Of a stretch of DNA of 64,000 nt, positions 1 through 64,000 are shown in pieces. Both the position numbers and the translations under genes were made by a program. The notes under the pieces were generated by a model that saw only the letters and a program-made list of their open reading frames with translations, was not told the DNA's origin and ran no database searches. Positions within the stretch are counted from its first letter, which is position 1. Each line of letters begins with the position of its first letter. This stretch comes from Escherichia phage vB_EcoP_PE006. Where the stretch lies: the sequence record OQ938541.1, one strand, 5' to 3'.

Positions 1-762
1 CCTATTGAGGTACAAACCCCTCGTGGTATGGTTCAGGTAAATCCGAAACAATTACCAGCTCGTCACAATCTTCAAGTAGTTGTAGCTATCTCTCCTAATG
101 AGAAAGCAGAACGTGCACAGAAACTGATTAGCTTGAAACAGCTGATTGCAGCAGATGCACAGTTAGCACCTCTCTTCGGTTTGGAGCAAGACCGTTACAT
201 GACTGCACAGATCTTTGAGTTGATGGGTATTAAGGACACTCATAAATACTTACTGCCTCTGGAACAGTATCAGCCTCCTGAGCCGTCTCCGATGGAAATC
301 CTCCAGCTCGAGATGACTAAAGCGCAGGTTGAGAACGTACAGGCTTCTTCTCAGAAGATGATTGCTGATGCATTCGACCAGCGTGAACGTACTACATTCG
401 AACAGCAGAAAGCTGCGGATGAATTAAGTCTGCGTCAGGAAGAGTTGCAGTTCAAGCAAGAAAATGCAGCAGATGCTATGACTCTGGAAAACCGTAAAGA
501 AGATAACAATGCAACTCTGGAACAAGCTAAGCACAAGTTAGCTCTTATGCAACAGCAGGTCCGTCAGTATGAGTCTGTACTGAAAGAATTGCAGATGGTT
601 ATGGAGCATCAGGTTGACCAAGAGAAGATTGTTCAGCAAACTCGTGTTCAGGATAAAACTTTGGAACTCCAGAAGAAAGAAGCAAATGTAACTAAGAAAG
701 AGCAACAAGCTTCTCTCAAAGATTCACGGATTCCAGGCAAACGTCTTGGAAGTAAAAAGTAA
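1..762 (+). CDS. 3' part of a morphogenesis gene whose start lies upstream of the window (possibly portal protein C-terminus)
   Basis: Frame is open from nt 1 (PIEVQTPRG precedes the first ATG at 28); Q/E-rich coiled-coil tail; sits immediately upstream of scaffold and capsid genes. Confidence 0.4.
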   Translation, partial: PIEVQTPRGMVQVNPKQLPARHNLQVVVAISPNEKAERAQKLISLKQLIAADAQLAPLFGLEQDRYMTAQIFELMGIKDTHKYLLPLEQYQPPEPSPMEILQLEMTKAQVENVQASSQKMIADAFDQRERTTFEQQKAADELSLRQEELQFKQENAADAMTLENRKEDNNATLEQAKHKLALMQQQVRQYESVLKELQMVMEHQVDQEKIVQQTRVQDKTLELQKKEANVTKKEQQASLKDSRIPGKRLGSKK

Positions 763-771
763 GGACGTCGA

Positions 772-1008
772 ATGAACATTAGGCATCAATTCAATAAAGA
801 GCACGCCGCCGCTTTGGCGGCTCTCAATCTTAACGGCAGTCTTGACGCAGCATTAGAGGCATTGAAAGAAAGACTCATGACAGAGATAGTTCAAACTGAA
901 CCTCATGAGAATAAGAAACGCGAAGATTGTTATCAAAAGTATAAAATGGTGGGTAGCTTAAAAGAGGTCATAAAAGCTGCTATCAATAGTGCAGGAGATG
1001 TTTCATAA
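772..1008 (+). CDS. hypothetical small protein
   Basis: 78-aa ORF with AAGGA Shine-Dalgarno; stop overlaps the next start. Confidence 0.4.
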   Translation: MNIRHQFNKEHAAALAALNLNGSLDAALEALKERLMTEIVQTEPHENKKREDCYQKYKMVGSLKEVIKAAINSAGDVS

Positions 1009-2093
1009 TGCCACAAGATAATTATATTGACCCGAACGATTTTAAATCTTTCCTCCAACTGGATGACCTGAAAGGTTCTTTTAAAGAAGAGCTTGGTCGA
1101 TTAGAATCTGAACAAGAACCAGAAGTGGACATTGACGATGAGTTCCCGGAAGATACCGGTGACAATTTCGACTTTGATACCGACCTTCTCGGTGAAAGCG
1201 ATGAGCTTAAGTTCGAAGATGAAGATGGTTGGGAAGATCATGATGAGGAAGGCGAAGTCGAAGAAGATGGGGATGACTCTGATGAAGGTGATGAAAACAC
1301 TGAAGTAGAAGAGGAAGACTCAAGCGATGCAGGATATGAAGATGATTCTGCTGACGGTGATGGTGAGGTCTTTGATGTAGACTACGAAACCGTTATCACC
1401 CTTCCTGATGGACGTGAGATGACTATTGAAGAACTCTCCAATGGCTATCTTACTGGTGCTGACATGACAGAACGAGAAACAACTCTTCAGCGTCATATGG
1501 AAGCATTTGAGGAACGTGTAGTAGGTTTGAAGGATGTATTAGAATTAGCGTCTTTAGAAGCAGACCGAGTAATTGAAGATTACAACGGATTTGATTGGGA
1601 CAAGCTTGCAGTAGAAGATCCTCAAGCATATGTTGAAAACAAACGTTTCCTAGAGAAGTACACAGCTCGTCGTAACCAGCTTGAACAGGCTCAGATGCGT
1701 GTTAAGCAGGAAGCAGCAGCTAAAGAACAGGAAGCTTTCCAAGCCAAGAGTGTTGAGTGCGTTAATATTCTGAAACGTGAGATTCCAAATTGGGATGAAA
1801 ACTTATATCAAAACTTAATGCAATATGCAATTGACTTAGGTGCTACTGAAGAAGAAGTATTGAAGGAAAACCGTCCGTCTATTTTCCTAGCTCTCCACAA
1901 AGCATACCAATTTGATAAAGGTAAGCAGCAGGTGATGGCTAAGATTAAACGTCCCGGTGCTCCACGCAAGGTTGTGAAGTCTGATGCTGCAAAGTCTCGT
2001 ACTTCCAATAAGCCAGACAACGCTAAGGTTGCCAAGGCATTCGCAGAGGGTCGCGTTAGTCACGAAGACGCATTCAAATTCCTCGTAGATTAA
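1008..2093 (+). CDS. putative scaffolding protein
   Basis: Strongly acidic D/E-rich N-terminal half, helical C-terminal half; located between portal-like and capsid genes. Confidence 0.55.
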   Translation: MPQDNYIDPNDFKSFLQLDDLKGSFKEELGRLESEQEPEVDIDDEFPEDTGDNFDFDTDLLGESDELKFEDEDGWEDHDEEGEVEEDGDDSDEGDENTEVEEEDSSDAGYEDDSADGDGEVFDVDYETVITLPDGREMTIEELSNGYLTGADMTERETTLQRHMEAFEERVVGLKDVLELASLEADRVIEDYNGFDWDKLAVEDPQAYVENKRFLEKYTARRNQLEQAQMRVKQEAAAKEQEAFQAKSVECVNILKREIPNWDENLYQNLMQYAIDLGATEEEVLKENRPSIFLALHKAYQFDKGKQQVMAKIKRPGAPRKVVKSDAAKSRTSNKPDNAKVAKAFAEGRVSHEDAFKFLVD

Positions 2094-2134
2094 TCGACAA
2101 ATTAATTATTTAATAGTATAGGAGCTAACATAAC

Positions 2135-3196
2135 ATGGCTAATCCAACTTTATTTGTATCGTATGACCAGAATGGTAAAAAACTTTCTTTTGCTAACTGG
2201 ATTTCTGTTCTGTCCCCTCAGGATACTCCGTTCGTATCTATGACCGGTAAAGAGTCTATCAACCAGACTATCTTTAGCTGGCAGACCGATGCACTGGCAA
2301 GCGTTGATGGTAATAACGCACACGTCGAAGGCTCTCGTGCTGAAGACGGTGAAATGAAACCGACTGTTATCAAGTCTAACGTTACTCAGATTCTGCGTAA
2401 GGTTGTTCGTGTTTCTGACACTGCTAACACCACCGCTAACTACGGTCGTGGTCGTGAACTGATGTATCAGCTGGAGAAGAAAGGTAAAGAGATCAAGCGT
2501 GACCTCGAGAAAATCCTTCTGTCCGGTCAGGCTCGTACCGACGTTCTGGCTGACCAGTATCTGACTAACTCCGCAGCTGATCCGACTCAGATTGGTAAGA
2601 ACGACACCCATGCAGCTCGTAAGACTGGTGCATTCCAGTTCCTGTGTGCTCACGGTGGTCTGGCTGGCGGTGTTGTTGACAAGACCAAGAATGGTCCTGC
2701 TGACCCGGATACCGGTGCAATCACTGTTAAAGTTGCACAGAACGCATCTAACCCGGCTACTAACATCGGCTTTGATGAAGCAGATATCTTTGACATGACT
2801 CTGCAACTGTACACCGCTGGTTCTGAAGCAGATATCATCATGATTAACCCGGCTCATGCTAAGATCTTCGCTGGCCTGCAAGAAAATACTCAGGGTTCAC
2901 GTAAGCGTATCTTTGAGAACACCAAGCAGTTCATCTACGAAGTTAACAGCATCACTGACCCGCTGGGCCAGAGCTACAAAATCATCGTTAACCGTTGGAT
3001 GCCTACCGATGCAGTTTACTTCTTCCGTAGCGCTGACTGGACTCAGATGGTTCTGCGTGCTCCGAAACGTACTGAACTGGCTAAAGACGGTTCTTACGAG
3101 AAGTGGATGATTGAAATGGAAGTTGGTCTGCGTCACCGCAACCCGTATGCTTCCGGTGTTCTGTTCACTGCTGCGGGAAAGGCGGTGGCGGCGTAA
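2135..3196 (+). CDS. major capsid protein
   Basis: 353 aa; strong SD (TAGGAG); highly biased codon usage (GCT/GGT/CGT/GTT); followed by hairpin terminator; position after scaffold gene. Confidence 0.75.
   Translation: MANPTLFVSYDQNGKKLSFANWISVLSPQDTPFVSMTGKESINQTIFSWQTDALASVDGNNAHVEGSRAEDGEMKPTVIKSNVTQILRKVVRVSDTANTTANYGRGRELMYQLEKKGKEIKRDLEKILLSGQARTDVLADQYLTNSAADPTQIGKNDTHAARKTGAFQFLCAHGGLAGGVVDKTKNGPADPDTGAITVKVAQNASNPATNIGFDEADIFDMTLQLYTAGSEADIIMINPAHAKIFAGLQENTQGSRKRIFENTKQFIYEVNSITDPLGQSYKIIVNRWMPTDAVYFFRSADWTQMVLRAPKRTELAKDGSYEKWMIEMEVGLRHRNPYASGVLFTAAGKAVAA
3175..3181 (+). promoter_or_regulatory. -1 programmed ribosomal frameshift slippery heptamer G_GGA_AAG
   Basis: GGGAAAG sits 4 codons before the capsid stop; the -1 frame is open from here to 3723 and has no start codon before 3280. 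Confidence 0.5.
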
Positions 3197-3723
3197 CAGT
3201 AGATACTATAACTGTTAGTCCTTCGTCGGTTGCAAGCCTTCCGACGGGGGCTACTCAGCAGTTTACAGCTACAGCACAAATGAGTGATAGCTCCACATCA
3301 ACAACTGGATTTGTTTGGTCCGTTGAGGGTGGTGGGGCTATTTCTGTTTCTGGACTGTACACTGCACCGAGTGCGTCGCAAGAAACCCCGATTACAGTGA
3401 AAGCTACTAAAGGTGGTAAATCTGGTACATCTACGATCTCAGCTATTGCTGACCCTGAACCTACCCTTGTTAGCCGAGGTCCGATTTCAGGGAAGGTGGG
3501 TGGATCAACAACCGCATTCTCTACTATGTTTACAGCAACAAACTCTACCGGAAGTGACTATACTTTTGAGGTAACTCCTCCGGAAGCGGGCACTGTTAGT
3601 GCAGCTGGTCTTTTGACTCTTGCTGATACTGCTACGGGTGCAGTCTCTGTTACAGCTACACACGAGACTAAACCTCTTGTAACAGCCACTTGTGAATTCA
3701 CAGGTGTTACCCCCAAAGCCTAA
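3178..3723 (+). CDS. capsid C-terminal extension made by -1 frameshift (two Ig-like Big_2-type domains)
   Basis: -1 frame translation continues KGGGGVTVDTITVSPSSVASLPTGATQQFTATAQ..., Big_2-like strands; the ATG at 3280 lies mid-domain. Confidence 0.5.
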   Translation, partial: KGGGGVTVDTITVSPSSVASLPTGATQQFTATAQMSDSSTSTTGFVWSVEGGGAISVSGLYTAPSASQETPITVKATKGGKSGTSTISAIADPEPTLVSRGPISGKVGGSTTAFSTMFTATNSTGSDYTFEVTPPEAGTVSAAGLLTLADTATGAVSVTATHETKPLVTATCEFTGVTPKA

Positions 3724-3728
3724 AACTA

Positions 3729-3758
3729 AAGCTGCCTTCGGGTGGCTTTTCTTGTTTT
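3729..3758 (+). terminator. rho-independent terminator after capsid gene
   Basis: AAGCUGCC-UUCG-GGUGGCUU stem-loop (with G-U pairs) followed by UUCUUGUUUU. Confidence 0.6.
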
Positions 3759-3780
3759 AAGACCTATACAAGCTAGTGTG

Positions 3781-3789
3781 TAATGTATA
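3781..3789 (+). promoter_or_regulatory. TAATGTATA promoter-like element
   Basis: Exact TAATGTATA 34 nt upstream of the ATG at 3823, just downstream of the terminator. Confidence 0.45.
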
Positions 3790-3822
3790 TTCTTTGTCTA
3801 CATATAACAAGGAGGACAACCT

Positions 3823-4575
3823 ATGGCGATGCCTGAAGTGCAAAACCCGATTAACACGTATGGCTGGCTTAAGAAAGCTGTTGCCTTGTGGGCCGATCGA
3901 GACGATGATGAATTTGTTAATCAAATTCCAAACTTTATTAACTTTGCAGAGAAAGAGATTTATCGTAACTTACGTATCCCTCCTCTGGAAAAAGAAGTGT
4001 ATTTAGATATTAAAGATGGAGTAGCTTACATTCCTCCTGATTACTTAGAAGCTCAGTGGATGATGAGAGCCAAAGATGGTACAATCTTCCAAGTAACATC
4101 TCCTGAAGAGATTAGCTATCGTAGACAGCATGGAACAATTAACCCATCTCACTGGAATAACCAACCTGTTAACTTTGCTCGTTTCGGTAGTCGTTTCATT
4201 TTCTACCCTAGTATTGAAGCAGATACTCCTGTTTATCCTGATGATGGAAGTCCTTTGATTCCAGCAGAAAACTCAGTCATTCTTAGCTATTATGCAGACC
4301 CACCGGAGTTCCATGAAGATACAGATACCAGCGCTATTCTTACTATTGCACCAGAACTTCTTCTGTATTTCACTCTACGTCATGCTTGCTTGTTTGTTCA
4401 AGATGATAACGGAGTTCAGAAATGGTCTGCATTAGGAAAAGCTATCCTTGATGAAATGGTAGAGCAGAATAAGAAACAAGAGTACTCAGGTTCACCTATC
4501 GCAATTCCGAATAACATGACTCGACTTCAGAGCAGCTTGCCTGACATTTATGGTATTCGTACTTCTCGTGTATAA
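3823..4575 (+). CDS. hypothetical virion protein
   Basis: 250-aa ORF with AAGGAGG SD, first gene after the capsid terminator and promoter element. Confidence 0.5.
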   Translation: MAMPEVQNPINTYGWLKKAVALWADRDDDEFVNQIPNFINFAEKEIYRNLRIPPLEKEVYLDIKDGVAYIPPDYLEAQWMMRAKDGTIFQVTSPEEISYRRQHGTINPSHWNNQPVNFARFGSRFIFYPSIEADTPVYPDDGSPLIPAENSVILSYYADPPEFHEDTDTSAILTIAPELLLYFTLRHACLFVQDDNGVQKWSALGKAILDEMVEQNKKQEYSGSPIAIPNNMTRLQSSLPDIYGIRTSRV

Positions 4576-4584
4576 GGAGATAAT

Positions 4585-7365
4585 ATGATCGTTTATAATA
4601 ACCAAGCACCTGATGCAGTGAATAACGTTGGGCAGTTTGGTGCTACTGAAGGCTCTATCGGAGCTTACAAGCAAGCAGCAGAATATGCAGCTGATTCTAA
4701 ATATTGGGCACTGCTAGCGGAGTCTAAGTTTGGTACAATTGATGATTTAATCGCTGAAGTAGAACGTCTATATCAACAAGGTGTTCTGATGAAGCAGGAT
4801 ATTGAAGATCTTAAGCAGGATTTTATAGATCAAGATGCTCGTTTGATGACTCTGATTGCTCAAACTAATGCGGCAGTATCTGATGCAAACAACGCAGTTG
4901 CTTTAATTAATCAGAAACTTATTGAAGTTCAGAAGCAACTCGATGTTCTGTTGGGAATGTCCGTTGACGTAACTACACTTCCTCCGGGAACCCCAGCTAC
5001 TGGTTCTTTTAATCCGACCACTGGTGTAATCTCTTTAGGTATTCCAGAAGGCGATCCCGGAAAGGATGGTTCTGTTAAGGATTTGGATACAGCACCTACC
5101 GGTGTTCCAGAGTTAGGCGACTTAGGTTTCTACGTTGACAAAGATGACAATACTGTCCACAAAACTACTCTAGAGAGCATTGCTAACTTAATCCCATCTG
5201 TTCGTTCTGTTTCTGTTAACGAGGGTCCAGCTCTTGATGGAGAAGTTGCTCTGACAATTAACAAGAATACAGTTGGTTTAGGGAACGTTCTGAACGTTGC
5301 TCAATATAGCCGTCAAGAGATTAACGATAAGTTTGACAAAACTACCAAGACATACCAATCAAAAGCAGAAGCAGATGCTGACGCTCAATATCGTCAAGTT
5401 GGCGAGAAGGTCTTAGTTTGGGAAGCTACTAAGTATGAATTCTATACGGTTGCTGCCGACAAAACACTAACCCCTGTTAAGACTGAAGGTAGAATCCTTA
5501 CTGTTAACTCTCGCTCTCCAGACTCAAGTGGTAACATTGATATCACGATTCCAACAGGAAACCCTTCTCTGTATCTCGGCGAGATGGTAATGTTTCCTTA
5601 TGACCCGACGAAGAATATCTCATACCCAGGGGTTCTTCCTGCCGACGGTCGTCTGGTGTCAAAAGAGTCTGCTCTTGACTTAGGCCCATCTCTTGTTAGT
5701 GGGCAGCTACCTGTTGTCTCTGAAACAGAATGGCAGGCTGGTGCTAAACAATACTTCTCTTGGGGTAAGCTTGCGGATGGCGTAACTGATGCAGATTCCA
5801 CCAATTTCATCAATATCCGACTACCTGACTGGACTGGTGGAGAGGCAATTCGATCTCCAGATTCTACTAAAGACAGATCATATAAAGGTAGTGTTCAGAG
5901 TCAGATACCTTATGTAGTTACCGTCAATAATCAATCTCCTGATGAAGTCACAGGTAATGTCAGCATCACTAAAGAAATGATAGGGGCAGCCAGTTCTGGA
6001 GATAACTCGGATATTACATCATTGACTGGATTGACTACCGCTCTGTCTATCACGCAAGGAGGTACTGGGGCAACTACTAAAGAACAGGCTCGTATAAACT
6101 TGGGGGTTAGCAGCATAGTTAATGACGGTAGTTCACAAACTACCGTAAGCTCTCCAAATGGTAACACCATATTGGCAGTTCCTAATAACGCTGGGCAGTG
6201 GGGGGTTATCCAATGGAACGGGTCATCCTACGACAACGTGCCGCTGAATATCATAGGGGGTGGTACTGGAGCAACAACCCTAACCCAAGCCCGGTCTAAT
6301 TTTGAGGTTGACAGACTAGTTCAAGGGGAAGCAGAAACTGCTCTGTGGAGTGAGGATAGGTCAAATAAAATCGTTCTCTGGGGTACTGATAATAGCGTAG
6401 AGTGGGGTTGTTATGATAATAAAAACGCTAAATGGAATGCCCTCGGGCTAGGAAAGGGTGGTACTGGAGCAACAACAGCATCTGGTGCTAGGACCAACCT
6501 AAACGTCGACAGAGTTAACCAAGAGCCTACTTCTACAAGAATGTGGTCAGCAGATAAAAGTTTTTACTTTTTTGTAAATGACAACAAAGATTGGGGTGTG
6601 TGGGATGCAACTCTGAATAAATCTATCCCTCTCCATATTGACAAAGGTGGTACAGATGCATCTGATCCTTGGACGGCTACCCATAACCTGAAAACATTCT
6701 CTCAGAAAACAGCTCGATTTGTTCCAGGGGACAATCCGTTGGATATTTTTTGGGCAAACTCTTATGGGTTTCTTACAGGACAGTATGAGCAAAGCTTAAC
6801 TGGCCCTTGGATGGATGTTACCAGTTTTGACAACAAAGCAAGGATGCAGTTGATTGGGTTTTATGGTAGCTCACTCGGGACTAGTGGTTTTGCTTACAAA
6901 GTATTTGAGCCTAATGATAATACTTGGCTTCCCACTCGTATTGTAAAAGATTCTGGTAACACCACTATCGACGTTAACGGTTTCATAAAAGCTGCCTCTC
7001 CAATTGTAGACATCTTTCATGATGGAGCTTTTAAAACCAACCACGAAGCAGAGGGCGTTTCTGTAGAACGTATTTCTGTTGGTGAATACCTTGTCACCGG
7101 TTGCTTGGGTACTAATAGTGACAAAGGATGGGGCGGTGTTGATGGAGGGTTTGAAATACCTTTAGATAGGAATAAACAACCTCGAATCTGGCTTGACTAT
7201 GAGATTAAAGAAGATGGGTCTATCCTAGTCAAGACGTATCATAGAGAACACCCTAATGCTCCTAAATTCGCACAGAATATCATAGAAGGTGTATCTGACG
7301 GTGACCCAATTGATATTCCTGCTGATGCGTTCATTTCGGTTCGTGTTGAGATGCCTTCTGAGTAA
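4585..7365 (+). CDS. tail fibre protein with tail-fibre repeats
   Basis: Four copies of GGTGATT..AR.NL.V type repeat (QGGTGATTKEQARINLGV, GGGTGATTLTQARSNFEV, GKGGTGATTASGARTNLNV, KGGTDASDPW), as in side-tail-fibre repeat proteins. Confidence 0.7.
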   Translation: MIVYNNQAPDAVNNVGQFGATEGSIGAYKQAAEYAADSKYWALLAESKFGTIDDLIAEVERLYQQGVLMKQDIEDLKQDFIDQDARLMTLIAQTNAAVSDANNAVALINQKLIEVQKQLDVLLGMSVDVTTLPPGTPATGSFNPTTGVISLGIPEGDPGKDGSVKDLDTAPTGVPELGDLGFYVDKDDNTVHKTTLESIANLIPSVRSVSVNEGPALDGEVALTINKNTVGLGNVLNVAQYSRQEINDKFDKTTKTYQSKAEADADAQYRQVGEKVLVWEATKYEFYTVAADKTLTPVKTEGRILTVNSRSPDSSGNIDITIPTGNPSLYLGEMVMFPYDPTKNISYPGVLPADGRLVSKESALDLGPSLVSGQLPVVSETEWQAGAKQYFSWGKLADGVTDADSTNFINIRLPDWTGGEAIRSPDSTKDRSYKGSVQSQIPYVVTVNNQSPDEVTGNVSITKEMIGAASSGDNSDITSLTGLTTALSITQGGTGATTKEQARINLGVSSIVNDGSSQTTVSSPNGNTILAVPNNAGQWGVIQWNGSSYDNVPLNIIGGGTGATTLTQARSNFEVDRLVQGEAETALWSEDRSNKIVLWGTDNSVEWGCYDNKNAKWNALGLGKGGTGATTASGARTNLNVDRVNQEPTSTRMWSADKSFYFFVNDNKDWGVWDATLNKSIPLHIDKGGTDASDPWTATHNLKTFSQKTARFVPGDNPLDIFWANSYGFLTGQYEQSLTGPWMDVTSFDNKARMQLIGFYGSSLGTSGFAYKVFEPNDNTWLPTRIVKDSGNTTIDVNGFIKAASPIVDIFHDGAFKTNHEAEGVSVERISVGEYLVTGCLGTNSDKGWGGVDGGFEIPLDRNKQPRIWLDYEIKEDGSILVKTYHREHPNAPKFAQNIIEGVSDGDPIDIPADAFISVRVEMPSE

Positions 7366-7374
7366 AACAATAAT

Positions 7375-7393
7375 GCTCCCTTCGGGGAGCTTT
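7375..7393 (+). terminator. hairpin (weak terminator or RNA-stability element)
   Basis: GCTCCC-TTCG-GGGAGC perfect stem with UUCG loop then TTT, directly before the next SD. Confidence 0.35.
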
Positions 7394-7405
7394 AAGGAGA
7401 TTTAA

Positions 7406-9526
7406 ATGTCTAGAGAACTAATGCCTAAATCTGGCATAATGATGCCTCATGTAGTTGTAACCAGAGATGCGGCTGTTGTCGGTGTTTCTACTGTAGATGG
7501 ACAGGCTGGTGCTGTTGACCTTACTGGAAAGTATTTACAGAAAACCGATGCGGCTGCTACATACCAAACTAAAGCAGAAGGTGCATCTAAAGATTTTGTA
7601 CTGGATTCAATTCAACCTATTATGTCTGGTGCTTTATTCAGAGCAGACCCTTGGGTTGTTAACGACACCCCATTCCGATCTACTGGAGCTAACGGTGTAG
7701 AATCAGTTGATATGATGAAAGTAACCCCTGATAACTCAATCAAGATTGGTAGTTATGCCTCTTCAGTTCAAGGTGTAGAGATTCATTCTGCTGGTCGTCT
7801 TCAGGTTGTTGACCAGAATGATTCTGGGGTAGAAACTAAGTATCCGGTTTATTCTAAACGTTATCGTCCTGAGATTGAGGATTTGCCTTTTGCTGCAATT
7901 GGTTCTTATGTTAAAGATTCTAAGGGTCGTACTGTTGGGGTTACTCGTACAGGGATTAACTCTGATATCAAACAACTTACCCAGAAGGTAACTTTCACTC
8001 AACCAGTTACCGTTCCTGATGCAGTTGGGGATTATGATGCAGTTACTTTGAGACAGCTTCGTAATAGTGGTGGCGGTTCTGGTGGTCCTACAATGAGTGG
8101 TATATCTAACTTCGGTATTGGTGATTTCCACTTACGTGACAGTCGAGCTTTTATTCCAGCTTTTGAAGTAGTGTCTGACGGACAGCTTTTGAACCGTGCT
8201 GACTATCCAGACCTTTGGGCATACGCTCAATTGCTGTCTCCTATTGAAGACTCTCTGTGGTTGTCTGATAAATTTCAACGTGGCAGATACTCAAAAGGTG
8301 ATGGTTCTACTACATTTCGTGTTCCGGATAGGAATGGTGTTCAGGAAGGGTCTATTCGGGCTTTATATGGTAGAGGTGATGGTGGCTCTTCTACTACTAA
8401 TGGAGCTATCTTTGATTCAGCTGCCCCTAACATAACAGGCGGTTTTGAAATCGTAACAAACACTACCGTACTTGAGAATGCTGATCTTGAAGGGGCAATA
8501 TTTGGTGCGCGGAAAGGGTACAAATATGCCCAATTGAATACTATTGAACTTCCTTCTTCCGGTGATATATATCCCAAACAGATGCGGATTGACGCGTCAC
8601 GTTCAAGCCCTATCTACGGGGCGTCCTATGACGAGATTATGGGTCGTAACTTTGTAGGTGTTTGGACTATTCGTGCTCATGGTGGATTCACAGCAGCTAA
8701 CACTTCTTGGTCTGTTATTAACAGCGATGCAGATAAACCTAGCAGCGGAACTTCTGTAAGTGGTGGGTCAATTCTCTCCGAGTATAAAATAGGAACTGAA
8801 GTTGAAGGTTATGCGTCTTTTAGGATGGTGGGAACTATCGGTGCTACTTATGCTGCTCGTGTAACCGTTTTTAATAAGTCTTCAGGAGCCAACGAAACCT
8901 TCGATTTTGGAAGTGATGGAAACTTAAACATTCCGGGAAGTTTGCGTACTAACGAAGGTGACGTCATCGCTAAGAGTCAACTGATATCTCAAGGAGGTCG
9001 GATAGTTCTTATAGGTAATAGTAATCAAAGCCAATCTTTTGTTGAATTTAAGAGCAACAATGGTTATACTGTGAATTCAAGAGTTTATTCTGAGCGTGAT
9101 GGCGAACTCACCATATCAACATCTACAGCTGGAGCTAATCAGAAATATTTTCAATTTCTTAAGGATGGTAGTGCTACAAGCTCTGGTGGCTGGATCCACT
9201 CTTCTGATATGAGAATTAAAGAGAATATTAAACCAATAGAAAACCCTCTGGAAAAGATGAAAAACATCAAAGGTGTTTCTTGGAAGCTTAGAAACGGGGG
9301 TAAGATTGGTTTTGGTTTCATAGCTCAAGATGTTGAAGTAGACTTCCCTGATGCGGTATCTATTTCTGGTGATATGGAGATGGAAGATGGGTCTGTAGTT
9401 AAGGGTGTAAGATCGGTTGATACTTATGGTGTTTCCGCCGCTTTACACCACGAAGCTATTCTTGAACTTATGAAACAGATCGAAGACCTTAAGAAAGAGA
9501 TAGCAGAACTTAAATCTGGTAAATAA
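7406..9526 (+). CDS. tail fibre/tailspike with C-terminal intramolecular chaperone (peptidase S74-like) domain
   Basis: C-terminus SDMRIKENIKPIENP...GKIGFGFIAQDVEVDFPDAV matches the SDxRxK ... GFIAQ auto-cleaving chaperone signature. Confidence 0.8.
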   Translation: MSRELMPKSGIMMPHVVVTRDAAVVGVSTVDGQAGAVDLTGKYLQKTDAAATYQTKAEGASKDFVLDSIQPIMSGALFRADPWVVNDTPFRSTGANGVESVDMMKVTPDNSIKIGSYASSVQGVEIHSAGRLQVVDQNDSGVETKYPVYSKRYRPEIEDLPFAAIGSYVKDSKGRTVGVTRTGINSDIKQLTQKVTFTQPVTVPDAVGDYDAVTLRQLRNSGGGSGGPTMSGISNFGIGDFHLRDSRAFIPAFEVVSDGQLLNRADYPDLWAYAQLLSPIEDSLWLSDKFQRGRYSKGDGSTTFRVPDRNGVQEGSIRALYGRGDGGSSTTNGAIFDSAAPNITGGFEIVTNTTVLENADLEGAIFGARKGYKYAQLNTIELPSSGDIYPKQMRIDASRSSPIYGASYDEIMGRNFVGVWTIRAHGGFTAANTSWSVINSDADKPSSGTSVSGGSILSEYKIGTEVEGYASFRMVGTIGATYAARVTVFNKSSGANETFDFGSDGNLNIPGSLRTNEGDVIAKSQLISQGGRIVLIGNSNQSQSFVEFKSNNGYTVNSRVYSERDGELTISTSTAGANQKYFQFLKDGSATSSGGWIHSSDMRIKENIKPIENPLEKMKNIKGVSWKLRNGGKIGFGFIAQDVEVDFPDAVSISGDMEMEDGSVVKGVRSVDTYGVSAALHHEAILELMKQIEDLKKEIAELKSGK

Positions 9527-9532
9527 TCTATT

Positions 9533-9550
9533 GCCCCTTAGGGGGCTTTA
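9533..9550 (+). terminator. hairpin terminator after tail fibre gene
   Basis: GCCCC-TTAG-GGGGC stem-loop followed by TTT. Confidence 0.4.
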
Positions 9551-9619
9551 GTAGTAACTGGAGCTAGTAAGTAATGAAACTAATATATCCCAAGAGGTTA
9601 ATATATAGGAGACACTCAA

Positions 9620-9838
9620 ATGAAAATGATGAAACAAGCTGCATATGGTTTAATCTGTTTAGGTGCAGGTGTTGTGGTGTCAACCGCAGTTCCTGTAAGC
9701 GCAGTTCATCCATTAATAACTGTCCCTGCTCCAGTAGAGAAGCTTAGCTCTCAATGCAAGCAGAGAACAATTCAAAATAACCTAGTTGTTATTTGTCCTG
9801 ATGCTGAATCTAACGCTCTGAGAAAGATACTACCTTAA
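9620..9838 (+). CDS. small membrane/secreted protein upstream of lysozyme (possible holin-like)
   Basis: 72 aa; N-terminal hydrophobic segment LICLGAGVVVSTAVPVSA; SD TAGGAG. Confidence 0.4.
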   Translation: MKMMKQAAYGLICLGAGVVVSTAVPVSAVHPLITVPAPVEKLSSQCKQRTIQNNLVVICPDAESNALRKILP

Positions 9839-9867
9839 TTTAAAGGGACTACAAAAGGAGGTTAGAA

Positions 9868-10359
9868 ATGGATAACGTCGCATTGCCACCTGTACAATTA
9901 AATTTAAGCCCAGCTGGAATGGAATTCATCATGAAGCATGAGGGTATGAGAACCAAGGCTTATAAAGATTCCGCAGGTATCTGGACTATATGTGTAGGGG
10001 CTACGCGCGATATGAATGGTTATCCGGTTAGACAAGGATTAACGTATTCTATAGAGGATTGTCTAGCTCTGCTAGATAGAGACACACAAGACTCTGTTCG
10101 TGCTACTCAGAAGAACATAAAGGTTCCTTTACTAATTCATGAGTTTGATGCACTCACTTCTTTCAACTTCAATGTTGGCAGTGGTGCTTTGAGCACATCT
10201 AAGTTAAGGAAGGTTATCAATGGAGACGTTAAGGGGGATGTTTATTCCGAATTTCTTCGTTGGGATAAAATAACGGTCAGGGGAGAAAAGCAGAGAAGTC
10301 AGGGTCTTCATAACAGAAGGGTTGCAGAAGCTGATCTTTACACTGAAGGTAAATATTAA
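9868..10359 (+). CDS. lysozyme, glycoside hydrolase family 24 (T4-lysozyme-like)
   Basis: FIMKHEGMRTKAYKDSAGIWTICVGAT matches the catalytic E...YKD..G.WTIG.G signature of phage lysozymes. Confidence 0.75.
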   Translation: MDNVALPPVQLNLSPAGMEFIMKHEGMRTKAYKDSAGIWTICVGATRDMNGYPVRQGLTYSIEDCLALLDRDTQDSVRATQKNIKVPLLIHEFDALTSFNFNVGSGALSTSKLRKVINGDVKGDVYSEFLRWDKITVRGEKQRSQGLHNRRVAEADLYTEGKY

Positions 10360-10371
10360 TGGAGGTGCCTT

Positions 10372-11175
10372 TTGGCTATCGAAACTAATGCGGTAGTTAT
10401 TACCGACTTAAACCCGCTCTATCCTAGAGACAGGGATTACATCTACGAAGGGGCGGCTCAAATCCGCCTCATTAAACAAACACTACAGAATACATTCCCT
10501 AATGTTACAGAACCAGTTGATATAGATTCTGACACCTTTAAGATTATGTCAGAGAAGCTCAAGTTTACTGGTGATGCAATGGATGTTGGTGGTCTGATGA
10601 TTAAGAACGTCACTCCGGGGACTGGTGACAAAGATGTTGTCACTAAAGGCCAGATGGAAGCGTTCATGAAGAACTGGATGGAGAATAAGCTCTATCGAAT
10701 TGGCTCTTACTACATCACTGAAGAAGATATTAACCCCGGTGATTCTATCTCCCTAGGGTTTGGCTCTTGGGCTAAAGTGACTGGTGTTATCATGGGTACT
10801 GGTGTTGTAAACCCTGATGGCTCTGTTCCTAATGCTCAGAGAGTCGAGTTCCAAGCAGGTGGCACAGGTGGTCGCGTCTTCAATACCATTCGTACAGAGA
10901 ACGTACCTCTGATGACAGTTAATGGCTCCAGCTTCTCCTTATCCAGCAACACCCATAGTCACAACATGGTGTTTGGTCGTGGGGATGCTAGTGGTCATAA
11001 CAGCTCACCTAACTGGTATAGTCCGGGTGGTGGTTATAGTCAGAGAACTGAGAACGATACACACTCTCATACAATCTCTGGTAGTGTAAGTCTTGGTCGT
11101 GATGATATTTCTCGTCAACCTATTAACACTTTGCCACCATTCAGAGCGGCTCACATTTGGAGACGTATTAGCTAA
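10372..11175 (+). CDS. hypothetical virion/tail protein
   Basis: 267-aa ORF with TTG start 4-5 nt after GGAGGTG; Gly/Ser-rich C-terminal half. Confidence 0.45.
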   Translation: MAIETNAVVITDLNPLYPRDRDYIYEGAAQIRLIKQTLQNTFPNVTEPVDIDSDTFKIMSEKLKFTGDAMDVGGLMIKNVTPGTGDKDVVTKGQMEAFMKNWMENKLYRIGSYYITEEDINPGDSISLGFGSWAKVTGVIMGTGVVNPDGSVPNAQRVEFQAGGTGGRVFNTIRTENVPLMTVNGSSFSLSSNTHSHNMVFGRGDASGHNSSPNWYSPGGGYSQRTENDTHSHTISGSVSLGRDDISRQPINTLPPFRAAHIWRRIS

Positions 11176-11184
11176 GGAGGAATT

Positions 11185-14100
11185 ATGGCGCTGTATCCAA
11201 TAAAGTCGTTAGGTGCTGTAGGCGTTATCGCTGATCAGGCTCCGACAGACTTAGCTCCTAATGCTTTCACTAATGCTATAAATGCTCGATTTGTTGAGCA
11301 GAGAGTATTTAAGACGGGGGGCAATGCCCCTCTTTCTTATGTAGACGAAGATAAGGATTTAACCCCTCTGTCTTTCGTGTCTATGCCTTTCGATTATTAT
11401 AGCGCAGGTAATAGCTTTCTTGTTGTAGGTACGGATAAGAAGTTATATAAACTGACAGATGAAAGCTTGACTGACATTAGCCGTAAGGTTGCTACAGTCA
11501 CTAAGAAGGCTTCTGCCTCAATTAAGATTTATCCAGTTGTTTCTCAGATTGTTCCTAAAGAATCAACCATCTCAATGAACTTTAATCAGACTAAGAGTCT
11601 AGAAGTTTCTCTTCTTCCTGCTGATGCTAACAATACCGATCTTGTTTGGGAGGTTAGTAATTCAACCTATGGGAGTGTTACAGTAGACCCTAGTGATTCT
11701 AAACTTGCTACTCTAACATCTTTTGAGAGAGAGGGTAATCTTGTAGTAACCATCTCTACTGCTGATGATTCTGTAGTGGCTCAGATTGCTGTGAACATTA
11801 TAGATGGTGATTCAGGCATCTTCTTGAGTCAAGATACTGTTACTATCCGTAAAGGAGGGACTACCACTCTTACAGCTGTTACTGGTAAAACCCCTGTAAC
11901 TTGGTCCAGCAATAACGCTTCTATTGTATCCGTGACCCCTAACGCTAATTCTCTAACTGCTGTTATTACTGCTAATGGTGAGGGCAATGTAACAATAACT
12001 GCTGATAACGGAACGAAAACTGCTTCTTGTGAGGTTGTTTCCATCCCTCAGATTGACAGTATCACTTTGAGTCAGTCAGATGTGATCGTTAGTAGAGGTT
12101 CTCAATACATTTTAACTGCTACCCTTTCTCCTGCTAATGCCCCTAATCAAAACATTACTTGGACCTCTTCTAATCCAAATATTGCAACAGTATCAGGGAC
12201 CAGTACACAAGGGACGGTCAACGCCCTACTCGCTGGCTTTACTGAGATTACGGCTACCACTGAAGAAGGTAACAGAGTTGCTGTCTGTACTGTACGAGTA
12301 GACTTAGCTGGAAGGGCGATGAGAACAAGTGCTATGGCATTTGCTGCACCTGCATCAGAACCAATTGAATCACAAGAGGAAGAAGTAGTAACTCCTCCTG
12401 AAAGTGAAGAGACGATTTATTTTGCTGAGCCTACGTCTGGTATTGACACATCTGGTATGTACGAAGGTAACAGCTTCTACGACTACTCTAACGTGAATGA
12501 TATTGAAGGTTTTGCAAGAGCTTCTTTACTGGCAACCCCTTTGTCATCTGTAACATTAGATGTTGTCAGCGCCTCTCTTGATGTTGGTGAAGAGATTGTT
12601 ATCACAGCTACAGCCTCTCCAGAAGGTGATTATTCCTATCAGTGGTCTGTGGATAAGACAGGTTATGTTTCTACAACTTCAGTTACTGGTAAATCTATCA
12701 AACTGGTTGCTCTTCGTAAAGGAGAGATTAATGTAACATGTACTGTCAGCCAAATGACTCAGAAGGATTACGACGCTTTTGATGACTACCCTTGGTATCA
12801 CGCTGTTATCTCTAACTGTGCAGTTGCTACAACTCACTATGAAACTCCTCAGGTAAAAGAATTCGAATCAGAATACTTTGTAGACCTTCCGGGATGGGGT
12901 GAGCAAACAGTTGTTGATAATGATGGAAACCCTTCAGTCAAGAAGTTTAACTGGAAATGTGAAAGAGTAAGATCTTTTAATAACCGTCTTTTTGCTCTGA
13001 ATATGAGAGAGGCTAATGCTTCTGGTGTTACCACTAACTACCCACTTCGTCTTCGTTGGTCTAACTTTGCCAATGAGAACAAAGCTCCTACACTGTGGGA
13101 TGACTTTGCCTACGATCGGGTTGTGTCTTCGGACTTGGCTTCTAACATCGTAGGACAGACTCAGGCTTTAGAAAATGGATATGCTGGTTACATTGACCTA
13201 GCGGACTCTAACGGCAGCTTAATTGATATCTTACCTCTTAAAGATTACTTGTTCGTTTATACAGAGTTTGAAACGTATATTGGTTCTCCGACTAATAACA
13301 CATACCAACCTCTGATGTTCAAGAAACTCTTTAATGACTCTGGTATCCTTGCTCCTGAGTGTGTGGTTGAAGTAGAAGGTAGCCACTTCGTAGTTACTCA
13401 GAACGATGTAATCCTACACAATGGTGCAACCAAGAAGTCAATTGCATCTAACCGTGTTAAGAACATGCTGATTAATGAGGTGTGTCTGGTTAACCCTCTA
13501 GCAACTCGAGTACACTTGCATCAGGATAAGAAAGAAGTTTGGGTTCTCTATGTAGGTCCGGGAGAGCCGAAAGAAAGCTTCGCTTGCACTAAAGCTGCTG
13601 TATGGAACTACGAGTTTGATACTTGGTCTTTCCGTACTATCCCTTATGCTCAGTGTATCGGTCTGGTTGATCCTCCTGTTCTAGAGAGAGGTCCAATCTG
13701 GTCTGACTTCCAAGAGATCACTTGGGATGACCCATCTATCAAAGAACTCGTTTGGAGAAAGGATGCAACAAACTTTAGACAGAGGGTTACGATAGTAGGT
13801 TCGTTCTTGAGGGGATTCTACCAAGTGGATGTAGGTGCTCTTGATTATTTCTATGACAGGCTTAATGATAAGGTTATAGAAAAACCACTGGAGATGAGAT
13901 TAGAGAGAACTGGTATGGATTTTGATAACATCACTAACGAATGGAATCAGAAACATATCAATAGGTTCAGACCTCAGACGACAGGTTCCGGTACGTATAC
14001 TTTTGAAGCAGGTGGTAGTCAATTCTCTAACGAGTATGGTCATCCACACACATCTAAGACGTATACGATTGGTGTTGATAGGCATGTCTCGGTGAGACTG

Positions 14101-14202
14101 AACCATCCATACCTTTTCTATAATGTTATAGATAATGATGTTAACAGTAATGCTGCTATCAATGGGTTAACGATAGAGTTTGCTGTTGGCGGACGGAGAT
14201 AA
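11185..14202 (+). CDS. large structural protein with tandem Big_2 Ig-like domains
   Basis: 1005 aa; repeated Big_2 signatures (VTWSSNNASIVSVTP..., NITWTSSNPNIATVSGTSTQGTVNALLAGFTEITATT...). Confidence 0.6.
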   Translation: MALYPIKSLGAVGVIADQAPTDLAPNAFTNAINARFVEQRVFKTGGNAPLSYVDEDKDLTPLSFVSMPFDYYSAGNSFLVVGTDKKLYKLTDESLTDISRKVATVTKKASASIKIYPVVSQIVPKESTISMNFNQTKSLEVSLLPADANNTDLVWEVSNSTYGSVTVDPSDSKLATLTSFEREGNLVVTISTADDSVVAQIAVNIIDGDSGIFLSQDTVTIRKGGTTTLTAVTGKTPVTWSSNNASIVSVTPNANSLTAVITANGEGNVTITADNGTKTASCEVVSIPQIDSITLSQSDVIVSRGSQYILTATLSPANAPNQNITWTSSNPNIATVSGTSTQGTVNALLAGFTEITATTEEGNRVAVCTVRVDLAGRAMRTSAMAFAAPASEPIESQEEEVVTPPESEETIYFAEPTSGIDTSGMYEGNSFYDYSNVNDIEGFARASLLATPLSSVTLDVVSASLDVGEEIVITATASPEGDYSYQWSVDKTGYVSTTSVTGKSIKLVALRKGEINVTCTVSQMTQKDYDAFDDYPWYHAVISNCAVATTHYETPQVKEFESEYFVDLPGWGEQTVVDNDGNPSVKKFNWKCERVRSFNNRLFALNMREANASGVTTNYPLRLRWSNFANENKAPTLWDDFAYDRVVSSDLASNIVGQTQALENGYAGYIDLADSNGSLIDILPLKDYLFVYTEFETYIGSPTNNTYQPLMFKKLFNDSGILAPECVVEVEGSHFVVTQNDVILHNGATKKSIASNRVKNMLINEVCLVNPLATRVHLHQDKKEVWVLYVGPGEPKESFACTKAAVWNYEFDTWSFRTIPYAQCIGLVDPPVLERGPIWSDFQEITWDDPSIKELVWRKDATNFRQRVTIVGSFLRGFYQVDVGALDYFYDRLNDKVIEKPLEMRLERTGMDFDNITNEWNQKHINRFRPQTTGSGTYTFEAGGSQFSNEYGHPHTSKTYTIGVDRHVSVRLNHPYLFYNVIDNDVNSNAAINGLTIEFAVGGRR

Positions 14203-14206
14203 CAAC

Positions 14207-14235
14207 AAGGGGCTTCGTGCCCCTTTTATTGTTTT
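14207..14235 (+). terminator. rho-independent terminator
   Basis: AAGGGGC-TTCGT-GCCCCTT stem-loop followed by TTATTGTTTT. Confidence 0.55.
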
Positions 14236-14245
14236 GGAGGAACTT

Positions 14246-15214
14246 ATGGGTGCAGGTGGTTTTCGTAAGAACACTGGTCGTAATAACACCACACTCCCGT
14301 ACAACGTTGGGTTTCTCAATAATGTACAGGACACAGAAACATATAACGTAGCCGTATATGACGAGCTACAGAAAGTTAGTACAGCTACTAACCAAATGTT
14401 CCAAGCTATTGATGAGATTCATGATGAGATTGATGTTCGTATCAAAGCTCTTCATGCGATGAACTTACAATTTGATGAGCTTGAGAATAGAATTACTACA
14501 GAGATAGAGACAGCTATTGCAGATATTATAACACAGATGGGGAACCTCTCCACTGAAGATATTTGGGATAATTCTGTTCAACCTCCTGTAAAATTAGAAA
14601 GCACTGTATCTGGCTTTAAAACAAGTATTGAAGGTAACACAACTAAGATTCAAACGGTAGAAGGGATTGTTAACGACCAAGGTCAAGAGATTGCTTTAGT
14701 TCAGACAGAGATTCAAAATATTAATGGAAGCCTATCTCAGTATATGAAGCTTTCTGAGTATGAAGCTACATGGGGAGTTAACTCTACAGTCAACGGAAGA
14801 TATGCTGGGGTCAAGTTAACTAACAACGGAACAAACAGTCAATTCCAAGTAACAGCTAACAAGTTTATTGTTGGTGATGGTAGCTCTGGTAACACCCCTT
14901 TTGTGTTTGAGGGTGGAAGAGCTAGGATGGAGTTCGCTGACATAAAGAACGTCAACATCACAACAGCTCAGATTGCCAACGCTAGAATCCAATGGGCACA
15001 GATTGATAACGTATCTATCTCCAATGCTCAGATTCAGAACTTGTCAGCGGATAAGATTACTGCTGGTTCTATGTGGGGTTCTAACTGGAGACTTACGGTT
15101 GGTGGTGATTTTGTTATGGGTGGTACAGGTGGTTCTCAGTTGTGGATGAATGGTAATAGAATAGATTTTTATGATGGGAGTGGGACTCTTCGCATAAGAA
15201 TAGGGAGTTGGTAA
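14246..15214 (+). CDS. tail fibre-like protein
   Basis: ATG at 14246 follows the terminator and a GGAGG SD (the track start at 14180 overlaps the upstream gene and hairpin); repeats NITTAQIANARIQWAQIDNVSISNAQIQNLSADKIT. Confidence 0.5.
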   Translation: MGAGGFRKNTGRNNTTLPYNVGFLNNVQDTETYNVAVYDELQKVSTATNQMFQAIDEIHDEIDVRIKALHAMNLQFDELENRITTEIETAIADIITQMGNLSTEDIWDNSVQPPVKLESTVSGFKTSIEGNTTKIQTVEGIVNDQGQEIALVQTEIQNINGSLSQYMKLSEYEATWGVNSTVNGRYAGVKLTNNGTNSQFQVTANKFIVGDGSSGNTPFVFEGGRARMEFADIKNVNITTAQIANARIQWAQIDNVSISNAQIQNLSADKITAGSMWGSNWRLTVGGDFVMGGTGGSQLWMNGNRIDFYDGSGTLRIRIGSW

Positions 15215-15215
15215 T

Positions 15216-16250
15216 ATGGCATATGGAATATGGACACGCCCGGTCGGTCCGGGTCCAGCGGCACCTGCTGATATTTACATTGATAGTGGTAGCACATTTC
15301 CTCAACTCAGAAACAGGGTCAGTGGGAATTTCTCTTTTAGTGGAAATACCTGTGACTTGCCTATAAGCGGTTGGGATGGAAGTGGTCAGATAGTTGTAGT
15401 TCCAACAGGATCTGTTGTTTGGGAGAGATACATACCTCCTAACGTAACATCTGATGTGTATTGGCTAACGGATATATCTGTTATTAACAACTCAACCTTC
15501 AGAGTTACTATGGATTATAACGTAAACGGTTGGGTATTTGATATGGCTTTTAATGTGTATCAAATATGGCCTAGAGCTAATAGAAACTATGGAATCACAT
15601 TCTCCAACTCTGCTGACTATTTCTCAATCTCTGATTCTGGGGTTGTTGGTCAATGTATTTGGGCTTGGGAGGGTGATATAAACGGTTCTCTTCAAATACC
15701 AGATATTGGTGGTTTTGACATGAGCCGAGCAACTGTCTACGCGAATTGGAGTAACGGCGGAGCAGGTCTGCTATACAACCCATCCAATAGGGTTGTTTAT
15801 GTGTACCAGAACAGGTCTCATGATAATGGTAACACAAACCAAACAGGGTACATTGGTGGTGTTAGGATTGCCGTCTTCTGTGATGGTTCGGGAGTACCAA
15901 CCCACAATGGAGGTTTAAATATCTTTTCTCCAAATGGATCTCAGTGTGTATTTTCTACATATAGAACCCCTTTTAGAGTTGAGGGCTTTATGCCTATGAG
16001 TGGTGGTAACACATCTTTGGCCTATCCAATGATACCTCTATCTTATGGTGCTGGTGCAATAAGAGGTAAGGCTAGTGGTTGGTATTTTCAACACACAAGA
16101 TCCCACATGATGAATGGCTCTTCTTTCGGTACAGGTTTCGGAAGGATGATTTACTCTTGGAGTAGTCAATATGATTTAGGAGGGGGTGGTGCCCTCGGGT
16201 TAAGTATTCCAGTATTAGATGCTAGAAAGATATTCAGGAGTATACAATAA
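15216..16250 (+). CDS. hypothetical virion protein (beta-rich, possible receptor-binding)
   Basis: 344 aa, G/S/N/W-rich; contiguous with fibre-like genes. Confidence 0.45.
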   Translation: MAYGIWTRPVGPGPAAPADIYIDSGSTFPQLRNRVSGNFSFSGNTCDLPISGWDGSGQIVVVPTGSVVWERYIPPNVTSDVYWLTDISVINNSTFRVTMDYNVNGWVFDMAFNVYQIWPRANRNYGITFSNSADYFSISDSGVVGQCIWAWEGDINGSLQIPDIGGFDMSRATVYANWSNGGAGLLYNPSNRVVYVYQNRSHDNGNTNQTGYIGGVRIAVFCDGSGVPTHNGGLNIFSPNGSQCVFSTYRTPFRVEGFMPMSGGNTSLAYPMIPLSYGAGAIRGKASGWYFQHTRSHMMNGSSFGTGFGRMIYSWSSQYDLGGGGALGLSIPVLDARKIFRSIQ

Positions 16251-16259
16251 GGAGATATT

Positions 16260-17042
16260 ATGGCAATTAGAATGGGTATCGAAGAACTAGACCCAATGGT
16301 ACAGCAAGCTTCAAAGAAGTACGGGATTCCTGCTGCTTTGATTCATGCTGTAATCCAAAGAGAGTCTAGTGGACGTCCTAAAGTAGCCTCTGGAACTGGT
16401 CCTGTAGGTTTAATGCAGATCAGTAAAGGGTTGGCTAAAGACTATGGATACAAACTAGAAGATAGACTGGACCCAGCAAAGAATATTGACATGGGTGCTC
16501 GTTATATCAGAGATAACTTAAAAGCTTTTAATGGCGATGTTAAGAAAGCAATGGTTGGTTACTCTGAAGGGACAGGGGGTGCTAGGCAGATGTTTGCTGG
16601 TAAGAAAGGGTTTACCCCTCAGGCTCTAGACTCAATGAACAACAAACACTTTCTTCCTTTTTACGGTGATGCAGCTTCTCAGATTGCTAACCCAATTGGG
16701 GCTTTGCAAGCTGTTCAACCATCCAATCAGTTTAATCCTGACTTGTTAGATAGAGAGAAGGCTGCACAAGCTCCCACTCAGGCAGAGATTGCTGCTTCTA
16801 AGACGGGTGCTTTAGGTGGTAATCCGGTAGAGTTTTACTCTGATGAAGTACAGGAGGGTGAAGACCAGAAGCCTCAACAGAACTTTGGTAATGCAGTATT
16901 AGGAGTAGCTGCTATGCTTGCTGGTAAACCTCCTACTTCTCAAACAGTTCAGAGGGCAAGTGCACCTCATGCAGCAGGTTCTCAGTACAGTCCACAAACA
17001 CAAGCAGTGCTTAGACGTTTGGCTAGCATTGGTGTTAAGTAA
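16260..17042 (+). CDS. lytic transglycosylase (SLT domain) virion protein
   Basis: AALIHAVIQRESSGRPKVASGTGPVGLMQISKGLAKDYGY matches the E-S...GLMQ...Y SLT signature. Confidence 0.75.
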   Translation: MAIRMGIEELDPMVQQASKKYGIPAALIHAVIQRESSGRPKVASGTGPVGLMQISKGLAKDYGYKLEDRLDPAKNIDMGARYIRDNLKAFNGDVKKAMVGYSEGTGGARQMFAGKKGFTPQALDSMNNKHFLPFYGDAASQIANPIGALQAVQPSNQFNPDLLDREKAAQAPTQAEIAASKTGALGGNPVEFYSDEVQEGEDQKPQQNFGNAVLGVAAMLAGKPPTSQTVQRASAPHAAGSQYSPQTQAVLRRLASIGVK

Positions 17043-17061
17043 TAGTCATTAAGGAGGACTT

Positions 17062-18114
17062 ATGTCTTTATTTGGAAAATCAGCTTCTAGCAAAACCACA
17101 GTGGCTCCTTCCTCTCAGGTTGATGCCCTGCTGAAGCAGATTGTTGCTAATGCTCAGAATATGCAGAACAACGATCAGGGATTTATTTCCCAACAGCTGG
17201 CTGGGTTTAATGGCAACCAACAAGGTGCTCTGAATAACTTAGCAGCTTCTACAACTCAAAAACAATTGGCTGATATGTACACACCTCGTACACAGCAAGG
17301 TTTGGACCAACTGAACTCTCTTGCCAAACAGTATCAGAATATTGTTAATGGTGGCGGTTTAACTGCTGATGGTGTTAACAACTTTAGTAAAGGATTAAAT
17401 AGCTCAGCTCTTGCTCAGGCTACTAGCAAAGCAGCTTCTAATGTTTCTCTTGGCAATGGCTCTGATTCAGGCTCTCTCCGTAGGGCTGCGGCTCAAGGGG
17501 CGGCTTTGAATGGTGCTAATACAAATCTATCTCGTACCATCAATGGTAAGAACATGGGAATCAGTGCTCTTCAACAAGACCAGAACTTCCAGAGAGGTTT
17601 GCTTGGTGCTCAGTCTGGTTTAGCTGGACAGAATCTCAATCTTGGTGCTCAAGGTGTTCAGTCAACTCAGCAAGCTATCCAGAATCAACTTATGGCTGGT
17701 AATCTACAACAGCAACAAGCTCAAGCTCAAGCAGATATCAATTGGCAAAACGCTATTGGTTCTCAGCAGTATGGATGGAATCAGCTTAACAACCAGCTTA
17801 ATGTATTAAACAGTGTAAGCCCGATGGCTGGATACACAATTAAGAATGCTGCTCCGGGAGTTAATACTGGACAACAGCTCCTAGGTGCTGGTATCACTGG
17901 CTTGGGTATTGCAGGTCGTTTGGGTGCTTTCTCTCCTAACCAACAGACCCAGAATGCTTGGAGTTCCTATAACAACTCAGGTGGGCAGTCTGGTATGGCT
18001 GGTCCTATGATTGGAGGTTCTAATCTTTCTCAACAGAAAGGTCAGTCTAACTGGTTATCCACAACGGGTAATAATATCTTAGGCGGCGTCTTAGGGGCAT
18101 TCGGAGCAAACTAA
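17062..18114 (+). CDS. Q/N/G-rich virion protein (paralog A)
   Basis: 350 aa low-complexity; shares N-terminus and GFNGNQQGALNNLA block with the next gene. Confidence 0.5.
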   Translation: MSLFGKSASSKTTVAPSSQVDALLKQIVANAQNMQNNDQGFISQQLAGFNGNQQGALNNLAASTTQKQLADMYTPRTQQGLDQLNSLAKQYQNIVNGGGLTADGVNNFSKGLNSSALAQATSKAASNVSLGNGSDSGSLRRAAAQGAALNGANTNLSRTINGKNMGISALQQDQNFQRGLLGAQSGLAGQNLNLGAQGVQSTQQAIQNQLMAGNLQQQQAQAQADINWQNAIGSQQYGWNQLNNQLNVLNSVSPMAGYTIKNAAPGVNTGQQLLGAGITGLGIAGRLGAFSPNQQTQNAWSSYNNSGGQSGMAGPMIGGSNLSQQKGQSNWLSTTGNNILGGVLGAFGAN

Positions 18115-18126
18115 AGGAGATTTAAT

Positions 18127-19095
18127 ATGGCACTTTTCGGAGGCGGGGGTAGTAAGACTACTTCTCAAATGATTCGCCCTGAATATATTCAACAGTATAT
18201 TGACCAGCTTAATCAACAGATTGGTAATACTAGTTCAGGGGATTATGTTTATCGTGACAATGTAGGATTCAATAACAACCAGACAGAAGCTCTTAACAAC
18301 TTAGCACAATCTGGTGCCCTAGGGACTCTCTCACAGCAATACATAGATGCAGCAGGTCAAGGGTTGGGTTATCTAGATAATGCCTATAAAGGCTATCAGA
18401 GCCTCTCTGGACAAGGTGGGATTACTGGGGAACAGATTGGTGCTCTTGCTGGTCAACTGTATGATGACGATGCTGTTCAGGCAGCTATTACAGCTAATAA
18501 TGAACAAGTTCAGCAGAACCTAGCACGCAACGCTCTTCCTCAGCTAGCTCAGCAGTATGCTGGTCAGCAGGGTTCAGGTGCTCGTATGGCTAAATCTTTT
18601 GCTCAAGGTGATGCTCTGAATCAGATGCAAAGCCAAGCAACAGATATTACTAACAGTGCTTATAACTCGGCTATCAACCAAGCTGAAAGCATTCTCTCTG
18701 GTAATAGACAGAATCAGGCAGCTGCTCTCTCAGGTCTTTCTACTATTGGTTCTAACCTTTCCAATTTAGGTCAACAAGGTGCTGATCTATCTCAACAACA
18801 AATATTAAACCAATGGAAGGCTGGGTTGCAGCAACAACAGCAACAACAGAATGAATATGATAATGCCTACCAGAATGCTCAGAACGCAGCTAATTGGGGA
18901 TGGCAAGATATCAACAACCAACTCGGTGCAGCAGGTGTACTTAACGGCGCTCTCGGACAAACTACAACTACTAAAACATCTGGTGGGGGTGGTGGCTTCT
19001 TAGGTGGAGCTATGAGTGGTGCAGCAGCTGGCTCTTCTTTTGGTCCTTGGGGTGCCTTGGCTGGAGGGGTGATTGGCGGGATGGCTAGTTCTTAA
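18127..19095 (+). CDS. Q/N/G-rich virion protein (paralog B)
   Basis: MALFGGGGSKTT... and GFNNNQTEALNNLA mirror the upstream gene. Confidence 0.5.
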   Translation: MALFGGGGSKTTSQMIRPEYIQQYIDQLNQQIGNTSSGDYVYRDNVGFNNNQTEALNNLAQSGALGTLSQQYIDAAGQGLGYLDNAYKGYQSLSGQGGITGEQIGALAGQLYDDDAVQAAITANNEQVQQNLARNALPQLAQQYAGQQGSGARMAKSFAQGDALNQMQSQATDITNSAYNSAINQAESILSGNRQNQAAALSGLSTIGSNLSNLGQQGADLSQQQILNQWKAGLQQQQQQQNEYDNAYQNAQNAANWGWQDINNQLGAAGVLNGALGQTTTTKTSGGGGGFLGGAMSGAAAGSSFGPWGALAGGVIGGMASS

Positions 19096-19108
19096 TTAGG
19101 AGATAAAT

Positions 19109-20788
19109 ATGCAACAGACAACTTACGCTCAGGTCAGAAGTCGTGACCCGAGAAATACTTTCTATGGTGTTAATCCGGGAGCGGCTTCGGCCTCTCCTTA
19201 TATGGCTAGACCTACTCAGACAGCGGATGTTTCTATGTACCAGCGTCCTGCTGTACCTTCATCTCTCGCAGGTCTTGTCTCTCAGGCAGAAGAAGATCAG
19301 AATGCTATGGTGAATCCGGGATTCCAGCAACGTCTTATGGAACAACAGAATCAAGGAACCCCAACAAGTCTTCAGGGTATTGACATTGGAGCACCAGCCC
19401 CTGTAGCAGCTAATCCTAATTTATCTACTGATCAAGGTTTGCAGGATGCTGGACTTATGCCTAGTGACCCTCTTCCGGTGACACCTCCTGCCAAGCCACT
19501 AGAAACTGGTCCTATGGAGTTTACTCCTTCTCAGGTTGAACAAGCACAAGGTGTTGTTAATACTCTTGCTCAAGGACAAGACACTGGTGACGGAATGGCT
19601 GCTGCTACTCGTACTAAAGATCAAGAGCGTGTTAACAATGATATCTTGCAAGTTGCAAAAGCTAAAGATCCTTCAGAAGCTTGGAAGAAGTTACAGAAAG
19701 AACCTTTCTATCAGAACTCTAGTTTCTATACAGGTTTAATGGGTGTAGGTCTTTCTATCATGTCAGGTAAATCTCCTATCGAAGCATTCCAGATTGGTCA
19801 GGGGATGGCTAATCAAGATGAGACTAAAAAGCAACTGGAAGCTAACCGTGATGCTCTGATTGAACAAGGTTTCTCTCAAGACTCAATTGCAGCTGCTATT
19901 GCTCAGGGTGATCCATCTCTTCTGAAGATGAAAGCTAAAGACCCTCTTCAACAGGAAGATCTGTATGCTGCTCGTGAAGAACGTCAGAATGCTGAGTGGG
20001 ATAGACGTCAAGCTATCAATGAAGAATCTGCTGAGAGAAACCGTAAGGCTACTTTGGAAAATCAGTTAGCTCTGGCGGAAGCGCGTGGTGAGATTACTCG
20101 CGACAACCTTTTGTTCAAGAAGGATCACAATGTTCGTAGAACATCTCCTAAGTGGGAAAAATCAGAGGAGCTTGGTGGTATTACCCCTAACTTACGAGAT
20201 AAGTTACAGCAATCTTATCGTCCTGTTATTAATGTCCTAGCTTCTCGAAACAAGTGGATGGCTCCTACAGAAGCTGCTATTTCTAAATTAGGAACTGGTG
20301 CAAACTCTCAAGAGAACTCAGCTCAGCAACGTGCTGCTATTGAGAACTTGACTAAACTTATTCAGGGTGGTTTAGCTTCTATTAACGGAGAAGTTATGAA
20401 TGAGCTTACAGGTGATCCAGATTGGGTTAACAACAAGTTGAACAAGATTCAGATGATGGCAGGTCAAGGCCCAACCGAAGCAAATATCAAGTGGCTTAAA
20501 GCACTCGGTACAGAGATTCAAGAGATTGATAAAGAGGCAACTAAATACCAAGTAGCCCCTCTAGTAGAATCTTTGATTCTTGACAGCGGTTTGGCTCCTG
20601 AAAATGCTATTAGAGCTGCTAACTCTATTTTTGCTCCTGGCTCTGTTCGACTCACTACTGAAGAGTTTAAAGAATGGTCTCGTGGACACAGTAAAGTTCA
20701 TGATAAAACATTCCCTGATGACAAGCCTCCTAAATTGAAGGGTGGTGCTTTATCCGATTCTTCAGATACTAGCTGGTTCACTCAATAA
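19109..20788 (+). CDS. hypothetical virion protein
   Basis: 559-aa ORF with TTAGGAG SD in the structural operon. Confidence 0.5.
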   Translation: MQQTTYAQVRSRDPRNTFYGVNPGAASASPYMARPTQTADVSMYQRPAVPSSLAGLVSQAEEDQNAMVNPGFQQRLMEQQNQGTPTSLQGIDIGAPAPVAANPNLSTDQGLQDAGLMPSDPLPVTPPAKPLETGPMEFTPSQVEQAQGVVNTLAQGQDTGDGMAAATRTKDQERVNNDILQVAKAKDPSEAWKKLQKEPFYQNSSFYTGLMGVGLSIMSGKSPIEAFQIGQGMANQDETKKQLEANRDALIEQGFSQDSIAAAIAQGDPSLLKMKAKDPLQQEDLYAAREERQNAEWDRRQAINEESAERNRKATLENQLALAEARGEITRDNLLFKKDHNVRRTSPKWEKSEELGGITPNLRDKLQQSYRPVINVLASRNKWMAPTEAAISKLGTGANSQENSAQQRAAIENLTKLIQGGLASINGEVMNELTGDPDWVNNKLNKIQMMAGQGPTEANIKWLKALGTEIQEIDKEATKYQVAPLVESLILDSGLAPENAIRAANSIFAPGSVRLTTEEFKEWSRGHSKVHDKTFPDDKPPKLKGGALSDSSDTSWFTQ

Positions 20789-20808
20789 GACCTAAGTCCT
20801 GCCTTCTA

Positions 20809-20817
20809 TAATGTATA
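20809..20817 (+). promoter_or_regulatory. TAATGTATA promoter-like element
   Basis: Exact TAATGTATA 39 nt upstream of the ATG at 20856. Confidence 0.45.
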
Positions 20818-20855
20818 TAGGGGGTAGGACATTTTTATTTATAAAAGGAGACGTT

Positions 20856-23800
20856 ATGGCTAACATTAAACCGTGGGAAGAAGCTTCCAAAGCTCCTGCG
20901 TATCTGAATGCCTCTCCAGAGCAGCAAGCTCAGATGAGAGAACAATATAAGGCAGCAGGTGGCTCTATTCCTGAGGAACAACCAGCAGCACAACCACAAC
21001 AAGAAGAACGTGGTGTTATTGGTGAGTTTGCTCAAGGTGTGTCAAATGCTCTTCAATCTGGTGGTGCAAACATTGCAGCTAGTACTACTAGAGGTATTGG
21101 TGGTTTGGTTGAGCTTGGAGAAAACCTAGCTGGAGCACAAACTAGTTATGGTAAGCGTATCCAAGAGAATGCTCAAAACCTCTTGAAAGAACGTATGGAT
21201 AAGATTGAGGATGGGATTGGTAAAACTGCCGGTCAGTACGCTGGAGTGGCTGCCGATATCGGTTTGACAGTTGCTAGCCCATTAACTGCCGCTGCTGTCA
21301 TCGCAGGTCGTGAGACAGGTCGTGCATATGCAGACCAAACCCCTGAAGAGGGAGAAGATAAGTCTGTTCTGGATGCAGCTCTAGTCGGTGGTGCTAACTA
21401 TGCAGCTATGAGAATCCTTCCGGGTGCTGTTGGTACAGCTGAGTCCACACTTGGACGTATTGGTCAGAACGTTGCTTCTAACGCAGTGGCTGGTGCTAAA
21501 GGTGGTGCTCTTATTGGTGCTGCTGAAGCTCAGAACAAATATGGTGATGACAATGATCTAGCTAAGACATTAGAAGGTGTTATCACAGAAGGGGCTATGG
21601 GTGCTGCATTCGGTGGTGCAGTTGGTGGTGTTCATGGTTTGATTAGTCGTCCAGGTTCTGCTGTCTTTAAGAATACTCCAGAGTATGCAAAGACTGACAT
21701 TGCTGCTGATGATGAACTGATTCGTAGTGCTAAGAATATTGATGAATTGAAAGAAGCTTATTCTAAAGCTGAAACCGCTAATGCTGCTTCTGCTCTGAAT
21801 CTTCTAGATGAGAATGGATTCCGTATTACAGATGCTGTTGCTGTAGATTCTCCTGCTGCTCAGCGTATTCTTAATACAGACCAAGCTCGTGCTGAGAAAG
21901 CTGCTTCTGCTCAGAAAGAACACTCTAACATTCCGGGCCTTAATCCTTTGGCTGCCCCTGCTAAGACTCGTGGTAAAGCTTTCGCTGATAATGAGCACAA
22001 CCAGAAACAGGCTGTTGCTATGAAAGATGCAATGGCTGACTACACCAAGGATAACACGAAAGCCCTTACAGATGTTCTAGACAACCTAGATCGTGAATTA
22101 ACCTCTCTTAGAGCATCTGGACACTTCACCGGTAGTCCACTTGATGTTAAGAATCGCACACAAGCTGACCGTGATTTCATTGATGCTTACAAGACTTTCT
22201 ACAACGAGGCAAATCGATTCAAAGCTCGTGATGGTGAAGACTTTAATAACTTTGTAGAGAAAGCTGCTGAGCTACAGAAGATGGCTGATAACGTTTCTCC
22301 AGAGATGAAACAGGCTATTGATGGGTTAAAGAAACTGAAGGGTATGCCTGAAGGTTTTAATCCTATTCAAGATTCTTATACTCTGAATAATATGGCTAAG
22401 TTCATGAGCAACCAAGACCGTGGTTGGACTTCCCTAACTGATGATGGCTTCCGTGAGGCTTCTTCTCCTAGTCTGGTTATGAACACCCTTGGTGCTGCTA
22501 AGTATGCTCTGAATCGCTTCTCTTCTCAGCGTGCTCGTTCTCAACGTGTCAAGCAACAAGAGTCTAACAGTGAAGCTATCCGCTCTCTGGCTCGTGGTGA
22601 TTTGGAAGTTGCTCGTGCTAAGTCTACTGTTGATGAAGCTCGCGCTAAGATGGAAGAAGAACCAGTTGTTGATGACATTAATTTTAAGACGCAAAATGAC
22701 GTAGAAACCGAACCGGTTCGGGAGCCTTCTTCTAGTACTGTGACGGAAGAAAATCTTCCTTCTTCTGCTCTTCAAGATTCCCCTCTTACAGCTCGTGATT
22801 TAGTTGCGCAAAGACGTGCTATCCGTCAGGCTGAACAGCGTCGTGCTGAAGAAGAGGCAGCTGCTGCTCAAGAAGCTCCGATTGAACAAGCTCCGAAAAC
22901 TGAACCACTCCCTGCTCGTAACCCTTTAGAGGAACGTCGTGCGATGGAGCAGCAACGTGCTCAAGAAGAGGGCCAAAAGGCTGCATCAGAGGATGCATCT
23001 TCTGTTACTAAAGAATCCCTCTCTCACTACGCTGAAGATGGGATACTTTCTCAAGATTTAAATGGCAACATGGCTCTTCGCCTAAACCAGTTCACCCCGG
23101 CTGAGCAACAATTTTTGCGTAACCATAATTTGGTTGACTCAAATGATATGGTCAAAGCTAGTTCTCTAAGACAAGCTGATCCATTACCTGCTAGTGCTCC
23201 TAAAGCTCCTAAGGAAGCTGTACAGGACGTTAAACCGGAAAGCGGTGTAGAGTTCCTAGCTTCTATGTCAAGCACTGCTCGTCAAGTTGCTAAAGATCGT
23301 GCAACACGTTTTGCTAAATCTTTATACTCTAAGGCTGCTAAAGCTAAAGCTACTGCTGAAAACTTCTTGGCTTACAAGGGAGATCCTTTGGAGTTGATGC
23401 GGCGTATTCGTCGGGAAGATAATGCTATCAACACTGAACGTCATGAAGAGATGGCTCGTAATCAGAGAGCTACTCAGAAAGGTATTGCTACTGCTAAGAA
23501 CAACGCTGTACGATCCGAGTTTGCTGAATGGGTTAAAGAACGTGGTCTGCCAGAAGATATTGCTACTAAGGCATTACGTGCTGAAGAGAGTGGTTTAGGT
23601 GGGAACGTAACTAACTTGGAAAGCCTGAAACGCAGATCTGAAAGGTTGTATCAGAAGCAACGTGAGGCTGAGTTTGATAGATTATATCAAGAAGCTCTGG
23701 AAGAAAACAAAGCTTTCGATAAGAAGGATGCTCCTAAACTGGTTGACCAGAAGAAAGAACTTCAGTCTGAGATTGATACTTTGATTGATTCAGAACCTTT

Positions 23801-25436
23801 ACGTCCTGCTCAGAAAGATGCTATGCGTAGGCTGATGAATGATTATGTGGACGGGAAGTTTAAATCTTCAGAGAAGGCTGGTAGGGAAGAGGCTTTGGAA
23901 GTTGGTCAGATGAAGGATGTTTGGGATGGGTTTATTAACACCTATAACAGAGAAGTGAATGCCTTCAACAAAGCTAACAAGAACTCTCAATACGAAGCTG
24001 CTGCTAAACACTTGCAGGCTCGTGAAGAACGTCTTGCTACTCTGAGAAATAAGGCACAGGCTCGTTCAGATGCTAAAGCTGCTGTTGAGAATGAACGTAA
24101 AACTCTAGAGGCTATTGCAGCTCAGAAGAGTGAGATTGAGAAGATGATGGAAGGTTTACCTAAGCCTGTTCGTGAAGCTCAGGAATCTCGTACATTGAAA
24201 CAGTTGGCTGCTCACCATGATAAGAACTCTCCAGTTCCTCCAGAGAAGTTCCGTAGTTACATTGAACGTATCCACAACGCCGAGTCAGATTACCTTGACC
24301 GTCAGCGTCGTTTAACTGATGCAGAGGAGGATGCTCGTCAGGCTAAGTGGAACAAGATGTATGAGCAAGCGGAAGAGATGGACCGTAAGTTTGATATAGA
24401 CAAAAGAGTTAAGCGCAGTGAAGAGCTTAAAGCGGCTCAGAAGCGTGAGAATGACCTTATGGCAGTACAACGTCAACGTGATGACATTCATCGCCGTCTG
24501 GTGCGTACTATGGAAGATAAGGGCATATCTAGAGAGGATGCTGAAGCATTTGCTGGTTCCTACATGGATAACCGTTATGCACTTCTTGATAAGCCTATGA
24601 CTCCTACTGAACATCAGAATGCTCGTTCTCGTATCGAGACTGACGTTGAGAAGTTTGCTAAGAAGTATGAATCAATGACTCCTATCGAGAAAGAGATTGT
24701 TAAGGTTACTGGAGATACTGAAGGTAAGCTTGATAACTTGGATGCGGATACTAGGAAGGCTGTTGAGGAGGCTCAGAAGGTTGACTCTGATATTAAGAAA
24801 CTGCAAGAGGAAGAGATGGAGATGGAGAAGATTCGTTCTGCTCTGCCTGACGATGAAAAATCTCAAGCAAATTCTGATATCTTGGAAAGTATTAAGCAGC
24901 AGGAAGAAGTCTTTGCTGATAAAGTAGAGAAAGCTTTCTTGAGTGGGAAGAGCTTGGATGAGTTAGCTAGTGTGGCTGAAGTTTTAGACAGGGTTCATGG
25001 TGCAGACAAGGCTGGTAACAACCGTCGCTTTGTACGTGCATTGCAGACTGCTGCTGAAAACAAGAAGAAGTATGGTGATAATCCGGTAGCTTGGTTTAGT
25101 GCTGATGATTACTCTGCTATTGCTAAACTTGGTGCTTCTTCCGCAGGTGGTAACAAATCTAGAGCACTGGAGAAAATCTTTGGTTCTACAGCTGAACAGG
25201 CTAAGAGTAAGTTGCTTGGTAGGGATGATGTAGCGAAGATGAGACGTGTAATTGAAGAGAACCCTGATATTAAGATTCCTTCTTACAAGACAACTAATCG
25301 TACTGAGTACTTGCAGTTCTTGGAGAAGTTTAATGACGAAGGGAAGCCGAAGATTAAACGTGGCTCATTGTCAGAGAAGCTTGAACGCAGTAAGCGTCAA
25401 TCGAGACTCCGTGTAAGAGTTCGACCTAAGGAGTGA
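20856..25436 (+). CDS. giant alpha-helical virion protein (internal/ejection-type)
   Basis: ~1526 aa, A/E/K/R-rich coiled-coil character; start taken at ATG 20856 (AAAGGAG SD) because the track start at 20811 lies inside the promoter element. Confidence 0.55.
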   Translation: MANIKPWEEASKAPAYLNASPEQQAQMREQYKAAGGSIPEEQPAAQPQQEERGVIGEFAQGVSNALQSGGANIAASTTRGIGGLVELGENLAGAQTSYGKRIQENAQNLLKERMDKIEDGIGKTAGQYAGVAADIGLTVASPLTAAAVIAGRETGRAYADQTPEEGEDKSVLDAALVGGANYAAMRILPGAVGTAESTLGRIGQNVASNAVAGAKGGALIGAAEAQNKYGDDNDLAKTLEGVITEGAMGAAFGGAVGGVHGLISRPGSAVFKNTPEYAKTDIAADDELIRSAKNIDELKEAYSKAETANAASALNLLDENGFRITDAVAVDSPAAQRILNTDQARAEKAASAQKEHSNIPGLNPLAAPAKTRGKAFADNEHNQKQAVAMKDAMADYTKDNTKALTDVLDNLDRELTSLRASGHFTGSPLDVKNRTQADRDFIDAYKTFYNEANRFKARDGEDFNNFVEKAAELQKMADNVSPEMKQAIDGLKKLKGMPEGFNPIQDSYTLNNMAKFMSNQDRGWTSLTDDGFREASSPSLVMNTLGAAKYALNRFSSQRARSQRVKQQESNSEAIRSLARGDLEVARAKSTVDEARAKMEEEPVVDDINFKTQNDVETEPVREPSSSTVTEENLPSSALQDSPLTARDLVAQRRAIRQAEQRRAEEEAAAAQEAPIEQAPKTEPLPARNPLEERRAMEQQRAQEEGQKAASEDASSVTKESLSHYAEDGILSQDLNGNMALRLNQFTPAEQQFLRNHNLVDSNDMVKASSLRQADPLPASAPKAPKEAVQDVKPESGVEFLASMSSTARQVAKDRATRFAKSLYSKAAKAKATAENFLAYKGDPLELMRRIRREDNAINTERHEEMARNQRATQKGIATAKNNAVRSEFAEWVKERGLPEDIATKALRAEESGLGGNVTNLESLKRRSERLYQKQREAEFDRLYQEALEENKAFDKKDAPKLVDQKKELQSEIDTLIDSEPLRPAQKDAMRRLMNDYVDGKFKSSEKAGREEALEVGQMKDVWDGFINTYNREVNAFNKANKNSQYEAAAKHLQAREERLATLRNKAQARSDAKAAVENERKTLEAIAAQKSEIEKMMEGLPKPVREAQESRTLKQLAAHHDKNSPVPPEKFRSYIERIHNAESDYLDRQRRLTDAEEDARQAKWNKMYEQAEEMDRKFDIDKRVKRSEELKAAQKRENDLMAVQRQRDDIHRRLVRTMEDKGISREDAEAFAGSYMDNRYALLDKPMTPTEHQNARSRIETDVEKFAKKYESMTPIEKEIVKVTGDTEGKLDNLDADTRKAVEEAQKVDSDIKKLQEEEMEMEKIRSALPDDEKSQANSDILESIKQQEEVFADKVEKAFLSGKSLDELASVAEVLDRVHGADKAGNNRRFVRALQTAAENKKKYGDNPVAWFSADDYSAIAKLGASSAGGNKSRALEKIFGSTAEQAKSKLLGRDDVAKMRRVIEENPDIKIPSYKTTNRTEYLQFLEKFNDEGKPKIKRGSLSEKLERSKRQSRLRVRVRPKE

Positions 25437-25443
25437 TAAAAGA

Positions 25444-25480
25444 AAAGCCCTCAACCGAAAGGAAGAGGGCTTTATTGTTT
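25444..25480. terminator. bidirectional rho-independent terminator at the convergence point
   Basis: AAAGCCCTC ... GAGGGCTTT hairpin with A-tract on one side and T-tract on the other; + and - strand gene blocks end here. Confidence 0.6.
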
Positions 25481-25642
25481 CTAGAGGTTATTGATGAAAT
25501 TAATTAGACGTTCTTCACTATCATCAAAAGCTTTTCCAGCTGCTTCCATGTCCCAAGTATCTGCATGGTCAATGAAGCTTTGAGCTTCTAATAGGTCGTG
25601 GATTAAGTCGAAGAGTTTATTTTTATCTGCTTGTGTGATCAT
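25481..25642 (-). CDS. small acidic protein
   Basis: 53-aa ORF (MITQADKNKLFDLIHDLLEAQSF...), last gene before the terminator. Confidence 0.3.
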   Translation of the reverse strand: MITQADKNKLFDLIHDLLEAQSFIDHADTWDMEAAGKAFDDSEERLINFINNL

Positions 25643-25650
25643 GTCAGTTC

Positions 25651-25878
25651 CTAGATTAAATCGTAATACTGAATAATGTCAGAGAGTTTGAACTCTCGAA
25701 TCTCATCTTTCTCTACATCTATCGCTGTCATAATCCAACAAGGTTTGCCACCGTTATGAAAACGGGAGCTAGCAACGGAGGTTCGGAGTGGAATAACGGA
25801 CCGGTCAGCAACCTCGCCTCTCCAATTGCGATAGCGAAAGCGAAGCACTTGTTGCGTAGATTTTTGATCATCACTCAT
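25651..25878 (-). CDS. hypothetical protein
   Basis: Internal ATG at 25878 with AAAAAAGGAA SD; the longer track ORF overlaps the HNH gene. Confidence 0.35.
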   Translation of the reverse strand: MSDDQKSTQQVLRFRYRNWRGEVADRSVIPLRTSVASSRFHNGGKPCWIMTAIDVEKDEIREFKLSDIIQYYDLI

Positions 25879-26272
25879 TTCCTTTTTTGAATTGTTTTCT
25901 TGCATCATTTTCCATCTTTGTTTTAATCTTATGACAAGGGTCTTTACACAGAACCTGAAAACCTTCTTTTTCACATAGAGCACGAGAGATGATTTCATCC
26001 CAAGTTGCTTCATGGTCAAGAGGGACTATAGGCTCTATGTGGTCAATAGCCATATCCTTTACAGGGTGGTCAGAACCACACATGGCACACTTAAAGTGCA
26101 TTGCCAGTCTTCCTGTCTTTGGATTAATTTTCTGCTCTGTCTTGGCGTCTGCTAGTGCATCGAACATAGGCTTCCACTTTCTAGTCAGAGAACGAATCCC
26201 TGACTTGATGAAAGAATTGTAACGAGCTTCAGTCCACATTCCAGAGCATCTAGTCTTCTCAGCCTTCGCCAT
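25871..26272 (-). CDS. HNH endonuclease
   Basis: FKCAMCGSDHPVKDMAIDHIEPI ... CKDPCHKIKT: Cys pairs flanking an H-N-H core. Confidence 0.6.
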   Translation of the reverse strand: MAKAEKTRCSGMWTEARYNSFIKSGIRSLTRKWKPMFDALADAKTEQKINPKTGRLAMHFKCAMCGSDHPVKDMAIDHIEPIVPLDHEATWDEIISRALCEKEGFQVLCKDPCHKIKTKMENDARKQFKKGNE

Positions 26273-26450
26273 AACCTACACTCATATCATCTTCTTCCCA
26301 TACACGTTTATCCACTCGATGTGATACTTTTTCACGCTTTTCTTTAATATAGCGATTGCCTAATTCATGACTATATTTAATACGCTGCTCTTTTCGAGAT
26401 TCGCGATTGGAGGAGTTTTCATCATATGAACGATAGTCAAATTTACCCAT
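26259..26450 (-). CDS. hypothetical small charged protein
   Basis: ATG at 26450 with AAGGA SD immediately after the FEN stop. Confidence 0.3.
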   Translation of the reverse strand: MGKFDYRSYDENSSNRESRKEQRIKYSHELGNRYIKEKREKVSHRVDKRVWEEDDMSVGYGEG

Positions 26451-26460
26451 TATAATATCC

Positions 26461-27282
26461 TTATTCCCAAGTTTTTTCGAGCCACGACCAATCAAATAGG
26501 TCTTCCGGAGTCTGACCAACAAAGAGCAGCCGAGCATTCTCAAGCATCTTCTCTTCATCTTCAGTATCGAACTTCTTATAATATTCCATTCGTACTATAT
26601 GATACATGGTCCACTTGTCTGTAACACCAGCCAATAACTTAGCTGCTGCTTTCTTCCCTATTCCTTGACGTCGAAGCTGAAGCTTACCGCCCCACATAAC
26701 TTCTTTACGTTCTCCACATCCGGGGATATTATCTGTACCATCTCCAACCAACATCTGATAGAAGAAGTTTTGCCATGAAACTAAATCAGATACATAGTGA
26801 GGAGGGACTTCTTTCTGTCTTTCTCCACAAGCCCAACGGTAGTGCCATCCGGGAGTTATCAACAAATCCTTGTCTCTAGTACAGATGATAGTGTTCTTAT
26901 CCCTACGTTGCCTTTCAGCTAGTGCATCATCAGCCTCTCTCCCAAATACATCTATATATTCATACTTACCTTTAATGTAATCACCAACGTTCTGCCAGTG
27001 AAAAGGTCTTTCTCCGGGAGGTCTGTTTGCTTTGTAGTCTTGCTGCTTAGCAACATCAAAACGGAAGTTACCGCCTTCGCTGAAGTAGAACACAACCTTA
27101 CTGCAACCTGAGCGAGCAATGATAGTATCTATCTTGTACTGAAGTCGTTCAATCATGAAATTGTAATCAACTGGAACACGTCCTGTGTCAAGAAAGGGAT
27201 GCTCCTGAGTAAGAGCACCCACTTCATATCGAAGAACGTCAGCATCCACTATAGCTACTTCAGGGAGCTTAACGTCTTCCAT
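26461..27282 (-). CDS. 5'-3' exonuclease / flap endonuclease (FEN family)
   Basis: LVGDGTDNIPGCGERKEVMWGGKLQLRRQGIGKKAAAKLL matches the GD.SDNIPG ... KTA.KLL helix-hairpin-helix signature. Confidence 0.75.
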   Translation of the reverse strand: MEDVKLPEVAIVDADVLRYEVGALTQEHPFLDTGRVPVDYNFMIERLQYKIDTIIARSGCSKVVFYFSEGGNFRFDVAKQQDYKANRPPGERPFHWQNVGDYIKGKYEYIDVFGREADDALAERQRRDKNTIICTRDKDLLITPGWHYRWACGERQKEVPPHYVSDLVSWQNFFYQMLVGDGTDNIPGCGERKEVMWGGKLQLRRQGIGKKAAAKLLAGVTDKWTMYHIVRMEYYKKFDTEDEEKMLENARLLFVGQTPEDLFDWSWLEKTWE

Positions 27283-27283
27283 A

Positions 27284-27807
27284 TTATTCTCCTAACAGCT
27301 TACGAATTTCACTACGGAAATTATTATACTCTTCAGGGTATTCAAACCCACATTCGAGAAGAGCGTAGTGAACAACCTTCAACAAATCCTGAGACTTATT
27401 CTTATCTTTATGTCGATAAGCGTATTTGATCATATTGGTTTGTTGGAAGTTCAACTGAGGGTTTGCATGGTAGAACTCAATAGGTTGAATCATCTTATTA
27501 TTGGGATTGTAGTGAGAGCCTCCCACCATAGATTCTAATGCTGGATTGCCTTGAGATGCCATTTCTAATTGCTCTGTGTGGTCATGTGAATAGTCTACTG
27601 GAGAGGTTTTGTTACCGGTAATTTTAGGCAAAATCGCTCTAGTTGTTTCTATGTATTTACCGCCATCAACATTAATTTGAAACTCTACAAGCTCATTCTG
27701 TAACTCATATCCTGATATGTTTGATAGCATGTCCAACTCATCCCTGAGAAAATTTAAAAGTTTGCTTTTAATTGCAAGAGCTTTCTTTAAATCTGTCATC
27801 TCTTCAC

Positions 27808-27817
<10 letters not shown>
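27284..27817 (-). CDS. hypothetical protein (DUF3310-like C-terminus, tentative)
   Basis: GGSHYNP...IQPIEF...NMIKYAYR resembles a phage domain of unknown function, recalled from memory. Confidence 0.4.
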
Positions 27818-29101
<1,284 letters not shown>

Positions 29102-29348
29102 AATGCATCTCTTTATAAATGGTTTCCGTGTTCTTCTTCCAGCTAGATAAACCGGTAAGAACTCTCTGGGCAACTTCATCAGCTGCCTTGCTTCTTTCAA
29201 TCTCTAATTCTTGCTGGTGCTTCTCTTTGTCCAGATTACTACTGTCTGTTTGATATTCGTTAAACTTCATACCACCAAAGAATACAAGAGCTGAGAAAAC
29301 GATAAACCCTAAGTTATCACTTAACGTGTTTTGCATGTTGTCTCCAAC

Positions 29349-29372
29349 GAAAAAAGCCACCCGAAGGTGGCT
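29349..29372 (-). terminator. rho-independent terminator after SSB gene
   Basis: - strand AGCCACC-UUCG-GGUGGCU followed by UUUUU. Confidence 0.55.
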
Positions 29373-29393
29373 AAGCTATAACAAGGAGAGTTA

Positions 29394-30140
29394 TCAGAAT
29401 GGGCTGTCGTTGTCATCTTCATAAGTAGAAGCAGGCTCTTTATCAATCGTAGGGATTGAAGGAGTAGCTTCTTTCTGCTCTGTTTCAGAAGCACGAGTAA
29501 TTTCACGACCAGCCAGAGGCATGTTCTTAGCGTCGTTAGCTTGAGTAAGCAGGTTGCGCTGGAACGGGAACATCAGTTGATAGGATGCTACGTTCTCATC
29601 GGTTTCAGCATACGGTTCGAAGAATACCAGAGGACTACGAGCTTCACCAACTGCTGCACGATATTTGGTTGGGATTGGAGAAATGGTTTTGATGGAGTTT
29701 TTAACTTCACCAGCTTTATTAGTGTAAGAGTTAACCAGAATGTTGACAGGCTGACCTAACAGTACATCCTTAAACCAAGACAGATCACCTTTCAGTGCTT
29801 GAATGCTTGGGTCAATCATCTTGCAGAGATCAAGGATACCAGAGTTCTTAGCTCGTGGGTTTACATCATAGCTCTTGAACTGGCAAGCAGGACGTGGTTC
29901 TAATGCCTTACCATCGGAATCTTTACCAGTAGCATCAACACCAATCAGCTCGAAAGCCAAATCCATACGGAAAGCTGGATTCTTAGGAGTTACTGCTTTG
30001 GTCTTCGGGTCAATCCAAGGGTCACGATTGTGAACACCCAAACCTACTACACGAACAATACGTGCTTCGTACTCACCATCAGGGATGATGTCGTAGTTGG
30101 ATTTACGGGAAGAGGTTGCGATAGTTGGAATCATAGACAT
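29394..30140 (-). CDS. ssb: single-stranded DNA-binding protein
   Basis: 248 aa ending in acidic tail ...TYEDDNDSPF (D-rich with terminal F, as in SSB C-termini). Confidence 0.65.
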   Translation of the reverse strand: MSMIPTIATSSRKSNYDIIPDGEYEARIVRVVGLGVHNRDPWIDPKTKAVTPKNPAFRMDLAFELIGVDATGKDSDGKALEPRPACQFKSYDVNPRAKNSGILDLCKMIDPSIQALKGDLSWFKDVLLGQPVNILVNSYTNKAGEVKNSIKTISPIPTKYRAAVGEARSPLVFFEPYAETDENVASYQLMFPFQRNLLTQANDAKNMPLAGREITRASETEQKEATPSIPTIDKEPASTYEDDNDSPF

Positions 30141-30199
30141 ATTTTAATTTCCTTATTTAATTTGAAAGATTGTTGCTCTCTTTGAGCGGTTATGTATAG

Positions 30200-30208
30200 T
30201 ATACATTA
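30200..30208 (-). promoter_or_regulatory. TAATGTATA promoter-like element (- strand) upstream of ssb
   Basis: Reverse complement of tatacatta at 30200-30208, ~60 nt upstream of the ssb start. Confidence 0.4.
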
Positions 30209-30271
30209 CGCTTATACCGATAAGAGTACTATGTAATATAAGTATCTTTGGTAGTAGATATAACACACTAG

Positions 30272-30280
30272 TAATGTATA
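30272..30280 (+). promoter_or_regulatory. TAATGTATA element on the opposite strand (antisense/divergent)
   Basis: Exact TAATGTATA on + strand in a region with only - strand genes. Confidence 0.3.
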
Positions 30281-30369
30281 TATTGTATAGCTGATAAAGT
30301 TATTGCAGGCTTGTATATTGGGCAATTCACAGAATCCCTTGCAAGTACCGAAGGGCAGGAGCCACCTGC

Positions 30370-30441
30370 GAGATAAAAATAGAGAATTAAGGAATCCTTG
30401 ATTTAGGTTGTAGGGACTCCTAGGGACTTTGATTCTCTATT
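30370..30441 (-). terminator. long inverted repeat, terminator-like on - strand
   Basis: AATAGAGAAT (30378-30387) / ATTCTCTATT (30432-30441) 10-bp stem enclosing 44 nt; U-rich run follows on the - strand. Confidence 0.4.
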
Positions 30442-30534
30442 TAAAAGAATATTAATTACTTACTTAAAACCAATTCAAAAAGAGAATAGCTAAAAGAACT
30501 ATTCCTAGTAAAGCTAAGAAGTAAATGATATAAG

Positions 30535-30762
30535 TTACCATTCAAGTAAACCTTTAAAGTTAGACTGTTCTACTATCCTCTGATAACGAAGATTAGAATC
30601 AGCTTGTTTCTTTAACATCTCATTATATTGGTCTCTGATAGAGTCTTTATAAACTACAGGTTCTTTAAATAATGAGATCTTCTTTTCTTCAGAGTTAGAT
30701 AGTACATCCGTCACAAATGAAATCCCCACTAAGTGATTCTTGTAACAAGCGACTCTGTTCAT
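30535..30762 (-). CDS. hypothetical protein
   Basis: 75-aa ORF; overlaps the next ORF in another frame. Confidence 0.3.
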   Translation of the reverse strand: MNRVACYKNHLVGISFVTDVLSNSEEKKISLFKEPVVYKDSIRDQYNEMLKKQADSNLRYQRIVEQSNFKGLLEW

Positions 30763-30889
30763 CAGAGACTAATTGATTCACCACTTTCTGTAGTTCTAAT
30801 AAATCATCAAAATCGATCATCATGCCTTCATCAAGCTTATCAGTATCAACAGACCAAAAAGGATTATCTCCTAGTATTTTACTAATCAT
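30695..30889 (-). CDS. hypothetical acidic protein
   Basis: 64-aa ORF, D/E-rich. Confidence 0.3.
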   Translation of the reverse strand: MISKILGDNPFWSVDTDKLDEGMMIDFDDLLELQKVVNQLVSDEQSRLLQESLSGDFICDGCTI

Positions 30890-31109
30890 TCTACATCCCC
30901 TCTCACTTCAGCGTCTTTTGAATCTTCACTTGAGTATTTATCAATATATTCCATTTTTACCCCTATTAATTATGACCAAGATTTAGCTTTTACTTCAACA
31001 TATGTTTTAACTTCACCTTTCAAGACCTCCTGAGAAGCATTTGCACTTTCTTCAGAGTGGTGTACAACGGTGATCTCTTTCTTTCCAATCTTATAAGTGT
31101 GAATCCAAA

Positions 31110-31310
31110 TCATTCCTCTTCCTCATATTCCCAATTTCTTTCATAATATCCAGAGTTGTAGTTTAGGGTGCATTTCTCAGCCTCTTCTATGTCATCGGTG
31201 TTTAGGATATTAACCCATCCTCCAGCCTCATCAAAACCTTCTTCTTCCTCATTAATCCATACACTATATTTCTTCATCGAGAAGTTCTCCCCCAATCTTT
31301 TACATAGCAT
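31110..31310 (-). CDS. small highly acidic protein
   Basis: ...WINEEEEGFDEAGGWVNILNTDDIEEAEK...ERNWEYEEEE. Confidence 0.35.
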   Translation of the reverse strand: MLCKRLGENFSMKKYSVWINEEEEGFDEAGGWVNILNTDDIEEAEKCTLNYNSGYYERNWEYEEEE

Positions 31311-31446
31311 CGACCGTTAACCCACTTTGTCTCTGACTTAAATTCCTGAGACATTCGTACTTCACAGTCTTCTCTACTGGCATCCCCTCCGATATCAATC
31401 AGATACAGGAATAGAGCTATACCTAAAGTCCAAAGGATTATCTTCT

Positions 31447-31845
31447 TCATCGAATCACCAGAGGCTCTTCAGAGTACACAGGAGCGGCTATTTCTACAGG
31501 AGGTGCTGCCCTAAGGTCATTAAGTCTTACACCCTTCAGCATCCCGTCTAGGTGATCTTTCTTAGGGATTCCAACAGGGAAGTCGTCAATCCAAATATCT
31601 ACAAAGAAACCTAGCTGACGACATACATCATCCTTCTGAACACCATTGCAAAAGATGATAGGAATCTGCAAACACTCTGCATCAATCTTAATGTCGTGAT
31701 TATCGTACCCATTAGGCTCTGCAAAGCGATAAGTTACAAAACGTACATCATAACCTTTGGCTTGCATTAATGCCACCACAGAGCGCCACAGCTTCTTATC
31801 TGAGGTGTAAGTATCATCGTAATCTAAACCAATATTCATATCCAA
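31447..31845 (-). CDS. small HAD-superfamily phosphatase-like protein
   Basis: IGLDYDDTYT (DxDxT motif I) and C-terminal WIDDFP (DD motif). Confidence 0.45.
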   Translation of the reverse strand: MDMNIGLDYDDTYTSDKKLWRSVVALMQAKGYDVRFVTYRFAEPNGYDNHDIKIDAECLQIPIIFCNGVQKDDVCRQLGFFVDIWIDDFPVGIPKKDHLDGMLKGVRLNDLRAAPPVEIAAPVYSEEPLVIR

Positions 31846-32072
31846 ATCCTTTAGACAAGAAAAGCCGCCCTAAGGCAGCTCTTTATTTAGTCGGTCACTT
31901 TAGCTTCAAGTGCTTCATTTTCGATACTCAAGTCAATCACTACACCAGTAAGCTCAACAACTGCTTGGCGAAGGGCATCTTTACCCATAGAGTGTACTTG
32001 AGTTAGGAAGAAAGCTTTACCTTCTTCGGTGGACAGGGTTTCTTTTAATTCAGAAGCAGTCATTGATATTCC

Positions 32073-32267
32073 TTATGTTATGTTATAAATTCGCATGATT
32101 GTACCGCCATTGGCTTCAATAGCAGCAACCATTTGGTTTCGTTCTTCATCCGTATAAACTAACACACTTCTAAATTCACCTGTTGCGTCAGTGTAAAGGA
32201 TGTTATACTTCGGAGGTGGCTTACGGTAGATACCTTCCATCACTCTTTCTCCTCTCGTTCTTTCCAC
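32073..32267 (-). CDS. hypothetical protein
   Basis: 64-aa ORF downstream of the polymerase. Confidence 0.35.
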   Translation of the reverse strand: MERTRGERVMEGIYRKPPPKYNILYTDATGEFRSVLVYTDEERNQMVAAIEANGGTIMRIYNIT

Positions 32268-32436
32268 AGTTCAGCGAGTTCTAAATAAAACTCAGCTTCA
32301 TCAGGACGTCCTTGTTCATTACAGATGGCGCTCTGACGATAACACCAATCCGATGGCATCTCTTCCACTTCAATCTCCTTATTATGAACTAATCAATAAG
32401 ACTAGTTCATTTGTTTTCTAAACTTTCAGTCCTGAA

Positions 32437-32589
32437 TCAATGTGTGTGCATCCAATTCAATCCAATCTGACAATCAGATGCCAGAGGACATTCCATGTTC
32501 AAGTACTCACCAGCTTTCTTAACACAAAGCTCGGTATGTTCTTTGAGTTTATGTACATCATTACGGTTCACTGAGAATTGGCCCTCATC
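32437..32589 (-). CDS. DNA polymerase exon 2 (C-terminal 50 aa)
   Basis: No start codon; translation DEGQFSVNRNDV...CQIGLNWMHTH ends like family-A polymerases (G.NW..H); joins exon 1 to form the HDE motif. Confidence 0.7.
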   Translation of the reverse strand, partial: DEGQFSVNRNDVHKLKEHTELCVKKAGEYLNMECPLASDCQIGLNWMHTH

Positions 32590-33196
32590 CATTTATGTTA
32601 TTCCCAAATTACTTCGGGTATCGGACTATATCATAACAGCATAGCTAATTTGCTGTTGTTGGCGCTTCGAGGGTTTCCCTGTTAACCCCCTACTCCCGCA
32701 GGATAGTCTCTACACTTTCCACTTTCGAATCCATCTACAAGCGATTCCAAAGCTCACACCAAATCTTTCTGCAAGAGCAACACCAGTACATTCATTATTA
32801 AGCCAGAACTCTTTAGCAGCATCCTGTCTTTCTCTGTTTCTACCAGTATTTGATTCTATGGCATGTGCACTACCTTCTAATATCTCTAGATGATCAGTGT
32901 TACAACATGCCCTATTCTTGCATTTGTGATTAACTTCGTAGCCGTCAGGAATACTTCCAAACTTCTCTTCCATGACATACCTATGATACATGACCCATTT
33001 GCCATTTATCACTTTTCGAAAGTAGCCATCTTTATTTAATTTGTGTGAGATAGGGATGATACATCCTGTGCTAGTTGTTTCTAGCACTAGATCTTTCTTA
33101 GCCATATCACCTCCTAATAGCTTAGCTCGGTATTGCCCTCAACTTAATGGTCGGGTTTCACCGAGTTCACCAACTTTTACATGCACAATGAAGTTT
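32590..33196 (-). mobile_element. group I intron in the DNA polymerase gene
   Basis: Exon ends ...AUGCAU with U at the splice site; intron nt 11-16 GUGCAU can pair with it (P1, U-G wobble); AGACUA (32704-32709) and GAUAUAGUCC (32623-32632) match P7 strands; terminal G before exon 2. Confidence 0.7.
32710..33105 (-). CDS. intron-encoded HNH homing endonuclease
   Basis: Own SD (AGGAGG); YEVNHKCKNRACCNTDHLE HNH core; lies inside the intron. Confidence 0.75.
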   Translation of the reverse strand: MAKKDLVLETTSTGCIIPISHKLNKDGYFRKVINGKWVMYHRYVMEEKFGSIPDGYEVNHKCKNRACCNTDHLEILEGSAHAIESNTGRNRERQDAAKEFWLNNECTGVALAERFGVSFGIACRWIRKWKV

Positions 33197-34888
33197 ATGC
33201 ATATCAATTACCTTAGCACAGCGAACCCCATCTTTCTCAATCCACTTGTTAAGGAACATCATAGCATATTTCATAACAACAGCACCAGCACATTGCAGGA
33301 GAGTGTTAAGTGCTTTATGAACCATAACTTTACCAGTGGCATCTCGTCTCATTGTAATCTTACGACCATCAACACCAATCAAGTACCCTTGAGCAGCTTT
33401 CTCTGTCATACGATCAATGAGGATTGCAATACATGGGTTCTCTGCCAAGAAACGTGCTCGCATCACTGAACCTTCGTCAGCCCCACCACCTACAATTGAA
33501 CCGAGCTTGGCATCACCAGCACCATAGTTGAATGCGTAGATAAATGTCTTAGCGTTGTCACGAGTAGGAAGACCAGCAAGTTTCTGGTTGTGGGAGTGGA
33601 TATCACCTTCAAGGAGAATATCACGATACATAATAGCAGAAGCTAAACCACGCTCTGCCAGAGCTTTCTTAGCTGGATTATTCTCTTCGATTGCTTCAGC
33701 AAGCATATCCCTACACTCTTTAATGAGGTAGTGTGCAAGCATACGCAATTCTAATCCAGAACCATCATACCCTAAGAATACTTCTTTACCAGCGGGTATG
33801 TAATATTTGTAAGCACCTACAGGTTTGTCTTTCTTCCCCGGCTTACCTTTCTCATAAATTACGTTAGTACCTTTTCGTATATAACAACCATCAGGAACAA
33901 CGTTAGTAATAACGAAAGGACGAGAGTGATCATCATCTGAGTTATAGTCAGATTCAAACAAACTGCGACACTCGTGACCAAACAAACCACGGGAGGGAAT
34001 ATTAACCACGATACGATGTTTGAATCGAAAAGTCGGCGTAGCGCAGCTGTTAGCTTCTGCCGAAAGTTTACCATCTTCGCGTTCCTTTGCTATGAGTCCA
34101 CTAATAAGACCTAGCCTGTGAGCCGCTACAACGCGTCTCTTAAGCAAACTTCCGACACTCCCTAGCTCACCCCCTAACCCTTCTTCAAGAGTCTCCTCGA
34201 GGTTTGTAGGAGCTGTAGGCCACTTGTTTGAGGTAGCTAGTGCTATCTTAATCTCATCAAAAGTGATAGGTCTACGTCGGTTAGGATTTAAACCTAAACC
34301 AAATACATAAGCCTTCATATAGTTCTTAGTCTTAAACCTAAAATGCTTCTCTAAGAACTTCCTAATATCAGCGTCAACCATCTCGGCTGTCTGCTTCTGT
34401 TTAGCATTACCTCGCATCCAAGCTGAATACCATGCTTGGTATGTTCCATACTTTCGCATATCTTTCTTGATTTCAAAAGTATTCCAAGGCTTCTTAGATA
34501 CGTTAAACTCTGGAGGAAGAAAGCCCTCATCCATAAGGGCTTCTTTAACTCGTGCATCTTTCGATGGGTCAAAGTCCACGTATTCAACACAGGTGAATGC
34601 TCCACCAATGTCTTCTCTCTTAAGACCAACTCTATCACAATAGGCTTGAGGCCACTTCTGTAAAGCTCCAGACTTCTTAAATGGCTTCATATAAGTAGAG
34701 CCATCTAATCTCATCTTAGGTAAGAGAGGAATCAGTTCTTTGTCAATATTAACAATAATCTCTTTAAGGAGGTGAACATACCACCGAGCATTTCTTCGGT
34801 TGAAACTCACTCCGTGCTTCGCTTGCTTAGAGATTATATCAGCGACAGTCATCTCTGTCAAAAATGGGAGAGCGTCCGGGTTGCTCAC
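33197..34888 (-). CDS. family-A DNA polymerase, exon 1 (polymerase domain only)
   Basis: GTG start with AAAGGAG SD; motif A LGYDGSGLELRMLAH; motif B RDNAKTFIYAFNYGAG; no 3'-5' exo motifs at the N-terminus. Confidence 0.85.
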
Positions 34889-34904
34889 TTTATACTCCTT
34901 TAAA

Positions 34905-35327
34905 TTATTGGTAAATCAAATCCGTAAATGCTTGATTGTCTTCTATCACATCTAACACGGTAGCTTCATAACTGTAAGCCCTAACCGCCCCGTTAACAAC
35001 TATCCGAGGAGTAGGTGGAGGTGGTGCATGGTTAGCCCTAGCTTCACGAGGTTGCTCTCGTACTAGATGAGCCACAACCCTTTGGTTAGCGACTTCTTCT
35101 CTTTCTCGAATAGCTCTCTGGATATAAGCCAGCTTCATGCCCCAAGCCTCTTCGAACTCTTGAGGGTGTTTATCACTGATAACCACATACTGACGTTCAG
35201 GGATACCAGAGCGAATCTCTGATAATAGCTCATGGAACAAATCCAGTTCATGTTCAGTGAGATTCATTTCGATATCATCCCACTTGAGAACTAAGAAACG
35301 GTTTTGGTGTCTAGCTGGTAATGGCAT
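34905..35327 (-). CDS. hypothetical protein
   Basis: 140-aa ORF immediately upstream of the polymerase. Confidence 0.4.
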   Translation of the reverse strand: MPLPARHQNRFLVLKWDDIEMNLTEHELDLFHELLSEIRSGIPERQYVVISDKHPQEFEEAWGMKLAYIQRAIREREEVANQRVVAHLVREQPREARANHAPPPPTPRIVVNGAVRAYSYEATVLDVIEDNQAFTDLIYQ

Positions 35328-35490
35328 TCTACTCCACCTCTACTCTAACGTAAGTTCTCTCGCCAACATCATCTTTCCAGACCCATGCCTTGGCATCTTC
35401 TTCAGACTTAAAAGCTTTCACAACGCTGTATCCACCTTCCCATTCATCACCGAACCAGCGCTGTCCTACGTAAACATATTCTTTCATTAT

Positions 35491-35775
35491 TTAACCTTTT
35501 GGGAATGGCATTAAAGATTCCATAGCAGATTTAATTTCGCTATTGATTCGAGCATCTCGATAAGAGATAAACTTACCTTTGCTATCTCGTAACATCACAT
35601 GGGTTCTAGCTGTTACGTGGGGAAGTAATGTAATACTAGTTGGGATAGCGTCAATCCTTACAGAAAATTTGTCAATAGTCTTGCTTTCACTTAACAGATA
35701 AGACCAAGTACGTGGTTTCTGCTCCGGATGATTAGGGTGTGTATCTACGATTTGAACCATAGCTAACTTATTCAT
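35491..35775 (-). CDS. hypothetical protein (paralog pair member)
   Basis: ...RTHVMLRDSKGKFISYRDARINSEIKSAMESLMPFPKG similar to the next gene. Confidence 0.45.
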   Translation of the reverse strand: MNKLAMVQIVDTHPNHPEQKPRTWSYLLSESKTIDKFSVRIDAIPTSITLLPHVTARTHVMLRDSKGKFISYRDARINSEIKSAMESLMPFPKG

Positions 35776-35776
35776 A

Positions 35777-36028
35777 TTAAACTCCTTTAGGGAACGGGAT
35801 GAGGTTTTCTACTGCAACACGGAACTCTTTCTCTACACCTTTATTCTTATAAGAAATGAATTTACCATCAGCCCCACGGAGGATTACGTTAGTACGAGCT
35901 GTTTTTGGGTTATGACCAATCTGGTTTGCAATGATATTAGCAATGCCGTGATTATTGGTGAATTTCCATTTAACCATACGATTGTTAGACATTACATCAA
36001 TGATATTTACAGATTTTACAATAGACAT
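35777..36028 (-). CDS. hypothetical protein (paralog pair member)
   Basis: ...RTNVILRGADGKFISYKNKGVEKEFRVAVENLIPFPKGV. Confidence 0.45.
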   Translation of the reverse strand: MSIVKSVNIIDVMSNNRMVKWKFTNNHGIANIIANQIGHNPKTARTNVILRGADGKFISYKNKGVEKEFRVAVENLIPFPKGV

Positions 36029-36096
36029 ATTTATTACCTAAGAAGTTTAATTTGGTTTATATAAAAGAAAAGGCCACCCATTTGGGTAGCCTCATG

Positions 36097-36420
36097 TTAC
36101 GTTGAGCTTAAAGCTCCTTTTCGCTTAGCAGCACCAGCTGCTTTTCCAGCTCGATCACCACTTTTGCCGCCGTTTGAACGGTTTGAGCTGACTGATTCAA
36201 CACGTAAGTTGCTTGACGCATTAGAGCCTCCAGACTTGACAGCTCGTTTGTGTCCAACATCTTTACCTCTGACAGCAGCTTTTCCATCGCGCTTTTCAAC
36301 GATGCGACGTGCACGGTGGCGCTGAGCATCTCCGCTCTTGCTCCCAACGCCTGTTTCACCACGGGCAATTGCGGTACGTCTTTCTTGTGCATAATCTCTC
36401 TTTCCTACATGGTCTGCCAT
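36097..36420 (-). CDS. small basic low-complexity protein
   Basis: K/R/G/A/S-rich 107 aa; strong AAGGAG SD; codons match the genome preference (GCT/CGT/GGT/GAA/AAA); TAATGTATA element 37 nt upstream. Confidence 0.5.
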   Translation of the reverse strand: MADHVGKRDYAQERRTAIARGETGVGSKSGDAQRHRARRIVEKRDGKAAVRGKDVGHKRAVKSGGSNASSNLRVESVSSNRSNGGKSGDRAGKAAGAAKRKGALSST

Positions 36421-36456
36421 TTAGAACTCCTTAATATATCAGTGTACACTAAGGAG

Positions 36457-36465
36457 TATACATTA
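36457..36465 (-). promoter_or_regulatory. TAATGTATA promoter-like element (- strand)
   Basis: Reverse complement of tatacatta at 36457-36465, 37 nt upstream of the ATG at 36420. Confidence 0.45.
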
Positions 36466-36474
36466 TGGATGCTA

Positions 36475-36723
36475 TTAAAACTCTGCTAAGTATTTAATAT
36501 CAGAGGCATATACCTCATCAAAGGAAATAGGCTCTCCGTTGTAAAGAAGTTCTATCTTCAATATACCAGAGCATTTGGTGTCTTTAGAATCAACTCTGAT
36601 AGAGAGTTTATCAACTATCTGAGCTTTAATCTCTTCTATTACCAACTCTTGAGTGTTATTCACTCCACCCTCCCGGTGGCACAAAATCATCAGGAACGTC
36701 AATGATAGTAGGTTCTCCATCAT
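36475..36723 (-). CDS. hypothetical protein
   Basis: 82-aa ORF. Confidence 0.3.
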   Translation of the reverse strand: MMENLLSLTFLMILCHREGGVNNTQELVIEEIKAQIVDKLSIRVDSKDTKCSGILKIELLYNGEPISFDEVYASDIKYLAEF

Positions 36724-36841
36724 TCATGCAGGTGTCTTCATTTAACTCTTCACACTCAAAACATGCTCGTTCGATATTTTTGTAGAAGTCGATGGTTGCT
36801 GAACCATCACCACAATCTCGGATAACTAGAGCTACTTTCAC
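36656..36841 (-). CDS. hypothetical small acidic Cys-containing protein
   Basis: 61-aa ORF overlapping the PhoH stop. Confidence 0.3.
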   Translation of the reverse strand: MKVALVIRDCGDGSATIDFYKNIERACFECEELNEDTCMNDGEPTIIDVPDDFVPPGGWSE

Positions 36842-37581
36842 TTCTCTTGTCCTTTTTCCATTGCTTTAACAATAGCTTTACAGAAACCAGAACGAACAAT
36901 GTCATCTGATTCGCCGTCTACAATCTCAGCGAACTCATACAGATCATGTTCATCAATAAAGTTAGTAGCCCAAGTAAGACCACTCTCACGACCACGCATA
37001 TCATGCTGGTTAGTATCACCCATGCAGAACAGCTGAGAGGTTTCTCCCAATCGAGTCATGATTGAGAAGGCTTCATCTTTAGTTGTGTTCTGGAACTCAT
37101 CAACGATAACGATAGCATCATTGAAAGAACGACCACGGAGATATTCCAGAGGTACGAACTCAATGTTACTGTTACCGAGCTGGCATTCATAGAACCCTTT
37201 ACCATATCGCTGAGTAATAACATCAATGATAGGCATCAAATATGGTTCAAACTTCTCACGCATCCCTCCCGGAAGCAACCCAAGAGAATTACCCATGCCG
37301 ACCGAAGGGCGACTCAGGATAATCTTCTGAATCTTACCACTCTTCAGTGCATCGATAACCGTGGAAGTGATTACAAAGGTCTTACCACAGCCCGCAGGAG
37401 CGTCTGTGAACACAACTTGTTTAGTCTTGATAGCATTGAGCAGTTCAGACTGGAACTGGTTCTGAGGGACTACAGGCTTTGCTAAAACCACCTCTTCAAA
37501 CTCGCGCTTACCCTTACGAGTGACAAGTGCTTCCCGACGAAGGTCTTTCCGTGATTCTTTCCGTGATTGACGACGACTCAT
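36838..37581 (-). CDS. phoH: PhoH-like ATPase
   Basis: Walker A QVVFTDAPAGCGKTFV and overall PhoH-like layout. Confidence 0.8.
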   Translation of the reverse strand: MSRRQSRKESRKDLRREALVTRKGKREFEEVVLAKPVVPQNQFQSELLNAIKTKQVVFTDAPAGCGKTFVITSTVIDALKSGKIQKIILSRPSVGMGNSLGLLPGGMREKFEPYLMPIIDVITQRYGKGFYECQLGNSNIEFVPLEYLRGRSFNDAIVIVDEFQNTTKDEAFSIMTRLGETSQLFCMGDTNQHDMRGRESGLTWATNFIDEHDLYEFAEIVDGESDDIVRSGFCKAIVKAMEKGQEK

Positions 37582-37790
37582 TTACGCTCTCCAATTTCTT
37601 CGTAATGACATTCAGTAGTTAAACAATCTTTACAGATTGCTGTATAAACCCTGACGTTAGTAAATCGTTTGTTCTTCCCTTTGGTTGGAGAGCCTTTAGC
37701 AAGCTCTCTGATAACCTTGTTACTTAAGTGAAGGTTTGTCCCTTCACACCTAGAGCACTTCACCACAATGTCCATTCGGTAAGAGACCAC
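37578..37790 (-). CDS. zinc-ribbon protein
   Basis: CSRCEG ... CKDC ... C Cys pairs. Confidence 0.4.
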   Translation of the reverse strand: MVSYRMDIVVKCSRCEGTNLHLSNKVIRELAKGSPTKGKNKRFTNVRVYTAICKDCLTTECHYEEIGERK

Positions 37791-37960
37791 AGAGAGTCGC
37801 CTATGTGGGCATTGTCATTCCTGATGAGGTCTTTGATTTTATCAACATTAGTTAAGTGAGTCACATTCAAAATATCCTCAACATCTGGGGCATATTTAAA
37901 TATGGCAACAATACTGTTGTGATCTTCAGCATATCTTTCTAGAACATAAACTACGCTCAT
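37760..37960 (-). CDS. hypothetical protein
   Basis: 66-aa ORF. Confidence 0.3.
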   Translation of the reverse strand: MSVVYVLERYAEDHNSIVAIFKYAPDVEDILNVTHLTNVDKIKDLIRNDNAHIGDSLWSLTEWTLW

Positions 37961-38280
37961 GCGAAGTTAACCTCTTTATGAAGTCTGTAAACAGCTGTCG
38001 CCATACAAGCAACAGCTTCGTTATGTGGGAGATGCATCCCTGTAGAACCATCCCAATCTTTGAACTCATTGTCAAAGACTCCGGTAGGCTCTGGATACAA
38101 GGCTTGCAACTCAACCAAATCATTAGCAACTTGTTGCCATTTATCATCAGACCAGATAGGGTCATCCAACCAGTAATACAAATAGGAATGGATGATCAAT
38201 TGCCTTCTATGCCGATTAATCACTTCAGCGGGACTTATCTCACTTCCATTTGAAGTCCTAAATGTATTACTGTTAATCAT
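37957..38280 (-). CDS. hypothetical protein
   Basis: 107-aa ORF. Confidence 0.4.
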   Translation of the reverse strand: MINSNTFRTSNGSEISPAEVINRHRRQLIIHSYLYYWLDDPIWSDDKWQQVANDLVELQALYPEPTGVFDNEFKDWDGSTGMHLPHNEAVACMATAVYRLHKEVNFA

Positions 38281-38483
38281 TATGAAAATTTCCGTTCTGT
38301 TAAAAAATACTGAACTTCTTTATCTGGAGACCAAACCTTTTCTCCATTTACCAACTTCTTAGCATCTTCATACGAAGCACAATCCAAAGCAGGGCTATCA
38401 GGTGTCGGTTTCCCTAGGAAATATTTCCAAGTCCAACGCTCTCCGTCATCATCTTGACAGTCAAGAGTCCATAATGTTTTCAT
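38280..38483 (-). CDS. hypothetical protein
   Basis: 67-aa ORF. Confidence 0.35.
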   Translation of the reverse strand: MKTLWTLDCQDDDGERWTWKYFLGKPTPDSPALDCASYEDAKKLVNGEKVWSPDKEVQYFLTERKFS

Positions 38484-38704
38484 TTAACAACCTTAAATTT
38501 GAATGTTGTTGGGTGATAATAATGCAATCTGTTAATGGTGTGCTTTGTTTCAAGATATATCCTACAAGAGTGACACATGACATGAGACAGACCAGTCACA
38601 GGGTTGGGTTTGAAGTTGGCGATAGGCTTCTCTTTCTTACAGAAGCTACACATTTTCTTATCCATCTTTTCTCCTGCTAATCCTCTGAGTTGTGGGGACA
38701 GCAA
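38480..38704 (-). CDS. zinc-finger protein
   Basis: CSFCKK ... CHSC Cys pairs. Confidence 0.4.
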   Translation of the reverse strand: MLSPQLRGLAGEKMDKKMCSFCKKEKPIANFKPNPVTGLSHVMCHSCRIYLETKHTINRLHYYHPTTFKFKVVK

Positions 38705-38810
38705 TATTCACATACTCCACAACAAGGGCAAATTTCTACACTTGGGTCATATGCATCATCAACTGTCATCCCACACTTGGTGCAGAACACATCATCATCT
38801 TCTTCCAATA

Positions 38811-39467
38811 TTAACTCTCCAAAGTTTTCTTCAGAGCTGCCCACGAGATTGGGTAGAGTTTAGCCATCTCTTCATCCAGAGATTGAGCAAACACTCGAAC
38901 TTCATACTGAGCATGGGAGGATAGTCGCTGACGACACAACTCAAACCAACCATACAAAGAACCAGTCCACACCCACTCCGTGATCATTCCCTGAGGAAGA
39001 ACAAATCGGGCTTGCTCTGGTGCAACGAATTCAATCAACTTGTCATATGCTGCTAGAGAAGCTTCATATGCATCGTTAATCAACATTAATGCTTCAGCTC
39101 GTTCTCCATTGATGAGTTGAACCCCTGAACCTGCATGGAGGTCCGAAGGTCTCGCAAAAATCTCTTTAGGGATGAAGACTTCAACTGCTCCATCTTTATA
39201 CCGCCGGGACATTTCGTTCCACGAGAATCCAACCTGATGCTTGCCCAACTGTCTCGCAATTGCGATAGGTGCTTTGCATCGGAAACTGACTTGCGGGTGC
39301 CTGAAAGGCGTGACATGCTTCTCTCTCGCGAGGAAGTTGATGAGACGTTCATCACGTTCATTTAAATCACCTTCACGGGTTACGCCAAAGGAAACTCGAG
39401 CTGCGTTTACTACGCTACGATCACTTCCCATAGCTTCGATTAATGTTGCTTGTAATTGTTCATTCAT
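38811..39467 (-). CDS. thyX: flavin-dependent thymidylate synthase
   Basis: TPFRHPQVSFRCKAPIAIARQLGKHQVGFSWNEMSRRY matches the ThyX core including the ...S.NE.S.RY signature. Confidence 0.8.
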   Translation of the reverse strand: MNEQLQATLIEAMGSDRSVVNAARVSFGVTREGDLNERDERLINFLAREKHVTPFRHPQVSFRCKAPIAIARQLGKHQVGFSWNEMSRRYKDGAVEVFIPKEIFARPSDLHAGSGVQLINGERAEALMLINDAYEASLAAYDKLIEFVAPEQARFVLPQGMITEWVWTGSLYGWFELCRQRLSSHAQYEVRVFAQSLDEEMAKLYPISWAALKKTLES

Positions 39468-39482
39468 CCGTGAATTTCCTTA

Positions 39483-39692
39483 TTAATATTCTTTTACATA
39501 ACAAACCACTAAGGTTCCCATTTCTGACAGTGTTGATTTATGTAAGCTTACTTTACTATAAATCTTTGGGGCCATCTTAAGAGCCTTCTTAAAACGGCGA
39601 GCATCTTTACGAGTAGCAAAGTGCTCTGTAACAGGTATAGCCGGGTCTTGGTAGAGGTAATATACCACCGTCCAATATTTTTTCATAATCAA
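39483..39692 (-). CDS. small protein, member of a 4-copy paralog family
   Basis: ...TRKDARRFKK...SLHK...VCYVKEY aligns with the three tandem genes at 41546-42161. Confidence 0.4.
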   Translation of the reverse strand: MIMKKYWTVVYYLYQDPAIPVTEHFATRKDARRFKKALKMAPKIYSKVSLHKSTLSEMGTLVVCYVKEY

Positions 39693-39961
39693 ACACCTAG
39701 GGCAGTAGTTAAGAATGCTTTCAGGTTTGCTTCGGTCTGCATACCAGAGAGGCTGTAGTGTGTACCGCTGTTACGGTCAGGTACAACGAAAGCAGGGATG
39801 CTACGAACCCCGTACTTAACAGCTTGTTCACGACCATCACCCTCAAGGATGTTAATCTCTTCCACTTCTACATCAAACTCCTTAACAACCTTCTCAAAGG
39901 TAGGAGCCATTGCTTTACATGGAGCACACTGATCACTATAAAACTTAATTACTTTAGACAT
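39689..39961 (-). CDS. thioredoxin-like protein (CAPC active site)
   Basis: MSKVIKFYSDQCAPCKAM ... RSIPAFVV (cis-Pro); start at internal ATG 39961 with AAGGAA SD. Confidence 0.7.
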   Translation of the reverse strand: MSKVIKFYSDQCAPCKAMAPTFEKVVKEFDVEVEEINILEGDGREQAVKYGVRSIPAFVVPDRNSGTHYSLSGMQTEANLKAFLTTALGV

Positions 39962-39962
39962 T

Positions 39963-40139
39963 CTATTCCTTGTTAATAAACAGGTTGATATGACGTTGGG
40001 TAGCAGGAACAACAATAAAAGATTTATACTGACCTTTTGCTAAGTCATGAGCAATCTTCTTTGTCTGACCAAGACCCATCACACAGCCACTAACAATAAT
40101 GGCGTGTGCTTGCAACTCTTCAGGGAGTTTTAGTTTCAT
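39963..40139 (-). CDS. hypothetical small protein
   Basis: 58-aa ORF MKLKLPEELQAHAIIVSGCVMGLGQ... between the membrane paralogs and thioredoxin. Confidence 0.25.
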   Translation of the reverse strand: MKLKLPEELQAHAIIVSGCVMGLGQTKKIAHDLAKGQYKSFIVVPATQRHINLFINKE

Positions 40140-40151
40140 TCTTCAGGTTCC

Positions 40152-40337
40152 TTACAGCATAGCAAGAATGATAATAAGAGGTAATGTTATAGCGAAATTA
40201 ATAAGAACAGCGCTGCCTAGCTTGATAGCTTTAACATCCTCTTCTGATGGGTTTTCTTTAATTGCTAAATTTCGAGCTTTATATATAACAGTACCAATTA
40301 TTAACGACCACACGGCCCACACAATCAGTGAAATCAT
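40152..40337 (-). CDS. small two-TM membrane protein (paralog 1)
   Basis: MISLIVWAVWSLIIGTVIY ... ITLPLIIILAML. Confidence 0.4.
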   Translation of the reverse strand: MISLIVWAVWSLIIGTVIYKARNLAIKENPSEEDVKAIKLGSAVLINFAITLPLIIILAML

Positions 40338-40346
40338 ATCAAACCC

Positions 40347-40526
40347 TTATGCAGTCAGGAGGTGAAGCAGGAATGGGATAACAACAGCTACGACAACCAT
40401 GATGGTTGATGCTGTTTGAATCTCACCTTTCTTGTCAGGAGTTTCTTCAATAAGCTTGCCAGAAGCCCAATAGATACCACCACCAATAAAGACAGCCCAA
40501 ATACCCCATACGATTGCTGATAACAT
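40347..40526 (-). CDS. small two-TM membrane protein (paralog 2)
   Basis: MLSAIVWGIWAVFIGGGIYWASGKLIEE...VVVAVVIPFLLHLL, similar to the adjacent gene. Confidence 0.35.
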   Translation of the reverse strand: MLSAIVWGIWAVFIGGGIYWASGKLIEETPDKKGEIQTASTIMVVVAVVIPFLLHLLTA

Positions 40527-40587
40527 ATATCTATATCCTTATAAATAAGTTCGCCCCACCTCGGGTTAGGAGACAGGGCGGAGGTTT

Positions 40588-41187
40588 TTAGTAAGACACA
40601 TCGCCACTTGAGTGGGACATGTTGCTCTTGACGAAGTAGCAATACTTGCCAAGACCTTCATTAATTTCTTGAAGCATACTCTGATCAACTGGATAAGTGG
40701 CTAAATCACCATCAAACTCATCCATCTTCTCAATAATACACATCAAGGTCATGCACATATCAGAGAGCATACCGTCCATATCTAGGTCAGCATTACCCTC
40801 TGAGAACCAAGCATGGGAGAGATAATTGGCTGCTGTAGCGTCCACTTTAACACAGTGGTAACGCATACGTTCAGCAATACGATCTCCTACTTGTCGTGCG
40901 TAATCTTCCAGCTCATCAAACATACCATGAACACCCTGAAATCCTGCACCAGAGACGTTCCAGTGGTAGTTTTTAGCTTTAATATGCAAGAGTTCCATGT
41001 TAGCTTGTAAGCAGCTCAGGATGTGTTCTAGGCTGTTTCCACTAATCATACCCTGCATTGTTTCAAGGCGAGAGATTGAAAGCTCAGATCGGTCTAACAT
41101 ATTGTATTCGACACGACCAATATCAGGTAAATCAAAGACATTCTTATGCATTTGGGTTATCTCCATCAAGTTCAACTGAATTAGCAA
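40588..41187 (-). CDS. Dps/ferritin-like protein
   Basis: NYHWNVSGAGFQGVHGMFDELEDYARQVGDRIAERM matches the Dps HW.V.G..F..H..F.E.....D.IAER signature. Confidence 0.6.
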   Translation of the reverse strand: MLIQLNLMEITQMHKNVFDLPDIGRVEYNMLDRSELSISRLETMQGMISGNSLEHILSCLQANMELLHIKAKNYHWNVSGAGFQGVHGMFDELEDYARQVGDRIAERMRYHCVKVDATAANYLSHAWFSEGNADLDMDGMLSDMCMTLMCIIEKMDEFDGDLATYPVDQSMLQEINEGLGKYCYFVKSNMSHSSGDVSY

Positions 41188-41473
41188 CGTTACGTTCGAT
41201 GTTTGCCATCACTTGCTGCGTTATGACAATACAGTTCTGTGGGTCTACTGACTTAGAACGCCCCATTTCAGGGTCATACACCTTAACTCGCTTAGCAGTT
41301 GAACCTGTAACCTGAAGAACCTTCAACAAATATCCCTGATTACCAATAGACCAAGCAACAACATCACGATTCTTGATAAAGCGACCAAGCATATCACGAT
41401 GATAAAACTGTTGCATCACCTTGGATTTTGTAATCTCTTCAGTGGGCGGGGCCACTTTACTCAAATCTAACAT
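41144..41473 (-). CDS. hypothetical protein
   Basis: 109-aa ORF; AATGTATA-like element ~40 nt upstream. Confidence 0.4.
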   Translation of the reverse strand: MLDLSKVAPPTEEITKSKVMQQFYHRDMLGRFIKNRDVVAWSIGNQGYLLKVLQVTGSTAKRVKVYDPEMGRSKSVDPQNCIVITQQVMANIERNVANSVELDGDNPNA

Positions 41474-41512
41474 AACTCTCTCCTGTAAAATACAAATTCT
41501 TATTGTACTCTA

Positions 41513-41521
41513 TATACATTT
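41513..41521 (-). promoter_or_regulatory. AAATGTATA promoter-like variant (- strand)
   Basis: Reverse complement of tatacattt, ~40 nt upstream of the ATG at 41473. Confidence 0.3.
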
Positions 41522-41545
41522 GAGAGTTACCATATCTACTACCAA

Positions 41546-41755
41546 TCAGTAGTAAACATTCCGAGATAGCATACAAGTACCTTCTGAGAATTCAATCCAA
41601 CGATGTATGCTAACATGTTCAACTATACCGACCAGAGCTTTCATGTTCTTTTTAGCAATACGAGCCTCTTTGCGAGTGTTAAACAGTTTGATATTATCTT
41701 TACCTATGTGTTGTTCATGATTCCAAACAACACGAATAGCCCACATCTTTTTCAT
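41546..41755 (-). CDS. small protein, paralog family member
   Basis: 69 aa; ...TRKEARIAKK ... SIHRWIEFSEG ... VYY. Confidence 0.45.
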   Translation of the reverse strand: MKKMWAIRVVWNHEQHIGKDNIKLFNTRKEARIAKKNMKALVGIVEHVSIHRWIEFSEGTCMLSRNVYY

Positions 41756-51490: not shown

Positions 51491-52594
51491 TTACAGCGCT
51501 TGCTCTAACTGATTTTCCAGATGATCTGGAATGTACCCTGTGATATTGCTATCGCTGTGACCTGACTCACGCAGTAAGTCAAAGATAGCACGGATACGTT
51601 GTTCTGGAGCGTGTCTTACTTGAGACAGGTCAGTTGTACGAAGCATAACCAGAATCTCTTGGTATAAGTTGTTAGCGTTCCCTCGGATATACCCAAGGAA
51701 TCCGTAGAAGTCTGACATATAACGTAAGTCAACAAGAACATCTCCGTTGGAGTTGGTTCGACGTAAACGAATACGACCAGACTGCTCTACTCCATGAGAA
51801 CGACAATACAAAACATCACGGGCCATACAATACCCTGAATGCAAATCCGATTCGTCCAGATTGTAATCCAGAGGAAGGTAAGTAAGCATTGGGGCAAATC
51901 GTACAGTATTTAAATGCTCAATAAACTGATCATTGCTCATCTCTGCGTTATCTAATGCAAGCTTCTTCAACATCAAGAAGCGGTTAACCAGATTGAGAAG
52001 TTGACCACGTTTCCACTTAGGCTCACTGATACGGAACTCAATCGAACCATATTGGGCAAGTGGCAGAAGGTTCAGAGATGTATACTTATCCCATGAACGA
52101 ACCAGACGGTTGAAGAACTCTTCATCGTCGTAGTTAAATGCGTCAGAGGCATTCATTACCTGTGCTTGTACCACTGCGAAAGCAGGGCAGAAGTTGCTAC
52201 GGTAACGATGGTAGCCTGAACACTTGAACAACATCTTTTCATAGAAGGTCCAAGCGAGAATGGTTTTCTTGAGGATATTACTATCAGCATCCCTCATATC
52301 CATATGAACGTGAGTAGAGCAACGCCAAGTCCCCTCGGCGTGCGATTCAGCTACTGCTTCACTCAGGTTGTTGATAGCGTCTAACAACTCCTGTCCGTTG
52401 TAAGGTCGTGAACATACCATTTCACAACCATTACGCAGGGAACCATCCTCTGTACAATCCCACATATCTACTTCGATATGATCGGAACCTTCGAGTTCAA
52501 GTTCAATACCGACACCGCACTGAAGTGCAATTGAACTATGCGCCTCAGTTAAACGACCTTCTCGATATCCAAAAGTTTGCGCTACAGTTGTCAT
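51491..52594 (-). CDS. GS-like amidoligase (Amidoligase_2-type), paralog 1
   Basis: N-terminal GVGIELELEG and STHVHMD motifs; gene neighbourhood with Gn-AT-like and AIG2-like genes. Confidence 0.5.
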   Translation of the reverse strand: MTTVAQTFGYREGRLTEAHSSIALQCGVGIELELEGSDHIEVDMWDCTEDGSLRNGCEMVCSRPYNGQELLDAINNLSEAVAESHAEGTWRCSTHVHMDMRDADSNILKKTILAWTFYEKMLFKCSGYHRYRSNFCPAFAVVQAQVMNASDAFNYDDEEFFNRLVRSWDKYTSLNLLPLAQYGSIEFRISEPKWKRGQLLNLVNRFLMLKKLALDNAEMSNDQFIEHLNTVRFAPMLTYLPLDYNLDESDLHSGYCMARDVLYCRSHGVEQSGRIRLRRTNSNGDVLVDLRYMSDFYGFLGYIRGNANNLYQEILVMLRTTDLSQVRHAPEQRIRAIFDLLRESGHSDSNITGYIPDHLENQLEQAL

Positions 52595-53208
52595 AACGAA
52601 TCCACCAACGTAATATTGTAATTGCTAAGGTTTTCAGAAATGTGATGAAAGTGTTCCAGAAGTCGCATCGGTTGCTGACCGTAAGAGTCACGAGGCGCTT
52701 CCAGATCTACTTGTCCTACCAGTGCACCTTTATAATGCACCTTACCATCAGTAGGGTTGATGTAAATATAACGAGTGACCAATCCTTCGAATTCAGGATT
52801 GAACAGACTGTAAACCATCTCCCCGGAGATAGCACGACCAACACCCGGAGCATTTCGAATCTTGTTACCCATCAAACCCTTTGCTCTCTGACGAACAGGG
52901 TTAATATGAGTCCAGCTTACAGTGTTACCGTTATGGAACAGATAACCAACATCAGGTGATTCAAGAATCAAGGTTGGGTCGAACACTGGAATGTTCATCA
53001 CAGTGTTTCGAAGATTCCCTTGCTCGTTCTTGTACCACTGCTCTACAACAAAGTACAGAGCCTGTTCTGCTTCGTGAGAGAAGTCATCACTGCGGAAGTT
53101 ACCGCTCTGCTCAACACCAATCACAAAACACGGAAGGTTGATATTACCTGCTCGTTTAGCAATCCATGTACCATTATAGTAATGAGAAAAATCAGCTACT
53201 AAGCTCAC
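52591..53208 (-). CDS. hypothetical protein
   Basis: 205-aa ORF inside the amidoligase block. Confidence 0.4.
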   Translation of the reverse strand: MSLVADFSHYYNGTWIAKRAGNINLPCFVIGVEQSGNFRSDDFSHEAEQALYFVVEQWYKNEQGNLRNTVMNIPVFDPTLILESPDVGYLFHNGNTVSWTHINPVRQRAKGLMGNKIRNAPGVGRAISGEMVYSLFNPEFEGLVTRYIYINPTDGKVHYKGALVGQVDLEAPRDSYGQQPMRLLEHFHHISENLSNYNITLVDSL

Positions 53209-53217
53209 GATAACCTC

Positions 53218-54027
53218 TTATGCTACCTGAAGGAGTTTGATCTGCTGGTCCGCTTCTTTAACGTTATTGCCGTTAATGATTTCATGAAGCTTCTCAATAG
53301 GAAGGCGAGAGTGTAATGCCATCAGAGTGGACATATCACACTGCTGAACAACTTTGTCAACCTGATCATAAACAAACTTACGATTTTCACGATCACTAAT
53401 CCAGAAGTTAGACAGTGAACGATATTCAATACCATAATCTTTATAACGGATTGCAGATGCTTTACCGTAGAGTTCTTTACGGCGAGTATCTTTATCCATA
53501 ATAACTGCTGGAAGGGACAGGAAGTAGTCACACAGCACACCCAACATCATCTGAGTTTGCAGGGTGATATCCAAAGCACCAACTACGCCAAGATGTACGT
53601 GACCACCGGCAGTACGAAGTCCCTTATTCTGAGAAGTCGGGGATGGATTCTTCTGACCAGTGAAAGCGTTGAAATCAGGAGTACACCCGAAGATGAACGC
53701 TGATTCGTTGAAAGTCTTCATCTCTTCTTCAGTGAAGATGTGAGAGCTAACACCCGGAGCTGTTTCCATGTCCAGTTTGTTCAGGACATTGTTGGTGAGA
53801 TCGATACCACGTTGCATGTTATCGTTAAACGCGTCAAAGCCGCTCTGTGGGTCGATATCAAACTCAGCCAGTACGTTGTCCTCTTGAAGACGAACATCCT
53901 TAGCCAGAGTGATCTTATCGTCCTTAGAACAACCTAACAGACCAGCTACAGAGGTGATGATGCCATTGCTGGTACGAACGAACATTTCGGGATCCGATCC
54001 TATTAAGAATTTACGTTTAGTAGTCAT
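53218..54027 (-). CDS. GS-like amidoligase-like protein, paralog 2 (tentative)
   Basis: N-terminal LIGSDPEMF and TAGGHVHLG echo the motifs of 51491-52594. Confidence 0.4.
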   Translation of the reverse strand: MTTKRKFLIGSDPEMFVRTSNGIITSVAGLLGCSKDDKITLAKDVRLQEDNVLAEFDIDPQSGFDAFNDNMQRGIDLTNNVLNKLDMETAPGVSSHIFTEEEMKTFNESAFIFGCTPDFNAFTGQKNPSPTSQNKGLRTAGGHVHLGVVGALDITLQTQMMLGVLCDYFLSLPAVIMDKDTRRKELYGKASAIRYKDYGIEYRSLSNFWISDRENRKFVYDQVDKVVQQCDMSTLMALHSRLPIEKLHEIINGNNVKEADQQIKLLQVA

Positions 54028-54494
54028 GCTTTAGTCCAACCTTTATGAGATAGATAGTTTTTAAATCTGCCACTGTGCACAGCGCCCATGTGACTCTGAT
54101 GTAAGTTGTTGTTTCTACAGAACTCGCCAAGATTGTATATTGTTACAACCTCGCCATCTGGAGATCTAAACTTCCAAAATCTAGCATTCCCTTTCACAGC
54201 GTTCTCTTTGCTGGTCAGAAGTTGGAAATTACTTGGATGGTTATTAAGTTTGTCACCATCAATATGATCAACTGTCATGCCCTCCGGGATAGGCCCAATA
54301 AACAATTCATACATTAATCTATGTAGAGAAAAGTTTCTTGTTATCTTTTCAGGAGCCTGAACTGTTGTAAACTTAAGATAACCATCTTTATCAGGAAACA
54401 GTTTCCTCTGTTTCCCTGTTCTTGCATGGAATATACTACCGTCTTCGAACACCAAGAAGGTAGCAACTCCGACTACTAACTCCCTAAATTCCAT
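54024..54494 (-). CDS. free-standing HNH homing endonuclease
   Basis: VDHIDGDKLNNHPSNFQLLTSKEN HNH core; 4-nt overlap with the downstream start. Confidence 0.7.
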   Translation of the reverse strand: MEFRELVVGVATFLVFEDGSIFHARTGKQRKLFPDKDGYLKFTTVQAPEKITRNFSLHRLMYELFIGPIPEGMTVDHIDGDKLNNHPSNFQLLTSKENAVKGNARFWKFRSPDGEVVTIYNLGEFCRNNNLHQSHMGAVHSGRFKNYLSHKGWTKA

Positions 54495-54518
54495 AGAGAG
54501 CCGATAAGGAATTTGCGC

Positions 54519-55490
54519 TTAGTCATTGTAATACTCCACTAGTTCAGAAAAGAGAGATGAGATTGTGTTACCAACTTCTCCAGTAGTAAGGCCAGAGCTT
54601 GGGCCAGTACGCTGAATTAGTCGGGCTGTAAAGTTTTGTACTGTAATGTTTTCCAACTTATTGTCTATTGCTTCACGTTTGTGACCATGACAGTTGGACC
54701 AGAGTCTTAACCACTCTGACATTGTTTGATACTCGTCCGGGTCTTGATCTTTAGCACGAGCAAATCTTCGTAAGGCATCTTGGTTGTGGTTACGAACATA
54801 ACCATGCCCATTATCGCCAACACCGAAGGGGTTTTGAACCCACACCTGATCTGTATACTCATCAGAGTCTACAACCAAAGGTAAGAATGCTGCTGCTGAC
54901 ATGTCACCATTAATGGCAACAGATGTACTTTCACTTGAGCTGTTAGCTCTTCCTCGTTGAGACCACCCACCGAAGAAGTCACGACCTAACCCAGCTAACA
55001 CTAGAGCGATGCCGATTCGTTTACGCTTCAGCCACTCTTCCCTGTCTTCAATTCCTTCTGCTAGGAAATCCATTCCACGATACTGCCCTTCCAGGATACT
55101 ACGGAAAAGCATAAGTCCTGTGAAGATTTGATCTGCTGGATGCTCACGGAGGTTGACAGCTACACTATTCGCTGAAGTGATTGTAAATACATCACGATAG
55201 CAAGACATAGAGTTCATAATGTCTGCTGTTTCAACCAAGTTCTTTTCAATTTCAGATGGAACATGACCGTGAAAAGAGTGAGTCCAGTAATTCAACATCT
55301 CCAATTGCAAGTTGATATCACGGTTGAAGCGTCTATAACGCCCCTCTTCAGTGATAACTTCACCATTAATATCATTTACACACTGGCCTTGCATATAGTT
55401 GTGGATACCGAAGCACCCACGACCTAAGAACTTCTGTTCCCCTAAATCTTGTTGAAGATTCAGAGGTACGATCGTTGTGGAGATTGACAT
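54519..55490 (-). CDS. hypothetical protein
   Basis: 323-aa ORF, no motif recognised. Confidence 0.4.
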   Translation of the reverse strand: MSISTTIVPLNLQQDLGEQKFLGRGCFGIHNYMQGQCVNDINGEVITEEGRYRRFNRDINLQLEMLNYWTHSFHGHVPSEIEKNLVETADIMNSMSCYRDVFTITSANSVAVNLREHPADQIFTGLMLFRSILEGQYRGMDFLAEGIEDREEWLKRKRIGIALVLAGLGRDFFGGWSQRGRANSSSESTSVAINGDMSAAAFLPLVVDSDEYTDQVWVQNPFGVGDNGHGYVRNHNQDALRRFARAKDQDPDEYQTMSEWLRLWSNCHGHKREAIDNKLENITVQNFTARLIQRTGPSSGLTTGEVGNTISSLFSELVEYYND

Positions 55491-55500
55491 AACTAACCTT

Positions 55501-56694
55501 TTATTTTCCTAAAAATAATCCGCTCATAATACCATCCCACTCAGAGGATGGAATCACTGAATACACTGAACTTTGGTCCATAGTTCCACTACTAAATCGC
55601 TGAACAATGTTATAAATGTTGAACAGATCTTTAGTCTCAGCACGGATGCCGTAGATTAGACTATTAGCTGTTCTCTCATCTTTAGATACGCGACGGGTAA
55701 AGTTAATCAGAAGGTTGTCACATTTCAGGATTTCTGATTCATTCTCTACTAAATCAGGGTGCATCACCGGCAAGAACATCGAGTTATTAACTCGTAATTC
55801 TGCTGTTTCATCATTCTCGTAATGAATCCACTTAAAGTCTTCATCACGGAAGTGACCGCATCCATCTCTGTATGACTGTTGACGCCAAGGCACTTGAAAT
55901 GCTTCAGCATATTTATCAGCCATACCAACCGTAAACAACGACGCTGGGAAGATACAAGCATCCCAATCATTACCAACAAGAGTAGCTTTCGTTTCACCCA
56001 AGAGGTTAGTGTAAGTGCTAACCATTCGTGAGTAAACGTAAGCCTGAAGAATTGTCCAGCCTTCAACCAACCATTTATGAAGGAAGGTTTCAACTTGACT
56101 CTCTTCATCATCACAATAGAAGGTTCGATCTAACATTAAATAGAACAGACAACGATCAGCAGGAACATTCTCAGTTGCTACACCCATAAAACCTTTTTCG
56201 TGCCAGCGTAAACAGGAGGGACGATCTTTGTCCACAAATGCTTCCATAGCTTCCAGTACAGCACGAGGTGAGGTTTGATACTCAGGGTTTTTATCATTCC
56301 AGTGCTCAATGTTATTTTTAAGCTCGCCTTCGTGATCAATTGCACCCCAACATAAATCTGCGGATACAGGTTTTTCATCACGCCATCGTCTAAAACCTAA
56401 CATCTTCATGTGAGTTCCGGAGTTCCAGATATGCTTGATTTTACACATATCCATCTCTCGGCTTAACAGGAACTCTTCCCCATCAGCACTACGAACGTTA
56501 GCTTCTTCATGCCACACTCGAACGTGCATATTCCATCCATGAGTTGCCTCATACATGTTAGGGTCGAAGTATTCATCTTCGTAATCATCTTCATCAACGC
56601 CACCATTATAGTTGCGAAGCTGAAGGAACCCATAACAAGGAGGGTGGACCGTTAAAACATTACCTTCAGTATCTTCTAATGTTACTGGAAACAT
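55501..56694 (-). CDS. hypothetical protein
   Basis: 397-aa ORF, W/D/E-rich, no motif recognised. Confidence 0.4.
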   Translation of the reverse strand: MFPVTLEDTEGNVLTVHPPCYGFLQLRNYNGGVDEDDYEDEYFDPNMYEATHGWNMHVRVWHEEANVRSADGEEFLLSREMDMCKIKHIWNSGTHMKMLGFRRWRDEKPVSADLCWGAIDHEGELKNNIEHWNDKNPEYQTSPRAVLEAMEAFVDKDRPSCLRWHEKGFMGVATENVPADRCLFYLMLDRTFYCDDEESQVETFLHKWLVEGWTILQAYVYSRMVSTYTNLLGETKATLVGNDWDACIFPASLFTVGMADKYAEAFQVPWRQQSYRDGCGHFRDEDFKWIHYENDETAELRVNNSMFLPVMHPDLVENESEILKCDNLLINFTRRVSKDERTANSLIYGIRAETKDLFNIYNIVQRFSSGTMDQSSVYSVIPSSEWDGIMSGLFLGK

Positions 56695-56705
56695 TATACC
56701 AACCT

Positions 56706-57068
56706 CTATTGGTTTTTAATCAACTCAATCGACTTACGGATATAAAGAATATCTCGGAAGTTTCGATAGTTGTTCATAAATTGGTGCTTCTGGAAAGTAG
56801 CTTCTTCCAGAGCTTTCTTTGCTTCTGCGTAGTTTTTACGGGCAAGATGTACAACCCGCTCTGGTAACACATTTGCACGACGGATGATATACTTGTGAGC
56901 TTTCATGTTGCTTTGCTCACGAGCAATCTTACCTTTAGCAACTTTGATACCATTTGCAATCCAAGCAAGTTCTTGCTCAAGATCCTCGTTGGACATTCCA
57001 CCGAGATTTGATGCAACCTTGTTCAGAGTTTCAATATTAACGTTGCCCTTGATGGGACGTGTATTCAT
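56706..57068 (-). CDS. hypothetical protein
   Basis: 120-aa ORF; first sizeable gene after the 57.25 kb terminator. Confidence 0.4.
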   Translation of the reverse strand: MNTRPIKGNVNIETLNKVASNLGGMSNEDLEQELAWIANGIKVAKGKIAREQSNMKAHKYIIRRANVLPERVVHLARKNYAEAKKALEEATFQKHQFMNNYRNFRDILYIRKSIELIKNQ

Positions 57069-57070
57069 AC

Positions 57071-57223
57071 TTACTCCTGTTGTTTACACTCGTCAATAAC
57101 CCACTGATAAGTGGATTGCCCAGAAAAGAAACACTGAATAAATCCAGATGTTCTCTGCGTTACCAGTGCTAGTGCACAAATCACTACCGCCGCTGCTAGC
57201 AGTTTTAAATCTAATTTAGACAT
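57071..57223 (-). CDS. small membrane protein
   Basis: 50-aa ORF MSKLDLKLLAAAVVICALALVTQ... with GAGAGG SD; stop overlaps the next SD. Confidence 0.3.
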   Translation of the reverse strand: MSKLDLKLLAAAVVICALALVTQRTSGFIQCFFSGQSTYQWVIDECKQQE

Positions 57224-57240
57224 ATTTCCTCTCATTGAAT

Positions 57241-57267
57241 TTAAAAAAGGACTCTCCGAAAAGAGTC
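57241..57267 (-). terminator. rho-independent terminator (- strand)
   Basis: - strand GACUCU-UUUCGG-AGAGUC followed by CUUUUUUAA. Confidence 0.5.
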
Positions 57268-57424
57268 AAGCTTTAAATCCAAAAAAAGATATTACCCAAT
57301 ATCTGTGGATAACCTGCTCTTAAAATATCTATCCGACGGATGTTTGAGGAACACTCCTCGCCCTAGCATCGGCCCCATACGGGAAATATATTAAGATTAG
57401 GTTAGTTGAGTCAGAATAACTCAC

Positions 57425-57448
57425 ATAGCCCTCCGGAGGGAAGGCTAT
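57425..57448 (-). repeat. conserved intergenic hairpin module, copy 1
   Basis: ATAGCC ... GGCTAT stem followed by GTGAG on the - strand; GTGTTCCTCA and AACATCCG blocks nearby; same blocks at 62279-62323. Confidence 0.4.
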
Positions 57449-57462
57449 AGGCGTTACTACAA

Positions 57463-57681
57463 CTAAAAATCACCTGATTTTACAAAATCATCACTAAGAA
57501 TTTCGTCAATCTCTTTGCTAGTCAAATCTTTCCTGAACCAGCAACAAGGAACATTCACCCATTGACCAGAGTTATTCTCTACAGAGCACAGATTCCCTGT
57601 CTTACTCTTGCATTTATAGGATTTTCCTTTATCTAGACGATAGTGTAATCTGTAAACGACAGACACAAGTGTTATCATCAC
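57463..57681 (-). CDS. hypothetical protein
   Basis: 72-aa ORF. Confidence 0.35.
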   Translation of the reverse strand: MMITLVSVVYRLHYRLDKGKSYKCKSKTGNLCSVENNSGQWVNVPCCWFRKDLTSKEIDEILSDDFVKSGDF

Positions 57682-57911
57682 TCACCTTTCTTGGCACGAT
57701 CTTTGGCAGTTTTGCCAGTGCGGATACGATGGGAAACGTTAACCAAAGTGCCACCATCAACTACGGTAACGCTCTTATTTTTAGCCAGATCAAACACGGT
57801 CTTCTCTGTGCCACCCAAGCGAATTTGCTTAGGCTCGCTGAAGGTTTGGGTTGATTTGGATTGGAACTGGAACGGTTGACGGATTGCATCAATTGCACTT
57901 ACTTTAGACAT
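57678..57911 (-). CDS. hypothetical protein
   Basis: 77-aa ORF; AAGGAA SD preceded by a hairpin plus U-tract. Confidence 0.35.
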   Translation of the reverse strand: MSKVSAIDAIRQPFQFQSKSTQTFSEPKQIRLGGTEKTVFDLAKNKSVTVVDGGTLVNVSHRIRTGKTAKDRAKKGE

Positions 57912-58142
57912 AGGGGAAATTCCTTAAAAAGTTATGGCTGCGTAGAGGGAATTCCCTACGCAAATTGGGCCGCCCACAGAGAGGCGTCATAGTACTAAAA
58001 GGAGGAGAGAAGAGGGCTTATTTAGCTACCTTTTTCTGTCCATTTACGAACCAGATAATTGAACCATCAGGCTGTCGTTGACCGAAGCCTTTCTGGTTAA
58101 TCATATCGTCATAAGAATATGCTTTACGTCTCATTTATTTTC

Positions 58143-58385
58143 CTATGGAGTTAAGATAATTTCAGCCTTACTAAACTTCTCACCAACTTCAAGAGTGTCA
58201 GCAACAGGACGGGGCACACCTGTACCCAAACAAACAGCTCTTCGATACCCTCCAGTCACAGGCATCATCAAATAGATGATCTGATTATCATCTTCTTTTA
58301 AAGTGAAGATATCAGCGATCGATAGATCTTTAACAAAGAGTTTCTTTTCTTCTTCATGATGAACTTTGATATGTATTGTGCTCAT
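58143..58385 (-). CDS. hypothetical small protein
   Basis: 80-aa ORF. Confidence 0.35.
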   Translation of the reverse strand: MSTIHIKVHHEEEKKLFVKDLSIADIFTLKEDDNQIIYLMMPVTGGYRRAVCLGTGVPRPVADTLEVGEKFSKAEIILTP

Positions 58386-58387
58386 AC

Positions 58388-58624
58388 CTACTCCTGAACA
58401 ACTGACATACGAATCATTTCAACCTGATCATCAAGGCTCTTAACAGATAGCACACCTGTGGAAAGGTTTACCACAGGAACCCAACCCCTGGCTATACCAG
58501 AGGCATTTTCAACCCTCATATAATACTGAGGGGAGGCACTTCCGTGCTGAATCACGAAAGGGTTTCCGGGAATGATTGTTTCCAATCGTACCGTATTATC
58601 CTTTTTCTTAGGGATAATCTTCAT
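58388..58624 (-). CDS. hypothetical small protein
   Basis: 78-aa ORF. Confidence 0.35.
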   Translation of the reverse strand: MKIIPKKKDNTVRLETIIPGNPFVIQHGSASPQYYMRVENASGIARGWVPVVNLSTGVLSVKSLDDQVEMIRMSVVQE

Positions 58625-58632
58625 ATTGATTC

Positions 58633-58944
58633 CTATTTAAGTTTGAGGCTAATGTTAAGGTGCATACATGCCCTGTTCTGTACAGCAGCATAGCTTCTAC
58701 CGAGCATGTCAGCCATTCTCTGAATGGACATGAACCCAGCGTTACGGATAAGGAACTGGTCTTCTTCTTTAGACCATTTAACTCGGATTGCAGCTCTTGA
58801 TATACCAAACTTAGTGCAAGCTGTATTAACTGCATTCTCCGTTACATTCATAATCTGAGCAACCTCTTGAACAGAGTACTCTTTGATTAGTCTCCGAAGA
58901 TTTTCAATCTGCATCGGAGTCCATATAGTTCTTCGAGCTTTCAT
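58633..58944 (-). CDS. putative DNA-binding protein with two helix-turn-helix-like repeats
   Basis: Two repeats of W...E.L..L.......IA..M... type (WTPMQIENLRRLIKEYSVQEVAQIM / WSKEEDQFLIRNAGFMSIQRMADML). Confidence 0.4.
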   Translation of the reverse strand: MKARRTIWTPMQIENLRRLIKEYSVQEVAQIMNVTENAVNTACTKFGISRAAIRVKWSKEEDQFLIRNAGFMSIQRMADMLGRSYAAVQNRACMHLNISLKLK

Positions 58945-59235
58945 ACATCCTCCAATTAAACATTTATATAAGACTTGCTTAGATAAAGATTCAATAAAAT
59001 AGGGGGAGGGGACGAATCCTCCCTTATCCTATTAATTAATATTGCATGTAAGATCTAACAATCGGTTGCCTTTGTAGGAATAAGCGTTATGCCAATCCAG
59101 CACTAAACTCCCGCCCCCTTAGTGGGCTGGGTTATTAAAGGGTAACGCCCTTATGGGCTAGTTACATGAATGTTAGTTTGATAGGAGATCTGAAGTCCTA
59201 TCTCAAAGGACTCTCGTAAGAATCCTTCACGATAG

Positions 59236-59427
59236 TCACCCTTTATAGGTGGTACAGATTAATGTTGCATGTCTTTGGTTATACAGTTCGAAGTAACGAG
59301 GCTTGCTCCAGTCTCTGTCTCTGGTAAATGATTGAAGGATGAAGTGTCTGTCACATCCAAGCCACTCAGAAACATCCATCGCTAGACGTATAGGAGAACC
59401 TCTGAACTCTCTTCGCTCCATAGCCAC
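59236..59427 (-). CDS. hypothetical protein
   Basis: 63-aa ORF. Confidence 0.3.
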   Translation of the reverse strand: MAMERREFRGSPIRLAMDVSEWLGCDRHFILQSFTRDRDWSKPRYFELYNQRHATLICTTYKG

Positions 59428-59576
59428 CCCTTAATATTACTTATTCATCTCTCGTCGGCTATCTCTCCAAGCCAACCAAGTGTAGGTTTTCAGCTCTTCA
59501 AAATCTTCTGGAGAGAATAGGTATTCTTTGAAGGTATCACCAAACCATTTTAAAAACTCTTCAGTCATAAAACCTC

Positions 59577-59750
59577 TTAACAAGATTGATCACAAGGCTG
59601 ATCTCCACATGTTTTACAGATCACTGGTGAATAACTACAGGCAGGATATACTGACACGCCATCAAACGTTTCGCACCCACAGTCAGGGCATTCCCCGTTG
59701 GATTCCATGTCGTCATCGTCATATACTTCACCACCACCATAGCAGCTCAT
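59577..59750 (-). CDS. small Cys-rich (zinc-binding-like) acidic protein
   Basis: 57-aa ORF MSCYGGGEVYDDDDMESNGECPDCGCETFDG...CKTCGDQPCDQSC, not in the track (<60 aa). Confidence 0.35.
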   Translation of the reverse strand: MSCYGGGEVYDDDDMESNGECPDCGCETFDGVSVYPACSYSPVICKTCGDQPCDQSC

Positions 59751-59759
59751 ATGAACTCC

Positions 59760-59981
59760 TTAATAAACTAAACCTATAGCCTTTGCATCAGGCTGAGGGA
59801 CTACTTTTGCACTAGGGCGATAGCCATCCACTGAACCATTCCAAAGGTTGACACAGGTGATATACCCATCATTCAAGTAGTCTGTTTTAATCCAGAAGTG
59901 TTTATCATGACCAAAAATACTTCCGTTTGGCAGCGTGGATAGTTCAACAGTTTTAAGGGATTGTTTAGAATCTAATTTCAT
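59760..59981 (-). CDS. small protein (paralog of 62333-62551)
   Basis: GSIFGHDKHFWIKTDY ... NGSVDGYRPSAKVVPQPD aligns with DVFSYDKRFWLMLED ... SGSVEVFGLSTTVMPRPD. Confidence 0.4.
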   Translation of the reverse strand: MKLDSKQSLKTVELSTLPNGSIFGHDKHFWIKTDYLNDGYITCVNLWNGSVDGYRPSAKVVPQPDAKAIGLVY

Positions 59982-59990
59982 ATAAGTTCC

Positions 59991-60245
59991 TTAATATACC
60001 AAGCCATGTAAGAGAAACACTCTCTTAGTTAACTCTGCTTTAGCTCTGTAATAAGCCTTAGAACCTAACAGGCGGCGTTTAACAAAGAACTTAATGTCAT
60101 TGCTAACATCTTGTATTAAACGCTCCTGTACAGCTTCTGAGGAGCTATTAATCGAATCAATTAACACCTTTGTAGACGTGTAATTCATATTACCACTCCT
60201 TACCGGTTGTAATCGTAGAGCCACCACACCACAACGCTGTATCAA
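59991..60245 (-). CDS. hypothetical protein
   Basis: 84-aa ORF. Confidence 0.3.
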   Translation of the reverse strand: MIQRCGVVALRLQPVRSGNMNYTSTKVLIDSINSSSEAVQERLIQDVSNDIKFFVKRRLLGSKAYYRAKAELTKRVFLLHGLVY

Positions 60246-60495
60246 TCACAACATTGTCTGGTGTAGACTTCTCTTCGTTGATAGAAGGGTTAGCATTAGA
60301 GCAGGTTGCTCCGTTCCAGCGCATATCAATCTCACCAGAAGGAACCTTCTCACCTTTATGCCAGCGAGATACACAAATACCTTCCACTGCTACTGCACAC
60401 CATCCATCAGGACGGCTCTGTACACAGCCTGTAAGGGCCACACAGACGATGAAGATACATGTTAAGGATATTACACCACCCCAACTCATAACCAC
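60190..60495 (-). CDS. Cys-rich lipoprotein
   Basis: Signal peptide with LTGC lipobox (…IFIVCVALTGCVQ…), then a Cys-rich mature part. Confidence 0.45.
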   Translation of the reverse strand: MVMSWGGVISLTCIFIVCVALTGCVQSRPDGWCAVAVEGICVSRWHKGEKVPSGEIDMRWNGATCSNANPSINEEKSTPDNVVIDTALWCGGSTITTGKEW

Positions 60496-60529
60496 CTCCT
60501 ATACAATTGAGCTAACGGCGCAGAATTAT

Positions 60530-60837
60530 TTATAAGGAGAAAGACTTCTTACAATCCTTCTCTTCAAAAGTGTAGTAGCCTGTTGTATCAGGGAAGTAGG
60601 CATACTTTGTTTCTTTGCCATCAATAACCATGACACGATTACCAGAAGTTGTTTCTACAAACAGAAGCCCATCTCTTACTATACCATGAGATTCTTTGAT
60701 ACCAGTTAAGCTATGCTCTTTAAGAGTGCATTGCTGAACACTCTGATACTTAACTCCAATCTCTGCACTATTAACAGAGATGATACCAATGGTTGTCATT
60801 AGTAGTAAGGTTGAGATGATAAAATTCTTTTGTTTCA
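60530..60837 (-). CDS. secreted/periplasmic protein
   Basis: Likely GTG start at ~60837 giving (M)KQKNFIISTLLLMTTIGIISVNSA signal peptide; the 160-aa track ORF extends upstream over the neighbouring gene. Confidence 0.35.
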
Positions 60838-60845
60838 CATTAACC

Positions 60846-61097
60846 TCAAGTACAAGCAGGGAGAGTGATGATTTTATACTGACCTTCGAACTCTCCAAAT
60901 AAACCCAAGAATGTAGGACTGTAAGTACCAGTACAAACAAACTCATCAAACAATGCGTTATAGCTAGGCTTAATCTTCCAAGCCCATACATAACCCATCT
61001 TGTCAATTGCAATGTAACGAGTGTTCAGAGGAACAGTCATCATCACATCATCAACTTCGATCACTTTAGTTATTGGTGCAGCTTGGAAGTTTTTCAT
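60846..61097 (-). CDS. hypothetical protein
   Basis: 83-aa ORF. Confidence 0.35.
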   Translation of the reverse strand: MKNFQAAPITKVIEVDDVMMTVPLNTRYIAIDKMGYVWAWKIKPSYNALFDEFVCTGTYSPTFLGLFGEFEGQYKIITLPACT

Positions 61098-61279
61098 ACT
61101 TTACCTTTGATAAAAATGTCATTACCACAGACACAGCATGAACGAACAACAGTAGCGCCACGCTGAACTATACGAACCTCTTCCTTAACCAGATTAACAC
61201 GAGCACCACAGCAAGGAGAGTTAACATAAGAGTAACCAGCTTGTGTATTCTTGATTGTTTGCTTAGACATTTGATTCAA
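61094..61279 (-). CDS. zinc-ribbon protein
   Basis: CCGARVNL ... CCVCGNDIF. Confidence 0.35.
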   Translation of the reverse strand: MNQMSKQTIKNTQAGYSYVNSPCCGARVNLVKEEVRIVQRGATVVRSCCVCGNDIFIKGKV

Positions 61280-61679
61280 GATCTCTCAGTTGTTTAGCCA
61301 ATTGTTCACACTCGTTGATGCAGAACGCTTCTGTTCTTGGAACCCCGTTAGGGTTGAACCGTGTCTTATCACATGCATGGGCACAATCAAATCCGATTGT
61401 ATCCAAACCACCCATCTCTTCAAGGGTGTCTTGCCATGTGACGCCACCATGAACGTCCACATAACAAACAACCTTTTCCTCTCCGTTATATCCGGTGAAG
61501 TTTTTATGTTTCAAGCTATCTGGTAACTCTACATACCCACATAAGTGGGAATTGTTCATGTGCATAATCACAGCACGAAGACCTGATTTAGTTTCCCAAC
61601 TTTTAACTATGCGTCTCATATAAGCACCTCTTGTTAGTTTAAGTAAGAGTTGTCCCTTAATTAAAACAACAAAGGCCAC
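61263..61679 (-). CDS. hypothetical protein
   Basis: 138-aa ORF. Confidence 0.4.
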   Translation of the reverse strand: MAFVVLIKGQLLLKLTRGAYMRRIVKSWETKSGLRAVIMHMNNSHLCGYVELPDSLKHKNFTGYNGEEKVVCYVDVHGGVTWQDTLEEMGGLDTIGFDCAHACDKTRFNPNGVPRTEAFCINECEQLAKQLRDLESNV

Positions 61680-61703
61680 CCGATTGGGCAGCCTTTCTTT
61701 TAT

Positions 61704-61946
61704 TCAAAGAGCATGTATTTGCAGCTCTCGAAGTTTCATAGCCACATAAGAGTTAGAAGAAACAATCCACTTATGAAAGACTACCTTAGCACCAGTTCGA
61801 GAACAGCCTAACTCTTGTGCAAGCTTACTGAACACATCACCATCTTCTGCAAAGAAGAAAGGGGCACAACGACAGATCGCTTTTTGTTCTTTGTTAGTTA
61901 CCATATGTCCAGTTGCCTTGCTTGTTACGGATGACTGACATTGCAT
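61704..61946 (-). CDS. hypothetical small protein (possible HTH)
   Basis: 80-aa ORF; LAQELGCSRTGAKVVFHKW HTH-like segment. Confidence 0.3.
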   Translation of the reverse strand: MQCQSSVTSKATGHMVTNKEQKAICRCAPFFFAEDGDVFSKLAQELGCSRTGAKVVFHKWIVSSNSYVAMKLRELQIHAL

Positions 61947-62295
61947 GAATCCAGAAGCCTTCCAGTTTCAGAGCACCGTTAGCTACTGCATCCATACGTT
62001 CAGGGCGGTTCATACGTTTGGTTGATACTTTCATACCTATCTCTCTTTGTTAGTGGAGGCATTATTGCCAGTTGATATAGCGGATGACTCTTATAATAGA
62101 GCCACCTACTCTACAAACTGGTGAAGACTCCCTACCCCTAGGAAGTCTCCTGAATCCCAAACCAATACGTACCCCTACATATCGGAAAGTCTTTCGAAAA
62201 TTAACAGGTTTTAGTCTAGCACCGGATGTTCGAGCAAGCTCTCCCTAGCGGTGTGGCATATGCCTGATTAATAAGTTAATGAGGAACACCCTCAC

Positions 62296-62323
62296 ATAGC
62301 CCTCTGATAAACACAAGGGCTAT
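62296..62323 (-). repeat. conserved intergenic hairpin module, copy 2
   Basis: ATAGCCCT ... AGGGCTAT 8-bp stem, 12-nt loop, then GTGAG / GGTGTTCCTCA on the - strand, directly after a stop codon. Confidence 0.4.
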
Positions 62324-62332
62324 AAGTCGATG

Positions 62333-62551
62333 TTACTTTTGAGATAAACACAGATCAGGACGTGGCATAACAGTGGTTGATAGACCGAAGACTTCAACAG
62401 AACCACTGCTCAAGTTAGCAGCCTTACACAAACCATCAGGGGTTTTATCTTCTAGCATCAGCCAGAAACGTTTATCGTAAGAGAAAACATCACCACCCTT
62501 AACGTCTTCTGCATTTGCATATTTAGGATAATCAACTACTTTAATGTCCAT
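62333..62551 (-). CDS. small protein (paralog of 59760-59981)
   Basis: 72-aa ORF; see paralog alignment. Confidence 0.4.
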   Translation of the reverse strand: MDIKVVDYPKYANAEDVKGGDVFSYDKRFWLMLEDKTPDGLCKAANLSSGSVEVFGLSTTVMPRPDLCLSQK

Positions 62552-62809
62552 CTAATTGCCCTTATTGGTAATTACTGCATCAGGGATAAGGATTACAGGA
62601 AGACCTGAATCAAGCTTCATAACCTGATTAGATCTTAAACCAAGTACAACTGTTCCAGAATCTTTCTTGTTTGACTCCGTTACATGTGGAGTGAATAAAT
62701 TAACAACCAAATAATGATCGACACGCGTAGCTTTAACTTGGAACACGTCCCCAATCTTTAAATCACCCACTGTAAGATCTGGGTCTTTCATCTCAAGATC
62801 AATCTTCAT
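62552..62809 (-). CDS. hypothetical small protein
   Basis: 85-aa ORF, tightly packed with neighbours. Confidence 0.35.
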   Translation of the reverse strand: MKIDLEMKDPDLTVGDLKIGDVFQVKATRVDHYLVVNLFTPHVTESNKKDSGTVVLGLRSNQVMKLDSGLPVILIPDAVITNKGN

Positions 62810-63056
62810 CTTTAGCCTCTATGTTGGTTATATGGAGATCACTACGCACTTGGCAGATCTCGTCTCGGTTAATACCGGTCAGTGTTCCGGATACCACATT
62901 AACACATTTAACATGATAGTCAGATGTGGAGTCTGTTCTTATATAAAGAATGCCTCGGAAAGAAAACAAAACTCCAGGCTTCATGTTAGTTAAGCGAATC
63001 GTTGTATGATCATGCTTAATATTAACTTTCACTGTTAATCTCCTGCTGCTTAGCAA
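62799..63056 (-). CDS. hypothetical small protein
   Basis: 85-aa ORF. Confidence 0.35.
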   Translation of the reverse strand: MLSSRRLTVKVNIKHDHTTIRLTNMKPGVLFSFRGILYIRTDSTSDYHVKCVNVVSGTLTGINRDEICQVRSDLHITNIEAKDED

Positions 63057-63318
63057 TAGCTACTCGCAAGTCTTCATTAGCACGAGCAAGGCGCAACACT
63101 TCATGATTGAGATTCTGAAGACGCTTGTTTCTGTCCTCTACTTGCATAATAAGATCGTTAAGAGTTGCTTTAACTTTCTCATTATACATCTCATCCACTC
63201 GGACTAGGGACTTATACATTCTCTCCCAGCTTGCTGCTTTGTTTCTAAGGATAATAAATCCTATAACGCTGATAGTTAAACAGCTTACAAAAAGGAATTT
63301 ATATACTTCTAAAGTCAT
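63022..63318 (-). CDS. membrane-anchored coiled-coil protein
   Basis: N-terminal TM (LFVSCLTISVIGFIIL) followed by helical region. Confidence 0.35.
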   Translation of the reverse strand: MTLEVYKFLFVSCLTISVIGFIILRNKAASWERMYKSLVRVDEMYNEKVKATLNDLIMQVEDRNKRLQNLNHEVLRLARANEDLRVAIAKQQEINSES

Positions 63319-63518
63319 ATTATTTACCCTTTTATCAGAGATTAAAAGTAATATTATTTAAGTAAGTTATATTTAGTAAACTTATTTTCTAAGAAATTTT
63401 CAAAGGGTCTATATACAGAGCATTACCCATAGTCCCAGAATACTACCATCTTTTTCAATAAATTTACTAAGTGGTTGGTTTATAAAGGAATTTAGTTTGT
63501 CAAATCTGGCACTAGTGA

Positions 63519-63908
63519 TTACTCCCTAGAGCTATTATCGAACACTAAATCACCACAATACATAGGATTGGCATACCATTTTGGCACCCCTTCGCTCTTA
63601 CTCTGAAAGTAAGTCCCACTATACAGCGGAACATAATTCTTCTTAAGGGCACGTTTAGCAAGTCGCTCGCTTTCTCCAATGGCTTGCTTAGTCATCGGAT
63701 TCTTATCACGAATCAGCTTTACATAACGTTTATAAGGTTTCTCCTGTTTTAATAATACCGGAATCCACTCAAACTGGTTCTTTTGTCTTATCACCTGTTC
63801 AGCGGTCAGTTTTCGTTGGGCCATTCTATTTATCACGGTGTCCGCAACTAAAGCCTTACATGCGGTTGGCTGGTTCCCTGCCTCATAATAAATAGTCAAT
63901 GTCAACAT
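63519..63908 (-). CDS. cell-wall hydrolase-like protein (SleB/Hydrolase_2-like, tentative)
   Basis: LTIYYEAGNQPTACKALVADTVINRMAQ ... QKNQFEWIP resembles the aEArGE ... NR ... QF signature. Confidence 0.4.
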   Translation of the reverse strand: MLTLTIYYEAGNQPTACKALVADTVINRMAQRKLTAEQVIRQKNQFEWIPVLLKQEKPYKRYVKLIRDKNPMTKQAIGESERLAKRALKKNYVPLYSGTYFQSKSEGVPKWYANPMYCGDLVFDNSSRE

Positions 63909-64000
63909 TAGCTGGGCCGTTGTTATCAGAACTTGCTACCTCCTGTTTTACGGGCATAAAAAAGCCCCAGCCGTAGCCGGGGCAAACCTGAAAGCAACAC

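Follow-up and report, generated by a model that had tools for sequence, protein, structure and literature searches.

An early-cluster gene for a predicted lipoprotein

The window, by which we mean the whole stretch of 64,000 nucleotides of Escherichia phage vB_EcoP_PE006 analysed here (OQ938541.1), is by its sequence that of a Kuravirus (a phiEco32-like podophage of the Gordonclarkvirinae), with NJ01, IMEP8 and phiEco32 as the closest genomes. From 58 to 63 kb the window matches, at 85-96% identity, some 100 further Escherichia phages besides NJ01 and IMEP8, and a tRNA search of the window found none. A minus-strand open reading frame was found at 60190..60495, and the following features were assigned to it and to the gene next to it.

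60190..60489, minus strand: lipoprotein gene, 99-aa precursor, orthologue of phiEco32 gp106 (open reading frame, ATG with Shine-Dalgarno sequence, PF24052)
60495..60499, minus strand: Shine-Dalgarno sequence GGAGG, 5 nt upstream of the ATG (direct sequence reading)
60427..60489, minus strand: predicted signal peptide, residues 1-21 (pattern, hydrophobicity, conservation, modelled helix 3-20)
60424..60435, minus strand: predicted lipobox L19-T20-G21-C22 (classical pattern and a PROSITE PS51257-like rule)
60304..60426, minus strand: Rtp45-like core, residues 22-62, with the RPDGWC31...C39 pair and the first hairpin arm (alignment, pLDDT >90)
60226..60303, minus strand: kuravirus-type insertion, residues 63-88, flanked by Cys63 and Cys88 (alignment, model)
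60193..60225, minus strand: C-terminal strand with the motif GGS.ITTGKEW, residues 89-99 (common to Rtp45 and siphophage lipoproteins)
60530..60838, minus strand: neighbouring gene for a 102-aa secreted protein with an SPase-I-type signal and 2 Cys (translation, GTG start)

The preliminary description had started the gene at the GTG at 60495. The reading frame was confirmed but this start was not: the GTG overlaps the Shine-Dalgarno sequence, whereas the ATG at 60489 is 5 nt past GGAGG, and the gene was therefore taken as 60190..60489, with a product of 99 aa. Only one base lies between its stop codon and the ATG that opens the small gene downstream (59991..60188); the two genes are therefore probably co-transcribed and translationally coupled. 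Terminator-like hairpins on the minus strand at ~61671 and ~59004 flank the lipoprotein gene. Sigma-70-like sites were no more frequent between 57000 and 64000 than in shuffled sequence (15 vs 16.3 +/- 4.8), and we therefore claim no promoter for the gene. Its phiEco32 orthologue gp106 is annotated as 'putative phage lipoprotein', and in NJ01 the gene is present without annotation. The placement among early genes, as first described, is a matter of position, gp106 being a member of the leftward right-end cluster of phiEco32 that has been classed experimentally as early. Early expression is also on record for the llp gene of T5 (Decker et al. 1994, as cited in PMC8948821).

The precursor reads MSWGGVISLTCIFIVCVALTGC/VQSRPDGWCAVAVEGICVSRWHKGEKVPSGEIDMRWNGATCSNANPSINEEKSTPDNVVIDTALWCGGSTITTGKEW, where the slash marks the predicted cleavage point; signal peptide and lipobox are a purely pattern-based call. 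The leader has a mean Kyte-Doolittle value of 2.4 across residues 5-21, and G21 and C22 are kept in at least 90% of 98 PF24052 family clusters. There is no Lys or Arg in the n-region, which is atypical, yet common to all kuravirus orthologues. After cleavage, a mature protein of 78 aa would remain, starting with Cys22, the residue predicted to be lipidated, and containing C31, C39, C63, and C88. Both the signal peptide with its LTGC lipobox (residues 19-22, hydrophobic leader, pattern rules) and the short Cys-rich mature domain (four Cys besides Cys22) of the preliminary description were thus recovered. The residue at position +2 of a mature lipoprotein is an established Lol sorting signal. 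Here it is Val, not Asp, and Lol-dependent sorting to the outer membrane is therefore predicted.

The neighbouring gene had also been reported to encode a signal peptide, and it does (MKQKNFIISTLLLMTTIGIISVNSA/EIG, with a VNSA/E cleavage-type site), although the gene is one base longer than first given (60530..60838 with its GTG start, in place of 60530-60837). The sole family match of its product was phrog_23590; Pfam gave no match for it, and NCBIfam gave none for this product, for the lipoprotein, or for the DUF6453 protein described below. The gene was found in only 10 phage records, and we have no evidence that ties its product to the function of the lipoprotein.

Rtp45 homology and the hairpin-tip insertion

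Rtp45 is the superinfection-exclusion lipoprotein of phage Rtp, for which a cryo-EM structure with Shigella LptDE(M) (PDB 9RPS) is described in PMC12685063. The window lipoprotein matched PF24052, the 'Phage lipoprotein family', over profile positions 1-80 of 80 (117.6 bits vs a cut-off of 27, E=2.4e-34), and phrog_4281 was matched as well. When the PDB was searched by phmmer, Rtp45 on LptDE (9RPS_D) was the only real match (E=6.5e-14), in an alignment that keeps RPDGWC..G.CV..W..G..VP.GE.D.R..G. By tblastn, the lipoprotein was found in 382 phage records, among them ~97 kuravirus records at 60-98% identity; the other carriers were Drexlerviridae and Dhillonvirus coliphages, Klebsiella Weberviruses, and phage Rtp itself (gene rtp45). 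Given the full-length PF24052 match and the ~97 Kuravirus records, all at 60% identity or more, the open reading frame is not a chance one.

A homologue search with the single sequence reached kuravirus-type clusters only, and a profile of mixed homologues was needed for the siphophage members. In the resulting family alignment of 98 clusters, C31, C39, G52, and G60 were invariant, and G21, C22, G29, G37, G46, V49, D55, R57, G90, E98, and W99 were conserved in at least 90%; the window lipoprotein keeps every one of these columns. C31 and C39 align with C30 and C38 of Rtp45, a conserved disulfide pair, and a disulfide is accordingly predicted here. Judged from these matches, the lipoprotein is a member of the PF24052/Rtp45 family and a clear homologue of Rtp45. 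Taken by itself, it adds another protein to a family of which the first member had its structure solved in 2025.

Rtp45 (UniProt Q333D9; PDB 9RPS chain D) and the window lipoprotein are homologous from end to end, their cores being about 40% identical, and they have in common the lipobox, the disulfide pair, the VP.GE.D.R.xG strand, and the C-terminal GS..G.KEW; a long beta-hairpin is predicted for the window protein too. Both genomes also encode a protein of DUF6453, the family of the LptD-binding receptor-binding proteins Rtp44 and RBP-Oekolampad. Unlike Rtp45, the kuravirus lipoprotein has a signal peptide without any basic residue and carries a Cys-bracketed insertion of 26 residues at the predicted tip of the hairpin. 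SE-Oeko (Oekolampad gp26 / bas18_0026) and the lipoproteins of Drexlerviridae, Dhillonvirus, and Webervirus belong to the same Pfam family and show the same motifs, but SE-Oeko and the other PF24052 lipoproteins of siphophages are shorter than the kuravirus protein (73-81 aa) and lack the Cys-bracketed loop.

An AF2 model of the lipoprotein, built with the 98-cluster alignment, had a mean pLDDT of 80, with values >90 in the core, and showed a small beta-unit round the disulfide pair and, after it, a long hairpin made of strands 52-65 and 86-98. With this predicted model as the query against experimental structures in the PDB, Foldseek placed 9rps_D first (probability 1.0, TM 0.78 when normalised to the target, E=2.6e-3), the runner-up being about 1000-fold worse (E=2.6). 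The C-terminal motif on the second strand recurs in the Klebsiella, Oekolampad, and pSf-2 lipoproteins, and G90, E98, and W99 are among its well-conserved positions.

The insertion lies between R-[YW]-x-G and [CS]-G-S, is 20-45 residues long in kuravirus proteins, is bracketed by the two extra Cys, C63 and C88, and is absent from Rtp45 and the siphophage homologues. Its variation accompanies a range of allele lengths in kuraviruses (93, 98, 99, and 108 aa), and it is the most variable region of the protein, with a mean pairwise identity among kuravirus alleles of 0.48 vs 0.81 in the core. In the AF2 model it forms a loop of low pLDDT at the tip of the hairpin. The paired residue numbers of the modelled strands sum to 151, which sets C63 opposite C88, so that a second disulfide closing the inserted loop is plausible in the model. 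According to PMC12685063, the Rtp45 hairpin rises through the LptD lumen and moves extracellular loop 4 as much as 20 angstroms out of place; by analogy, an insertion at the hairpin tip would sit at the working end of the protein.

The same fold might nevertheless serve a different target, the loop-bearing lipoprotein binding another outer-membrane protein or having a periplasmic role other than exclusion. A core only about 40% identical to that of Rtp45, the insertion of 20-45 residues, and the related Klebsiella Webervirus lipoprotein gene, which does not adjoin gpJ, could be read in this way. We nonetheless think it quite improbable, because every family-invariant position is kept, because the siphophage partners examined were all DUF6453 proteins (for the Rtp and Oekolampad types, use of LptD has been either shown or predicted), and because the insertion is at the hairpin tip and not in the disulfide-loop region that pairs with LptD in Rtp45.

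The preliminary description had proposed superinfection exclusion or receptor masking, in the manner of T5 Llp. Homology to Rtp45 (phmmer, Foldseek) supports the proposed role. The resemblance to Llp held for this putative function but not for kinship, and the target predicted here is LptDE, not FhuA. As a relative, Llp was rejected: BLASTP did not align the two proteins at any E up to 100, and Llp gave no match to PF24052. The Cor protein of T1 was rejected too: it scored 17.7 bits on PF24052 against the cut-off of 27, BLASTP found nothing, and an hhalign alignment with Cor spanned 25 columns only, which take in the signal peptide and a few residues beyond the lipobox Cys. The likeness to Llp is one of logic, Llp being a small lipoprotein of the outer membrane that a lytic phage makes early and that attaches to the receptor of this phage from the periplasmic side, which keeps the receptor-binding protein from docking. 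The target of Llp is the TonB-dependent transporter FhuA, on which it acts through long-range allostery; Rtp45, in contrast, displaces loops physically (PMC12685063). The Cor proteins of T1, phi80, and N15, which exclude at FhuA, are likewise small phage exclusion lipoproteins, and their genes lie near tail-tip genes.

Small size, several Cys, and a phage-encoded outer-membrane lipoprotein would also fit an outer-membrane spanin (Rz1-like) with a role in lysis. However, an overlapping spanin pair is encoded separately at 28841..29360 on the minus strand, where the gene for an i-spanin of the Rz type (phrog_1152, E=7.7e-37) has a lipobox open reading frame embedded in it, and this excludes the spanin role in practice. 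No i-spanin gene neighbours the lipoprotein gene, which sits without such a partner in the early cluster, and its product is homologous to Rtp45. We give this reading almost no credence.

A DUF6453 protein beside the J-like needle

Two adjoining genes on the other strand of the window bear on the partner of the lipoprotein.

14246..15214, plus strand: tail needle (SU10 gp18 orthologue) with a lambda-J-like tail-tip domain (PF09327, BLASTP)
15216..16250, plus strand: candidate receptor-binding protein, a 344-aa DUF6453 protein (PF20051, homology to Rtp44 and RBP-Oekolampad, fold)

The gene at 15216..16250 was the only clear match in the window to the receptor-binding proteins of siphophages (tblastn with Rtp44, E=1e-14; small HMM, E=1e-19). 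Its product matched PF20051 with 88 bits (cut-off 25; E=9.5e-25) and, by phmmer, chain C of PDB 9RPT (E=5.8e-9), the structure of RBP-Oekolampad, itself a DUF6453 protein, bound to open-state LptDE. The AF2 model (pLDDT 86, pTM 0.87) gave 9rpt_C as the top Foldseek match as well (E=3.2e-12, TM 0.80; next match, E=0.16), and an N-terminal M-[AG]-x-G-I motif is common to the protein and the siphophage receptor-binding proteins. Identity between Rtp44 and the kuravirus protein is ~24%, so the receptor of the latter could have changed. By tblastn, ~90 kuravirus records carry the protein at 60% identity or more, and the gene is kept in essentially all kuraviruses, in the tail/ejection module and directly after the needle gene. 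PHROG 1265 labels the protein 'membrane protein; moron', a label carried into RefSeq and BASEL annotations, which may explain why it has been overlooked.

PF09327 (Phage_Tail_Tip) was matched by the needle product with E=1.1e-26, and BLASTP aligned needle residues ~60-344 end to end with the J-like proteins of T1, Rtp, Oekolampad, and pSf-2, over their C-terminal ~280 aa. A TTG-started reading of the needle open reading frame from 14180 is matched by phrog_16534 from residue 23 on. The needle is the predicted docking site for the DUF6453 protein.

In phage SU10, the DUF6453 orthologue is CDS19 (61% identity). Virion mass spectrometry of SU10 detected CDS16-18 and CDS20-24 but not CDS19 (PMC4281155), and the cryo-EM description of SU10 makes no mention of CDS19 (gp19). 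CDS19 would yield only six tryptic peptides of 7-30 residues, and the SU10 needle map is at only 15 angstroms and three-fold averaged. The low copy number that a tip protein would probably have and the few peptides, together with a coarse needle map, soften the non-detection of CDS19 but do not remove it.

We compared the gene neighbourhoods of eight siphophage loci, those of Rtp, Oekolampad, pSf-2, and TR1 together with four metagenomic contigs picked for diversity. In all eight, the PF24052 gene was directly beside the DUF6453 gene and both were next to the gene for a J-like protein, on which PF09327 was recorded in three. The window holds all three components, the PF24052 lipoprotein, the DUF6453 protein, and the J-like tip with PF09327, so that the whole LptD-targeting module of siphophages is present in a podophage. 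The lipoprotein gene is not adjacent to the candidate receptor-binding protein gene here: unlike rtp45, it is not beside gpJ but in a podophage early cluster, and about 44 kb and a change of strand separate it from the DUF6453 gene. In this respect it is like the gene of Klebsiella Webervirus, where the lipoprotein and DUF6453 genes are likewise unlinked. Divergent contigs of the SU10-portal type encode both the lipoprotein (43% identity) and the DUF6453 protein (45% identity). The alleles of the lipoprotein and of the DUF6453 protein were also checked for co-variation, and none was seen; in phage IMEP8, the lipoprotein is 98% identical and the DUF6453 protein just 72%. By sequence comparison, a putative exclusion gene has moved to the early cluster of a podophage. 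What sets it apart from the characterised members of the family is the Cys-bracketed variable insertion, the podophage early-gene location, and the separation from the receptor-binding protein gene.

It could be argued that exclusion is heterotypic only, i.e., that the lipoprotein binds LptDE in a phage that makes no use of LptD itself, the gene serving to bar competing LptD-dependent siphophages that share its gut and sewage hosts while the DUF6453 protein has another role. Current models, which assign kuraviruses glycan receptors only, would agree with this, as would the absence of SU10 gp19 from the proteins detected in virions and the unlinked lipoprotein gene, whose alleles do not vary with those of the DUF6453 gene. 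We regard it as unlikely, however, in view of the retention of the DUF6453 gene in essentially all kuraviruses right after the J-like needle, a needle-DUF6453 gene order that is also that of LptD-dependent siphophages, and a product that keeps the predicted fold of RBP-Oekolampad and its M-[AG]-x-G-I motif.

Predicted blockade of LptD and LptD as a candidate kuravirus receptor

In PMC12685063, Rtp45 is described as binding the periplasmic face of LptD between LptE and LptM, where its disulfide-loop region forms a beta-sheet with LptD. Modelled on this and on established lipoprotein biogenesis, the kuravirus lipoprotein would be transcribed along with the early genes, its precursor exported by Sec and lipidated at Cys22, in front of which signal peptidase II would cut, and with Val at +2 the Lol system would carry it to the outer membrane, into the inner leaflet. 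There it would dock, as Rtp45 does, on the periplasmic face of LptD between LptE and LptM, pushing its long beta-hairpin up the LptD lumen with the extra 26-residue loop, probably disulfide-closed, at the tip. Displacement of extracellular loop 4 would then leave LptD-binding phage receptor-binding proteins of the DUF6453 type unable to dock. The cognate receptor-binding protein is likely the phage's own DUF6453 protein (15216..16250), encoded beside the J-like needle, in which case the lipoprotein would shield the cell from the same phage as well as from LptD-dependent siphophages. Progeny would also be spared from being wasted on LptD in the debris of lysed cells, and the same rationale of debris and superinfection is given for T5 Llp and Rtp45 in PMC12685063 and PMC8948821.

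By analogy with Rtp45, we consider it likely that the gene encodes an Rtp45-family superinfection-exclusion lipoprotein that blocks LptD by the mechanism proposed, the predicted target being the LptDE lipopolysaccharide translocon. What the sequence shows is the gene with its lipobox, its family membership, the likeness to Rtp45 in sequence and predicted fold, and the DUF6453 and J-tip partners; from homology and gene co-occurrence we infer the function in this phage, including export and sorting, binding to LptDE, and an exclusion phenotype, as well as the use of LptD as a receptor by kuraviruses.

A plugged LptDE could also matter for LPS export as such: if insertion of new LPS and O-antigen were halted, the cell surface might be altered or the outer membrane weakened for lysis. 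The Rtp45 hairpin does run up the LptD lumen (PMC12685063), and the primary receptor of the phage is thought to be the LPS O-antigen. Surface LPS that is already in place would not, however, be removed within one lytic cycle, no inhibition of LPS export by Rtp45 is reported in the sections of PMC12685063 consulted, and the DUF6453 partner would be left unexplained. We therefore rate manipulation of LPS export as very unlikely.

A further reading goes beyond the lipoprotein: an overlooked DUF6453 protein, the orthologue of SU10 gp19, would sit at the tip of the J-like needle and bind LptD, and the early lipoprotein would be the matching exclusion factor, with its enlarged, disulfide-closed hairpin tip plugging LptD from the periplasmic side. 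We hold this fuller proposal to be evenly poised. If kuraviruses do carry an overlooked LptD-directed receptor-binding protein, LptD may be their terminal receptor. In the published description, kuraviruses depend strictly on the O-antigen, the LPS core is the proposed ligand of their short tail fibres, and no outer-membrane protein is known as a receptor; mutants resistant to ES17 had lost O-antigen and were not altered in lptD (PMC11990801). Our literature search found no paper that links LptD to kuraviruses or phiEco32, and the only mention of DUF6453 that it returned was an annotation table.

If true, the proposal would mean that a complete module for LptD recognition and exclusion has passed between siphophages and podophages, and that the current picture of how kuraviruses deliver their genome, with the needle simply piercing the membrane once glycans are bound, is incomplete. 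The variable Cys-bracketed insertion would offer a natural series on how the extracellular side of LptD is remodelled by a plug in the periplasm, and expression of the exclusion lipoprotein would be an easy way to block all LptD-dependent phages, e.g., in fermentation strains. LptD is essential and conserved, which makes LptD-dependent phages of interest for phage therapy and phage steering. The proposal predicts a protein receptor, LptD, for widespread and therapeutically used E. coli podophages that have been thought to recognise only O-antigen or the LPS core.

Tail needle and the adjacent DUF6453 protein

Two genes lie side by side in the tail region of the window:

14246..15214, plus strand: tail-needle gene (ORF from a TTG at 14180), Pfam Phage_Tail_Tip
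15216..16250, plus strand: DUF6453 protein gene, immediately 3' of the tail-needle gene

The needle protein aligned end to end with the C-terminal ~280 residues of the lambda-J-like tail-tip proteins (J) of T1-like siphophages, so that the needle of this podophage resembles a truncated J. The DUF6453 protein is, by sequence and predicted fold, a homologue of the LptD-binding receptor-binding protein of Oekolampad (PDB 9RPT). In related genomes its gene is labeled "membrane protein," "moron," or "hypothetical," and the orthologue in phage SU10, gp19, was absent from the proteins detected by virion mass spectrometry.

Small genes of the early region and the spanin pair

The lipoprotein has an intact orthologue (96% identity) in the close kuravirus NJ01, which is annotated in neither the GenBank nor the RefSeq record; the locus tag NJ01_120 is skipped in the NJ01 record.

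NJ01 (NC_018835) 3671..3970, minus strand: intact lipoprotein orthologue

Three further small genes and a spanin pair were noted in the window:

59577..59750, minus strand: 57-aa ORF, extremely Cys- and Asp-rich (MSCYGGGEVYDDDDMESNGECPDCGCETF...CKTCGDQPCDQSC)
60530..60838, minus strand: secreted protein of 102 aa with two Cys and a signal of the SPase-I type
63519..63908, minus strand: 129-aa ORF of the early cluster, matching Pfam Hydrolase_2 at E=1.7e-7 (cell-wall hydrolase of the SleB type)
28841..29360, minus strand: overlapping spanin pair, Rz-like i-spanin with embedded lipobox ORF

The 57-aa ORF, which had no match in Pfam, is possibly a small metal-binding protein. The secreted protein occurs in only 10 phage records, all of them kuraviruses. 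Its gene takes the position of the phiEco32 tRNA-Arg, and the window contains no tRNA genes at all. The early cluster is an odd location for a peptidoglycan hydrolase; a similar hydrolase is also present in related kuravirus-like contigs.

The i-spanin belongs to phrog_1152 (E=7.7e-37), and the out-of-frame ORF inside its gene (28841..29101, 86 aa, ...MSISAC...) is presumably the o-spanin. The pair adjoins a phage sigma-factor-like gene, apart from the holin/endolysin cassette.

PF24052 lipoprotein and DUF6453 genes in Klebsiella Weberviruses

Both genes occur in Klebsiella phage ZX2 (MW722081):

3995..4222: PF24052 lipoprotein gene
43328..43966: DUF6453 gene

In Klebsiella Weberviruses, the PF24052 gene is flanked by helicase and Dam methylase genes and separated by ~10 kb from the DUF6453 gene, and the two are unlinked, as in the kuravirus. 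Kuraviruses are therefore not the only phages in which the exclusion gene lies apart from the gene for the receptor-binding protein.
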